Assembly (NCBI RefSeq): GCF_018977255.1
Contig: NW_024704742.1
Coordinates: 137,332,001-137,396,000 of the forward strand
DNA length: 64,000 nt
Direction of reading: 5' to 3'
Source of the DNA: Callorhinchus milii
Lineage: Eukaryota
In this document: positions 1 to 64,000 of the stretch, one piece after another
Layout of the letters: each line of letters starts with the position of its first letter
How positions within the stretch are numbered: the stretch's first letter is position 1
The notes under the pieces: model-generated
Database searches by the model: none
The model's input: only the letters and a program-made list of their open reading frames with translations
Told to the model about the DNA's origin: nothing
Position numbers and translations under genes: made by a program

Positions 1-537
1 AGTGCTCTCACCACTACACTACGGGACGATGATGTCTGAGAAGGGTGGAGGGGATCAGTCAGCAGCTGCTGAGCCCTGCGTGTGCGTGTGTGCGTGTGTG
101 TGTGTGGTCCGAGATGCTGGGCTAGGCTGAGACATTCCTCCACCCCCCTGTCTGTAAAGCGATCCTTCCATAATAAATTATAGAGCTGCCGGCATCAGTC
201 GCTGGAGATTGTGGCACCCGGTTCCTTTTACACTCGTCTTTCTCTTCGACTTCACGTGACTCCTTCAGAGGAGTAATTTTTGATGAGGGTCTCGCTGTGC
301 GAGAGGCAGCTCCAAGCTGGATATTCAACACGAGAGACAGTCGGTTGTTGCGTTGGAGCTCGCTGACACCCCCCACCCCCTCCTCTCTCTCCCTCTCTCT
401 CTCTTTCTCTCTCTCCCCCACCCTCTCCTTACTCCTTCCCCCATTCTCTGTCTCTCCGCATTCGGAATCCTGGTGTCCTCTGACCATCAGACTCCAGGCG
501 GGCGTCACACCAAGGACCGGCTGGAATCGAGGAGACC

Positions 538-1054
538 ATGGCCCCCAAGAAGAAGAAGCCGCCCAGGAAGGAGGAGAGCGATGGAGTAGAGGGAGAAAAG
601 GAAGAAGTGACCGAGAGACCGAAGGGCAAGAAGGAGAAGAGGAAGGTGTTGGAGGGAGAAGGGGAGGAGGGGGTGAAGAGCAAGAAAGAGAGGAACAACA
701 ACGAGACCAAGCTGAAGGAGAGGAAGAAGAAATCGCGGGACGTCGAGGAGGAGGAGGGGGAGGGAGCCGAGAAGAAAAGGAAAAAGAAGACGAAGGCCAA
801 GGGCTCGGACGAGGAGGAAACTGAGGAGGAGGAAGAGAGAAAGGAGAAAAAGAAGGGGAAAAAGGCCAAGAGAGTTTCGGACGAGAGCGAAGAGGAGAAA
901 AGAGAGAAGAAAAAGGACAAAGGGGATGGCAAGAAGTCAAAGGAGAAGAAAGGCAAGAAGCCCTACAATTACCAGGAGATTTATGAGCAGGAGCTCCTTC
1001 AGTACAAGACACAGTCTTCGGACGAAGATGAGGATCCATATAACAGGAAGAAAG
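538..1054 (+). CDS. LOXHD1: LOXHD1 coding exon 1 (K/E-rich N-terminus)
   Basis: Kozak ACCATGG; MAPKKKK...[13 protein letters not shown] resembles the LOXHD1 N-terminal YEAELLNY motif; donor AAG|gtgagg, phase 1 fits exon 2. Confidence 0.85.
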
Positions 1055-4000
1055 GTGAGGACCGCACTCCTGTCTCCCAGCTCGTCTCCACGATCATGGC
1101 TTCCCGTGGCTTTTGTGTCCGTTCCCTTAATAATAATAATCATAATAATAATAATAATCCTTGCATTTGATACAGCGCCTCATCACATCTTTGAGACATC
1201 TCAAAGCGCTTCACAGAATAGACTGTAAAGCGAATTGACTGTACATTTTGTGGGCAAAACACAGCAGCCAATTGCACACAGTAACGTCCCACAAACAGCT
1301 GTGGATTAAGTGACCAAATTATTATTTTTTTTGAGGGATTATTACCCCCTGAAAGCGATCCGACAATCGACTAACAACCAGATTCCTACTTACTGTTAGG
1401 TAAACAGAGACGTGTGGAGTAAGGAAACTTTGCCTAAGGTTTCTCCCCGCCCGGGAATCAAACCCAGGTTTTCTCGCTTGCGAGGCGAGTGCTGTAACCA
1501 CTACACTAGTATGGATTAATTAATGAATTAATGACCCTCACATTTGATACAGCGCCTTTCACACAGCACAAGGAGGACATCCCAAAGCACTTTGTGGGAT
1601 TTCACTGTAAAGTGTAGTGATCGCATGACTTCTCGGCGAACTGTAAATCACACGGAGGAGGTTCGGGTGAAGAAGGCTGTTTGATCCATCCATTCCCCCC
1701 TCCGCCCCCCATTGCTCTTTCTTAAACAAACCCCAATTTGGGTTTCTGTTTCATAATCAGAAAATCTTCTTAAAAGCTGCATAATATGGAACAAATCTTC
1801 AACCGAGTGTTAACTTGGAATCTGATTTTTTTTATCCGCAGAGAAATCGGCTTCAGAAATTCTCCCCCATTTTAGATGCTATCAGCCTGGCTCGGTGGGT
1901 GGCAGTCCCTTCCTTGATCAAGCCCCCGGTCTAGGCTGACACTCCAGTGTAGTGCCGTCCTTCGGATGAGACGGTAAACGAGGTCCTGTCTGTCTGTTCA
2001 GGTGGTCGCTAAAAATCCCACAGCATCATTTGAAAAGAGACGGGAGTTTCTCTCTCTCTCCTGGTGTCCTGGCCAACAAACCCCCAGATAAAGCTGATCG
2101 TACACATCATGGCTCTCCGTAGGAGACTGCTGTGTGCAAATCGAGCGCCTATAAAATACAGCTGATAAACTTCACAGCATATCCTGTGAAGCGCTTTGAG
2201 ACGTCACTGTATTAAATGTGAGAATTATACTTACTTTATTTCTAAAACAAACTTATTGGGTAAGGCTGGGTGGAATTTCCAAGCCCGAACTGATTGAATC
2301 ATCATTATAATTAACTTTGTTTTTTTTTTAATTGGTTAAAAATCTACATTTGCCTTTTTAATCCCCTGATTTTCTCCAAATCGAGGAAAATTTATTCCCA
2401 TCGTTTAAAAAAAACTCTGCATTGTAAAAATCGTGTCACGAATTTCAAAATTCCGCTTGAAGCCGAACAAAAAACAAAATAAAATAATCCTTGCATTTGA
2501 TATAGGCCTTATTACGCTTTCGAGAGACGTCTCAAAGGGCTTCACGGAATACACTGTAAAACGTAGTGACTATATTTTGTGGGCCAAACGCGGCAGCCAA
2601 TTGCGCACAGCAGCGTCCCACAAACAGTCGTGGGATTGAGTGACCAAATTATTTTTTTGAAGGAATTATTACCCTCGGAGCTAGCAACTGGGTTCCTACT
2701 TACCGCAAGGTAAACCGAGGCGTGCGGAGTAAGGAAACGTGCCCCTCGTCTTCCTCTTCGACCTTACAGCCACCTCCCCCTCCTCCCTGGCTCGGTGGCG
2801 TGCCGCACTAATGTCCAGCACTCTGGGACCCAACCCAGCCCGAGGGGCGCTGTGTAAATGCAAGTTGTTGTTGTTCCAAACTCTCTGGGATGAGGTGAGT
2901 CCCTCAGGGGGGGAGAGAGTCCATAGGAACATATGAACAGGAGGAGGCCATTCAGCCCCTTGAGCCTGTTCCGCCATTCTATAAGATTGTGGCTAATCTG
3001 TACCTCAGTTCCAATTACCCGCCTTTGTCCAATATCCCTTGATGCCCTGACATAACATAAATATTCCAAAAGGGATATTTGTGCGCATCCAAAGGGAAAT
3101 TTCTTTGGGTCTCTTTCGTTTGGAGACTCTCTTGAGTCTGCCTGACCCAAGAATGATTCTTCCATTCTCTCCAGGATCACCCCAACGCCCCCCCCGCGTG
3201 CCACTTCCCAGCCTGGCTCAGTGGTAGTGCTCTCGCCTCGGAGCCAGAAAGTTGTGGGTTCAAACCCTACATCAGGAATTTGAGCTCACAGTCGAGGCTG
3301 TTGCTTTAATACAGTGCTGAGGGGAACACAGCATTGATGTCGGTCCCATCCTTTGGACAAGACCTTAAACCGAGGTCCCGTCTGTGCTTGTTTGAGTGGA
3401 CGTTAACGATCTCCAAAGTTCCCTTGAAAAAGAGAAGGGAGTTTCTCTCTCTCTCTTTCTCTTTCTCTCTCTCTCCCTGTGTCCTGGCCAATAACACCCC
3501 CCTCCCCCAGATAAAATCAGTCGCTCACTCCATGGCTGTTTGTGAGACGCTGCTGTGTGCAAACTGGCACCAGCCCAAAAGAATACACAGCGGCTACACT
3601 TTACAGTAAATCCTGTGAAGCGTTTTGAGATGAGATGTCTCGACGCTGTGATAAGGTGCGATATCAAACGCGAGGATTGTTGTCACCACCCAGCAGAGTA
3701 TCCCCTGTCCCCTCGCTGCATGGCGGCCTCAGGTCCTTGCCACAGGAAGCTGCCGTGAATGGGATTGGAGTGTAAAATATTTAGTGGCTGAGACGGGGTA
3801 TTGATTGCACTGGAAGCACTCAGCATCACACATGATCTGGCGCTCAAACGACACGTGGTACAGAGGTCAGCACAGCCTTTGTTCTCTCTGGACTCGGTGT
3901 AAGGTGCTAAGCGAGGGGAGGGGGAGAGGGGAGATTATAGACCCCCCCGTCTCACTTGCTTTCCTAAATTACTCACGAAATACGGTCAATTCACTTTACA

Positions 4001-7000
4001 GTGTATCCTGTGAAGCGCTTTGAGACGTCTCGACGACGTGATTACGTGATTAGTCCAGCTTTTATTTTATAATGATAATAATCCTGGCATCTGGTACAGC
4101 GCCTTATCACGTCTTCGTGACGTCTCAGAGCGCTTCACAGGATACACTGTAACGTGAATTGACTGTATATTTGTGGGCAAAACGCAGCAGCCAATTGCCC
4201 ACAGCAGCGTCCCAGCAACAGTCGTGGATTGAGTGACCAAGTCATTATGTTATTTTATTTTTTTTCTTGAGGGATTATTATCAGACGTGTGGAGTAAGGA
4301 AACTTGCCCGAGGCGGGAATCGAACCCAGGTCTCTGGCTTGTGAGGCGAGCGCTCTAACCACTGAGCTACAGGACTCCATGAAGATGTCAGCCTGGCTCA
4401 GTGAGAGCGCTCTCTCTCTTCTGAGTCAGAAGGTTGTGCGTCGGGATTGGAAACACATAGTCTAAGATGACACTCCAATGCAGTGATGGGGGGGGTGGGT
4501 GGGGTGTTGCATTGTCAGAGGTGCCGTCCTTTGGTTGAGACATTAAACTGAGGTCCTGTCTGCCTGTTCAGGTGGATGTTAAAGATCCCCACGATCTATT
4601 TGAAAAGAGAAGGGAGTTTCTCTCTCTCTCTTCTGGTGTCCTGGCCAACAATCCCACAAATAACTCTGATGGCTCACTCCACGGCTGTTTGTGGGACGCT
4701 GCTGTGCGTACATTGGCTGCCGTTTTCGCCCACAAAATACACAGTCAATCCACTCTACAATATATTTTATGAAGCGCTTTGAGTCGACTCGACGATGTGA
4801 TAAGGTGCTGTATCAAATGCGTATCATGATTATTATTTTTATTATTATTATTACCTCTTCTGGTCACATCTTGTGGTTCCTTTTGACCATCCTCTAACCT
4901 CCAGCTACTCACTGTCTCCCCCATCAGCCCCTTGTGAGTGCTCCGAGGTTCTGCCTTGCGTGAAGGGCGCTATATAAATGCAAGTTGTTGTTGTCTACTC
5001 ACTGTTTTCCTCCCTCCCCAACCCCCCCACCCCACACACACACACACACACATATCTACTCACCATCTACCTGCTTGCGAGCCAATGATATCAATGGCAA
5101 GCTATGTGGTTTTAGCTGGTTAGACTCCAGCAGTTACCCCCAACTCACACTCTGGGGTCCCCAAGCCTTGGCTCTCACCAACCTGCGCCTAATACTCTCT
5201 GGAATTAGATAAACAGGATGCCTCCCTCCAGGGAGAGAGAGAGTATTCCATTCCAATAATCTATCAGCTTGGTTTGGAGACTCTTGAGCACGTTGATGGG
5301 TTTCCCCATGTGTCGGACACCCGGCTGAGCAAACAGAAGAGTCAACATCTCCTCCCCTGCTCTCACCTCCTCAGTCCCCACTCAAGCCAGTCACTCCATG
5401 CTCTCACTGATCCCTCTTCGCTCTCCCCCCCACCCCCCCAACACGCTCCCCCGCTGCTCTCCCCCATTCCCCACCACCCACCACTCCCCGTTCCCCCCTC
5501 ACCCCCCCACCATTCCCTCCCCCGCTCTCCCCCTTTCCTCTCCAACACCCTCGCTCTCCCCCCCCCACTCCTCTTCCCCCACTTTTTACCCCCTTCTCCC
5601 CCCTCCTTCGGTTTCCCCCCCTCACCCCTCTCCCCCCACAGTGTTCGAGGTGGTGACAGTCACGGGGGATGTGCGAGGGGCCGGCACTGATGCCAACATC
5701 TTCGTCACACTCTTCGGGGTGTTCGGGATCACCCCCAAAGTCCATCTGTCCAGCAAGTAAGTAACAGCCCCTCACACCCACTCCTCCCGGGGCAGGTGTG
5801 TGAGTGTGGGAGTGAGCGTCAATGTGTGTGTGAGTATGTGGGTCAGTGTGTGGATGAGTGTGTGCGAGTGAGTGAGTGTGACTGTGAGTGTGAGCATGAG
5901 TGTATGTGTATGAGTGTGCACGAGCGTGAATGTGAGCATCAGTGTATGTGAGGATGTGTGTGAATGTATCGTGAGTGTGAGTGACAACGAGTGCCAGTGA
6001 GTGGAACCATCGCTCGGTGGGAAGGGACATGGACCTGAGCTGTGGACAGGAAGATGGTGGCAATGCTCTCGCACATTTCATGCTGAGCTGCGTTACGCAC
6101 CGGGAAGCTCACAGGGTGGTCCTGGTACCTGCCAGCCACCCAGTGAGGCTCAAACTTGTGCGTGTCGGTTGTCAAATGACCAACTAGTGACTGTCCTCCT
6201 TGAATGGGGAGATAAGTAGGGGCTCCTTGGAGCTGAGGTAAATCAATGGCTCAGGTCATTGGCAGTTGCTGTCCAACCTTATTTAATTTAATCTGCAACA
6301 CGTACAGTGGAGTCCTGTAGCTCAGTGTTCAGAGCACTCGCCTCGCAACTGAAAGGACCTGGGTTCGATTCCTGGGCAGGCCAAAACCTTAGGCAAGTTT
6401 CCTTCCTCCACTATCCTTTCTACCCCACATCCGTGCCATTACCCGCTCTGCCTTGCCCCACCTCTGCAACATTGCCCGATTCCGCCACTGTCTCACACCG
6501 CAGGCCACCGAAACCCTCATACACGCATTCAATAACATCCAGGCTTAACTATGCAAACTCATTGCTTGTCGGCCTCCCCAACTCCTCCCTCCATAGGCTG
6601 CAGGTCATCCAGAGCTCTGCATCCTGTGTCCTCTCCCGCACCAGGCTCCGTTACCCTACCACCCCCATCCTCACCCTAGTTTACTGACTCCCATCACACC
6701 GAGGATACAGTTCAAGATCCTGGTTCTCACCTTCAAAGCCCTCCATGACCTTGCTCCCCTTTAGCTCTGTAACCTCCTAAACCCCCTACTGTCCTGCTCG
6801 CTCCCTCTGCTCAGCGGGCTCCGGCCTGCTTCCCGTCTCCCGCCTCACATGCCCCACCATTGGCAGGCGAGCCTTCTGCCACTCTGCCCCCACCCTCTGG
6901 AACTCCATCCCACAGTCCCTCTGCCTCATCCCCTCCCTTGCCACCTTCGAGACCTATCTCAAGATCCTCCTCTTTGACCGTGCTTTTGATCACCCTGCTT

Positions 7001-7166
7001 CCCCCCCGCCCTCCCCCCTCCCCAATCAATAGGTACATGGAAAGGAAACATTTGCAGGACTATGGTGTAACAGCGGGGGAGTGGGACTAGTGGGTAGTGG
7101 CACAGACACGATGGGCCTCCTTCTGTGCTGATGATTCCATGGTAAGGCGCTATATCAAACCCAAGG

Positions 7167-7198
<32 letters not shown>

Positions 7199-10100
7199 AG
7201 CTGTCTTCCGGAATGTGTGAAGTGAAGACTTCTGCTTAGCGCAGAGGAGCAAAAGCATTTTGTGGCGACCAGGAATCTTAACCGTAACTTTGTGTTCATC
7301 CCACCTACAGCACCGAGAAGAGGTACCGACTGCTTTTATAGGTTCAGCCCCACCTCAGACCAGGAGAACAATGACTGTGTTTGGCTTTAGTAGAGGTGCC
7401 TGTGTTGGTTTGCCAGAAAATGCATGATGTTCCAGACCTCTTTTGCTATATTTTGTCATCGGGCAGTCAGAGGTTAAAATAGGCGATGTCTCCGCTGTGA
7501 TCTACTCCCTAAGCCCCCCCCCACCCCCCCCCCCAGCCCATCAGAGAACCCCCATACGTGGAGTGGTGCAGTGTAGTGGTCAGCGCATTTGCCTCACAAG
7601 CGAGAGGACCCAGGTTCGATTCCTGGGCAGAGTGAAACCTTAGGCAAGTGTCCTTACTCCACAGGCCTCTGTTGGTGGTTAGTCCATTGGCGAATTGTAA
7701 TAATCCCTCCAAAAACAGACGTGTTAAGGCTCTCTATCAAATGCAAGGATTATTATTATTATGACCAGTCCTCGCCAGACTCCTCGCCCGTATACTCACT
7801 CACTCCAAACTCCGTTCCCGGATCACCCCAGTCCTCGTCAGGCTCCGCTGGCTCCATATCACAGAACGGATCGATTTCGAGATCCTCTCACTCATCTATA
7901 AATCGCTTCATGCTCTGGCACCTCCGTACCTCTCCGACCTCTTACTCCTGGAGCCACTGCCTGCTGGCTCTGGCCTTTTGTTTTGATTCGCCCTCGCCAC
8001 CCCACCCCCCCCCCGCTCCACCAACCGTGGCCACTTCACCCTGAACCTGTGGAACACTCTTCCTAAATCCCTGGCCTTGTCCCCTCCTCCTCTTTTAGAT
8101 CAAGTCTAAATACCTTCCTCTTCGACCCTGCCTGCCGTCACCTCCACCTTTTTCCCCAGCTCGGCATCAGGCTCCGCCACTGTTAGCCACTCCTCCATGC
8201 TATCCTGCATGGATGGCACTGTGTAAGTTCAAGTTGTTGTTGTTTACCTCTCCATGTGTACACACACCCTCCGGAAATCCCTCCGCCTTCCTCCCTCCCT
8301 CCCTCTCCGCTTTCAAAACCCGTCTAAAAGCCTTCCTCTTTGACCGCGCCTTTAGTCGACCCCCTTGTATTCCCCCCCACCGACCCCCCACCCCACCCCA
8401 ATCTCAGCTCCCATTCCATCTTTGTCAAGAGCTTTGAGACGCTCTCCAACATGGGAAGCTTTGCGTTAGTGTGAGTGGCTCTATGTTATTCTCTCCAACC
8501 CAGTGTTCATTCTTCACCACCAGATGGGGATGTTTGCCTTTTTATTTGAGGCAAACGGATCAAAGGGGGATAGAAAAATCATAGGAACTGAGGCACATAG
8601 GAACAGGAGTAGGCCATTCAGCCCGTCAAGCCTGTTCCGCCATTCTATTAGATCATGGCTGATCTGTACTTCAACTCCAATTGAGTGCCTCTTCCCCACC
8701 CACCCTCTCCCAGTGCGGGGCGCTGTATAAATGCAAGTACTGTTGTTGGTGTTGATGTTGATGGTGAGAGTTTAGCTTCTCGTCGGCAAACCATAGGAAA
8801 AAAGATGGAACATCATGAATTTTCAGAGCCTGAGCAGGCTGTGCGGGAGGAGTGTTGGTGTAGAGAGATGTACTGGTCTCTCGACTCTTTTCAAAGCTTC
8901 ACAAACTGCATGGGTTTCCAGACCTCAGTACCACAGCCTTTCAAAGGGACCCCATCCCATCCCATTCAGCCACAACCCCCACTCCTCTGAAGACTGCTGT
9001 GGCCCCTTTAAATCGGGAGCGGGACCTAGGAGTCGGGAGGTTGTGGGTTTGAGCGCCCCCCCCCTCCCCCCCCGCCCCACCCCCACCCCACGTCGGGGGC
9101 TTTGAACTCACAGTCCAGGCTGTGCGCTGTTCATGTGGATGTTGAAGATCCTTTGGGACTAGTGTCCTGACCGATAATTTCCCAGATACAATCATTTGCT
9201 CACTTCGTGGCTGTTTTTTGGGACCTTGCTGTACGCAAATCGGTTGCCCACAAAAATACTACAGTCACTACGCATGACAGTAAGCTCCTGTGAAGCGCTT
9301 TGAGGCATCTCGACGACGTGATAAGGTGGCGTGAGGTTGGTCATGGTGGTAAGAGGATGGAAAGCCATGCAAAATGGAGATGGAACAGATCAGATAACTT
9401 CCTGTTTCCCGGCCACTGGGGAGGGGTGGGGGGCGACATTGGAGAAGACGCAATGATGTTCCTGCTGTTTTATCAACAAACATTTGGACGGAGATGGAGG
9501 AAGTAGGGAGAGGAAGTTAGGGAAGAGGGAGGAGGCGTCTGGAGGCTAATAAAACACTGGAACATCACTCGTCTTCTGTCCTGAGTATCCGAACTTCCCA
9601 CCGCTACCCCCCACCCCAGGCGTGTCTGTCTCTCCTGAGGTTTTTATCCTTTTCCCCCGGGAAGGTAAAATACATGATATTTCAGACCCATTAGTCCTGC
9701 CCATTCTCCTGGGATTCCTGGGAAACGGCCGGGACTTCCCCCGGGAATGGCGGATAAATGGGATGGAACGCCATGTATGGTCTTATTTTTAGTGTTTTGT
9801 TTTGTGGGAAAAGCTTGCGCCGTTCCTGATTTAACGTGGCTGCCTCCCGCTCCCTCTCTCCCTCCCTCCCTCCCTCCTGCCGCAGCCCCCTATTTCCCAG
9901 GTAAGTGGTTCTTTCCTCTTCAGCGGAAGCCATTTTGCTTCAATCAGAAGAGGTCGATTTTTGTAAATCTCGGCCCCCCCCCGGTAAGAACATTACAACT
10001 CTCGCTCTTCCCCATGCCAAACCTTCCGCCCACGAAAGCTCCCTATGTAGAGCCTAAAATTTCCAACATTAAAAGTCATCCGCCTCCGATTGAAAGGAAA

Positions 10101-13100
10101 TGGCAGCCACCAGGAATTGCAGAGGAAGAGCCACCTGACTGCTGCCACCTGGTGGTGATGGTTCGTCGGTTGAGGAACGCCGCAAACTTTACTCCGTGAA
10201 TCTTATGTGATAAGTTTGTGACTTTTGAGATCGATTAGGATTCTTGCGGGATGAGGTTTCCGGGAGGGGGGAGTGAGGCCGCAGAGGAGTTGTGGGCTGG
10301 GGGGGAGGGGAAGGGGAGTGGCGAGGGGGAATGAGTGGGAAGGGAAGTTATGGGGGTAAGGAGAATGGTGGGAGAAGTGGGGCTACTGAGGGGTGGGAGG
10401 TTGGGGAAAGGAAAAGATGAGAGTGACAAGTGGGGGTGTCGGGGGTTCGGAGGTTGAAGTAACTTGTAATGTTTTATAATTACCAGAGAGAATGTGGGCT
10501 ATGAGTTGTCATCGAGTTGACGGGATTGAGGGGGGAAGAGGGGGAGTGGGGGGTAAGATGGGGAGGGGAGGGGAGAGTGTGCTGTGAAGGCTGTGTGAGG
10601 GCTCCAGGCCGCCTGACCCCCCACCTCCCTCTCTGTGTCTCCTCTATTCCAGGAGCAAGACGGCCTTTGAGAAGAACAAGACTGATGTCTTCCGGGTCAA
10701 GACGAACAATGTGGGGTTGCTCCAGAAACTCAGGTGTGTTGTTGCTTTGGTAACGCAATTGGGGAGGGGGCGGGCGGGGGGGGGGTGCAGAACAGTCGCT
10801 GGGGGCAAGGAATCATCCCACTCATCCCACTGTGCTTGGAAGGGCAGAGCAGTCACGAGAGTCTGGGAATCATCCCTCTTAGCTGTTAACAATGCAAACC
10901 AAAGCCCTACCTGGTAGGATGGTCCAAGCAGTGGGAAAGCTGGCCAGACTGCGCTCTGAGCTGGGTAGACTCCAGCAGTTACCCCAACACACGCTCTGAG
11001 GTCCTCAAGCCTTGGCTCTTGCCAACCCGCGCCTAATATTCTCCGGAATTAAGTAAGCGGGATGTGTCCCTCCAGGGAGAGAGAGAGAGGTATCCATTCC
11101 AACAATCTATCTCTGGGATTTCCGTGCGGAGATGGGATGCAGGGAATTCCCAGTTTGGTTTGGAGACTCTTAAGCAACGGTGATGGGTTTCTCCATGTGT
11201 CAGACACCCGGCTGACCGCCCCCCCACCACCCCCCCCAAAAAATAATCTGTATTTTTGGCATGGTATTGCTGTGCTGTTGCGATTGTATCGCTGTGTTGT
11301 TTCCATGGTAACACACGGTGCTGTTGCTTGTTAATGCGGTGTTATTGCCATAGTAACGGCTTCACTTCGCTGTGTTGCCAGGATCGAGCACGACAACACG
11401 GGAATGAACGCCAGCTGGTTCCTGGACCGCGTGGTGGTGACCGAAATGAACCGGCCACATCTGCGCTTCTACTTCCCCTGTAACCAATGGCTGAGCCGCG
11501 AGGAGGGCGATGGACTGCACGTCAGGGACCTCCTGGGCAGCCTCAACCCCATGGATGTGCCCAAACGTGAGTCTGAAACTCTCCATGTTACTCCCACCTT
11601 TCCCAACATAACCCATCCCAACATAACCCAGCCCAACCCCAGCCCAACTCAACCCCAGCCCAACCAAACCCAACCCAACCCCAGCCCAACTGAACCCAGC
11701 CCAACCCAACTCAACCCATCCCAACCCAACCCAAACTCAGCCCAGCCCAACTCAACCCAACCCAACCCAATATCAGCCCAACTAAACCCAGCCCAGCCCA
11801 ACCTAATCTAACCCAGCCCAAACCCAGCCCAACCCAACCCCATCCCAACATAACTCATCCCAACATAACCCATCCCAACATAACCCAACCAAACATAACC
11901 CAACCCAACTCAACCCAACCACAGCCCAGTCCAGCCTAACTGAACCCAGCCCAACCCAACCTAATCTAACCCAGCCCAATCCAACCCATACCCAGCCCAA
12001 TCCCTTCCCAACCCCAGCCCAATCCAAGCGACCCCAGTCCAACCAAACCCCAGATCAACCTAACCCCACCCCAGTCCAACCCAACCCCAGCCCAACCCCA
12101 GCCCAACCCAATCCTAGCCCAGTCCAATCCATCCCAACCCCAGCCCATCCCAACCCCAGCCCAACCCAACCCCAGCCCAACCCAATACAACTCCAACCCA
12201 GCTAACCCAACCCCAACCCAGCCCAACCTAAGCTAACTCAGCCCAGCCTCAGCCCAACCCAACCCTAGCCCAGCCCAACCAAACCCCAACCCAGCTAACC
12301 CAACTCCAACCCAACCCCAGGCCAACCCTAGCCCAGCCCAACCAAATCCCAAGACAGCTAACTCAAACCCAGCCCAACCCAACCTAAGCTAACCCAACCC
12401 AACCCCAGCCCAACCCCAAACTAACCCCAACCCAGCCCAACCTAACCCAGCCCAGCTCAACTCAACCCAGCCCCAGCTCAACTCACCCCAATTCAACCCA
12501 ACCCCAGCCCAACCCAACCCAACCTAACCTAACCCAGCCCAACCGAACTCCAGCCCAGCCCAACCCCAACCCAACCCAGCCCAACCCTGTGTATACTGTG
12601 TATGTATGTTCTGTGGGCACATGTCTCTGCCTGTGGCATATGGGTCTCTAGCATGTCTTTGTGGGCTGTGCATGTCTGTGGTGTACACTCTGTATATATA
12701 GTGTGCGTGTATAGTATGTGTACTGTGCTTGCGTGTGTGCAGTGTGTGAGTGAGGTGTGTGTGTGGTGTGTGTGTGTATGCAGTGCGTTGTGTGCGCATG
12801 TGTGTGTGCGTGCCCTGTGTTCCCCTCCTGTTATCATTGTCGCTGCTGTGGTAAAGCTGTCTCTCTCTCTCTTGCTCTCTCTCCCCAGTAAACAAGTACA
12901 TTGTCAGTGTGTTCACACCCGATATGAAGGGCAGTGGCACAGACGCGGACGTCTTCCTTAACATGTTCGGCGAGAATGGGGACACGGGTAAAACCGTAAC
13001 CATAACCGTGTGCTCCACAGCACCGCCCGCATTTACACGCCTTCACAGCTGTGTGTGTGTGTGTGTGTATCTCTCTCTCTCTCTCTCTCTCTTGCTCATT

Positions 13101-14041
13101 CAAACCATTACGAACCCGTAGCATATTGGTTTAGAGCGCTCGCCTTACAAGCGAGAGGACCCGGGTTCGATTCCAAGCAGAGCGAAACTTTAGGCAAGTT
13201 TCCTTGCTTCACACGCCTCTGTTTACCTAGCGGTAAGTAGGAACCCGTTTGTTAATCAATGAGCGGATCATTTTCCGGGGGTAATAATCCCAATAAAACT
13301 TTCCCAAATTTGGTCACTCATTCCACAGCTGCTTGTGGCACCGTGTTTTGGGTGAGACGTTGACCCGTCTGTGCTCTGTTCAGGCGGACGTTGAAGAGAG
13401 GAAGGGGGTTTCTCTCTGCCCAACAATCCCCCGGATAAATCTATGGGCTGACAGCGAGACCGTGCTGTAAAGTATCCTTTCTCTCACTGTCTCTGTCTTT
13501 CTTTTTCATGCTTTAGCCAGTCTTCTCTCTCCTTTATTTCCCTCTCTCTTTCTTCCCCTCTCTCTCCTCTTTCTCCCTTTCTCTCTCTCTTCCTTTCTCC
13601 ACGTCCCCCCCCAAGCACACGCACCAACACGCTCACACACATACCCACATACACGCACACAAATACACACCCACACATGCACACACACATACGCACACAT
13701 GCGCACTCACTCACACACACACACACATGCCCACGCTCGCACGCCCACACACACACACACACACACACACACGGGTGTGCGCACACATACGTGATGCTGT
13801 GTGTCCCACAGGGGAGAGGCGGCTGGACAATGACAAGAATAACTTTGAGAAAGGCAGCGAGGACAAGTTCACCATCGACTCCCCCAACCTCGGCCGCCTG
13901 CAAAAAATCACCATCGGCCACAACAACAAGGGCTCGTCCGCAGGCTGGTTCCTGGACAAGGTTTGTCATAGAGAGAGAGAGAGAGTGGGAGGGGGAGAGA
14001 AACTGTGTGAGAGGCAGAGGGAGAGAGAGGCAGAGGGAGAG

Positions 14042-14085
<44 letters not shown>

Positions 14086-17000
14086 GGAGAGGGTGATGGA
14101 GAGAGAGGGAGAGAGTGAGAGCGAGTTTACTGTTGTGTTACGGTGGGTGAGGACAGGCTGTGCCGTGGCCTGGTCTCCCCTGAACCCCAGTGTGTGTGTG
14201 TGTGTGTGTGTGTGTTTGTGTGTGTTTTCCCGCTCGGGCAGGTATAATCCCTGCGTGTGTTGTATCTCTAGGTGTGCATTGACGACATTGGCAATAAAAC
14301 CCTGTACGAATTCCCTGTGAACCGCTGGTTTGCGATGGACGAAGACGATGGCAAAATCCAGCGGGATGTCCTGGTGGGAGGGATGCACGCCACAGGTGAG
14401 CGAGGGAATGGGGGCTCCAGATTCCCTCCCGCTCTTAGCCTGAGGACCATTCCATCTTTTTTTCCTCTTGGTCTGACACATGTGGAAACCCATCACTGTT
14501 GCTTAAGAGTCTCCAAACTAAGCTGAGAATTCCCGACACATGGAAATCCCAGAGATAGATTGTTGGAATGGAATGCGCTCTCTCACTCTCTCCCTGGAGG
14601 GAGTCATCCTTCTTACCTAATTCCGGAAAGTATTAGGCGCAGGTTGGCAAGAGCCAAGGCTTGGGGACCCCCAGGCGTTGGGGGAACTGCTGGAGTCTAA
14701 CCAGCTAAAATCACATAGCCTGCCATTGATATCAGCTACGACCACCCTACAGGAGTCTTGTAGCTCAGTGTGGAGTAAGGAAACTTGCCCAAGGTTTCAC
14801 CCTCTGCCTGGAATTGAACTCAGTCTCTCGCTTGCAAAGCGAGTGCTCTAACCACTGAGCTACAAGACACAACACAACCGATTGGCTGTTGTGTTTCATC
14901 TGTAAAATACAGTCCACTTTACAGTGTGTCCGTGAAGCGCTTTTGGACGTCTGAATGACCTGATAGGGCATCATATCAAATGCAAGGATTATTCATAGAA
15001 TCATAGAATTGTACAGCACAAAAAGAGGCCATTCGGCCCATCGAGTCTGTGCGGCTCTTTGAACAGAGCAATTAATGTCAGTCCCACTCCTCAGCCCTTT
15101 CCCCATAACCTGCAATCCCATCCTCTTCAAATACCCGTCCACCGCGTTTTTAAAAGTAGTTATCGAATCGGCCTCGACCGCCCTTTCAGGCAATGGGTTC
15201 CAGATCCAAACAACTCGTTGCGTTAAAATTTCTTCTCACCTCCCCTCGGCTTCTTTTAGAGACTATTTTGAATCTGTGACCCCGAGTCACCGACACACCC
15301 ACCAGTGGGAACAGTTTTTCCTTTCTAACCTATCAAATCCCCTCATGATTTTGAAGACCTCTATTAGGTCCTCGTAACCTTCTCTGCTCCAATGAGAATA
15401 ATCCCGGTCTCTCTCGCCTTTCCTCATCACGGTCCCTCATTCCTGGTCCCATCCTCGTAAATCTCCTCTGTACCCTTTCCAATGCCTTAACGTCCTTCCT
15501 ATAGTGTGGGGCCCAGAACTGGGGCAGTATTCTAACTGAGGCCTAACCAATGTTTATATGGGTTAATCATCACCTCCTGACTCTTGTACTCTATGCCCCT
15601 ATTTATAAAGCCCAGTATCCCATATGCCCTTTTTACAGCCTTATCTCCCTGTCCTGCCACCTTCAAGGATTCATTTACCTGCCCCCCCCAGGTCTCTCTG
15701 TTCTTTTGCCCCCTTTAAGATTGTATTATCGCCTATATTGGCCCTCATTCTTTATACCAAAATGCATTACCTCACATTTCTCCACATTGAAACTCATCTG
15801 CCATGTGTCACCCATTTTACCGTTCTGTCTATGTCTTCCTGCAGTCGGCTCCTATCCTTCTCACTGTTTACCCCCCTACCCAATAATATATTATTATTCT
15901 ATTCAGCCCCTCGAGCCAGTTCAGCCATTTTAATTGAATCGTGGGCTGATCTGTGCCTCAACCCCAATCATTAATAAATATTAAAATGTCGATCCGATGA
16001 ACTATTGCTCTGTCCAGGGATTGTTTACAATGTCTCGGTGATAACGGGCGACGTGCGAGGGGCCGGCACTAACTCCAAGATCCACATCCTGCTCCACGGC
16101 ACCAAGGGGATGAAGAACAGCGGGAAGATCTTTCTAGAAGGCGGGCAGTTTGAGCGGGCGCAGATCGACATCTTCAACGTGGAGATCGCGGCGCTGCTCA
16201 GCCCCCTCAGCCGTGTCACCATCGGCCACGATAACTGCGGCGTCAGCTCAGGATGGTTCTGTGAGAAGGTGAGAGGGGAAGGCGGGGTAAATACCCGGTT
16301 ATTTGCCCTAACTTGTGCCTCAGCCGCTCCGTGCTCTCATCTCTAGGCAGGGGTTTGTGGGTTCAAGCCCCCACACATCATTCCCCCCATCATCCACCCG
16401 CCCATGTTGTCTCAGTGCAGGCTGCGGCTCCAGTGTAGCACTGGGGGGGAGGGGGGGTTGTGTGGTGCGGAGAGAGCACCTCATTGACATGGAACCTCTC
16501 CTCTCCAACTTTAATAATAATAGAAATCCCGTGTTGCTGGTGTGAGCGGTTACAGCGATGGTTACGGTGATGGTGACTGTGCTACCGGTTACAGGTGGTG
16601 GTTTACTGCCCGTTCACCGGTATTGAGCAGACGTTCCCGTGTGGGAAGTGGCTGGACGAGGACGAGGGAGACGGGCTGATCGAGCGGGAGTTGTACGAGA
16701 TGGTTTCACTGCGGCAGAAACGTCAAAAGAGCAAGTATCACATCCAGCCCCACCCTGACTCCGCCCCAGCCCCACCCGAACCCCGCCCCTAGCTCCACCT
16801 CAATTCCGCCCCCAGCTCCACCCTGACTCTGCCCCCAGCTCCAATGCCAGGTCCACCCTGATTCCGCCCCCAGCTCCACCCTCGACTCCTCCTCAGCTCC
16901 GCTCTCGGCTCCGCTCTCTCTCCACCCTCGGCTCTCCACTCTGCCCGAGCTCAGCCTCACCCTCCAGCGCCCAGACGTGCTCCAAGATGCTACACTCATA

Positions 17001-20000
17001 AAGACGCTGTTGTTGTTGTTCTTGGCATCTCTCCCCCTCTTACCCCTGCTCCAAATTCTCAATGATAGCAATCTTGTCGCTGAGTCAGAAGGTTGTGGGA
17101 TCAAGCCCCACATTGGAATCGTTTAATCTAAGCGTGGAGTCCTGTAGCTCAGTGGTTAGAGCACTCGCTTTGCAAGTGAGAGACCTGAGTTCAATTCCAG
17201 GCAGAGGGCGAAACCTTGGGCAAGTTTCCTTACTCCACACAGAGCCTAATAATGATCCCTCCAAAACCAAACAATAATAAATTGGCCATTTTCAATCCAC
17301 GACTGTTTGTGGGACATTGCTGTGCGCAATTGGCTGCCGCGTTCGCCCACAAATATACAGTCAATTCACTTTACAGTGTGTTCTGTGAAGCGCTTTGGGA
17401 CGTCCTCCCGACGTGAAAAGCGCTATATCAAATGCAAGGATTATTATTATTATTATTATTATTATAAGCTGACACTCCAATGAGGTGCTGGTGGGGGAAA
17501 TGGCACTGTCAGAGACACCATACTTCAGATGGGACATTAAACCAAAGTCCCGTCTGCCTGATCAGGTGGACGTTAAAGATCCCATGACACTACTCGAAAA
17601 GAGAAGGGAGTTTCTGTCTCTCTCTCTCTCTCTCCCGGTGTTCTGGCCAACAATCCCCAAATAAAATTGGTCAATCAATCCATAGCTGTTTGTGGGACAT
17701 TACTGTGCGCAAACTGCTGTGTTTCACCCACAAAATGCAGAATAACCTCTCTCCCGGTGACTCTCCCTCTTTCTCCCGGTGACTCTCCCTCTCTCTCCTG
17801 GTGACTCTCTCTCTTTCTCCGGGTGACTCTCTCTCTCTCTCCTGGTGACTCTCTCTCTCTCCCGGTGACTCTCTCCCGGCAACTCTCTCTCTCTCTCCCG
17901 GTGACTCTCTCTCCCGGCGACTCTCTCTCTCTCTCTCCCGGCGACTCTCTCTCTCTCTCTCCCGGCGACTCTCTCTCTCTCCCGGCGACTCTCTCTCTCT
18001 CTCTCTCTCCCGGCGACTCTCTCTCTCTCTCTCCCGACGACTCTCTCTCTCTCCTGGCGGCTCTCTCTCTCTCTCCTGGTGACTCTCTCCCTCTCCCGGG
18101 GACTCTCTCTCCCTCTCTCTCTCTCCCCCGGTGATTCCCTCTCTCTCCTGGTGACTCTCTCCCTCTCCTGGTGACTCTCTCTCTCTCTCTCTCTCTCTCT
18201 CCCGGCCACACTCTCCTGGCCACTCTCTCCCGGTGACACTCTCTTTCTCCTGGTGACGCTCTCTCTCTCTCTCCTGGTGACTCTCTCTCTCCCGGCGACT
18301 CTCTCTCTCTCCTGGCCACTCTCTCCCGGCCACTCTCTCCCGGTGACGCTCTCTCTCTCCCGGCGACTCTCTCTCTCTCCTGACGACTCTCTCTCTCCCG
18401 GCGACTCTCTCAGTGATTCTCCCCTGGTGACTGTCACGGTGATGTTGTTGGCAGAGCACCCCTGGTCGCTGTGGATCTGGACGAGTGACATTAAGAGCGC
18501 CGGCACGGACGCCAGCGTCTTCCTGCAGATTTACGGCGACAAAGGCAAGAGCAACGAGATGCGCCTGGACAACAACTCCGACAACTTCGAGAACGGCCAG
18601 ATTGACAAGTTCATGGTGTGTGAGCACTGGGGAGTGTCCCCCCGCGAGCGTGTCACCCCGAGCGTGTCACCCCGAGCGTGTCACCCCGAGCGTGTCACCC
18701 CGAGCATGTCACCCCGAGCGTGTCCCCACGAGCGTGTCCCCGCGAGCGTGTCAGCCGTGAGCCTGTCAGGCACAGATGGGTCAACTAGAAACGTGTCCAC
18801 CACAAGCAAGTGCGGAGCAAGTGTGTGCAGAGTCCGTGTGCAAGAACCGAGTGTGCGAGGGGAATGAGCAGGATGTGAGTGTGCGGAGTGAGCGTGCGAG
18901 GAGCGTGTGTGTGAGGGACGGGTGTGCGTTCGCCAGGAGGAGATCTGAAATCACATTTGACGTTACCTCTGACTGGGAAGGACTGTAAGTGTCTGGGACA
19001 TGACTTGCTGTTGGCAGATTGAGCTGCCAGACCTGGGCATCCTGACCAAGCTGAGGATCTGGCATGAGAAGAGGCACCCGTTTGCCGGCTGGCATTTAAA
19101 CCGGGTATGTCCCTGGCATGTTCCCCTCACCCCCCCCCCACCATCTACACCACATTACACCAAATCCCTTCTACCCGTTAGCATCGCCCCCCTCCCACAC
19201 ACACGGAGCCCCTCACACTCACCCCTCGTTCCTCATGAGCTTTGGCATCCATTGAACCTTGAAGCTTATCCTAAACTTCACCGCCCCCACCCCACCCTCA
19301 CCAAAGAAGTCACCATTCTTTGAATGAGCGGTTAAACCATAGTCTCATCTGCCTGGTCAGGTGTCATTTGTGGAGTCCTGTAGCTCAGTGGTTAGAGCAC
19401 TCGCTTTGCAAGCGAGAGACCTGAGTTCAATTCCAGGCAGAGGGCGAAACCTTGGGCAAGTTCCCTTACTCCACACAGAGCCTAATAATAATCCCTCCAA
19501 AACCAAAAACAATAATAAATTGGTCATTTTCAATCTACGACTGTTTGTGGGACATTGCTATGCGCAATTGGCTGCCGCGTTCGCCCACAAATATACAGTC
19601 AATTCACTTTACAGTGTGTTCTGTGAAACGCTTTGGGACGTCCTCCCGACGTGAAAAGCGCTATATCAAATGCGAGGATTATTATTATTATTTGTTATTT
19701 AGACTGTTAATTTAGTGTTATTTGGAGTTGAGGTAAAGAATAGTCATGATCGAATGGCAGAACAGACTTGAGAGGCTGAATGTCCTCCTCCTGTTCCTAT
19801 TTCCCTATGTGCTTATGCTATTGAAGTGTAAGGGTTCATTTATTTTCATGGCCCTGCGTTAAAGTAAGGACTGACACAAATGTTGTACAATTAACCGAGG
19901 TTTATTAATTCAGATTAATAATGGTTATAATTAACTAAAATGCATTGAATTATGCTGACGTATCCTGTAGTTCACAACGATTTAAGTCAATCAATCCCAT

Positions 20001-23000
20001 CGTGTGGGAGAGATAGAGGAGTAATGTCAATTTAATGTCCAATTTAACGTCCAATTTGAATCCAAATATATGTCCATCAAAAGGGATCCAAGTATTATTG
20101 TACGGTTCCCCGTTGGATATCACCCAAACATATCCAGGTATTATTGTACATTTAGAGTTGTTTAAATCACAATCTTGATCTTCCTTCTTTAGAAGCTGGA
20201 ATATGATTCGCGACTCCAAGTTCCAATTTCTTTTTTCTCTTTCGAATCGATCTCAGTTTATGCCGTTGATGAGGTGACCTTTCACTTTTGCAAGATGGTT
20301 CCCTTGTAAAAACTAATGCAACACAGGCTCTCTCCAGCAGCAGAACATATTTCCATGAGAGAATGACTGATAAGGAATGAAAACAGTTTGTTGCTTATAA
20401 ATAGGCTTTTGTTTCCACTCTACAAAGCTCATCACAACCGACTCCCCTCATATGAGATTGATCATATGTTTCAAATATATAAACATCGCAAATATCATTT
20501 AAGATATTATTTAACATATTAATTACTGAAGTCCCACTACTCGAAAAGAGAGGGGAATTTCTCACTCCTGCCCGACAATCCCCCAGATAAAATTGGTCAC
20601 TCAATCCATGGCTGTTTGCGTGAAATTGCTGTGTGCAAATTGGTTGCCGCGTTTGCCTACAAAATACACAGTGACTGCGCGTGACAGTATATCCTGAGAA
20701 GGGCACAGACGGAAACGTCAGCCTGGACTGTGAACTCTGAGACCCCAGTGAGGTGTGGGGTCTGAGCCCCCAGTGTGGGTTGTGGGCCCCCTGGTTGGGG
20801 TTGTGAGTCCTGTCTCTCTCTGTCCCCGCAGGTCAGTTTGCTGAAGTCTCTGACCCAAGAGAAATACGACTTCAAGTGTAATCGCTGGCTGGACATGAAC
20901 GAGGACGACCACGAGATCATCCGGGAGCTGACAGCCGAGGGGCCCCTCGTGCCGAACGTCCTTCCCGGTGAGTTACCGTTACCCGGATTTTCTACCAACC
21001 GTCCCCAGCCCAGGAAGCCTCCCCTCTCGCTGAGGCTGGTATCCGTGGCACTAACAAGCTGCGGTTTGCCCTCCAGCAAACACTGGAGATCAAGCGCTCT
21101 GGGACGCTGCCCTGCGTGTGGGGCGCTATATAAATGCTTGTTGTAGTTGATGTTGTAGTTGATGTTATTGTTGATATTGATGATCTTGTTGTTGATAATG
21201 TTGTTGATAATGTTGTTGATAATGTTGTTGTTAATATTGTTGATGGTGTTCATGTTGTTGATGTTGTTGCTAATGTTGTTGTTGATGATGATGTTGATGA
21301 TGATGTTGATGATGATGTTGATGATGTTGTTGTTGATGATGATGTTGTTGTTGATGATGATGATGATGATGATGATGTTGATGATGATGATGTTGATGAT
21401 GACGATGTTGATGATGATGTTGATGATGATGTTGATGATGACGATGTCGATGATGATGTTGATGATGATGTTGATGATGATGATGTTGATGATGATGATG
21501 ATTATGTTGTTGATGATGTTGTTGTTGTTGATGATGATGTTGATGATGTTGTTGATGATGTTGTTGATGATGATGATGATTATGTTGTTGATGATGTTCT
21601 TGTTGATGATGTTGTTGATGATGTTGTTGTTGATGATGATGATGATTATGTTGATGATGTTGTTGTTGTTGATGATGATGTTGATGATGTTGTTGTTGAT
21701 GATGTTCTTGATGTTGTCATCGTTGTTGGCCGCTCAGTGCTGAAGTACCGGGTGGTGATCTACACGGGCACAAAGAGTGGCAGTGGCACAGATGCCAACG
21801 TGTATATCTGCCTGGTGGGAGAGCTCGGCGACACCGGGGAGAGAGCACTGTACGACAGCAAGAACAATGTCAACAAGTTTGAGAAAGCCAACGTGAGTTT
21901 CCACCGCCTTACTCCTCTGCTCCTCACTGACCCTCATTAACTGTGTGTGTGTGTGTTTCTCTGTCTCTCTCTCTATCCTTCTCTGACTCTAACCTTCTCT
22001 GACGCTCTGTGTGTGTGTGTCTCTCTCTGTGTGTCTCTATCCCTCTCTGACTTTGTGCGTGTCTTTGACTCTCTCTTGCTCGGTCTCTCTCTTTTTGACC
22101 CTGTGTGTGTGTGTCTGACTCTCTCAATCCCTTTCCCTCCCTCTCTCTGACTGTGTGTGTGTGTGTTTCGCTCTCTCTCTCTCTCTCTCTCTGACATTCT
22201 CTCTCTCCCTCCTTCTCTCTCTGTGTCTCTCACCCCAATACCCAGGCCGACGAGTTCCTGATCGAGTCAGTGAAACTGGGGCGAGTGAAGCGTGTCAGGG
22301 TGGGCCATGATGGTCGGGGAGGGACCTGCGGCTGGTACCTGGATAAGGTGGTAGTGAAGGAAGAGACAGCCCCCGAGTCCCAGGCCGTGGAGTTCCCCTG
22401 TAACAGGTCTGTGTGTGTCTGTATCTGAGAACAGGGAATCGCACCTCAAACACAAGAGTGAATAACAGTAAATGTTAATATGATAATAATCGTGGCATTG
22501 GATACGGTGCCTAATGGCGTCTTTTTTTGGTCGGTTTGCTCCGATCCGCCAGTTGACTAACACCCGGGTTCCTACTTACTTTGGCTTTGGTTCCTATGCG
22601 ATCGACTTCAGGATCCTCTCACTCTCGTGTTCAAATCCCTTCACTCCCTGGACCCTCCTTCCCTCCCTCCCTCCCTCCCTCCCTCCCTCCCTCCCTCCCC
22701 CCCTCCCTCCCTCCTTCTCCGACCTCCTCACTCGCCAATCCACCACCCGGCACCTCCGCTCGACTGGCACCGGCTCCTGCTCGTCCCTCGCACCCTCCAT
22801 CGCCGGTCGCGGTTTCAGTCTCTACGCTCCAAAAGTTTGGAACACTCTCCCTCAATCCCTCCGCCTTGTCCCCTCTCCCTCCTTTTTCAAGTCCCACCTG
22901 AAAACTTTCCTCTTCGACAGTGCGTACAGCCACACCACCCCCCCCCCCCACCCCACCTCGGCTCGGAGTCAGACTCCGCCACTGTTAGGCGCTCTGAGGC

Positions 23001-26000
23001 GCTAACCTGCGTGTAGGGCACTATATAAGTGCCAGTTGTTGTTGTTGTTACGGTGTGATTCCCTATTCCTTGTTTAGGGAAACAGAGATGTAGAGTAAGG
23101 AAACTTGCCTAAGCTTTTGCCCTGCCCAGAAATCGAACCTAAGTCCTCTCACTTGCATGGCGAGCGCATTCACTGCTGCATAACAGCACTTCACATACAT
23201 TATACACACACCTTACACACCTCGTAAATATACCTTATACACACGGTAAATAAACCTAATAGGCACAGTAAATACACCTCACACACAAAATAAATACATT
23301 TCGCACACACAGTAAATACACCTTATACACTCGGTAAATACACCTTATAAACTCGTTAAATACACCTTATAAACTCATTAAATACACCTTATACACACGG
23401 TAAATAAACCTCATACACACAGCAAATACACCTCATACACACAGTAAATACACATTGTACACACAGTAAATACACATTATACAACAGTGAATACAACATG
23501 TTTCTGGAAGGGAAACACAAAAATATTACTTACCTGGCCCGCGGATGTTTCTCAAATGGGGCCTCTGGCCCTCAGCAGCCAGAAGGTTGGACCTCCCCCC
23601 CGCCCCCCCCCCGGCTTAGACTATTTAGTTCCAAGTCCTGACTTGGGGCTTGAACCCACAACCTTCTCACTCAAAAGCGAGAGTGCTACCACTGCACCAC
23701 AAAGATGGCAGCACTGTTGCTTTGCGGGTTCCAGCCCCAAATTGGGACTCTGAGCTCTCAGTCCGGTGCAGTGATGAGGGAGTCCTGCTTTGTCGTAGGT
23801 GCCGCGCTTCAGATGAGATGTTAAACCGAGGTCCCGTTTGCCTGTTCAGATTGATGCTAAAGATCTCTGGCACTATTGGAAACGAGAAGGGAGTCTCTCT
23901 CTCTCTCTCCCGGTGTCCTGGCCAACCATCCTCCAGATAAAATGGGTCACTCACCTTCACGGTTGTTTCTGGGACGTTGCTGTGTGCAAACTGGATGTTG
24001 CGTTCGCCCAAAGAATACACACAGTCACTACACTTCAAAGTGAACCCTATGAAGTGCTTTGACACATCTGCTAATGTGAAAGATGCTATGCTGAACGTAA
24101 GAATTATTAATGATATTATTGTTATCGTTGTGCTTATATCTGTTTGTCTTCGTGCCCAGGTGGCTGGACAGGAATGAGGATGATGGACAGATAGTCCGGG
24201 AGCTGGTCCCAGCCGGAGATGCTCAAATGCTTAAAAGTGAGTGAACATAATAATTATTATTACTATTATAAAAATAATAAGTTTTGGTATCATCGATTGG
24301 ATGATCAAAGATCTGAAAAATATCATAGAAAAATGTGAAAATTGTTGACCATTCATGGCCTACATGACATAAAAGCTGATGTTCAACGTATGTATGTATG
24401 TATGTATATATTGTGGAGTCCCCTAATGGTTAGAGCACTCACCTCGTAAGCGAGAGGAACCAGGTTCGATTCTCGGTTGGGGCAAAACCTTAGGCAAGTT
24501 TCCTTACTCCACACGCTCCTGTTTATCTAGCAGTAAATAGGAACCCAGTGGTTAGTCGATTGGCGGACCAATTTCCAGGGGTAATAATTCCTCCAGAAAA
24601 AGAAAATTGGTTACTCAATCCGTAACTGTGTTGGACTCTGCTCTGTGTAATTGGCGACTGTGATCACCCACAAAAATATACAGTCAATCCACTTTAGAAT
24701 ATATTCTGTGGAGGGCTTTGAGACAACAACGTACATATATATAGCACCCCCTCACGCAGGGTAGGGTCCCAGGGTCCTCTCGAAGATGTGATAAGGCATT
24801 GTATCAAATGCAAGGATTATTATAATTAGGATATTGTAGGGTTATAATAAGATGTCGCTGCTGCTGTTTCATTTCAAATCCCGTTCCGCCCTCGCGCCTC
24901 CCTACCTATTCGATCTTCTTACTCCCCACTCCACCCACTGCCTCCGCTAGGCCGGCTCCAGCCTCCTACGCCTCGTGCTCCCCTCTCCATCATTGGCAGC
25001 CGTGCTGCCAGCCACCTCTGGAACTCCCACCCTCAATCCCTCCGCCTTGCCCTCTCCCTCCCCGTTTTCAAATCTCGCCTAAAGACCTTCATTTTTGACC
25101 GTGCTTACGGTCACCTCCGCGCGCCCCCCCCCTCCCTCACCCCCTGGCTCAGGATCAGGCTCTGCCCTGTGTGACAGGCACTATATAAATGCGCTGTATA
25201 AATTTTGTGGCTGCTGTTTCATTGCAGATATCAGCTACCACGTGCTGGTGAAGACGGGGAATGTGGCCGGAGCCAGCAGTGACTCCAAGGTGTTTATCAA
25301 GCTGTACGGGGAGAAGGGCGACACCAGCCGGCAGTTCCTGGTTGTGTCGGACAATGACCTCAGGAACTACTTTGAGAGGGGCCGTGTGGATATCTTCACT
25401 GTGGAAACCATGGACATTGGCAGAGTAGGTGCTCGGGGGAGGGTGGGGGCAGATAAAGGTGGAGGGAGATCAGAGTGTAACCAACTTTGGGGTTAATGTT
25501 TGTGATGGTTTTAAGCATTGCACATATCACTAGTGTCACCCCTCCTACTGAGGGTCTTCCTCCTTCAGACCACAAACAGTCACTTTACAGCATATCCTGT
25601 GATGGGCTTTGAGACGTCTAGAAGACTTGAAACGGTACTATATCAAACGCAAGGATTATTATTTTTATATTATAACCTTGATGTTATTTATGTTGACGGT
25701 GTCTTTTTTATTCATGTGCACAATAATCTTGTTGTTATTTACGTTTATGTTAACCTGGTTATTATTAATGTTGACGGTCGCCTGTGTTTGTTTGTCTACG
25801 GTGTAGATCCACCGCCTGTTAATTGGCCATGACAATGTTGGGCTGAGGGCCGGCTGGTTCCTGGACAGCGTGCAGATCAAGGTGCCGACTCACGGCAAGG
25901 AATACATGTTCCCCTCTCACCGGTGGCTGTGCCGAGACGAGGCGGACGGCAAGACCGAGATCGAAATCTACCCCAGCGAGGTCCTGGAGATAGAGAAACG

Positions 26001-29000
26001 TGAGGACCACTGAGGGTACCGGTTACAGTACAGGAGGAGGCTGTCCTGCTCATTCTGTCTGTGCTAGTCCTCGCTCTCTCCCCCACTGGAGCTCTCTACT
26101 CTAACCCCATTCCCTGCTCTCTCTCTCCCCATCGTGTCTGTGCTGGTGCTCGCTCCCCCACTGGAGCTCTCTACTCTAACCCCATTCGCTGCTCTCTCCC
26201 CATCGTGTCTGTGCTGGTGCTCGCTCCCCCACTGGAGCTCTCTACTCTAACCCCATTCGCTGCTCTCTGCCCATCGTGTCTGTGCTGGTGCGCGCTCCCC
26301 CACTGGAGCTCTCTACTCTAACCCCATTCGCTGCTCTCTCTCTCCCCATCGTGTCTGTGCTAGTGCTCGCTCCCCCACTGGAGCTCTCTACTCTAACCCC
26401 ATTCGCTGCTCTCTCTCTCCCCATCGTGTCTGTGCTGGTGCTCGCTCCCCCACTGGAGCTCTCTACTCTAACCCCATTCGCTGCTCTCTCTCCCCATCGT
26501 GTCTGTGCTGGTGCTCGCTCCCCCACTGGAGCTCTCTACTCTAACCCCATTCGCTGCTCTCTGCCCATCGTGTCTGTGCTGGTGCTCTCTCCCCCACTGG
26601 AGCTCTCTACTCTAACCCCATTCGCTGCTCTCTCTCTCCCCATTGTGTCTGTGCTGGTGCTCGCTCTCCCACTGGAGCTCTCTACTCTAACCCCATTCGC
26701 TGCTCTCTCCCCATCGTGTCTGTGCTGGTGCTCGCTCCCCACTGGAGCTCTCTACTCTAACCCCATCCCCTGCTCTCTCCCCATCGTGTCTGCTGGGTCA
26801 GGCGACGTGTTGCTGTCCTCCAACACTGTGTGAGTATGTGAGGTAGAGGGGTGGGGGGTTGACTGTAACACTGAGTGTGTGAGGCGGGGGTGGGGGGTGG
26901 GGGGGTACTCACTCGCCCTCTCTTGTGACCAGTGATAAACTACGAGGTACAGGTGCAGACGGGTAACGTGAGGAGCGCGGGCACCAACGCCCAGATCTTC
27001 ATCCAGATTTACGGGGAGAACGGGAAAACCGAGGTCATCGACCTCCGCAGCCGCTCAGACAACTTTGAGCGAGCGGCCATGGACATCTTCAAGGTGGGTC
27101 ATCGAGAGAGAGGAAGAGGGAGGGGAGATTGTGGGGTGGCGTGGGGTGTTTTGGGGTGGGTGGGGTAGTTGCCTGGATCTGATAGAGGTGTGGATGAGGG
27201 TTTTGTGTGCGTGGGGAGGATGTGGAGATAGAGGAGAACAGATTAGGAAGGACAGTTGGGGCTGTATAGATTGTGGATGGAGTCAGGTGAATTGGGACCA
27301 GGTTGCAGTTGGGTTGGGTATAGCTGGAGTGGGGTGGGGGGGGCGTTGTCAGTTGGTCAGGGTGGGGTCAAGTGGGTTCAGGACCCTATCCCATATGAGG
27401 GACTCTATATATTTATATAGCAAATTATTCTTGTTGAAAAATAATGTGTGAGTCACCCCCTCATTCTGCCTCCCTTCCTCTCCCCCCAATCCCCACCCCC
27501 CCCCCATCCCCCCATCCCCCTGCCCTGAGCAGATCCAGGCAACGGACGTGGGCAAACTGATCAAAATCCGCATCGGACACGACGGCAGTGGAATGGGGGA
27601 CGGCTGGTATCTGGAGACAGTCTCCATCAGCCGGCTGAGCTGGCGACCAGCGGCCGAAGAGAAGAAGAAGAAAAAGAAAAACAAGAAGAAGAAGGGGGCG
27701 GCGGAGGAGGAGGAGACTCCGAGTGGGGGGGAGGAGGTGGTGGAAACGTTCACCTTCCTGTGTCAGCGCTGGTTGGCTACGGACGAGGAGGACGGAGAGC
27801 TGGTGGTGGAGCTGCTGCCCGAGGGTGTTGAGGACCTGGAAGGTGTGGCTCGGGGAGGGGCAGGATGGTGGTGGGAGGGGGGTAGAGGGGTGGTGGGAGA
27901 GACAGGAGGGGGGTGGGAGGAGCTGCTAACAGTGGAAATCCTGCCCCAACTGCTCAAACCATTCCCTGGCCTCCAAAGGGTTTGGGCTTCCAACCTTGTG
28001 AGCGAGCGACCAGTTTTATTGGGGGGGATTGTTGGCCAGGACACTGGGGGAGAGAGGAACTTCCTTCTCTTTGCAAATAGTGCATGGGATCTTTACCTGA
28101 ACACACAGACCAGACCTTAGTTTAACGTCTCAACCAAGGACGGCACCTCCAACAATGCAACACTCCCCCAGCGCTGCATTGGAGCCTTGTCTTAAAACGG
28201 TGAGGTTGTGGAGTTGGAGGGGATTAGGACAGGAGAGGGAATTGTTTTTTTCTCCTCCTGATATTTCTCTGAGGTCTCTTTTTACACTCGCCCCATCTTC
28301 CCCCCACCCGCCGCCTTCCCCTCCTCAACACCATTCTCCCCCACAACCGATGACCACCTTTGCTCCTGCAGAGAACTCTTACGAGGTTCATGTCTTCACG
28401 GGAAAAGTAACAGGCGCGGGAACAGACGCCAACGTCTTCATCAACATCTACGGTGAAGTGGGTGACACTGGGGAGCGGCAGTTGAGGAAATCCGGCAACC
28501 TCAACAAGTTTGAGAAGGGGCAGGTTCGCTGGTTCTACGTCCATTTCCATCTTGGTTCACTCCAAATTTCGCCCCCCTCCCCGGTCCCTCTTCATCCTGT
28601 CCTCTATGCCCTCGCCCAACCCCTTCTCCCTGTGCAGGCATGTCCCTGTGTTTCCATGTTCCCATGTCCCTGTGTTCCCATATCCCCGCTTTGGCATGTC
28701 CACGCATTTGCATGTCCCCGTATTCCTGTGTCACCGTTGGCGTGCTGCTTTGTCGCGTGTTATTGGCGTGATCCCACCAGCCTGTGCTTGCGGTGTAGGA
28801 GGATGTGTTCATGCTGAAAGCCGCTGACCTGGGAACACTGAAAAAACTCCGCATCCGTCACGACAACTCCAGTGGCAGCGCCGGCTGGTTCCTCAATGAG
28901 GTGGAGATCGTCGACCTGAAGGATGACACCTTGTGAGTATCTGGGGGGAGAGAGGATCTGAGGGGGCAGTAGATGGTATCTCCTTATAACAGAAGGTGAC

Positions 29001-32000
29001 ATGTTTGGCAACGGAATGTCGAAATCAAGCACAGCTCTCTGACGGTCTCTAATCCAGGAGGGTCCGCAGTATTCCAGGGCACTGGAGATGACAGCACAGC
29101 CCAGCCTGGCTCATCGCAGGATCTAAGGGACCAGTCGCTGAGGGCAGGGAATCCTCCCACTCAGTTAACCCTGCAAGCCATAGCCCTAACAGGTAGGGTG
29201 TTCCCAGCGGGTCAAGCAGCGGGAAAGCTTGCCAGGCAGCGATATCAATGACAAGCTGTGTGGTTTAACTGGTTAGACTCCCAACAGTTACCCCAACACA
29301 CACTCTGGGGTCCCCAAAACTTGGCTCTTGCCAACCTGGGCCTAGTACTTTCTGGAATTAGGTTTGGAGACTCTTAAACACGGTGATGGGTCTGAGGGGG
29401 GAAAAAGAGTGAGGATCTAAGGGGGGAGAGAGCGCAAGGACCTAATACCTCCCCTGACACCCCCAGGTATTTCTTCCCCTGTGAGCGCTGGTTGGCTGTG
29501 GATGAAGATGATGGACAGATTGCGAGGGAGCTGGTGCCGGTGAATGAGGCTTTCCTGAAGAAAGGCTCAGATGATGAGCAAGCTACACTCGGGCTGGAGC
29601 AGAAAGGTCAGGAGCTCAGCCAACAGGACACACCTGGAAACAGCGTCCAGCTGGAATTCTGTGTCAACAGCAACAACACATTACATTTGCACAGCGACTT
29701 TCATGTCAGGAGGACGTCCCAAGGCACTGGACAGTCAGGAATTTGGACCCAAGCTGGGGGTTGGGATTAGGGAGGGTGGAGGGCAGGGAGGGTAGGGGTA
29801 GGAGGGTGGCCAAGAGTGCATTCGAAGAGGAGGGTCTCGAGATGGACATTAAAGGGGGCACAGGAGGGGGCGAGGTGAAGGGACTATGGGGTGGAGTTAC
29901 AAAGGGTGGGCAGAAAGACTAAAGGCCTGACCGTGGATGGTGGGTTGGACCGGGTGGGTAACAGGGAGCAAGCCGGAGTCTGCTGAGTGGAGGGAGCGGA
30001 CAGTTCGGTATGGGCTCAGCAGGTCGCAGAGGTAGGGAGGAGCTAGGCTCGAGAGGGCTTGTCCAGCTCTGGTCAGGCCGAGCCTGGAGTACCGATTCCA
30101 GCTGTGGTCAGGGATGGACTCAATGTTCTTTGGTGTAGCTATGGTCAGGTTTGGTGCTGGTGTGTATAACTGTGTGTATAACCAATGCTCTCTGTATCTG
30201 GCAGCTCAGTCCACCACCTACACCGTGAGGGTCAAAACTGGGGACAAGAAAAACGCAGGCACCGACTCCAACATCTTCATCAACCTTTACGGGGAGCACG
30301 ACGACACCGGTACATGGAGCGAGGCGGGGTCAGCAGAGGGGTGGGGCGTGGCCAGGGCGGGGGTCAGCAGAGGGGTGGGGTGTGGCCAGGGCAGGGTCAG
30401 GAATCGGGAGAGGCGGGAGTGAGGGTGGAGTCAGGGTGGGGTCGGTGCAGAGTGAGGGCAGGCTCAGGGTGGGGTCAGGGTAGGGTTTGGACGGGGTCTG
30501 GGCAGGGATAGGATGAGGCTGAGGTAGCGGGTTTGGGTCAGGGTGGGGCCGACGTTTGGTGGTTGTATTTTTTCAGACCATTTCTCACCTCGCTCCCCGC
30601 GCCCCCCAGAGGCTGACATATCGGTGGGGAGGGGGGGGTGGGGGGTAGCCCATCATCATGCTTAACAGTCTCCAAACTTGTGAGAATTCCGCAACCCTGT
30701 CTCCCTCCCCTCCCCACCCCGTTCCGGCTGTCCCCTCCCTCTCCTGCTCACCCTATCCACCCCTCCCTCCATCCGGTAGTCATGTAGTGGTTAGAGCGCT
30801 CGCCTTGGAAGTGGGAGGACCCGGGTTTGATTCCCGGGCAGGGCGAAACCTTAGGCAAGTTTCCTTACTCCGCACACCTCTGTTTACCCTGCTCACCTAG
30901 TAAATAATAATAGTTTGGTCACTCAATCTACGACTGTTTGTGCGACGCTGCTGTGTCCGATTGGCTCTTCTTCCAAAAAACACACAGTCACTACACTTTG
31001 TAGTATATTCTGCGAAGCGCTTTGAGACGTCTCAAAGGTGTGATAAGGCCCCGTATCAAATGCAAGGATAATAATTATTATTATTATATCCTCACCCTGT
31101 CCTCATGTTTCCCTCTCTCCTTCACCCTATCCCCCTCCCCCAGGTGTCGTGAACCTCAAGTCCTCGAAGATGAACAAGAACAAGTTTGAGCGAGGACAGG
31201 TGGACGAGTTTATAGTGGAGGCCGTGGACCTGGGGCCACTCAGGAAGATCCGAGTCGGACACAACAACTGCAGTGAGTACCCCCCCCCCACCCCCCGCCG
31301 CGCCCCCACGGTCTCAGAACCATTTCATTTTCTGCTCAGCCGGGTGTCTGACACATGAGGAAACCCATCACCATTGCTTAAGAGTCTCCAAACCAAACGG
31401 AGAATTCCCTGCATCCCATCTCCGCACGGGAATCCCAGAGATAGATTGTTGGAATGGAATGCGCTCTCTCACTCTCTCCCTGAGGGACACATCCTGCTTA
31501 CCTCGTTCCAGAGAGTATTAGGTGCAGGTTGGCAAGAGCCATAGCCCTAACAGGTAGGGTGATCCTAGCAGGACAAGCAGCGGGAAAGCTTGCCAAGTCT
31601 GCGTTGGGGTAACTGCTAGTGCTAAATTGTATAGTTTGCTGAGGCATCGACAACACCAAATTGCACTTATACAGCGCCTTTCATGAAATGAGGACGTCCA
31701 AAGATGCTGGACGATTAAGGGTTTGCACCCGAACTGTGGGTTGGGATCAGAGAGGGGTGGAGGGCAAGGGAGGGGGTGGGGGTGGAAGAAGAAAAGTCCC
31801 AAAAGGAAGGTCTTGAAACGGGCCCTGAAGGAGGCAAGGGAGGAGGCGAGGATGGAGTTCCAGAGGGTGGAGGCAGAAAGGCTGAAGGCCTGATAGTCGA
31901 TGGTGGAGCATATCTGGGGGTGGGAGGGGTGGGTGGACATTGATTAGTCTAGTGCCTGAAGAGTGGAGGGAGCAAACAGGTTGTGTGTGTGTTTGGGGGG

Positions 32001-35000
32001 ATGGGAGGGTGAGGAGACAACGGGCCGAGTGGGCTCCATCTGTGCAGTGAGTTGCCTGTGTTCTCAGTGTTCATTCCCCCCACCCAGATGGGTCTCCCGG
32101 CTGGTTCCTGGATTGGGTGGAGATTGACGCTCCCTCTCTCGGACGGCGGCTGAGGTTCCCGTGCGGGCGATGGCTGGACAAGAGGGAGGATGACGGAGCC
32201 ATTGTGCGGGACCTTGTCCCCGCGAGCTTGCAAACCGTGGAATATGTGCCATGTAAGTGGGGATTCACAGCGGGAGTGAGCGGGTAGGAGTTGGGGCCGT
32301 TGCGAGTGTGGACGATGGGAGTGAGTGGGCGGCTGCCCGCGGTGTGAGACAGTGGCAGAGCCGGGCGATGTTGTGGAGGTGGGGGAAGGCAGTGTCGGTC
32401 TCTCTCACTGCACTGTGCGCGGTGGGGGGCGGGGGGTGTGTGCTGTGTGGGGATGGGGGCTGTGTTGGGGGTGCTGTGTGCGTGGCGGGGGTTGTGTGTG
32501 CGGGGTGGGGCTGTGTGTTTGTGGGGTGAGGGGCTGTGTGTGTGTGGGGTGGGATGCTGCGTGTATGGGGTGCTGTGTGTTGTGTGGGGGGGGTTGGGGA
32601 GAGCTGTGTGTGGGGCGCGGGGGGGTGGCTGTATGTGTGTGTGAGGCTGACCCTCGTCGTGCTGTGCTAGTTGTGCCCTACGAGATCACGGTATTCACCA
32701 GTGACCGTTACGGAGCGGGAACGGACGCTGACGTCTCTGTGGTGCTGTACGGCCTGGACGGGGTCTGTAGCCAGAAGAGGTCCCTGTGTGTCAACAAGCG
32801 GGAGCGACGCATGTACTTCAAGAGAGGAGCCACCAACAAGTTCATCGTGGAGGTGAGTCTGAGTGGGGCAGCGGGGTTGGGGGGGGGGGGTGGGTGTGGG
32901 TGGGGGATGAGTTGGGGGCGCAAGGATGGAGTGCAGAGCGCCAGCAATCCTTTATATAATGTGCAACGCAGCTGAGAAACTTTATACAGTGATCAACCAC
33001 AACTTACACAGTGTCCTTCATGCAGGTTAGCGTCCCAGAGCGCTTAACAATGGCGGAGCCTGGCACCGAGCCAGGGTTGGGGGGTGGGTGGGAGGAGGTG
33101 ACCGTAAGCACCGTCAAAGTGGAAGGTCTTCAGGCGTGATCTGAAGATGGGGAAGGAAGGGGCGAGGCGGAGGGATTGAGGGAGAGTGTTCCAGAGTTTC
33201 GGGGCCTATTGGATGAAAGCGCGGCCACCAGTGATGGAGCGGAAGGGACGAGGGGCAAACGGGAGGCCAGAGGCCAGAGCGGAGGCAGCTGGTAGTGGAG
33301 TGGGGAGTGGGAGTCGGAGAGATAGGGAGGTGCCAGGGCATGAAGTGATTTGTAGAGGATCTTGAAGTCGATCAGTTCTGTGATAGGGAACAGTGACGAG
33401 CACTGGGGTGATGGGCATGGAGTTTAGTGCAGGTGACTATGAGTGGTGGAGTTCTGTATTAACTGTAGTTTATGGGTAGTAGAGCTGGGGAGGCCACCAA
33501 AGAGGGCATTGGAGTAGTGCCAGTATTGACAGACAGGCAGGCTGGCACGGTGTGACTGGCAGGGAGGCAGGCTGGCACGGTGTGACTGGCAGGGAGGCAG
33601 GCTGGCACGGTGTGACTGGCTGGGAGGCAGGCTGGCACGGTGTGACTGGCAGGGGGGCAGGCTGGCACGGTGTGACTGGCAGGGGGGCAGGCTGGCACGG
33701 TGTGACTGGCAGGGGGCAGGCTGGCACGGTGTGACTGGCAGGGGGGCAGGCTGGCACGGTGTGACTGGCAGGGAGGCAGGCTGGCACGGTGTGACTGGCA
33801 GGGAGGCAGGCTGGCACGGTGTGACTGGCAGGGAGGCAGGCTGGCACGGTGTGACTGGCAGGGAGGCAGGCTGGCACGGTGTGACTGGCAGGGAGGCAGG
33901 CTGGCACGGTGTGACTGGCAGGGAGGCAGGCTGGCACGGTGTGACTGGCAGGGAGGCAGGCTGGCACGGTGTGACTGGCTGGGAGGCAGGCTGGCACGGT
34001 GTGACTGGCAGGGAGGCAGGCTGGCACGGTGTGACTGGCAGGGAGGCAGGCTGGCACACACACCGTGTAACATTAAAAACTCATCCCTCCCTCTTCTCTA
34101 TCTCACTCTTTACCTCTCGCTGTCTCTGTCTTTGTCTCTTTCTGTTTTTCTCTCTCTTCCTCCCTCTCCCCCCCTCTTCCTCATCCCTTCTCGCCCCCCC
34201 CCTCTTCTCGCCTCCCCTTCTCGCCCCCTCTTCTCTCCCGCTCTCTGCTGTTATCATCCCCCCTCCACCCCCTCTCTGCCCCTTCTCTCTCCCCCCACCC
34301 CTTCCCCCCCCCTCCTCTTTGCCCCCCAGCTGGCAGACGTGGGGGAGAGTATAGAGAAGCTGCGGGTTGAACACAATGGACGGGGCCTGAACTCAGGTTG
34401 GCATCTGGACCGTGTGGAGATCCGCCGACTGCTTCCCAAGGGAAAGGTGAGGGAATACCGGGAAAGCCAGGAAGTGGGGCTCAGCAATGCATGGTGACAA
34501 GGTACACTTAAGGGTGTGGTGGTGATTTTTTTGGGTCAGCCTTTACTAAACCACATTATATTTTTGGGGAGGGTCAGCCAGGTGTCTAACACGTACGGAA
34601 ACCCATCACCATTGCTTAAGAGTCTCCAAACCAATCCAAGCTGAGAATTCCCTGCATCCCACCTACACATGGAAGTCCCAGTGATAGGTTTTTGGAATGA
34701 ATGCGCTCTCTCACTCTCCCTGGAGGGAGAAATCCTGCTTACCTAATTCCAGGGAGTATTAGGCGCAGGTTGGCAAGAGCCAAGGCTTGGGGACCCCAGA
34801 GTGTGCGTTGGGGGTAACCAGCTAAAACCACATAGCTTGCCATTGAGAGCGCTGATGGAGGGTGAGTGTGGGGGATGTTTAGGACAGGGAGAGAGGGTGT
34901 GTGAGTATATGTTGATGCCACTGACTGACAGTAATCGCCGTGCACAGGGCTCGGAGACGGTGATCTTCCCTTGTGAGCGCTGGCTGGCCAAGTCCGAGGA

Positions 35001-38000
35001 TGATGGTGAGATCGTTCGGGAGCTGGTGCCCAGCACCATCATCCAGGAGCGTTTGCAGCGAGATGGCACGTTAGCCTGCAGCGAGACCGATGTGGAGGAG
35101 CCACTAGAGAGTGAGTGATAGCGGGCGCGCTCTCGTCTCCCAGGCAGGAGGTTGTGGGTTCAAGCCCCACGTCAGGATTTGGAATCGCATAGTCTAAGCT
35201 GACGCTCCAATGCAGCGCTGAGGGGGTGTTGCATGGTCGAAGCTGCGGTCCCTAGGATGAGACATTAAACCGGTCTGCCTGTTCACGTGAATCATAGAAT
35301 CTTACCGCACAGAAGGAGGCCATTCGGCCCATCGTGCTCTTTGAAAGAGCTGCCAACTAGTCCCACCCCCCCCCCGCAATGGAATCGTATGTTGTCAAAG
35401 ATCCCCGGGCACTATTCAAAAAAAAGAAAGGAGTTTCTCTCTCTCCCGGTGTCCTGGCCAGCAATCGACCAGATAGAATCAGCCACTCGCTCTATAGCTG
35501 TTTGTGGGACGCTGCTGTGTGCAAATTGGTTGTCTCATTTCACCCCCATAATACACATTATATTCTGGAAACCGCTTCGAGACAACTCAGCAACGTGATA
35601 AGGCGCTATATCATATAGAGGTGTTTCGTGGTGGCAGTGATTTGTGTCCGAATGGCTTCTGCGAGGAGGTGTGGGTCAAATCCGTGGCCATTTTTTTTTG
35701 TGTCTCGACGGTGACACCCCGAGCTTCTCCCTGCGTCCTGATGACATTCATAAACCCTGCGAAATGTTTGGATGGTGTAGAATTAGGTTGGCAGGTTTAC
35801 AATTTTAATCAGGAAGTGACGGCAACAGCACGTCAACAACAACAACTTGTATTTATATGGCGTCCCCTCATTGCAGAGCAGAGAGCACAGCTTGCGAACT
35901 GACATCAGCAACGATGCGCTAACCTGGAAGTACTGACCAGCGGCCATGGTTTTGCCTGCACCCCGGTCTGCGTCTGTTGAGGGTTCTGATGTTAGAATGT
36001 GAGTTCCTGTTTCCTCAGCTCACACCTACAAGGTGTCCGTCTCCACCGGAGACGTCTATGGAGCCGGGACTGATGCCAACGTCTTCCTCACTGTCTACGG
36101 GGACCTGGGAGACACCGGCGAGCGCAAACTCAGCAAATCCGAGGACCACTCCAACAAGTTTGAGCGAGGACAGGTCAGTAAGAGAGGAGCAGGGGCTCTG
36201 GGGGTGGGAGAGAGGGTCTGGGGTTAGAGAGAGAGATGGGGTTAGAGGGTTAGAGAGAGAGAGAGAGAGGGGTGTCTGGGGTTAGAGAGAGAGAAGGGGT
36301 CTGGGGTTGGAGAGAGAGGGGATCTGTAGTTAGAGCGAGAGAGATGGGGTCTGGGGTTAGAGAGAGAGAGGGGGGGGGTCTGGAGTTAGAGAGAGAGAGG
36401 GGGTCTGGGGTTGGAGAGAGAGGGGAGGTCTGGGGTTAGAGAGAGAGGGGGTGGTCTGGGGTTAGAGAGAGAGAGAGTGGGGGTGGGTCTGGGGTTAGAG
36501 AGAGAGAGGGGGTCTGGGGTTGGAGAGAGAGTCTGGGGCTGCAGTGATGGGGGGTTGGTGGTGGCTGCTCTCCCCACAGTGACCACCTCTTGCTGTGACC
36601 TGGCCAGGTGGACACCTTCACGATGGAGGCTGTAGACCTGGGGCAGATTTACAAGATCCGGATTCGGCACGACAACACGCTGGCGAGCGCGGAGTGGTAC
36701 CTGGAGCAGGTGGAGGTGGTGGACGAGAACACAGAGGAGGTCTCGGTCTTCCTGTGCGAGCGCTGGCTCTCCAGAACCAGAGAGGACAAGAGGATCGACC
36801 GGGTTTTGTACATCAAGGTACATCATTCAATCCACCACTGTTTGTGGGACGCTGCCGTGCGCAATTGTGGAGTCCTGTAGCTCAGTGGTTGGAGCACTCG
36901 CTTTGCAAGTGCCGAGTTCAATCCCCGGCAGAGGGCGAAACCTCGGGCAAGTTTCCTTACTCCACACAGAGCCGAATAATAATCCCTCCAAAACCCAAAA
37001 CAATAATAAATTGGTCATTTTCAATCCACGACTGTTTGTGGGACATTGCTGTGCGCAATTGACCGCCGCGTTCGCCCACAAATATACAGTCAATTCACTT
37101 TACAGTGTGTTCTGTGAAGCGCTTTGGGACGTCCTCCCGACGTGAAAAGTGCTATATCAAATGCAAGGATCATTATCATTATTATTCACCCGGACACCTG
37201 TGTGTTTCTCTCCTCTCAGGGTTATGAGGGCGATAGGAAGAGCCTCGTCCCATCCACCCAGGGGTCAAAACTGAGTCTCAGCAACGTTCAGCTCAGGAGC
37301 CTAACAGAGGGGTCGACAGAGGAGGGAACCAGTGAGTGACTGTTATACAACACCATGTTACACCGACACAATAACAACGATAACAACAAAATAACAACAG
37401 CAACAACACAGTAACAGAAACAATAACAACAACAACACAGTTACAGTAACAATAACAACAACACAGTAACAGTAACAGTAACAACACAGTAACAATAACA
37501 ACAACAACACAGTAACAGTAACAACAACACAGTAACAGTAACAATAACAACAATAATACGTTACACTTATACATAACAACAAAATAATCAGTAACAGAAA
37601 CAGAGTAACCATAAACACAATAACAGCAACAATAAAGTAAGAATAAGAAGACATTACACTTATATAAGTAATTTGGGGTCAGTCTGAGACGTGTGGAACA
37701 ACAACAACAACAACACGATTGCATTTATAGAGCGCCTTTCACGTCGGGAGGACGTCCCAAGGCGCTGTACAGTTGGGTCAGGACCCGAGCATTGGGGAAA
37801 TGGTCAGGGTGACGGGAGGGAAGGGAGGGAGCGAGGAGGGGGAAATGGTCAGGGTGAGGGGGAGGGAAGGGAGGGAGCGAGGAGGGGGTAGAGAGTCGAG
37901 AGGGGAGCTGAAGGCTGAAGGTCAAAGAGAAAGGTCTTGAGACCGGCCTTGAAGGAGGAAAGGGAGGAGGCGGCGAAGGCGCTGGGGGATGGAGTTCCAG

Positions 38001-41000
38001 TGGTAAAGAGTATCCACAGCAAACTGAGAGACGCGGGTACATCACCGACTGGAAATGTCCCTGGGCCTGGAATAGAATATTCACTCCCTTGCTGGAGGGA
38101 CACTTTCTGCTCACCTAATTCTGGAGAGTATCAGGCACCGCGGTGTTGGCAAGAGCCAAGGCTTAGGGACCCCAGAGTGTGCGTTGCAGTAACTGCTGGT
38201 GTTACTCCAACACACACTCCAGCAAAAAAAAAACATTGGAGAGATTGACTGACAGAGAAAGCAGGAAAGGCAGAGAGACGGAGAGGGAGAGAAGAAGTGA
38301 GACGGGCAGAGTGCGGGACCGAGACAGCCAGAAAGAGAGTGAGATATAGACATGGTGCGCTACCACAGCGACAATCTGAGTCAACAACAACAGCAAATGT
38401 CATTTACACAGTACCTTTCACATCAGGAGGACGTTCCAAGGCGCTGGACAGTCAGGGATTTGGACCTGAGCTAGGTTTATGGGATCATTGGGGGTGGAGG
38501 GCAGGAGGGTAGAGGTAGGAGGGTGACCGCAGGCACGGTCGAAGCGGAGGGGCTTGAGACGGGCCTTGAAGGAGGCAAGAGAGGGGGCAAGGCAAAGGGA
38601 CTGTGGGATGGAGTTCCAGAGGGTGAGGACAGAGAAGCTGAAGGCCTGACCGTTGATGGTGGGGCGGGCTGTGTGGGGAATGTGGAGAAGGTTGGAGCCC
38701 GCTGAGTGGAGGGAGCGGACAGGTCAGTAGGGACTCCCCAGCTTCGGGTCAGTATTATACAGACTGTTCCATGTGATGAGCTGAAAACTGTACTGTTTGC
38801 ATATCGACATTAGGGCCCCTCACTCGCAGTTGATGTTCCTCTGCCCCTGTCTGTTCCTAGTTATCCCGTACCACATCACCATCACCACGAGCGTCCAACG
38901 AGAGGCCGGCACCATGAGCCGGGCTTTCATCATCATCATGGGTCCTCAGAGGATGCGCACGGCCAGGCTCTGGCTGGAACTGCCGCCCGGGAAGAAAGGA
39001 TTTGTTCCCGGGTCAGTGGAAAACTTCATGGTCAACGGACTGGATGTTGGGGAGATTAAGAAGATTGAGGTAGGACTGAGCGAAGGGGTAAGTTAGGGTC
39101 ACTTCAAAGGCTCACATTCAGGACCCTTGTCTTAACCTTCCAATCCCTTGACACTGGTACCCTTTCCTTATCTCTGCAAACTCACCTTGCCCCACTCTCC
39201 TGCCCACACTCTCTGCTCCAACTCAGGTCATGCACCTCAGACCCTTAGCTCAGTGGTTAGAGCAGTCACCTCGCAAGCAAGAAGACCCGGGTTTGATTCC
39301 CGGGCAGAGCGAAACCTTGGGCAAGTTTCCTTACTCCACACGCCTCTGTTTGCCGAGCAGTAAGTAGGAACCCGGTTATTAGTCAATTGGTAAATTGCTT
39401 TCCGGGGGATAATAATACCTCCAAAAAAAAAACATTTGGTCACTCAATCCTCGGCTGTTTGTGGGACGCTGTTGTGCACAATTGGCTGCTGCATTTCATC
39501 CACAAAATACAGTCAATTCACCTTACAGTATGTCCTGTGAAACGCTTTGAGATGTCTCAACAACGTGAGATAAGGCGCTATATCAAATGCAAGGACTATT
39601 TATACATTAAAACAACCCTTCAGAAACAATGGCAGATGTCACCGCTATGTTACCTGACGGAGGTCAGGTGAGATCTGGAAAAATTAATCTTTTCTCGTCT
39701 TTCCTGGGAATTTTCTTCGGTGACTCTGCTCCTGTTTCTCTCCGGACACAGTTGGGCCATGATGGAGCCACGCCAGAGAGCTGCTGGTTAGTGGACGAGC
39801 TGGAGGTCTCTGTGCCCACCAAAGGAGTCATGTACATGTTCCTCTGTAACTGCTGGCTGGCCAAGGATCGAGGGGACGGCCTGACCTCACGGATCTTCAG
39901 CATCCTGGACGCTGAGAACGTTAACATCGGGCAGAAGGTGGGTGTGAGCAGTGAGCCCTGGGTCACTCCAATAAAAATTGATCACTCGATTCACGACTTT
40001 TTGTGGGACACTACTGTGCGCAATTGGCTGCTGCGTTTCGCCCATAAAATACACAGTCACTACACTTTACAGTTTACTACCCTATGAAGTGAATGGGTCA
40101 GACCAAGCCTTGGCTTTAGATACACTGTGTTAGCAGAGAAAATCATGGAGAAAATCATCCCCCGGAACGGATGCGGCCCATGGACCAGTTGGACCACCCT
40201 GATCTCGGGAATGGTGCTTGGGAATGTTATTGGGAGTGGAATTCCTTGCTTGCCCGGTCAGGAGTCTGTGTGATGTCTGCCTGTGTGATTTTTCGGCAGG
40301 TTCTCTATGAAATGACGGTGGTCAATGGTGACATCCAGAACGCTGGCACCGACTCCAATATCTACATGACAGTGTTTGGAGCCAATGGGAGCACCGATGA
40401 GATGCTGCTGGATAAGAACGGGGACAGGTGGGTGGTCGGGGAGTCAGACCTGCCCACCGTTCCCTGACTCATTCCCTCTCCCATATATAGAGTCTCGTAG
40501 CGTATTGGTTAGAGCACTAGCCTCGCAAGCGAGAAGACCCGGCTTTGATTCCCGGGCGGGGCAAAACCTTAGGAAAGTTTCCTTACACCAGTGTTTTCCC
40601 AGCAGTATGTAAGAACCCGGTTGTTAGTCGATTGGGGGATCGCTTTCCGGGGGGTAATAATCCCTCAAAAAAAATTGGTCACTCAATCCGCGACTGTGGG
40701 TGGGACACTGCCGTGAACAATTGGCTGAAGGTGACACCTCCAGCAGTGCATCGCTCCCCCAGCTCCGCCTGTGGTGGGCTCAACGTCTCAGAGTAAACCC
40801 ACAATCTTCTGAGATTGTGACTGAGCCAGCCGGACATCAAGAGGGTCATATAGACGGCCATTCACTTTACAGTATATTCAGTGAGACGCTTTGAGACGTC
40901 TCAATGATGTGATAAGGCATTAGATCAAATGCAAGGATTATTATTGTTGTTATTATTCATCTGGCCGTCTATATGACCCTCTTGATGTCCGGCTGGCTCA

Positions 41001-44000
41001 GTCACAATCTCAGAAGATTGTGGGTTTACTCTGAGACGTTGAGCCCACCACAGGCGGAGCTGGGGGAGCGATGCACTGTTGGAGGTGTCACCTTCAGATG
41101 AGATGTCAAACCGATGCCTCGTCTGCCTGTTCAGGTGGATATTAAAGATTCCGCGAGGCTCTTGGAGAATAGTGTCCCAGCCAGCAATTCCCCCCCAGAT
41201 TCCTTTTATTCCTGATGAAATTGGTCATTTCACCCACAAAATATACAGTCAATTCATTTTACTATATATCCTGTGAACTGCATTGAGACATCTCGACGAC
41301 GGGATAAGGTGCTACATCAAATGCAAGGATTATTATTATGCTTGTTTGTGGGATGTGCTGCCAGTTTGCTTACAAATATACAGTCACCATACTTTACATT
41401 GACTCCTGTGAAGCGCTTTGAGATACGTTGTGTGTTATTATTATTATTAATGATAATGTCCATCATGGTGAAGGTTCGAGAGGGGTCAGGAAGATGTCTT
41501 TGTCATAGAGATAGAGGATATCGCTCCACTGAGGAAGATCAGAATCCGCACGGAGACCAAGGGGAATCGGCCGGACTGGTTCCTGGACAAGGTGAGCTTT
41601 GGCTTCACACGTTCGGCTGAAGAGAATGTGGGAGGAGAGGGGAAGAGATGGAGAGGTGGAAGGAAACTTTCCTTTTATTATGAATTAATGATGAAATAAT
41701 GTGCTCACAAATTGGATGTTAAATAATTGTTTCCTGTAATATAGTTCCACCGTCAATGATTATACACAGAGCCCATTCCATAGCAGTTAGAGCAATCGCC
41801 TCACAAGCCAGAGGGATTGGGTTTGATTCCCAGACAGGGCGAAACCTTAGGCAAGTTTCCTTGCTCCACACGCCTCTGTTTACAGCACTAAGTAGGAACC
41901 TGGTTGTTAGTCAATTGGCAGATTATTTTCCGGGGGTAATAAGCCCTTTTTTAAAAAAAATGTGGCCACTTTATCCTAACAGTTTGTGGGACGCTGCTGT
42001 CCGCGATTTGGCTGCCGGGTTTCACCCACAAAATATACAGTCAATTCACTTTATAGTATATTTTGTGAGGCGTCTTGCTGATGTGATAAGACACCGCCAG
42101 GCGTCCACGTAATGGATGCCAACTAAAATATTTTCTTCCGTGTTCTCTCCACTTCTCCTTATCAGGCAGTATATTTCTGGTTAACAAAGTCAAGCCCACT
42201 GTGTTTTTTTTTTGCAGGGATATAGGGGAGATGTTTTAGAGACAAAGATGTCTCACAGTACTCCTCCAATCATTGTCTCTGACACTCCCTCCGAAAACAC
42301 CATAGCTCGTGCTGTTCTCCCCTCCTTCAAAACCTTCTCCGCTGAAAAAAAATTGTCCTTGCACCTCCCTACCCTCTGTAACCTGTTAACTCCATACCTA
42401 CCGGCCCACTGCCTCCATTCAGTGGACTCTGGCCTGCTTCAAGTCCCCCCGCTCAGCCCGCCCCACCATCGGCGGTTGGGCCTTCAACCTCTCTGCCCCA
42501 CTCTATGGGAAATCCATCCCACAGTCCCTTCGCCTCGCCCTCCCTTGCCTCCTTCAAGGCAAGTCTCAAGACCCTCCTCTTCAATGATGCCTTCCATTAC
42601 CATTGAAGAGGAGGGTCTTGAGAAAACCCTGATTGTCCAGTGCCTTGCGATGTCCTTCCAACATGAAAGGTGCTGTACAATTATTGTTTGTTGTCGTTGT
42701 TGAGATGCTGTTGATCTTAGAGCTGCTGTATCAAATGTGAGTATTATTGTTAATATTATTGATATTGTTATTAATATATAAATGTAATCTGTTGTTGTGG
42801 TGGTGGTGCGGGATGGTGGATTGTTATGGGGAATGGGCACTGGCTGCTGTGGTGGCCAGTCACTATACACTGGGTGGGGATGCCCAGCTGATGGTCTCTC
42901 CACTGGTGGCTTTAGATAATCCTGAGGAACCTGTCCACGGAGGATGTGAGCACTTTCACTAACAACGAGTGGTTGTCAAGGACCCGCGGCTCCAAACCCA
43001 CCACCGTCTGTGAGATGGGGGCCGTCATCGAGGGGGAGGAGACCGTGGAGAAGACCACCTATTCCTTCAGCGTGAAAACCAGCGACGTCTCAGGTCAGAC
43101 CCTGGCCCGGCCACGTGGGCACAACCAGGACAATGAAAGAACTCTGTTCCCTGTAATTCGTGGAACTCTGTAGCTCAGTGGTTAGAGTGCTCGCCTCGCA
43201 AGCGAGAGGACCCGGGTTTGACTCCTGGCAGGGCGAAACCTTGCGCAAGTTACCTTACGCCACACGACTCTGGTTACTTTGTAGTAAGTAGGAACCCAGT
43301 TGTCAGTCAATTGGCGGATCGCTTTCCGGGGGTAAAAATACCTAAAAAAAAAGGCACTCAATCACTTTTGTGCGATAATATTCTGCGCAATTGGCTGCTG
43401 TGTTTCGCCTACAAAATACAGACCATTCACTTTACAGTATATTATGTGAAGCGTCTTGAGACGTCTCAACGACGTGATAAAGCAACAACAACAACAAGAT
43501 TCCATTTATAAAGTGCCTTTCACGTCAGGAGGACGTCCCAAAGCGCTGCACAGTTGGGTCATGACCCGAGCAGGGGGGAAATGGTCAGGGTGAGGGGAGG
43601 GAAGGGAGGGAGCGAGGAGGGGGGAAATGGTCAGGGTGAGGGGAGGGAAGGGAGGGAGCGAGGAGGGGGTTGAGAGTCGAGAGGGGAGCTGAAGGCTCGG
43701 TCAAAGAGAAAGGTTTTGAGACCGGCCTTGAAGGAGGAGAGGGAGGAAGCGGCGAAGGCACTGGGGATAGAGTTCCAGAGCCTCGGGGCTGAGAGGCTGA
43801 AAGCCCGACCACCGATGGTAGGGCGGTTGGGGCGGGGGACGTGGAGCAGACCGGAGCCGGAGGAATGGAGGGTACGGGCAGGTAGGTAGGGGGATAGTAG
43901 GTTGGAGAGGTAGGAGGGAGCAAGGCCGTGAATGGCCTTGTAGGTGAGGATGAGGATCTTGAAATCAATCCTCTGGGGGATGGGGAGCCAGTGGAGGCGA

Positions 44001-45101
44001 GCGAGGGTGGGAGTGATGTGGTCCCGAAGCCTGGTGCGGGACAGTACTATGTCAAATGCAAGGATTATTATTATTCCCTGTAATCATTCCCCATAACCTT
44101 TGAGGATCTGCAGTGTTCCAGGGCACCGCTGATGACAGACCAGCCTGGTTCATTGACAGGACCTGAAAGGTCCTCCATCCCCCTCCCCCAGTAACTGGGG
44201 GTGAGAATCCTCCCACTCAGCTCCTGTTAACCCTGCAAGCCAAAGCCTTAATGGGTAGGTAGGTTGTTCTCAGCTGAACAAGCAGCAGGAAAGCTCGCCA
44301 GACAGTGCTCTCGATGGCAAGCAATGTAGTTTTAGCTGTTCGACTCCAGCAGTCACCCCAACACCCGCCACAAGCCTTGGCACTCGCCACCTACATCTGA
44401 TACGTTCCAGAGGTCGGTAAGCAGGACGTGTCCTCCAGGGAGAGAGTGCGTATTCCATTCCAAGGTCACGGAAGTAGTGTTTGTGCAGATTACTTTTGAA
44501 TTTACCCTCCCTCAATCGCAGGCTGTGTACTCTGTTTCCACTGTTCTGGACCAGATGAAGCAGCTTGTCACATTATCTAGTCCGATGAAGTTTCCCAGAA
44601 GAGAGATTTTTTTTTGCTCAGCCGGGTGTCTGGCACACGCGGAAACCCATCACCGTTGCTTAAGAGTCTCCAAACCAAACTGAGAATTCCCCGCCTCCCA
44701 CCTACACATGGAAATCCCAGAGAAAGATTGTTGGAATGGAATGCGCTCTCTCTCTCTTCCTCTCTCTCTCTCCCTGGAGGGATGCATCCTGCTTACCTAA
44801 TTCCAGAGAGTATTAGGCACAGGTTGACAAGGTTTGGGGACCCCAGAGCGTGCGTTGGGGTGACTGTCGGAGTCTAAGCAGCTAAAACTGCATCGCTTGC
44901 CATTGAGAGCACTGTCTGGCACGCTTTCCCGCTGCTTGTCCAGCTTGGACCACCCTACCTGTTAGGGCTTTGGCTTGTGAGCATTAACAGGAGCTGAGTG
45001 GGAGGATTTCCTGCCCTCAGTTGGGAATGGCTCCATTGTGAATAAGTGTATATGTGGATTCTGGGTGGCAGCGGGATGGAGGGGGCAAGGGGAGGGAGAT
45101 G

Positions 45102-45141
<40 letters not shown>

Positions 45142-48054
45142 CGCTGTGTCCTGGCGGCAGGAGCTGGGACGGACGCCAACGTGTTCCTCATCGTGTTCGG
45201 GGAGAACGGGGACACGGGCACGCTGGCCCTGAAGGAGTCCAACAACAGCAACAAGTTTGAACGCAAACGGACGGACATCTTCAAGTTCCCGGACATGCTG
45301 AGCCTCGGCAACCTGTCCAAGGTCCGTGTGTGGCACAACAACAAGGGTGAGAGGACAGCCTGGGGGAGGGAGGGGGCGGGGGGGAGGTGGGGAGCGCGAA
45401 GAGCATAGCTCGGGGGGACTGGGTAAGAGCCCAGCTGGGAAGAGGTGGGGGGAGAGACAGGAGTAATGGGGAGCACAAGTTTGGAGGGCTATGGGGAGAG
45501 CGCGGGGGCTCAGTCTCACTGTAACTGAGACCAGGAGGTGTAACGAGGGCAGGTTGACCCTTTTGCCCACTCCCCGTGTGCCCAGGGCTCGCTGCAGGCT
45601 GGCACCTGGAGCTGATTGAGGTGAAGGACGAGGCCATGGACAAGATCTTCCGCTTCCCGTGTGACCGCTGGCTCGCCAAGGACGAGGACGACAGGCAGAT
45701 ACTCCGCGAGCTCGCCTGTGCCAACAACGACATCCTGGATTTAATGGAACGCACACGTAGGTTACACTCTTCTCTCCCCTTCCTCACTCTCTCTATTCCT
45801 CCCTTCCTCTCCCACTCCCTCTCCGACTCCCCCTCCCTCCCTCAATTCCTCCCTCTCACCCTCCCTTCCTCCTTCTGTCCCTCCCTCCCTCCTCTCCCAC
45901 ACTTCCTCACTTGCGCTCTCTCTTCCCCCACCCCCTCACCTCCCTTCCTCCCTCCATCCCTCTCTCCCTGCTCCTCTCTGACTCTCTCCATCCCCTTCTT
46001 TCACTGTCTACTGTGTGATCTACTGTTTGATGGCTTTGAGACACTATCTTGGGAGAAAGGTGCTGTATAAATGCTTGTTGTTGTTGTTGTTGTTTGTTTG
46101 TTGTTGACCCGTGGCTCCTGGTTTACCAGGCTCCTGGGCAGTGATCCTGGAGTCTGGCTGATGTCTCTCCCGCCTTTCTCCAAGGCTACGAGATCCGAAC
46201 CAAAACCAGCGACAGAGATGACGCTGAGTCCAAGGAGAACGTCTGGATGGTCCTCGAGGGCAAGAAGGGACGATCCAAGGAATTTATGCTGGAAAACTCC
46301 ACCAAGAGGAAGAAGTTCCTGAGGTAACATGAGACTAGCTGCTCTACAGAGCTCTACAAAGATTCCACCCCCATATATAACGCTGGCAACGCTTACACAA
46401 ACCACGTGTCTGTCAAGTAACCCTCCATCTCCTTGAGGGGAAGGTAAGTGGAGAGCTGAACTGAATGTCAGAATGGATCCACCCCTCTGTGGGGGTCTCG
46501 AGTCCGGTTCCTGGGCCAGGCTGGTCCGCAGTCCAGATTAGAGCGTTCACCTCGAAACTGAGACGACCCAGGATTGATTTCCAGGTGAAACTTTAGGCAA
46601 GTTTCCTTACTACACCCGCCTCTGTTTACGTAGCAGTAAGTAATAACCCGGTTGTTAGTCAATTGGTGAATCGCTTTCGGGGGAAAACAATCTCTTCAAA
46701 CAAATATTGGTCACTCAATCCATGACTGCTCGTGGGACACTGGGTGCTGCGTTTCGGCCACAAAATACACAGCGCTTTAAGATGTTTCAACGGCGAGATG
46801 CAGCGCTACATCAGATGCAAGGATTATTAGTAATGATAGTATGAAATTTTGTGGTTATAAAGCCATTATTATTATTATTATTATTATATGCTCACAGGGG
46901 GGCCATAGATAAGTTTGAGTTTTCCTCCAAGAACGTGGGTGACATCGCCACGGTGTGTGTCGGCCACTGCCCGCGGGACGGCAAGAAGGTCACGGCCAAG
47001 AGCCACGCTCACTGGCATGTGGCTGAGATTGTGGTCACCGAGATGGAGGTCGGCAACAGGTAACTTGGGGGAGATGGAGGAGGGGCAGCTGTGTGGCTCT
47101 GTGTCTCTCCCCAGTCACTGTGTGGCTCTGTGTCTCTCCTCAGTCACTGTGTGGCTCTGTGTCTCTCCCCCCAGTCACTGTGTGGCTCTGTGTCTCTCCC
47201 CAGTCACTGTGTGGCTCTGTGTCTCTCCCCAGTCACTGTGTGGCTCTGTGTCTCTCCCCAGTCAATGTGTGGCTCTGTGTCTCTCTCCCCAGTCACCGTG
47301 TGACTCTCTCTCCCGGGTCACTGTGTGACTCTGTGTCTGTCTCTCTCCCCAGTTATTGTGTGACGCTGTGTCTCTCCCCCCAGTCACTGTGTGACTCTGT
47401 GTCTCTCTCCCCCCAGTCACTGTGTGGCTCTATGTCTCCCTCCCAGTTGCTGTATGACTCTCTCCCTGGTCGCTGTGACTCTCTCCCTGGTCGCTGCGAC
47501 TCTCTCCCTGGTCGCTGTGACTCTCTCCCTGGTCGCTGTGTCTCTCTCCCTGGTCGCTGTGTCTCCCTTTCAGGTATGTGTTTGAGTGTAACAGTCGGGT
47601 GACCCTAAGCCACCGGAGGGACGACTTCAAAGCCTTCGAGTGCACCAAGATGGTGGAGAGCTTCGCCAGCAAGGTCCGCAACCTGGTGCCGGTGAAATAC
47701 GAGATCATCGTGGTGACGGGGGACGTGAAGGGCGCGGGGACAGATGCCAACGTCTTTCTGACCATCTACGGCACCAACGGCAACTCCGGCTGCCGGCAGC
47801 TCAAGCAGAAGTTCCGGAACCTGTTTGAGCGCGGACGGACAGACCGCTTCCTGCTGGAGATGCTGGACCTGGGCGAGCTTTACCGTCTCCGGGCCGAGCA
47901 GGACGGGGGAGGACACGCGGCCGGGTGGCTGCTGGAGCGCATGGAGATCACAAACATCGCCACCGGCGTCAGCACCATCTTCCCTTGCGGCAAGTGGCTG
48001 GACAGCAAGAGAGGCGACGGCAGGACCTTTCGGGAAATCTACCCTAAATTTTAA
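538..48054 (+). CDS. LOXHD1: Lipoxygenase homology PLAT-domain protein 1 (LOXHD1 family), whole gene span, 41 coding exons, ~2338 aa
   Basis: Repeated PLAT signatures ([14 protein letters not shown]...YG..GDTGER, KFERG..D.F, IGHDN...GW.L..V, FPC.RWL..EDDG...REL). The exons join in frame with matching phases and sum to 7017 nt, ending at TAA. The domain order follows human LOXHD1 as recalled. Ortholog versus paralog is not resolved. Confidence 0.95.
1128..1510 (-). mobile_element. tRNA-derived SINE (family A, long form) with (ATT)n tail
   Basis: Reverse complement has A/B boxes (GTAGTGGTTA / GGTTTGATTCCC), a conserved core (GTGTGCAATTGGCTGC) and an L2-like tail ATCAAATGCAAGGATTATT. More than 20 full or partial copies in the window, e.g. 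~4075-4380(-), 24413-24830, 30775-31087, 39245-39600, 40489-40957, 43160-43480, 48100-48460, 55740-56063(-). Confidence 0.85.
3208..3680 (+). mobile_element. tRNA-derived SINE family B (resembles the shark DeuSINE SacSINE1)
   Basis: CAGCCTGGCTCAGTGGTAG head, GGGTTCAAACCC B box, TTAAACCGAGGTCCCGTCTG..GTCCTGGCCAA body and a 3' core shared with family A. Other copies at ~1882-2225, 4388-4855, 17075-17740, 23720-24115, 35130-35615. Confidence 0.75.
5642..5756 (+). CDS. LOXHD1: LOXHD1 exon 2
   Basis: cag|(V)[38 protein letters not shown]|gtaagt. Confidence 0.93.
6500..7000 (+). mobile_element. L2-clade LINE 3' fragment (decayed ORF2 C-terminus)
   Basis: [25 protein letters not shown]...[19 protein letters not shown]. 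Related fragments at ~7770-8240, 22600-23045, 24870-25200, 33000-33530(-), 37690-38020(-), 43490-44040(-). Confidence 0.8.
10653..10733 (+). CDS. LOXHD1: LOXHD1 exon 3
   Basis: cag|[27 protein letters not shown]|gtgtgt. Confidence 0.92.
11299..11357. promoter_or_regulatory. Two RFX X-box motifs
   Basis: GTTTCCATGGTAAC (11299-11312) and ATTGCCATAGTAAC (11344-11357) versus consensus GTTNCCATGGNAAC. Confidence 0.5.
11382..11566 (+). CDS. LOXHD1: LOXHD1 exon 4
   Basis: cag|[37 protein letters not shown]...NPMDVPK|gtgagt. Confidence 0.93.
11600..12587. repeat. (CCCAA/CCCAG)n pentanucleotide satellite
   Basis: About 1 kb of degenerate 5-mer repeats, seen directly. Confidence 0.92.
12889..12987 (+). 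CDS. LOXHD1: LOXHD1 exon 5
   Basis: cag|[32 protein letters not shown]|gtaaaa. Confidence 0.92.
13812..13960 (+). CDS. LOXHD1: LOXHD1 exon 6
   Basis: cag|[49 protein letters not shown]|gtttgt. Confidence 0.93.
14272..14395 (+). CDS. LOXHD1: LOXHD1 exon 7
   Basis: tag|[41 protein letters not shown]|gtgagc. Confidence 0.93.
14993..15870 (-). mobile_element. CR1-clade LINE 3' fragment
   Basis: Minus-strand [22 protein letters not shown] (CR1 ORF2 C-terminus) and a TTCTATGATTCTATGA tail. Confidence 0.82.
16018..16268 (+). CDS. LOXHD1: LOXHD1 exon 8
   Basis: cag|[23 protein letters not shown]...[11 protein letters not shown]...[25 protein letters not shown]|gtgaga. Confidence 0.94.
16595..16730 (+). 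CDS. LOXHD1: LOXHD1 exon 9 (ends at a GC donor)
   Basis: cag|[46 protein letters not shown]|gcaagt; only the GC donor keeps frame with exon 10. Confidence 0.88.
17133..17465 (+). mobile_element. Young family-A SINE (short subfamily, tRNA-Ala-like head) nested in a family-B SINE
   Basis: Near-identical to the copies at 19370, 36868, 56579 and 60455(-); anticodon-like loop TTTGCAA; flanked by a TAAGC direct repeat. Confidence 0.88.
17745..18432. repeat. (CT)n-CCGGYGA compound minisatellite
   Basis: Repeated ctctctctcccggtga units ending just before the exon 10 acceptor. Confidence 0.9.
18455..18615 (+). CDS. LOXHD1: LOXHD1 exon 10
   Basis: cag|(K)[53 protein letters not shown]|gtgtgt. Confidence 0.92.
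18638..18752. repeat. 14-bp minisatellite (CACCCCGAGCGTGT)n
   Basis: About 7-8 tandem copies just after the exon 10 donor. Confidence 0.88.
19018..19104 (+). CDS. LOXHD1: LOXHD1 exon 11
   Basis: cag|[29 protein letters not shown]|gtatgt. Confidence 0.92.
19370..19690 (+). mobile_element. Young family-A SINE
   Basis: GTGGAGTCCTGTAGCTCAGTGGTTAGAGC...GGATTATTATT; near-identical to the 17133 copy. Confidence 0.88.
19827..20540 (-). mobile_element. Probable solo LTR
   Basis: AT-rich 714-bp block. On the minus strand it starts GTAGTGGG, has a TATA-like TATTTATAAG and AATAAA signals, and ends CCCTTACA. Confidence 0.5.
20832..20967 (+). CDS. LOXHD1: LOXHD1 exon 12
   Basis: cag|[45 protein letters not shown]|gtgagt. 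Confidence 0.92.
21138..21728. repeat. (GAT/GTT)n trinucleotide expansion
   Basis: Seen directly; produces poly-D/V and poly-M/L pseudo-ORFs. Confidence 0.93.
21738..21892 (+). CDS. LOXHD1: LOXHD1 exon 13
   Basis: cag|(V)[51 protein letters not shown]|gtgagt. Confidence 0.92.
22246..22406 (+). CDS. LOXHD1: LOXHD1 exon 14
   Basis: cag|[54 protein letters not shown]|gtctgt. Confidence 0.92.
23200..23485. repeat. ~22-bp minisatellite (ACACAGTAAATACACCTTATAC)n
   Basis: About a dozen degenerate tandem copies. Confidence 0.8.
24160..24236 (+). CDS. LOXHD1: LOXHD1 exon 15
   Basis: cag|[25 protein letters not shown]|gtgagt. Confidence 0.9.
25228..25424 (+). CDS. LOXHD1: LOXHD1 exon 16
   Basis: cag|[32 protein letters not shown]...[19 protein letters not shown]|gtaggt. 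Confidence 0.92.
25807..25999 (+). CDS. LOXHD1: LOXHD1 exon 17
   Basis: tag|[41 protein letters not shown]...[12 protein letters not shown]|gtgagg. Confidence 0.92.
26055..26793 (+). repeat. ~66-bp minisatellite (family M)
   Basis: About 11 copies of CCCCACTGGAGCTCTCTACTCTAACCCCATTCGCTGCTCTCTCCCCATCGTGTCTGTGCTGGTGCTCGCT. Confidence 0.92.
26933..27093 (+). CDS. LOXHD1: LOXHD1 exon 18
   Basis: cag|[53 protein letters not shown]|gtgggt. Confidence 0.92.
27533..27842 (+). CDS. LOXHD1: LOXHD1 exon 19 (PLAT half with a short K/E insert)
   Basis: cag|[18 protein letters not shown]...[20 protein letters not shown]...[29 protein letters not shown]|gtgtgg. Confidence 0.9.
28372..28523 (+). CDS. LOXHD1: LOXHD1 exon 20
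   Basis: cag|[50 protein letters not shown]|gttcgc. Confidence 0.92.
28799..28932 (+). CDS. LOXHD1: LOXHD1 exon 21
   Basis: tag|[44 protein letters not shown]|gtgagt. Confidence 0.91.
29467..29606 (+). CDS. LOXHD1: LOXHD1 exon 22
   Basis: cag|[46 protein letters not shown]|gtcagg. Confidence 0.91.
30205..30309 (+). CDS. LOXHD1: LOXHD1 exon 23
   Basis: cag|[34 protein letters not shown]|gtacat. Confidence 0.91.
31144..31272 (+). CDS. LOXHD1: LOXHD1 exon 24
   Basis: cag|[42 protein letters not shown]|gtgagt. Confidence 0.92.
32088..32252 (+). CDS. LOXHD1: LOXHD1 exon 25
   Basis: cag|[54 protein letters not shown]|gtaagt. Confidence 0.92.
32671..32852 (+). CDS. LOXHD1: LOXHD1 exon 26
   Basis: tag|[60 protein letters not shown]|gtgagt. 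Confidence 0.92.
33532..34057. repeat. 30-bp near-perfect minisatellite (GGCAGGGAGGCAGGCTGGCACGGTGTGACT)n
   Basis: About 17 tandem copies with few variant positions. Confidence 0.95.
34330..34446 (+). CDS. LOXHD1: LOXHD1 exon 27
   Basis: cag|[39 protein letters not shown]|gtgagg. Confidence 0.92.
34948..35110 (+). CDS. LOXHD1: LOXHD1 exon 28
   Basis: cag|[28 protein letters not shown]...DVEEPLE|gtgagt. Confidence 0.92.
36019..36173 (+). CDS. LOXHD1: LOXHD1 exon 29
   Basis: cag|[51 protein letters not shown]|gtcagt. Confidence 0.93.
36190..36540. repeat. (GGGGTCTGGGGTTAGAGAGAGAGA)n minisatellite
   Basis: Degenerate tandem copies filling intron 29. Confidence 0.85.
36608..36817 (+). CDS. 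LOXHD1: LOXHD1 exon 30
   Basis: cag|[37 protein letters not shown]...[23 protein letters not shown]|gtacat. Confidence 0.92.
36868..37185 (+). mobile_element. Young family-A SINE
   Basis: Same subfamily; fills most of LOXHD1 intron 30. Confidence 0.87.
37220..37331 (+). CDS. LOXHD1: LOXHD1 exon 31 (linker)
   Basis: cag|[37 protein letters not shown]|gtgagt; phases 0/1 bridge exons 30 and 32. Confidence 0.85.
37365..37650. repeat. (AAC/AGT/AAT)n low-complexity repeat
   Basis: Seen directly. Confidence 0.85.
38861..39069 (+). CDS. LOXHD1: LOXHD1 exon 32
   Basis: tag|[28 protein letters not shown]...[24 protein letters not shown]|gtagga. Confidence 0.92.
39752..39937 (+). CDS. LOXHD1: LOXHD1 exon 33
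   Basis: cag|[25 protein letters not shown]...[31 protein letters not shown]|gtgggt. Confidence 0.93.
40300..40427 (+). CDS. LOXHD1: LOXHD1 exon 34
   Basis: cag|[43 protein letters not shown]|gtgggt. Confidence 0.92.
40725..41097. repeat. 136-bp near-perfect inverted repeat with a 101-bp spacer
   Basis: 40725-40860 is the reverse complement of 40962-41097 with one mismatch. Confidence 0.92.
41474..41591 (+). CDS. LOXHD1: LOXHD1 exon 35
   Basis: aag|[39 protein letters not shown]|gtgagc; weak acceptor. Confidence 0.88.
42916..43093 (+). CDS. LOXHD1: LOXHD1 exon 36
   Basis: tag|[59 protein letters not shown]|gtcaga. Confidence 0.9.
44610..45020 (-). mobile_element. Unclassified poly(A)-tailed retroposon 3' fragment (family C)
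   Basis: About 12 copies; the least deleted share the 3' end ...GTCAGACACCCGGCTGA(G/C)C + A-rich tail and have variable 5' truncation. Copies at ~5090-5335(+), 10870-11216(+), 14470-14735(-), 29055-29390(+), 31335-31620(-), 34574-34853(-), 44100-44463(+), 49000-49580(-), 52490-52990(-). Confidence 0.7.
45161..45346 (+). CDS. LOXHD1: LOXHD1 exon 37
   Basis: cag|[61 protein letters not shown]|gtgaga. Confidence 0.94.
45586..45756 (+). CDS. LOXHD1: LOXHD1 exon 38
   Basis: cag|[56 protein letters not shown]|gtaggt. Confidence 0.92.
46185..46323 (+). CDS. LOXHD1: LOXHD1 exon 39
   Basis: aag|[46 protein letters not shown]|gtaaca. Confidence 0.9.
46898..47059 (+). CDS. LOXHD1: LOXHD1 exon 40
   Basis: cag|[54 protein letters not shown]|gtaact. 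Confidence 0.91.
47088..47568. repeat. ~29-bp and 21-bp minisatellites filling LOXHD1 intron 40
   Basis: (CCCAGTCACTGTGTGGCTCTGTGTCTCTC)n then (CTCTCTCCCTGGTCGCTGTGA)n. Confidence 0.88.
47574..48054 (+). CDS. LOXHD1: LOXHD1 exon 41 (last PLAT repeat and stop)
   Basis: cag|YVFECNS...[33 protein letters not shown]...[24 protein letters not shown]. Confidence 0.94.
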
Positions 48055-50532
48055 CGCATTCCGGGCGCTTGGCGGAGAGATACTGTCGAGCACAGTGACT
48101 GTCGAGTCCTGTAGTGTAGTGGTTAGCGCGATCGTCTCGCAAGCGAGAGGACCTGGGTTTGATTCCCAGGCAGGGCCAATCCTTAGGAAAGTTCGTTACT
48201 CCACAACTCTGCAGTAGGTAGGAACCCGGTTGTTAGTCGATTGGCGGATCACTTTCCAGAGATAATAATCACTCCCAAGAAAAATGGATCTGGTCACTCA
48301 ATCCACGAGTGTTTGTGGGACGCTGCTGTGCGCAATCGGCTGCCCCGTTTCGCCCACAAATATGCAGTCAATTCACTTTACAGTGTATTCTGTGAGATGC
48401 TTTGAGATGTCTCGACGATGCGATCAGACGCCACATCGAATGCAAGGATTATTATTTATTTGGAGGCGAACGGGGCGGCCATTTTGCACTGACAACTGTG
48501 AAGTGGCAACTGTGGCTGATTTATTTGGGGGACTGTCGGCCAGGACACCGGGAGAGAGAAAGTCCCTCTTTTCCCCAAAGTGCCGCAGGAGATCTTTAAC
48601 GTCCGCTTGAAACATCCCACCTGACAGGTGATTCCTTATCGACTGGGCCCTAAGAGCAGGCGAGCGAGGTGTCTGTGTTAGTGAGGCCATCGCAGTCTCT
48701 GGTCCCCATAGACTAGTCTTTCTTACTGTGAATTGTTGCCAATTTATTGCTTTGCTGGGGTTGGGTTGGGTTGCGTTGGGTTGGGGGTGCGGGGTGTCAC
48801 GTGCAACAAATAGGACCAGCCGTCGGCGTCACTTGATCACACGCTGGTGACATCAGAGAGAAATGGTTACCAGTGCCATCATCGGGAGCTGGGAATTGCC
48901 TGGAGTTCTCCGGATTCCCGGCCATTGGAATCAGAAGCCCAATGGGACTCGGCGGCAAACAGGACTCAGTCCACAGGATCACCAGAGCATTTGTTTATTT
49001 TTTGGTTAGCCGGGTGTCTGACACCTAAACACATCTAAACCCATCACCTCACCTTCACGACCCTCCACGGCCTCGCTCCTTCCTACCTCTGTGACCTGCT
49101 AACGCCATAACAACCTGTCCACTCCCTCCGCTCACCAGGCTCCAGCCTGCTCCACGTCCCCAGTCCGGCCCTCCCCACCATTGGCGGTCGGGCTATCGGC
49201 CTCTTTGTCTCCATCCCCCAGTCCCTTCGTCTTGCCCCCTCCCTCGTTCTTCAAGGCTCGTCTCAAGAACACCCTCTTTGACACACCTTTGGTCACCATC
49301 CTGCTCTTACCCTCCCTCACCTCCTGAGCCCAACTCCAGCTCGGGTACAAATTCCTGACTGTCCAGCGCCTTGGGACATCCCCCCGACGTGAAAGGCGCC
49401 GTGTAAATTGTTGTGTGATTGAGTCTCCAAACCAATCAGAAACCTACCAACGCATGGAAATCCCAGGGATAGATTGTTGCGCTCTCTCACTCTCTCCCTG
49501 GATGAAAGCAAATCCTGCTTACCCAATCCCAAAAAGTATTAGGCGAAGGTTGGCAAGAGCCAAGGCTTGGGGACCCCAGAGTTTGAATGAATGAATGGAA
49601 AAATTAAGGCCCATCTCCCCCCCCCCATCTCTCTCTGTCATTTTCATTACTATTTCCTTCTAGAGGTATTGCTGTTCACAGGGTCAGTGACCCCCGCCCC
49701 CCCACCCCAAACCATCCAATGTACAAGCTGAATCATTGGCCACGGATTATGGGGGCATGAGGGGGACATTGGTAATCGGCATGTCCTGCCCTCTTTCCGT
49801 GCAATTTACCACGGAGGGGGAAGGTGGGCCGAGACTGAGGAGAACTTGGCAGTGATTGATTAGCAGGAGATGATGGGATGGATTTGGGGAAGCATTTGTA
49901 GGATACTGATGGTGAGTGAACCTCCCAAACCACACACAGTGTCAGACAGGAGCAGAGCATCACTGCAGTGACCACATTGCCTTGTCCTCAGGCCTCAGAC
50001 CCCCAACCCCTCCACCCCCCGACACTAACACAGTGGTTGGGTCTAATCACCCCTGGCCACAGCCAAAGGCTCTGCCAATCTGTGGAGGGATACCTCATGA
50101 AATAGTAATGTAACCCAGTCACTTTAGTTATCAATAAGCCCGACTGTGTTTATTGATCAGCAGTAGGGGGCACCTGTTTATTGATTGCAACTGGGGGTCA
50201 GGGTTGCCCCCAAAATGGCCTCCAACATCAGACAGATACCGAGGACGGGAAATATTAAAGGGGGGTGGGGCGGTGTATATGTCTGAGTGCTGGGGAAAGA
50301 GGAATTAGACTGGGGTCATGGGGAGGGGGCCCCAAAAATTCAGTGGCAGCATTTTCCCTGCAGTTAGGGCTCCCCACCCACCACCCAACAGCTAAGGGAA
50401 CCATCCCAGAGGCTTCCCGCCCACCCCCGCCCCCCCACCTTGTGCCACAGGGCTGCTCAGCCGGCGCGTGTGACAAATGTGTGACAAGTGTTATATCGAA
50501 GCCTCGTCTGCGACCACAGACGTACCCCAAGA

Positions 50533-50538
50533 AATAAA
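50533..50538 (+). terminator. Candidate LOXHD1 polyadenylation signal AATAAA
   Basis: AATAAA followed by T-rich sequence about 2.5 kb after the stop codon. Confidence 0.45.
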
Positions 50539-50954
50539 ACCTTCCATTTTTTTAAACTATATTTTTTATTGGACGTTTATTCTCATTGCCCTTCCCTTCT
50601 CGTCCCTCGGTGAAGGGGGAGAAGAGAGGAGGGAGGGGAGCAGGGGGTGGGGGGGGGGGGGGGGGGAGGCTGAATCAACTGGGAGGTTTGAAAAGGAGAT
50701 ATATATATAATAATGAACCACCTCTCCCCCCCATCACCCCCCCACCATCTTGTGTCTTAACGGGGAACAGAGGCCACTCCATCCCAGCCACACACGCATG
50801 CAATTACTCACACACACGCACCAACACTCATACACACACACCTGTATCCTGCGAAGCGCTTTTGAGACGTCTCAACGGCGTGATAAGGCGCTGTATCAAA
50901 TGCAATAATGTTATTACTATACAGACGGAGAGAAGCGGGAGCCAGTGAGCAGCT

Positions 50955-50960
50955 TTTATT
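50955..50960 (-). terminator. Candidate RNF165-like polyadenylation signal
   Basis: Minus-strand AATAAA (tttatt on +) at the end of a non-repetitive AT-rich 3'UTR; alternatives at 50565 and 50577. Confidence 0.45.
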
Positions 50961-51873
50961 AGTATTTTTTATTAGCATCAGCAGCATCGCCAGGCAGGGA
51001 CCAGGATCTGACGATGATCACCGATGAACTTTTTCATCTGATAAACCAACAGAATAAATACTTTATAAAATATTCCACTCGCATGACCCCCGGCGACAGG
51101 GCCTCTCGCACAGCCAGGCACTTAAATGGACAGACACATCCGGGGGGGTGGCGGGAGAGAGACAATATAACATGGTGGAGGGGGCGGGCGGGCGGGGGGG
51201 GAGGGGGGGGTGGTTTTGGGAGTAAGGTTGAAAATTTTGTTCGCTTGCTCTGTGTCTGCGGACACAGTGACCGTAGACGTTTCAATCGTAAGAAAAAGAA
51301 AATTCCTCCGCACCTAAAATACATCGAGATCCTTCACTTGGCTTTTTAATAAAACATTTTCCAGTGGTCGCACCTGAATGAATAAATAAATACATAAATA
51401 AACAGATCGCAAAGAAAAAATATAAAACCTCCGCTTGAAAATGAAATCCAGTCCCTACAGCGTTAGCAATAAATAGTGATTGTTGAAGAAAATATTTAAG
51501 GCCTCTGAGATGATTCACATCCGAATGTTCTGTGGTGTAGTGACTGTGCAGGTCAACATGGAAGCCAATTTGCAATTGGTCTCGACCCTCTCCCCGCCCT
51601 CCCCGACCCCTACACCATGTGCAAATCATGGGTAAAGCCATGTGTAAACACTACGCTCTAATGCACCGTGTGTAAACCATGTGCAAACATGGGTTTAACA
51701 ATACTTTAGAAGACAATAAATTGACACCATTATTCGGGAATCCAGTCTCTCCCAGCCTCAAGCCCAGTGAGCTGGGATCCAACGGGAAGACTCCGAGGTG
51801 AAGTAGCCGTGCGGAGAGAAGGGAAAAGGCCACAGGAAGAGATAGAGGAGGGAGGGATGGAGCAGCGCGTCCA

Positions 51874-51991
51874 TCAGCTGTCCCCCAGCAGTTGGGTCTG
51901 GATGTCCAGCCTGCAGAGCGGGCACTTACTGCTGGTTTCCAACCACTGGTCCACACAGGTCTGGTGAAACACGTGCATACATGGCAGCCGC
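51874..51991 (-). CDS. RNF165: RNF165-like exon 8 (RING C-terminal half and stop)
   Basis: cag|[38 protein letters not shown]. Confidence 0.92.
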
Positions 51992-54577
51992 CTGGGGAGA
52001 GAGGGAGAGAGAGAGAGAGAGAGTGTGTGAGGGAGGGAGAGAGACACACACGTACATACACACTCGTAAAGAGAGTCTGAGAAAGGGGATTTGGGGGAGG
52101 CAGAGAGAGAGGGGGAGACAGACAGAGAGGGAGGGAGAGACAGAAAGATAGAGAGAGAAAGAGGGAGAGATGGAGCGGGGCAGACAGAGAGATAGAGAGA
52201 AAGAGGGAGACACAGAGAGAGAGAGAGAGAGAGATAGACGGGGACAGGCAGACAGAGAAAGAGAGAGGGGGAGAGAGATAGAGACCCACAGAGGGAGTCA
52301 GAGAAAGAGAGAGCATGACAGAAAGAGGGAGAGAGAACAAGAGAGAACAATAAAATCACTAGGTCTTGAGCGGCCATCTCCCTCTCTCTCTCTCTGTCAT
52401 CCGTGCCAGAAGTTTATGCCCCCCATGCCCGCGCCCACCCACTCCCAGGCTTCCTTTCTCCCATTGCGGGGGCTTCAACCCCAGGTACACAGACAGAAAC
52501 CCATCACCGTGAAACTATGTGAAACTATCACACGTGTCTGTCATCTACACATGGAAATCTCCCAGTGTCTGGAATGCAATCCGCACTCTCTCCCTGGAGG
52601 GACGCCCCCTGCTTACCTAGTTCCGGAAAGTATTAGGCGCAGGTTGGCAGGAGCCAAGGCCTGGGGGGAGCCCAGAGTGTGCGTTGGGGTAACTGCTGGA
52701 GTCCAACCAGCTAAACCAACATGACTTGGCCATTGAGAGCGCTGTCTGGCAGCTTCCCCGCTGCTTGTCCAGCCAGGACCACCCTCCCCGTTAGTTAGGG
52801 CTTTGGCTGTAGGGTTAACAGGAGCTGAGGGGGAGGATTCCCGGCCCCCAGTGACTGGTCGGCCCTTCCAGGTCCTGCCGCTGAGCCGGGCCGGGCTGTG
52901 CTGCCATCAGCAGCGAGTGCCCTGGAATCCTGAGGACCTGCCCGGCTCTGGAACCAAACCGGAGGGTGGACAGAGGGTGGTTCCAACATTCCGTTGCCAA
53001 ACTTGTCACTTTTGGGCCAGTTCAGCTACAGGGAGACCCCGTACCCACTCAGACAGTCACCAGTTGATTAGACAAGTGCAAGTTTAACCTCTCACTCACT
53101 GGTCAGGGACCAGACAATCGCCCTATAGTAGGGTGGTGCAACTGGCGGCCCGCGGGCCGCATTCGGCCCAGGGGATTATTCTATCTGGTCCACGAACCAT
53201 TCCCAGCTTCATGGCCCGACGAGCAAACCCAGGCGACACGCAGGGCCCGAGCCAATCAGGGCACGGTCACCGGGGGCACAGGCTCCGCCCAACAACAGGA
53301 CTGGCCAATCAGGAGACGGTCACCGGGATCACAGGCACCGCCCACCAACGGGACTGGCCAATCAGGACAAGATATTGCGGCCCGTGGTTCACATGTGGCT
53401 CTCAGCAGCCAAGGAGGTTGTCCCCTGGTCTAATGGGGCAGCGAGAATGGTACCATCGCCCACAACCTCCCAGTCGGACCCCGGCCCCTGTACTAACCAC
53501 TCACACCCACCTCACGTCGTCTCCCTCCGCCAACGTGCTGAGACACACAGTGCAGCGCTCGTCCCCATCCGTCTCCCCCGCACTGCTCTCCCACTGGCGT
53601 CTCTGTAACAGTCACAGCTCATCATCACGTGGCGCGTCTCAACAGTTTGCTCTCACACGTGGAGGGGGTGGGGACCAGAGGGGGTGGGGGGAATGGAGGG
53701 GGTGGCGGGGGGTGTGGGGGGGAAAACAGGGGGTGAGGAAACGCGTGTGGGTGGGGTAAGGGTCTGCTCCGGATTAGGGAAGCGCTCCGGAACCCTACCC
53801 CGGGTGAAGGGCGCTATATAAGTGCAAGTTGTTGCTGCGTCACCTTGCTGTACTTGTGTGGGAAGGTGCACCTCTCAATGCTGTCTGGCCCGAGCCCTTG
53901 TCTCACACTCCCCACTCGTTCCTCCAACTGCAACAACTCCTGAAGAATAGAAGCACAACAATATTAATAGCAATATTAAAAATATCAATAATAATAATCC
54001 TGGCATTGGACACAGCGCCTTCGAGACGTCCCAAAGCGCTTCACAGGATATACTGTAAAGTGTATTGACTGTGTATTTTGTGAGCGAAACCCAAAGTAAT
54101 CAATAATATTGACAATAATAATCCTCACATTCGATACAGCGCCCACAACATCAACAACATCTCATCAACAACAACACATTACATTTACACGGCACCTTTC
54201 ACGTCGGGAGGACGTCCCAAGGCACTGGACGGTCAGGGATTTGGACCCGAGCTGGGGGTTGGATCAGGAGGCGTGGAGAGCAGGAGGGTGGGGGAAGAAG
54301 CGTGAGACAGGCCATGAAGGAGATAAGGGGGGGAGGGAGGGGGCAAGATGGCAGAGCTCAGGGATGGAGATCCAGAAGGTGGGGGCAGAGAGGCTGAAGG
54401 CCCGACCGCCGATAGTGCAGGTCAGGGCGGGGGATGTGGCACAGGGCAGTGCCGGCCGAGCAGAGGGAGCAGTTGGATTGATAGTGATCGGCCACAAAAC
54501 ACACAGTCACTACACTTTATAGTAGATACTGTAAAGAACTTTCATACCTCCTCCCGACATAAAAGACTTTACATCAA

Positions 54578-54619
<42 letters not shown>

Positions 54620-57600
54620 AGTGACCATGTATTTTGTTGGTAAATGCAGCAGGTAACTTGCACACAGCAACGTCCCACAAACAGCCATGGAGTGGATGAG
54701 CAATAATATCTGGGGGATTATTGCCAAAGCACTGGGACAGAGGAACTGCCTTCTTTTTTCGCAGAATCTTTGACGTCCGCCTGAACAGGGCACAGAATGA
54801 GGTTTTACATCTCATCAGAAGGATGGCGTCTCCATCAATGCAGCTCTCTCTCTCTCTCCCCCCCCCCCAGCGCTGCCCTGGAGCATCAGCCTGGACTGTG
54901 AGCCTGGAGTCACCGTTGGTTGTGAGAGTGTAACTGACCCGGTAGCTATCCCTGACGGGAGGGCTCTGCCCTGGATGTAGCCCGTGGAGTGTGAGCAGGT
55001 GTAGGTGGGAATAGTGGTGGTTCCTCACGCCAGGAACAACCTGGGAAAGCAAGATAATTATATTAATAATAATAATAATCCTTGACGGGTTGACTGTGTT
55101 GGCCAGCATTAGGGAGAGGAGGGGGGTTGGATGACCAAAAACTGGGTGGGGAGGGGGTCTAGGCACAGATGGTGCGCTTGATCTAGGACATGGTGGTTGA
55201 GAGTGAGGTGGGAGTAATTGGGGCAAAGGAGTTTAGGGGACGTGGTGGAAGAAGGGGTTGGTGTAGACTGTACAGGGGTTGAAGAAGGGCATGTAGGGGA
55301 GGAGGATGCAGCCAAGGGAATGATTTCAATCTTCACATAAAGAAGTCAAGGACCTCTTCGGACTTGGCGTTTGAGGTGAGGATAGAGTTAGCTTTTTTTT
55401 GGGGGGGGGGGGGCTGGGTGTGGCGGGTGTAGAGAGGGTGGAGGAGATGATGGATGGTGCGGAACAATGTCTTTGGGATGTTTTTGGCAGATACCATCTG
55501 TGCACACGGTGACGGGAAACGGAGGAGCAGGACCCACCAGAGACAGGGATCTGGAGATAAACTGCCCCCTGGAGGTCACCAGGTAGAAGCGCTGGTGGAC
55601 AGGCAGCAGATGGGAGTGAGGGAGAGCCAGGTTGGCCTCCAGGCTGATGTCCCTGAAACAACAAACAAGAGAATCAAGAGAGGAAGAACCCTTGAACACT
55701 CCCTCTCACCCTCTCTCCATCTTTAAATCCCAACCTTATAATAATAGTAATCCTTGCATTTGACATAGTGCCTTATTTTATCGTTACGTCTTAAAGCGCT
55801 TCACAGAATATACTGTAAAGTGTGTACTTTGTGGGCGAAACACGATACCCATTACACACAGCAGTGGATTGAGCGATGATTTTGTTTTGCGTGGGGGAGT
55901 TATCACCCCTGCAAAGCGATCCGCCAATCGACTAACAACTGGGTTCCTCCTTACTGCTGGGTAAGCAGAGCCGTGTGGAGCAAGGAAACTTGCCTAAGGT
56001 TTTGCCCCGCCCGGGTCCTCTCGCTTGCGAGACGAGTGCTCTAACCACTCTTCTACAGGACTCCTTGCAAGTTGTTGTTGGTGCAAATCCTCTCGTCAGA
56101 CTCTCCCCTTCCCCTCCCCGCTGCTCTCTATTCCCCTCGTCATTGTGAGACGGTTGTTAACCAAACCCTCCCATTTGATACAGCGCCTTATCACGTCTCA
56201 CAGTTTTCACAGCAATGGTTGTCGGGTGTAGTGACTGTATTTGTGGACGTAGATGAGAGACGCTCTGTAAGTGCCGGTTGGGGTTGAACATACCAGTCGG
56301 TGCCCTCGGCCAGGTAGCGGGGCTGCCCCCCCGGCGGGGTCCTAGGGGGGACGAGGTCGAACGGCCGTCGCAGTCGGTATGAGTACGGGGGGATCCTGCC
56401 CGGACTCCGTCTGAGACAACACAAGGAAAGACCCTCGTAACGTACAGACCACAGAGCGTTCAGTGTCAGCGTCAGACACACACGGAAACCCAGCACCAAG
56501 CGGCATCTCACGCTCTGGAATCAGGCAATCAGGGGGAGAGAGAGAGAGCACGAGAAAGAGAGAGAGTGCGCGAGAGAGAGAGTCCTGTAGCTCAGTGGTT
56601 AGAGCACTCGCTTTGCAAGCGAGAGACCGGAGTTCAATTCCAGGCAGAGGGCGAAACCTTGGGCAAGTTTCCTTACTCCACACAGAGCCTAATAATAATC
56701 CCTCCAAAACCAAAAACAATAATAAATTGGTCATTTTCAGTCCACGACTGTTTGTGGGACATTGCTGTGTGCAATTGGCTGCCGCGTTCGCCCACAAATA
56801 TACAGTCAATTCACTTTACAGTGTGTTCTGTGAAGCGCTTTGGGACGTCCTCCCGACGTGAAAAGCACTATATCAAATGCAAGGATTATTATTATTATTA
56901 TAGAGTGCGCATTGCAGACTAAACACAGAGAAATTACCAGGGAAATGTGTAGTAACCATGTATAAATGTGTGGAATTCTCAGTGTGTCACACCCCCGGCT
57001 GATCACGGTGATGGGTTTCTCTGTGTGTCACACCCCCGGCTGATCACGGTGATGGGTTTCTCAGTGTGTCACACCCCCGGCTGATCACGGTGATGGGTTT
57101 CTCTGTGTGTCACACCCCCGGCTGATCACGGTGATGGGTTTCCTTGTATGTCAGACAAACAATAACACATACTCTACCTGGGGATTGCCAGAACCCTCTG
57201 GTGTTGGGCTTCCATCAGGTGACGGTGGAGTGACTGTGGTGTGAGACTGGGCACAGGTTGGTACTGGGAGCTCGGCGAGGGTGGGGCGAGGCGTGGGAGG
57301 GGAAACTCTGGCCTGTGGGAGAGCCGGAGGGGCTGGCAGGAGACGGGCAGCTCGTGATAAGACCTCGACACGTGGAGACCTGCGGGGGGGGGGCGGTGGG
57401 CAGTGGGGAGAAAGCGAGAGTGAGAACAACATACATTTCATGACGGACATCATTACCCCAGCGTCAACTACCCCATCAGTGGTCAGGCATTCAGCCTCTC
57501 TGCCCCCACCATCTGGACCTCCATCTCACAGTCCCTTCGCCTCATCCCCTCCCTTGCCCCCTTCAAGGCCTGTCTCAAGAGCTTCCTTTTCGACCGTGCC

Positions 57601-59336
57601 TTTGGCCATCTTGCCTCCCCCCCCTTCTCTGATCCCAGCCCATAGCTCGGACTCAAACCCCGTATTGTCCAGCGCCTTGGAAGGTCTATACGCTCACTGT
57701 AGCCTTTCCCATGATGTCTGTGCTGGTGCTCGCTCCCCCCCACTGGAGATCTTTACTCTAACCCCATCCCCTGCTCCCCCAACCATTGTGTCTGTGCTGG
57801 TATTCGCTTCCCACTGGAGCTCTCTACTCTAACCCCATTCCCTGTTCTCTCCCCATCGTGTTCTCTCCACCACTGGAGCTCTCTACTCTAACCCCATTCC
57901 CTGCTCTCTCCCCATGGTGTCTGTGCTGGTGCTCACTCCCCCACTGGAGCTCTCTAACCCCATTCCCTGCTCTCTCCCCATCGTGTCTGTGCTGGTGCTC
58001 ACTCCCCCACTGGAGCTCTCTAACCCCATTCCCTGCTCTCTCCCCATCGTGTCTGTGCTGGTGCTCACTCCCCCACTGGAGCTCTCTAACCCCATTCCCT
58101 GCTCTCTCCCCATCGTGTCTGTGCTGGTGCTCATATTTAAGTGAAAAACCGTCACAGAGGCTGAGACTGGAGGAAATTTGGGGTCTCAGAAGAGAAAACA
58201 CAGAGACACAGACATATTCCTACACACACACCAACACATACATACACGCATACATACAATGTATACATACATATGACATGCCTACACACACATACAATAA
58301 TAATCCTTGCATTTGATATAGTGTCTGATCACTTCATTGAGACACCTCAAAATAATAGTATAAAGTGAATTGACTGTACATTTTGTGGGCGAAACCCCAC
58401 AGCTAATTACACGCAGGAATGTCCCACAAACAGTTGTGGATTGAGTGACTAAATTATTATGTGATTCCAAATCTGGGGATTATATCCACAACCTTCGGAC
58501 TCAAGAGGTGAGAGTGCTACTAGCGGGCAAGCTGACACACACACACACATGTATATATACATACATACACATACATATGCACACACACACATTCATGACA
58601 ACAACTTGCATTTATATAGGGTCCTTTACGTGGGGCAGAATCGCAAAGCACTTAAATACATACATATTCACACACACACACACACACATGTATACATTCA
58701 GACACATATACACACACAGTTAGTTACACACACATAAATACACACACACACACACACACACATCGGAATAGGTACCGAGAGCATTGCGCATAGATTTTAG
58801 ATGGGACAACAAAACACAAAGCAGCTTACACTCCATTAACCGTTACGTTACAGCCGAACAAACCCTCAGGACTTACAAGAGTAAAGAACGCCGCAGTTTT
58901 TGTTGACAAGAGGAGAGCGAGAGAGAGGGACAGAGACGCGGAGAGGAAACCTGTCATTTCAGGAATCAACAGAAGCACAATTCACAAGTTAGGGAAATCA
59001 GACAGAACATCAGCACAGCATCGTGTTAGAGCCTTGGCTTTAAGAGGACAGGAGCCGGGGCTCGTTAACAAGGAAAAGGGAATCCCTCTCTCTCTCTCTC
59101 TCTCTCTACAGCTGAAAGAAACACAAAGAGCGTGGACTCAGCCCCAGCGCAGGATGAGAGGAGGAGAACTGTCCTCACAGACCCACACACACCACAGCGG
59201 GTGGAGGGAAGGTGTAAGATGTGACGAGGACGGATGGGGTTTCTTGCATTTCTACCCGGTTTCTGAAGGTTGTACCTCTGTTCCTCACAGCCTCAAACAC
59301 AGGCAGAACCAGGTATCCCACAGGCACCGCAGCCAT
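51874..59336 (-). CDS. RNF165: RNF165/ARK2C (Arkadia-like) RING-H2 E3 ubiquitin ligase, whole gene span, 8 coding exons, 300 aa
   Basis: First exon [21 protein letters not shown] (human [21 protein letters not shown] as recalled), [30 protein letters not shown] and an intact RING-H2 ([20 protein letters not shown]). Exons total 903 nt in frame. It lies tail-to-tail with LOXHD1, as in mammals. Confidence 0.9.
53129..53426 (+). mobile_element. hAT-like non-autonomous DNA transposon (MITE)
   Basis: Ends TAGGGTGGTGCAAC..GCGGCCCGCGGGCCGC and GGTTGTCCCCTG are typical hAT termini; a related 3' end is at ~23545-23600. Confidence 0.55.
53511..53602 (-). CDS. RNF165: RNF165-like exon 7 (RING N-terminal half)
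   Basis: cag|[31 protein letters not shown]|gtgggt. Confidence 0.9.
53844..53939 (-). CDS. RNF165: RNF165-like exon 6
   Basis: cag|[32 protein letters not shown]|gtgacg. Confidence 0.9.
54939..55040 (-). CDS. RNF165: RNF165-like exon 5
   Basis: cag|[34 protein letters not shown]|gtcagt. Confidence 0.83.
55538..55652 (-). CDS. RNF165: RNF165-like exon 4
   Basis: cag|[38 protein letters not shown]|gtgggt; phases fit. Confidence 0.78.
56294..56410 (-). CDS. RNF165: RNF165-like exon 3
   Basis: cag|[39 protein letters not shown]|gtatgt. Confidence 0.87.
56579..56900 (+). mobile_element. Young family-A SINE
   Basis: Same subfamily; inserted after a GA-rich tract in RNF165-like intron 2. Confidence 0.87.
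56978..57156. repeat. 41-bp tandem repeat, 4 copies
   Basis: GTGTGTCACACCCCCGGCTGATCACGGTGATGGGTTTCTC(T/A). Confidence 0.9.
57178..57379 (-). CDS. RNF165: RNF165-like exon 2
   Basis: cag|[17 protein letters not shown]...[21 protein letters not shown]|gtagag. Confidence 0.8.
57705..58133 (+). repeat. Family M minisatellite, second array
   Basis: Same unit as the 26055 array, some copies with a 5-bp deletion. Confidence 0.9.
59276..59336 (-). CDS. RNF165: RNF165-like coding exon 1
   Basis: gagg[24 protein letters not shown]|gtacaa, 61 nt. Confidence 0.88.
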
Positions 59337-59452
59337 CCTCAGGCTTTGTTACTGAGGCACACAGATGGCTGTAGGACAGCTGACTCTCAGCAACTCAACC
59401 CCCCACCACCGTCTGTCCCATTCAACTGGGGGCGGGCACTCCCCTCACTGAG

Positions 59453-60110
59453 CCCTGCCAATCAGCAAACTCTGCCCATCACTGTCCTGCCAACCACTGT
59501 CCTACCAATTACTGCCCTGCCAATCACTGAGCCAATCACTGCCCTGCTAATCACTGACCTGCCAATCACTGCCCTGCTAATCACTGACCTGCCAATCACT
59601 GCCCTGCCTGCGCTGCCAATCACTGAGCCAATCACTGAGCCAATCACTGACCTGCCAATCACTGACCTGCCAATCACTGACCTGCCAATCACTGCCCTGC
59701 CAATCACTGACCTGCCAATCACTGCCCTGCCAATCTCTGAGCCAATCACTGCCCTGCCAATCACTGAGCCAATCACTGCCCTGCTAATCACTGCCCTGCC
59801 AATCACTGCCCTGCCAATCACTGCCCTGCCAATCACTGCCCTGCCAATCACTGAGCCAATCACTGCCCTGCCAATAACTGCCCTGCCAATCACTGCCCTG
59901 CCAATCACTGAGCCAATCACTGTCCTGCCAATGACTGCGCTGCCAATCAGAGCCAATCATTGCCCTGCCAATCACTGAGCCAATCACTGCCCTGACAATG
60001 ACTGAGCCAATCACTGCCCTGCCATTCACTGAGCCAATCACTGCCCTGCCAATCGCTGAGCCAATCACTGCCCTGCCAATCACTGAGCCAATCACTGCCC
60101 TGCCGATCAC
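59453..60110. repeat. 12/15-bp CCAAT-box minisatellite (GCCAATCACTGCCCT / GCCAATCACTGA)n
   Basis: About 38 CCAAT pentamers by manual count, starting ~120 bp upstream of the RNF165-like ATG. Confidence 0.92.
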
Positions 60111-60454
60111 CTCCACTTCAGGTCCACCTATCCAGGTGCGACGCTAACGGGGCATTACCGCCCTCCCCTCCGGGTGAGGGGGGTTTCCTTTCATGCCCAG
60201 GACCCTGGTCTCAGAGCCCAGACCGACTCACACTCTGGTCCAGTTTTGCCGATCACTGAGCCGAGACGTTGTCCCGTGAGACACCAAAATGGTTTTCACC
60301 GTCTGGAGAAGGGAGTTTCTGGGTATTTGGGTCCACAATACTGATTACTGTTCACCATTTCATGGCTGTTTGCGAGACTTTGCTGTGAGGCATTAAACTT
60401 GTGGTACCACCATCAGCGGTCAGACTTTCAGCCTCTCTGCCCCCGCCCTCTGGC

Positions 60455-60485
<31 letters not shown>

Positions 60486-60753
60486 GCATTTGACATAGCG
60501 CTTTTTACGTCGGGAGAACACACCGTAAAGTGAATTGACTATATTTGTGGGCGAACGCGGCGGCCAATTGCGCACAGCAATGTCCCACAAACAGTCGTGG
60601 ATTGAAAATCACCAATTTATTATTGTTTTTGGTTTTGGAGGATTATTATTAGGCTCTGTGTGGAGTAAGGAAACTTGCCCAAGGTCTGCCTGGGATTGAA
60701 CTCAGGTCTCTCGCTTGCAAAGCGAGTGCTCTAACCACTGAGCTACGGGACTC
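60455..60753 (-). mobile_element. Young family-A SINE with internal deletions
   Basis: Reverse complement of the same subfamily with an (AAT)n tail. Confidence 0.83.
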
Positions 60754-61239
60754 CATCCTGGAGTCCTTCTGTCTCGCCCTCTCTCTCTCGTCCCTTTCAA
60801 CACCCATCTCAAGGCCTTCCTCTTTGACCGTTCCTTCGGTCGTCTTCCCTGCTCCACAACCCCCCACCGCCCTCCACCCTTCTCTGATCCCAAACCCCAC
60901 ATCGGATGCAAACCACCCTTTTGACTGTCCAGCGCCTTGCGACGTCCTCCCAACGTGAAAGGCGCTGTGCAATTGCACTTTGTTGTTGTTAACAGTGCCA
61001 TCGTTTGGCTGACAGGTTAAATCGAGGTTCCATGTTTGTTCAGCTGTAACACAAACGTACAAAGGGAAAGGGAGTTTCTTGCTCGTGAGGTCCTGGCCAA
61101 CAATCGCTCAGGTACAACTGGTCACTTGATGCCTCTTTGTGGCCCAATGCTGCGTGGAAATTAGTTTATGTGGTGCTTTCTGATGATTTGACTTTGTGAT
61201 TAGGATATCAAATACAGGAATTTTTATAAAAAGTTTGGA

Positions 61240-62690
61240 ATTAGAGAGCTCCAGTGGGGGAGAGAGCACCAGCACAGACACGATGGGGAGAGAGCAGGGA
61301 ATGGGGTTAGAGTAGAGAGCTCCAGTGGGGGAGCGAACACCAGTACAGACACGATGGGGGGAGAGCAGGGAATGGGGTTAGAGTAGAGAGCTCCAGTGGG
61401 GGAGCGAGCGCCAGCACAGACACGATGGGGAGAGAGCAGGGAATGGGGTTAGAGTAGAGGGCTCCAGTGGGGGAGCGAACACCAGTACAGACACGATGGG
61501 GGGAGAGCAGGGAATGGGGTTAGAGTAAAGGGCTCCAGTGGGGAAGCGAACACCAACGATGGGCCGATTGTATTCTTTGTTGCAGACCAAGAACGAGGCA
61601 CAGATTGCCAGCAATCAGGGGGTGGGGGGAGCGCTGGTCTGAAAGGAGAGGAGACAATAGAATATAAAGGGAGAACAGCTGTGCTGGTTTTGTTGTGTGC
61701 GTGATGTTGTCCTCAAGGCGCGGAGGGAAACAGGTGGAACACAATGTAATCACACTCTGCGTGACCTGATCTCAATGTGCTGGAGTCGAGCCCTGATCAG
61801 GAGTTCAGTTCCTACAACCTCTATCCATCAGCGTTAAACTCTGGGGGAGGAGGAAAGGGAGAGCAGGAGAATGCGATTAGAGAGCTCCAGTGGGGAGAAT
61901 TAGTACTACTCAATAGTTATACAGCGACTTTCACGTCAGGGGGACGTCTCAAAGAACTTTACTCTGTTAACTGGGCACCTGAGCTGGGGGTTGGGGTGCA
62001 AACAGACACGATGGGGAGAGAGCAGGGAATGGGATTAGAGAGCTCCAGTGGGGGGGAGAGAGAGAGCAGGGAATTGGATTAGAGAGCTCCAGTGGGGGGA
62101 GAGAGCAGGGAATGGGATTAGAGAGCTCCAGTGGGGGGAGAGAGAGAGCAGGGAATTGGATTAGAGAGCTCCAGTGGGGGGAGAGCAGGGAATGGGATTA
62201 GAGAGCTCCAGTGGGGGGAGAGAGAGTAGGGAATTCGATTAGAGAGCTCCAGTGGGGGGAGAGCAGGGAATGGGATTAGAGAGCTCCAGTGGGGGGAGAG
62301 AGAGCAGGGAATTCGATTAGAGAGCTCCAGTGGGGGGAGAGAGAGCAGGGAATTGGATTAGAGAGCTCCAGCGGGGGGAGAGAGCAGGGAATGGGATTAG
62401 AGAGCTCCAGCGGGGGGAGAGAGCAGGGAATGGGATTAGAGAGTTCCAGTGGGGGGAGAGAGAGAGAGCAGGGAATTGGATTAGAGAGCTCCAGCGGGGG
62501 GAGAGAGCAGGGAATGGGATTAGAGAGCTCCAGTGGGGGGAGAGAGAGAGAGCAGGGAATTGGATTAGAGAACTCAGGTCTCTCACTTGCAAAGCGAGTG
62601 CTCTAACCGCTGAGCTACAGGACTCCACACTCCTACAGGAATGGGATTAGAGAGATCCAGTGGGGGAAGAGAGCACCAGCACAGACACGA
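61240..62690 (-). repeat. Family M minisatellite arrays in reverse orientation (66-bp units at 61240-61560; ~40-bp deleted units at 62000-62570)
   Basis: GAGAGCTCCAGTGGGGGAGAGAGCAGGGAATGGGATTAG repeats are the reverse complement of the family M unit. Confidence 0.9.
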
Positions 62691-62947
62691 TTTGACGAAT
62701 GGCTTCCTCTGGCAGTGTCGATGACTGACCTCCCCCTCTTCTCTGCCTCGGCTTCCATTCCCGTGCAGTGCTCGAGCTGTTACCCTATGTGACGGACGCT
62801 GTGTAAATGATGCTGTTGGTCTCAACGGAGCGACGTGATCCGAGGTTACAGCTGTGACAGAAACACGCGCACACTGACACACACTCACGCGCACACTTTG
62901 CACAAACAGACACAAAGCCTTCACCGACATTGTTTAAAAGTTAAACC

Positions 62948-62953
62948 TTTATT
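62948..62953 (-). terminator. Poly(A) signal of an upstream minus-strand gene (3'UTR ~62930-63900)
   Basis: Minus-strand AATAAA followed by a GT-rich downstream element, ending about 1 kb of unique, UTR-like sequence. Confidence 0.45.
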
Positions 62954-64000
62954 CCTCAATATCTCTAGCTCATGTAATCACTGCATAACAGTTAAAAATC
63001 TATAGACTGCCACTGCAGAGAGAGGCAGCAGAAACAATATTTACAGGAGGGGATTTTCCCCCACACAAAAAAAAATGTCAACACCAAATACTGAAGAGGG
63101 GAAGAACGAAATAAAAACCAGACAATATATATATATATATATACTTTTTCTTCTTAAAAAAAATTCCATCATCAGTGCAATCCCACCAGGTCTTTGAAAC
63201 CGACACCCAGGATTACTGTGACTTGTTACCCCTGAACACGCCTGAACTCACAGTATTTCAGTTTGCCTATAATACGAAGCTTTGGAGGAGAAAAAGTACT
63301 TACAAGCACGTTCAACAGTTACCTGTGCTTTGTTCCTGCTGTGCCTTGTCCTTGGTTTAAAAAAAAACTCTCCAAAAGAATTCAGCCTCCGTGGATAAAT
63401 TTTAACAAAAGAATCTTTTTCTCTTCTCTTCCCCCCCTACAATTTTTTTTAAGACCTCTTCTCTCCCCTTCCCTCAAGACCCCCCACCTCCGGAAGGTTG
63501 AAATGCCTTCTCTTGTCTCTCCCTCTCTCTCCCGAGTTGGCTGATCTCAGTTGGAGGATTACAGTATATAGTTTGGGGCATAACACGTGCAAGCGACTGC
63601 CAGGATGGTGGTGGGTGAACTGGATGGACCTTGGTCTTCTTTTGTCTAGCAAATCCTTATGTTCTTATGTATGCAGTGAGTGGACCTCAGGACTCCAGAG
63701 GAAATAATCAGCCAGGATTCCGCATCTCAATCCTTGTTAAAACACTCTTGGGGATGGTGAGGGAGGGCAGTGGATGGGAGAAGAAAGCGTGTGAAGGAAC
63801 ATCTATCTCAGCTAATTTCAGTCCTCCTCTCACCCAAGGAGACTGCGGACTCGAACCCAGACACAGGGAGCTGTCCATGCATAGCGCATGCATATATATA
63901 TGTGTATTGGACTCGGTCTGGTTTGGAGAATTAGTGTTGGGTTTCCGCATGTGTCACATACCTGGCTGACCAACACGCCCCTCATTTACACACCCACATT

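Follow-up and report, generated by a model that had tools for sequence, protein, structure and literature searches.

Our in silico analysis indicates that a conserved 12-nt microexon at positions 7311-7322 encodes the insertion in the loop of the first PLAT repeat (PLAT1) of LOXHD1. This exon, situated 2.6 kb upstream of the 15-nt stretch at positions 9886-9900, is supported instead of the latter. An earlier note on this DNA had proposed an alternatively spliced insertion in the PLAT1 loop at the junction of exons 2 and 3; this idea holds, but the exon in question is the 12-nt one and not the 15-mer. As a used exon, the 15-nt site is an unproven candidate judged by its sequence.

The conserved 12-nt microexon in intron 2 of LOXHD1

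The window (the whole 64-kb stretch of Callorhinchus milii DNA that we analyzed) possesses the complete coding region of LOXHD1 on the + strand, and in a homolog search the last exon proved 100% identical to UniRef entries of C. milii LOXHD1. When the RefSeq protein XP_042187934.1 was mapped onto the window, 41 exons were placed between positions 538 and 48054, with an intron of 4,896 nt in phase 2 (intron 2) leading from exon 2 to exon 3. In this RefSeq model, exon 2 is spliced directly to exon 3 (SSK-SKTAFEK), and the 12-nt exon is skipped. The features of this part of the gene are as follows.

5642-5756, + strand: LOXHD1 exon 2, coding for the beginning of PLAT1; AA/gtaagt at its 3' end, phase 2; matches XP_042187934.1
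7311-7322, + strand: 12-nt microexon CACCGAGAAGAG, changing K to NTEKR in the PLAT1 loop; ccacctacag upstream, gtaccg downstream
7421-7426, + strand: TGCATG, RBFOX-type motif with a putative role, 99 nt downstream of the 12-nt exon
10653-10733, + strand: LOXHD1 exon 3, mapped from the RefSeq protein; X-box-like motif inside at 10716-10729
11382-11566, + strand: LOXHD1 exon 4, carrying the Met (MNASWFL) where several teleost isoforms begin

To survey the PLAT1 loop across LOXHD1 proteins, we combined three homolog searches (the best 120 of 161, 806 and 822 matches) with three cluster look-ups, and obtained 531 proteins. The loop was readable in 312 of them; the other 219 were fragments without PLAT1, or invertebrate or divergent sequences. 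Among the matches listed, 272 of the readable loops had the standard length, 18 were one residue shorter, and 22 carried four additional residues. The 18 shorter loops are likely artefacts of the gene models at the phase-2 junction. The four-residue insertion consists of NTEKR or NTDKR in place of K and is located exactly at the exon 2/3 junction. Its carriers, all RefSeq, Ensembl or GenBank gene models, come, among the matches listed, from teleosts (with both types of paralog), from gar and lungfish, and from two birds; one of the bird models is of low quality and reads THTDKR. Grouped by their printed names, the models of cartilaginous fishes (21/21), mammals (54/54), amphibians (25/25) and non-avian reptiles (24/24) all lacked the insertion, and it was present in two of the 34 birds with a readable loop. 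Annotation models of lungfish, Megalobrama and gar contain both the included and the skipped form of the 12-nt exon. The isoforms X1 and X2 of lungfish (2464 and 2460 amino acids) and those of Megalobrama (2386 and 2382 amino acids) differ by just these four residues.

The insertion of 15 nt that the earlier note had put forward fared differently: among the matches listed, no loop of the 312 readable proteins possessed the five or nine additional residues that a 15-nt or a 27-nt product would give, and neither NPLF nor PLFP was present in the first 800 residues of any collected protein. The absence of the 15-mer from the shark and ray models says little, since the 12-nt exon is skipped there as well. 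The '+27 nt' band listed in the earlier note suggests that the 12-nt exon had already been noticed.

A pattern bounded by AG and GT and back-translated from NT[ED]KR had a single match in the 64-kb window, and this match is the 12-nt stretch at 7311-7322 in intron 2. Its inclusion is in frame (SSNTEKRSK), and with a length in the range of 3-27 nt, AG...GT boundaries and a preserved reading frame it has the properties of a microexon. A teleost loxhd1 fragment (L026), found via exon 4 as the sole near match in a set of 20 loci, carries the 12-nt exon at 599-610, 1,422 nt before exon 3, and 10 of the 12 bases are identical. Since the exon is present both in the C. milii window and in the teleost locus, it would predate the split between cartilaginous and bony fishes, and we infer that it dates to the jawed-vertebrate ancestor.

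For the evaluation of splice signals, we used position weight matrices derived from the 40 donors and 40 acceptors of LOXHD1 itself. The 12-nt exon has weak splice scores in both species examined, and its donors, GAG/GTACCG in C. milii and GAG/GTATTT in L026, score 1.1 and 2.0, respectively. No TGC is located between the branch point and the AG of the exon in C. milii or L026; the nearest TGC in C. milii is found at -78, upstream of other AGs, and L026 contains none within 100 nt of the acceptor. In both species, the 12-nt exon thus lacks the UGC near the acceptor and the strong donor of the SRRM3/4 class. The TGCATG motif downstream of the exon is present in C. milii and absent in L026; passages of PMC10987577 describe a downstream UGCAUG as generally favouring exon inclusion. 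We consider it likely that the 12-nt exon is spliced in or out in C. milii as in bony vertebrates, and the inclusion of this exon in C. milii, taken on its own, is predicted with high confidence.

An AlphaFold model for a fragment of shark LOXHD1 (built on a 40-sequence alignment; mean pLDDT 80, and 83-88 by 10-residue block in the loop region) places the exon 2/3 junction in a loop (128-140) between two beta strands. The stretch holding this loop varies between 39 and 44 residues across 10 PLAT repeats of C. milii LOXHD1. Given this location and the variable length, a short PLAT1 insertion is, as judged from the model, likely tolerated and would alter a surface loop rather than the fold.

Splice signals and chance occurrence of the 15-nt site

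The 15-nt site is composed of three neighbouring features.

9826-9885, + strand: branch-like CTGATTTAAC (9826-9835), C-rich (CCCT)n pyrimidine tract, TGC and acceptor CGCAG, all read in the sequence
9886-9900, + strand: 15-nt candidate exon CCCCCTATTTCCCAG, frame kept (NPLFPR), without protein support
9901-9906, + strand: perfect donor CAG/GTAAGT, outscoring all annotated LOXHD1 donors on the gene's own matrix

When we re-read the sequence, all elements that the earlier note had described between 9826 and 9906 were found in place. The polypyrimidine tract, given there as about 40 nt long, contains 37 pyrimidines in the 40 nt before the acceptor; it is a (CCCT)n sequence with 27 C, 10 T and 3 G in 9843-9882. 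TGC follows at 9878-9880 and the acceptor CGCAG at 9881-9885, so that the UGC is positioned 8 nt before the acceptor end; the branch-like sequence lies about 52 nt upstream, and an AG-free zone of 72 nt precedes the candidate. The donor had rightly been called perfect: it scores 12.1 and is stronger than all 40 donors of the gene, whose scores range from 3.2 to 11.2. With a score of 10.0, the acceptor can be compared to the LOXHD1 acceptor median of 9.9, and the final AG of the 15-mer (9899-9900) is itself acceptor-like (score 10.3). Inclusion of the 15-mer keeps the frame, as had been claimed (SSNPLFPRSK), and the same is true when it follows the 12-nt exon (SSNTEKSPLFPRSK, which contains NTEKSPLFPR). 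The candidate has the length (3-27 nt), the AG...GT boundaries and the preserved frame of a microexon, and it possesses the UGC between branch point and AG, the extended tract and the strong donor of the SRRM3/4 type. Twelve of its 15 nucleotides are pyrimidines; the last 15 nt of the 39 internal LOXHD1 exons contain 3-10, and the 40 intron ends 7-13. By this count, the 15-mer looks more like a pyrimidine tract than like coding sequence.

These signals can be read as those of a second, lineage-restricted microexon of 15 nt, included by SRRM3/4 in hair cells or neurons, either without the 12-nt exon (NPLFPR) or behind it (NTEKSPLFPR). Passages of PMC10987577, PMC12871342 and 10.1101/2024.09.17.613571 describe UGC, a distant branch point, an AG-free zone and a strong donor as typical of neural microexons, and the UGC at -8, the branch-like sequence at about -52, the 72-nt AG-free zone and the very strong donor of the candidate fit this description. 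Both products would be in frame in a PLAT1 loop that is variable in length. We nevertheless regard a second microexon as unlikely, since the neighbouring 12-nt exon was caught 22 times in the same 312 proteins in which +5 and +9 residues were never seen, the L026 intron contains no matching site, and the exon is pyrimidine-rich and its tract C-rich. U-poor tracts are weaker U2AF2 sites.

Conservation of the motif, which the earlier note had wished to see assessed across fishes, was not found in the one teleost intron compared: L026 has no donor with a good acceptor at most 27 nt upstream and no sequence similarity to 9800-9960. The strongest donor of the L026 interval, CAG/GTAAGG, is located 702 nt before exon 3; the corresponding distance of the C. 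milii donor is 752 nt. Alignment of the intron flanks to L026 gave no stretch out of six that beat 200 shuffles, the flanks of the 12-nt exon included. Since the flanks of the real 12-nt exon fail too, the missing flank similarity is uninformative at teleost distance. Taken together, neither the 312 protein loops nor the teleost intron revealed evolutionary conservation of the 15-nt exon.

How often such a site arises by chance was assessed by scanning for exons of 3-27 nt. At the loose level, donor and acceptor had to score above the lower quartile of the LOXHD1 sites; the strict thresholds sit just under the candidate's own scores and hence flatter it. As background we used 464 kb, consisting of 20 neighbouring 10-kb stretches on both strands and the antisense strand of the window. 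The loose scan of 40.5 kb of LOXHD1 introns returned the 15-nt candidate as the only microexon-like site, and the background contained four loose and no strict matches, which corresponds to an expectation at the loose level of about 0.04 for intron 2 and 0.36 for LOXHD1. A looser pattern (ten pyrimidines, YAG, up to 24 nt, MAGGTAAGT) had 585 forward and 132 reverse matches genome-wide, and its control, the reversed pattern, had 182 and 437. Since the larger figures count overlapping starts, we compared 132 with 182; with the columns read in this way as one count per site, the pattern is not enriched over its control. Sites of this looser kind occur in fewer than 1% of genes, yet a genome contains hundreds of them. 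A pattern tailored to the candidate had two matches in the genome and one in the control, a comparison that is weak because of the tailoring. MAG/GTAAGT, expected 0.44 times by chance in the LOXHD1 introns, is present twice, the second time at 46443. Attractive and infrequent as the 15-nt site is, sites of this kind will turn up by chance when many windows are scanned.

It is accordingly conceivable, although we hold this only tentatively, that the 12-nt exon is real and that 9826-9906 is an unused pseudo-exon, in which a (CCCT)n microsatellite chanced to end beside a consensus donor. The tract of the candidate is indeed a simple repeat that also matches other places in the genome, the looser pattern shows no genome-wide excess over its control, chance supplies 0.44 perfect donors per gene, and the site has no counterpart in the proteins or in the teleost intron. 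Furthermore, the site was found by scanning for such motifs, so that the picking of a rare chance match is to be expected. Set against an unused site are its singularity in the LOXHD1 introns and the lack of strict matches in the background, the slight (and tailored) surplus of two genome matches over one, and its position in the sole intron with a real microexon, beside a cluster of X-box-like motifs.

Further readings of the site were considered and rejected. Beyond the (CCCT)n tract, it has no other genome match that would point to a repeat-borne origin. As a local copy of the exon 3 acceptor it reaches a similarity of 33, which is bettered by 7 of the 40 LOXHD1 acceptors. A longer cassette exon ending at 9900 would acquire a stop from each of the frame-keeping AGs from 9511 to 9814, and a coding first exon ending there finds no in-frame ATG after the stop at 9827.

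The earlier note had also pointed to the YAG/GTAAGT motif of recursive splicing, and this fit holds in letters: a tract followed by YAG/GURAGU is present at 9900, which scores 10.3 as an acceptor. In a recursive reaction, the AG at 9899-9900 would be used as acceptor, the donor would be regenerated, and intron 2 would be removed in two steps. The regenerated donor CAA/GTAAGT would be identical to the donor of exon 2 in all nine bases, and the site is the only one of the YAG/GTRAG kind in the window, with none in the 464-kb background. A weaker donor at 9983 (score 7.4) could allow 9901-9983 to serve as the defining cryptic exon; this 83-nt exon would open with a stop. Passages of PMC10156609 report recursive sites over a range of intron sizes, but also a median intron near 550 kb for sawtooth-validated human sites. 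The very long host intron of classical vertebrate recursive sites, which is no absolute rule, is not found here (4,896 nt). Under the scanning model, the first AG after the branch point is encountered first. At this site, it is the AG at 9884-9885, 15 nt before the one in question. Moreover, in L026 an acceptor-like site at 1510 is followed only by GTTATT. We therefore judge recursive splicing at 9900 to be improbable.

Sequencing runs with a C. milii label also cover parts of the region. In a DNA-like run (X1), 9886-9917 is unchanged in one contig with a depth of 4.8; this run differs from the window by seven substitutions and two insertions in about 840 nt, and the sparing of 9886-9917 is what chance would lead one to expect. 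Six probable RNA runs, whose tissues are not on record, were compared with 5600-11600 (X5-X8) and with 9420-10820 (X5, X9 and X10). In the latter comparison, no contig was placed. The contigs of the six runs leave 9821-10021 and 11429-11600 uncovered, the repeat at 9840-9885 being skipped in placement, and 15 of 156 contig joints, those listed and from contigs without cover of 9821-10021, contain no exon junction.

A possible non-coding alternative first exon at the 9900/9901 donor

The donor at 9900/9901 might close a non-coding alternative first exon. This tentative reading is placed just ahead of, and nearly level with, that of an unused site; both placements were made by judgement and not by computation. 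We consider it probable that the 15-mer does not serve as a coding exon. In such an arrangement, a predicted RFX-driven internal promoter would start the non-coding first exon; its joining to exon 3 would yield a protein that begins at the exon 4 Met and is devoid of most of PLAT1. The 12-nt exon at 7311-7322 would supply the PLAT1 loop insertion, and the 15-nt stretch would be non-coding. If a non-coding first exon ended at 9900, the CT-rich tract before a perfect donor would be accounted for without any corresponding peptide. The motifs in question were found with an RFX X-box consensus that was chosen after one site (11299-11312) had been noticed.

9404-9416, - strand: X-box-like motif and predicted RFX site, some 480 nt before the donor at 9900
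10716-10729: X-box-like motif within exon 3
10741-10754, + strand: X-box-like motif directly after the exon 3 donor
11299-11357, + strand: X-box-like motif (11299-11312) followed by a copy with one mismatch (11344-11357), both before exon 4

All four exact matches of the window to this post hoc pattern are clustered in 9.4-11.3 kb. The motif occurs twice in 200 kb of neighbouring DNA; 0.08 are expected from the local composition, and none of 2,000 simulations reached three. Passages of PMC5838959 place functional X-boxes mostly within 500 bp of the start site and, permissively, between -2300 and +1400. Five teleost RefSeq isoforms (from Sander, Perca and tilapia, and two from Cyprinodon) start at the exon 4 Met, and in the tilapia isoform X3 an N-terminus of its own is joined to exon 3. 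The position of the strongest L026 donor, 702 nt before exon 3 as compared to 752 nt in C. milii, also favours this reading. Run X6, a probable RNA run in which DNA can be present, has a depth of 4.8 over 9620-9820, a weak hint in which the piece itself is not listed; 9620-9820 had no second match in a genome search.

Several observations speak against a first exon closed by the 9900 donor. Of the four X-boxes, three are located 0.8-1.4 kb downstream of 9900 and thus nearer to exon 4, and a start in intron 3 served by these downstream X-boxes would explain the exon 4 isoforms without the 9900 donor. The CpG density at 9.6-10 kb (observed/expected 0.63) does not stand out, perfect donors are expected 0.44 times per gene by chance, and no exact X-box match is present in L026. 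The 'MHCR' start of a sterlet protein may be merely the intron end read into exon 3. Finally, the UGC, the frame and the long AG-free zone suit a microexon better than a first exon would need.

A combination of these elements, in which intron 2 is a regulatory hub, appears to us highly doubtful. It would comprise a 12-nt microexon of ancestral age, which persists from chimaeras to birds and was lost in mammals, and a 15-nt SRRM4-type microexon of cartilaginous fish whose donor also ends an RFX-driven first exon. If true, the PLAT1 loop would exist in as many as four versions, alongside a form without PLAT1, and these would differ by the type of hair cell or electroreceptor.

Relation to known systems

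LOXHD1 is a deafness gene. Passages of PMC11387651 and PMC8051682 report that LOXHD1 keeps TMC1 channels at the force-transmission site of hair cells and that splice isoforms can compensate mutations; the splicing mentioned in these passages concerns the alternative coiled-coil exons 19-20 and the region around PLAT10, not PLAT1. In the supplements of PMC7652395, Loxhd1 appears solely as a row of qRT-PCR primers. In the literature searched, no paper describes a LOXHD1 microexon; the 12-nt exon may be listed in VastDB, in subscription papers or in supplements on bioRxiv, for instance those of a preprint on zebrafish srrm4 microexons. The charged four-residue insertion in PLAT1 would be a small and directly testable handle on the isoform diversity of hair cells, as it appears to have been kept since the jawed-vertebrate ancestor and is found in relatives of the zebrafish and in none of 54 mammalian models. 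Since public gene models of other species already contain the 12-nt exon implicitly, it is a modest find; the 15-nt site adds interest only if RNA shows its use.

Internal starts that drop N-terminal PLAT repeats are a feature of LOXHD1 isoforms in teleost RefSeq models and in Ewing sarcoma. The short isoform of Ewing sarcoma, as described in passages of PMC9716578, has an oncofusion-driven internal start at exon 8, whereas the start in intron 2 of C. milii is only predicted. With vertebrate recursive sites and RS-exons, the 15-nt site shares the tract, the YAG/GTAAGT motif and a donor 83 nt downstream; it differs by its short intron and the competing AG 15 nt upstream.

The neural microexons governed by SRRM3/4 (3-27 nt) resemble the 15-nt candidate in length, frame, the UGC between tract and AG, the distant branch point and the strong donor. 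Passages of PMC12871342 give a median branch point position of 45 nt upstream for neural microexons, and passages of 10.1101/2024.09.17.613571 state that donor strength tracks inclusion at high SRRM4. The candidate differs from them in the composition of its pyrimidine tract and in that the 312 loops and L026 revealed no conservation. The 12-nt exon, in turn, is like neural microexons in length, frame, deep conservation and the insertion into a surface loop, but it has weak donors and no UGC between branch point and AG; the latter is also missing from about a quarter of the SRRM3/4 targets (passages of 10.1101/2024.09.17.613571). The C. milii RefSeq model lacks the insertion. The 12-nt exon corresponds to the annotated NT[E/D]KR isoforms of Protopterus (XP_043937946.1), Megalobrama (XP_048065052.1), gar (W5MZE7) and Parus major (XP_015507597.2), in which the same four residues are inserted at the same junction.

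X-box-like motifs around exon 3

Four exact X-box-like motifs (predicted RFX sites), matched to a consensus pattern, are clustered around exon 3 of LOXHD1 (9404-11357), and no further exact copy was found in the whole 64 kb. Copies with one mismatch at 9713 and 11344 belong to the same cluster, one motif of which is located within coding exon 3. The cluster suggests that this region may function as an intragenic RFX promoter or enhancer.

Intron 2 and other splice sites

In X1, a DNA-like sequencing run carrying the same species label, one contig (depth 4.8) differs from the window at 9918-9973, just 3' of the donor (9900/9901) of the 15-nt candidate exon in intron 2: C is replaced by A at 9918, and 7 nt and 2 nt are inserted after 9920 and 9973, respectively.

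The intron of a teleost loxhd1 locus fragment (L026) possesses an acceptor-like site at 1510 and a donor at 1330 that could end a candidate 51-nt exon (1280-1330) containing a stop. A second perfect donor (AAG/GTAAGT; intron 39, 46443) is positioned 120 nt downstream of the exon 39 donor and near a one-mismatch X-box-like motif (46408); no acceptor matching it was found. As judged by the fit to the RefSeq protein, a GC donor (AGA/gcaagt) closes exon 9 at 16730, creating a GC-AG intron.

Gene neighbourhood and 5' end

LOXHD1 is convergent with the gene for a RING-H2 protein; RNF165/ARK2C neighbours LOXHD1 in other vertebrates.

~51880-51990, minus strand: terminal exon of the RING-H2 protein gene; encoded peptide (15 protein letters not shown)...KCPLC

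Exon 2 has a canonical acceptor at 5642. The RefSeq model carries the extra residues AHPSPPT ahead of this exon (5623-5642), for which no GT-AG join was found. The UniRef models A0A4W3HXD2, A0A4W3HXD7, and A0A4W3HUG3 are missing exons 1-4 and begin instead with TG-rich intron 4 sequence (12602-12836), translated into an N-terminus that looks spurious. In C. milii, exon 1 (538-1054) encodes a 172-residue N-terminus rich in lysine and glutamate; PLAT1 is much closer to the start in mammalian LOXHD1 models.
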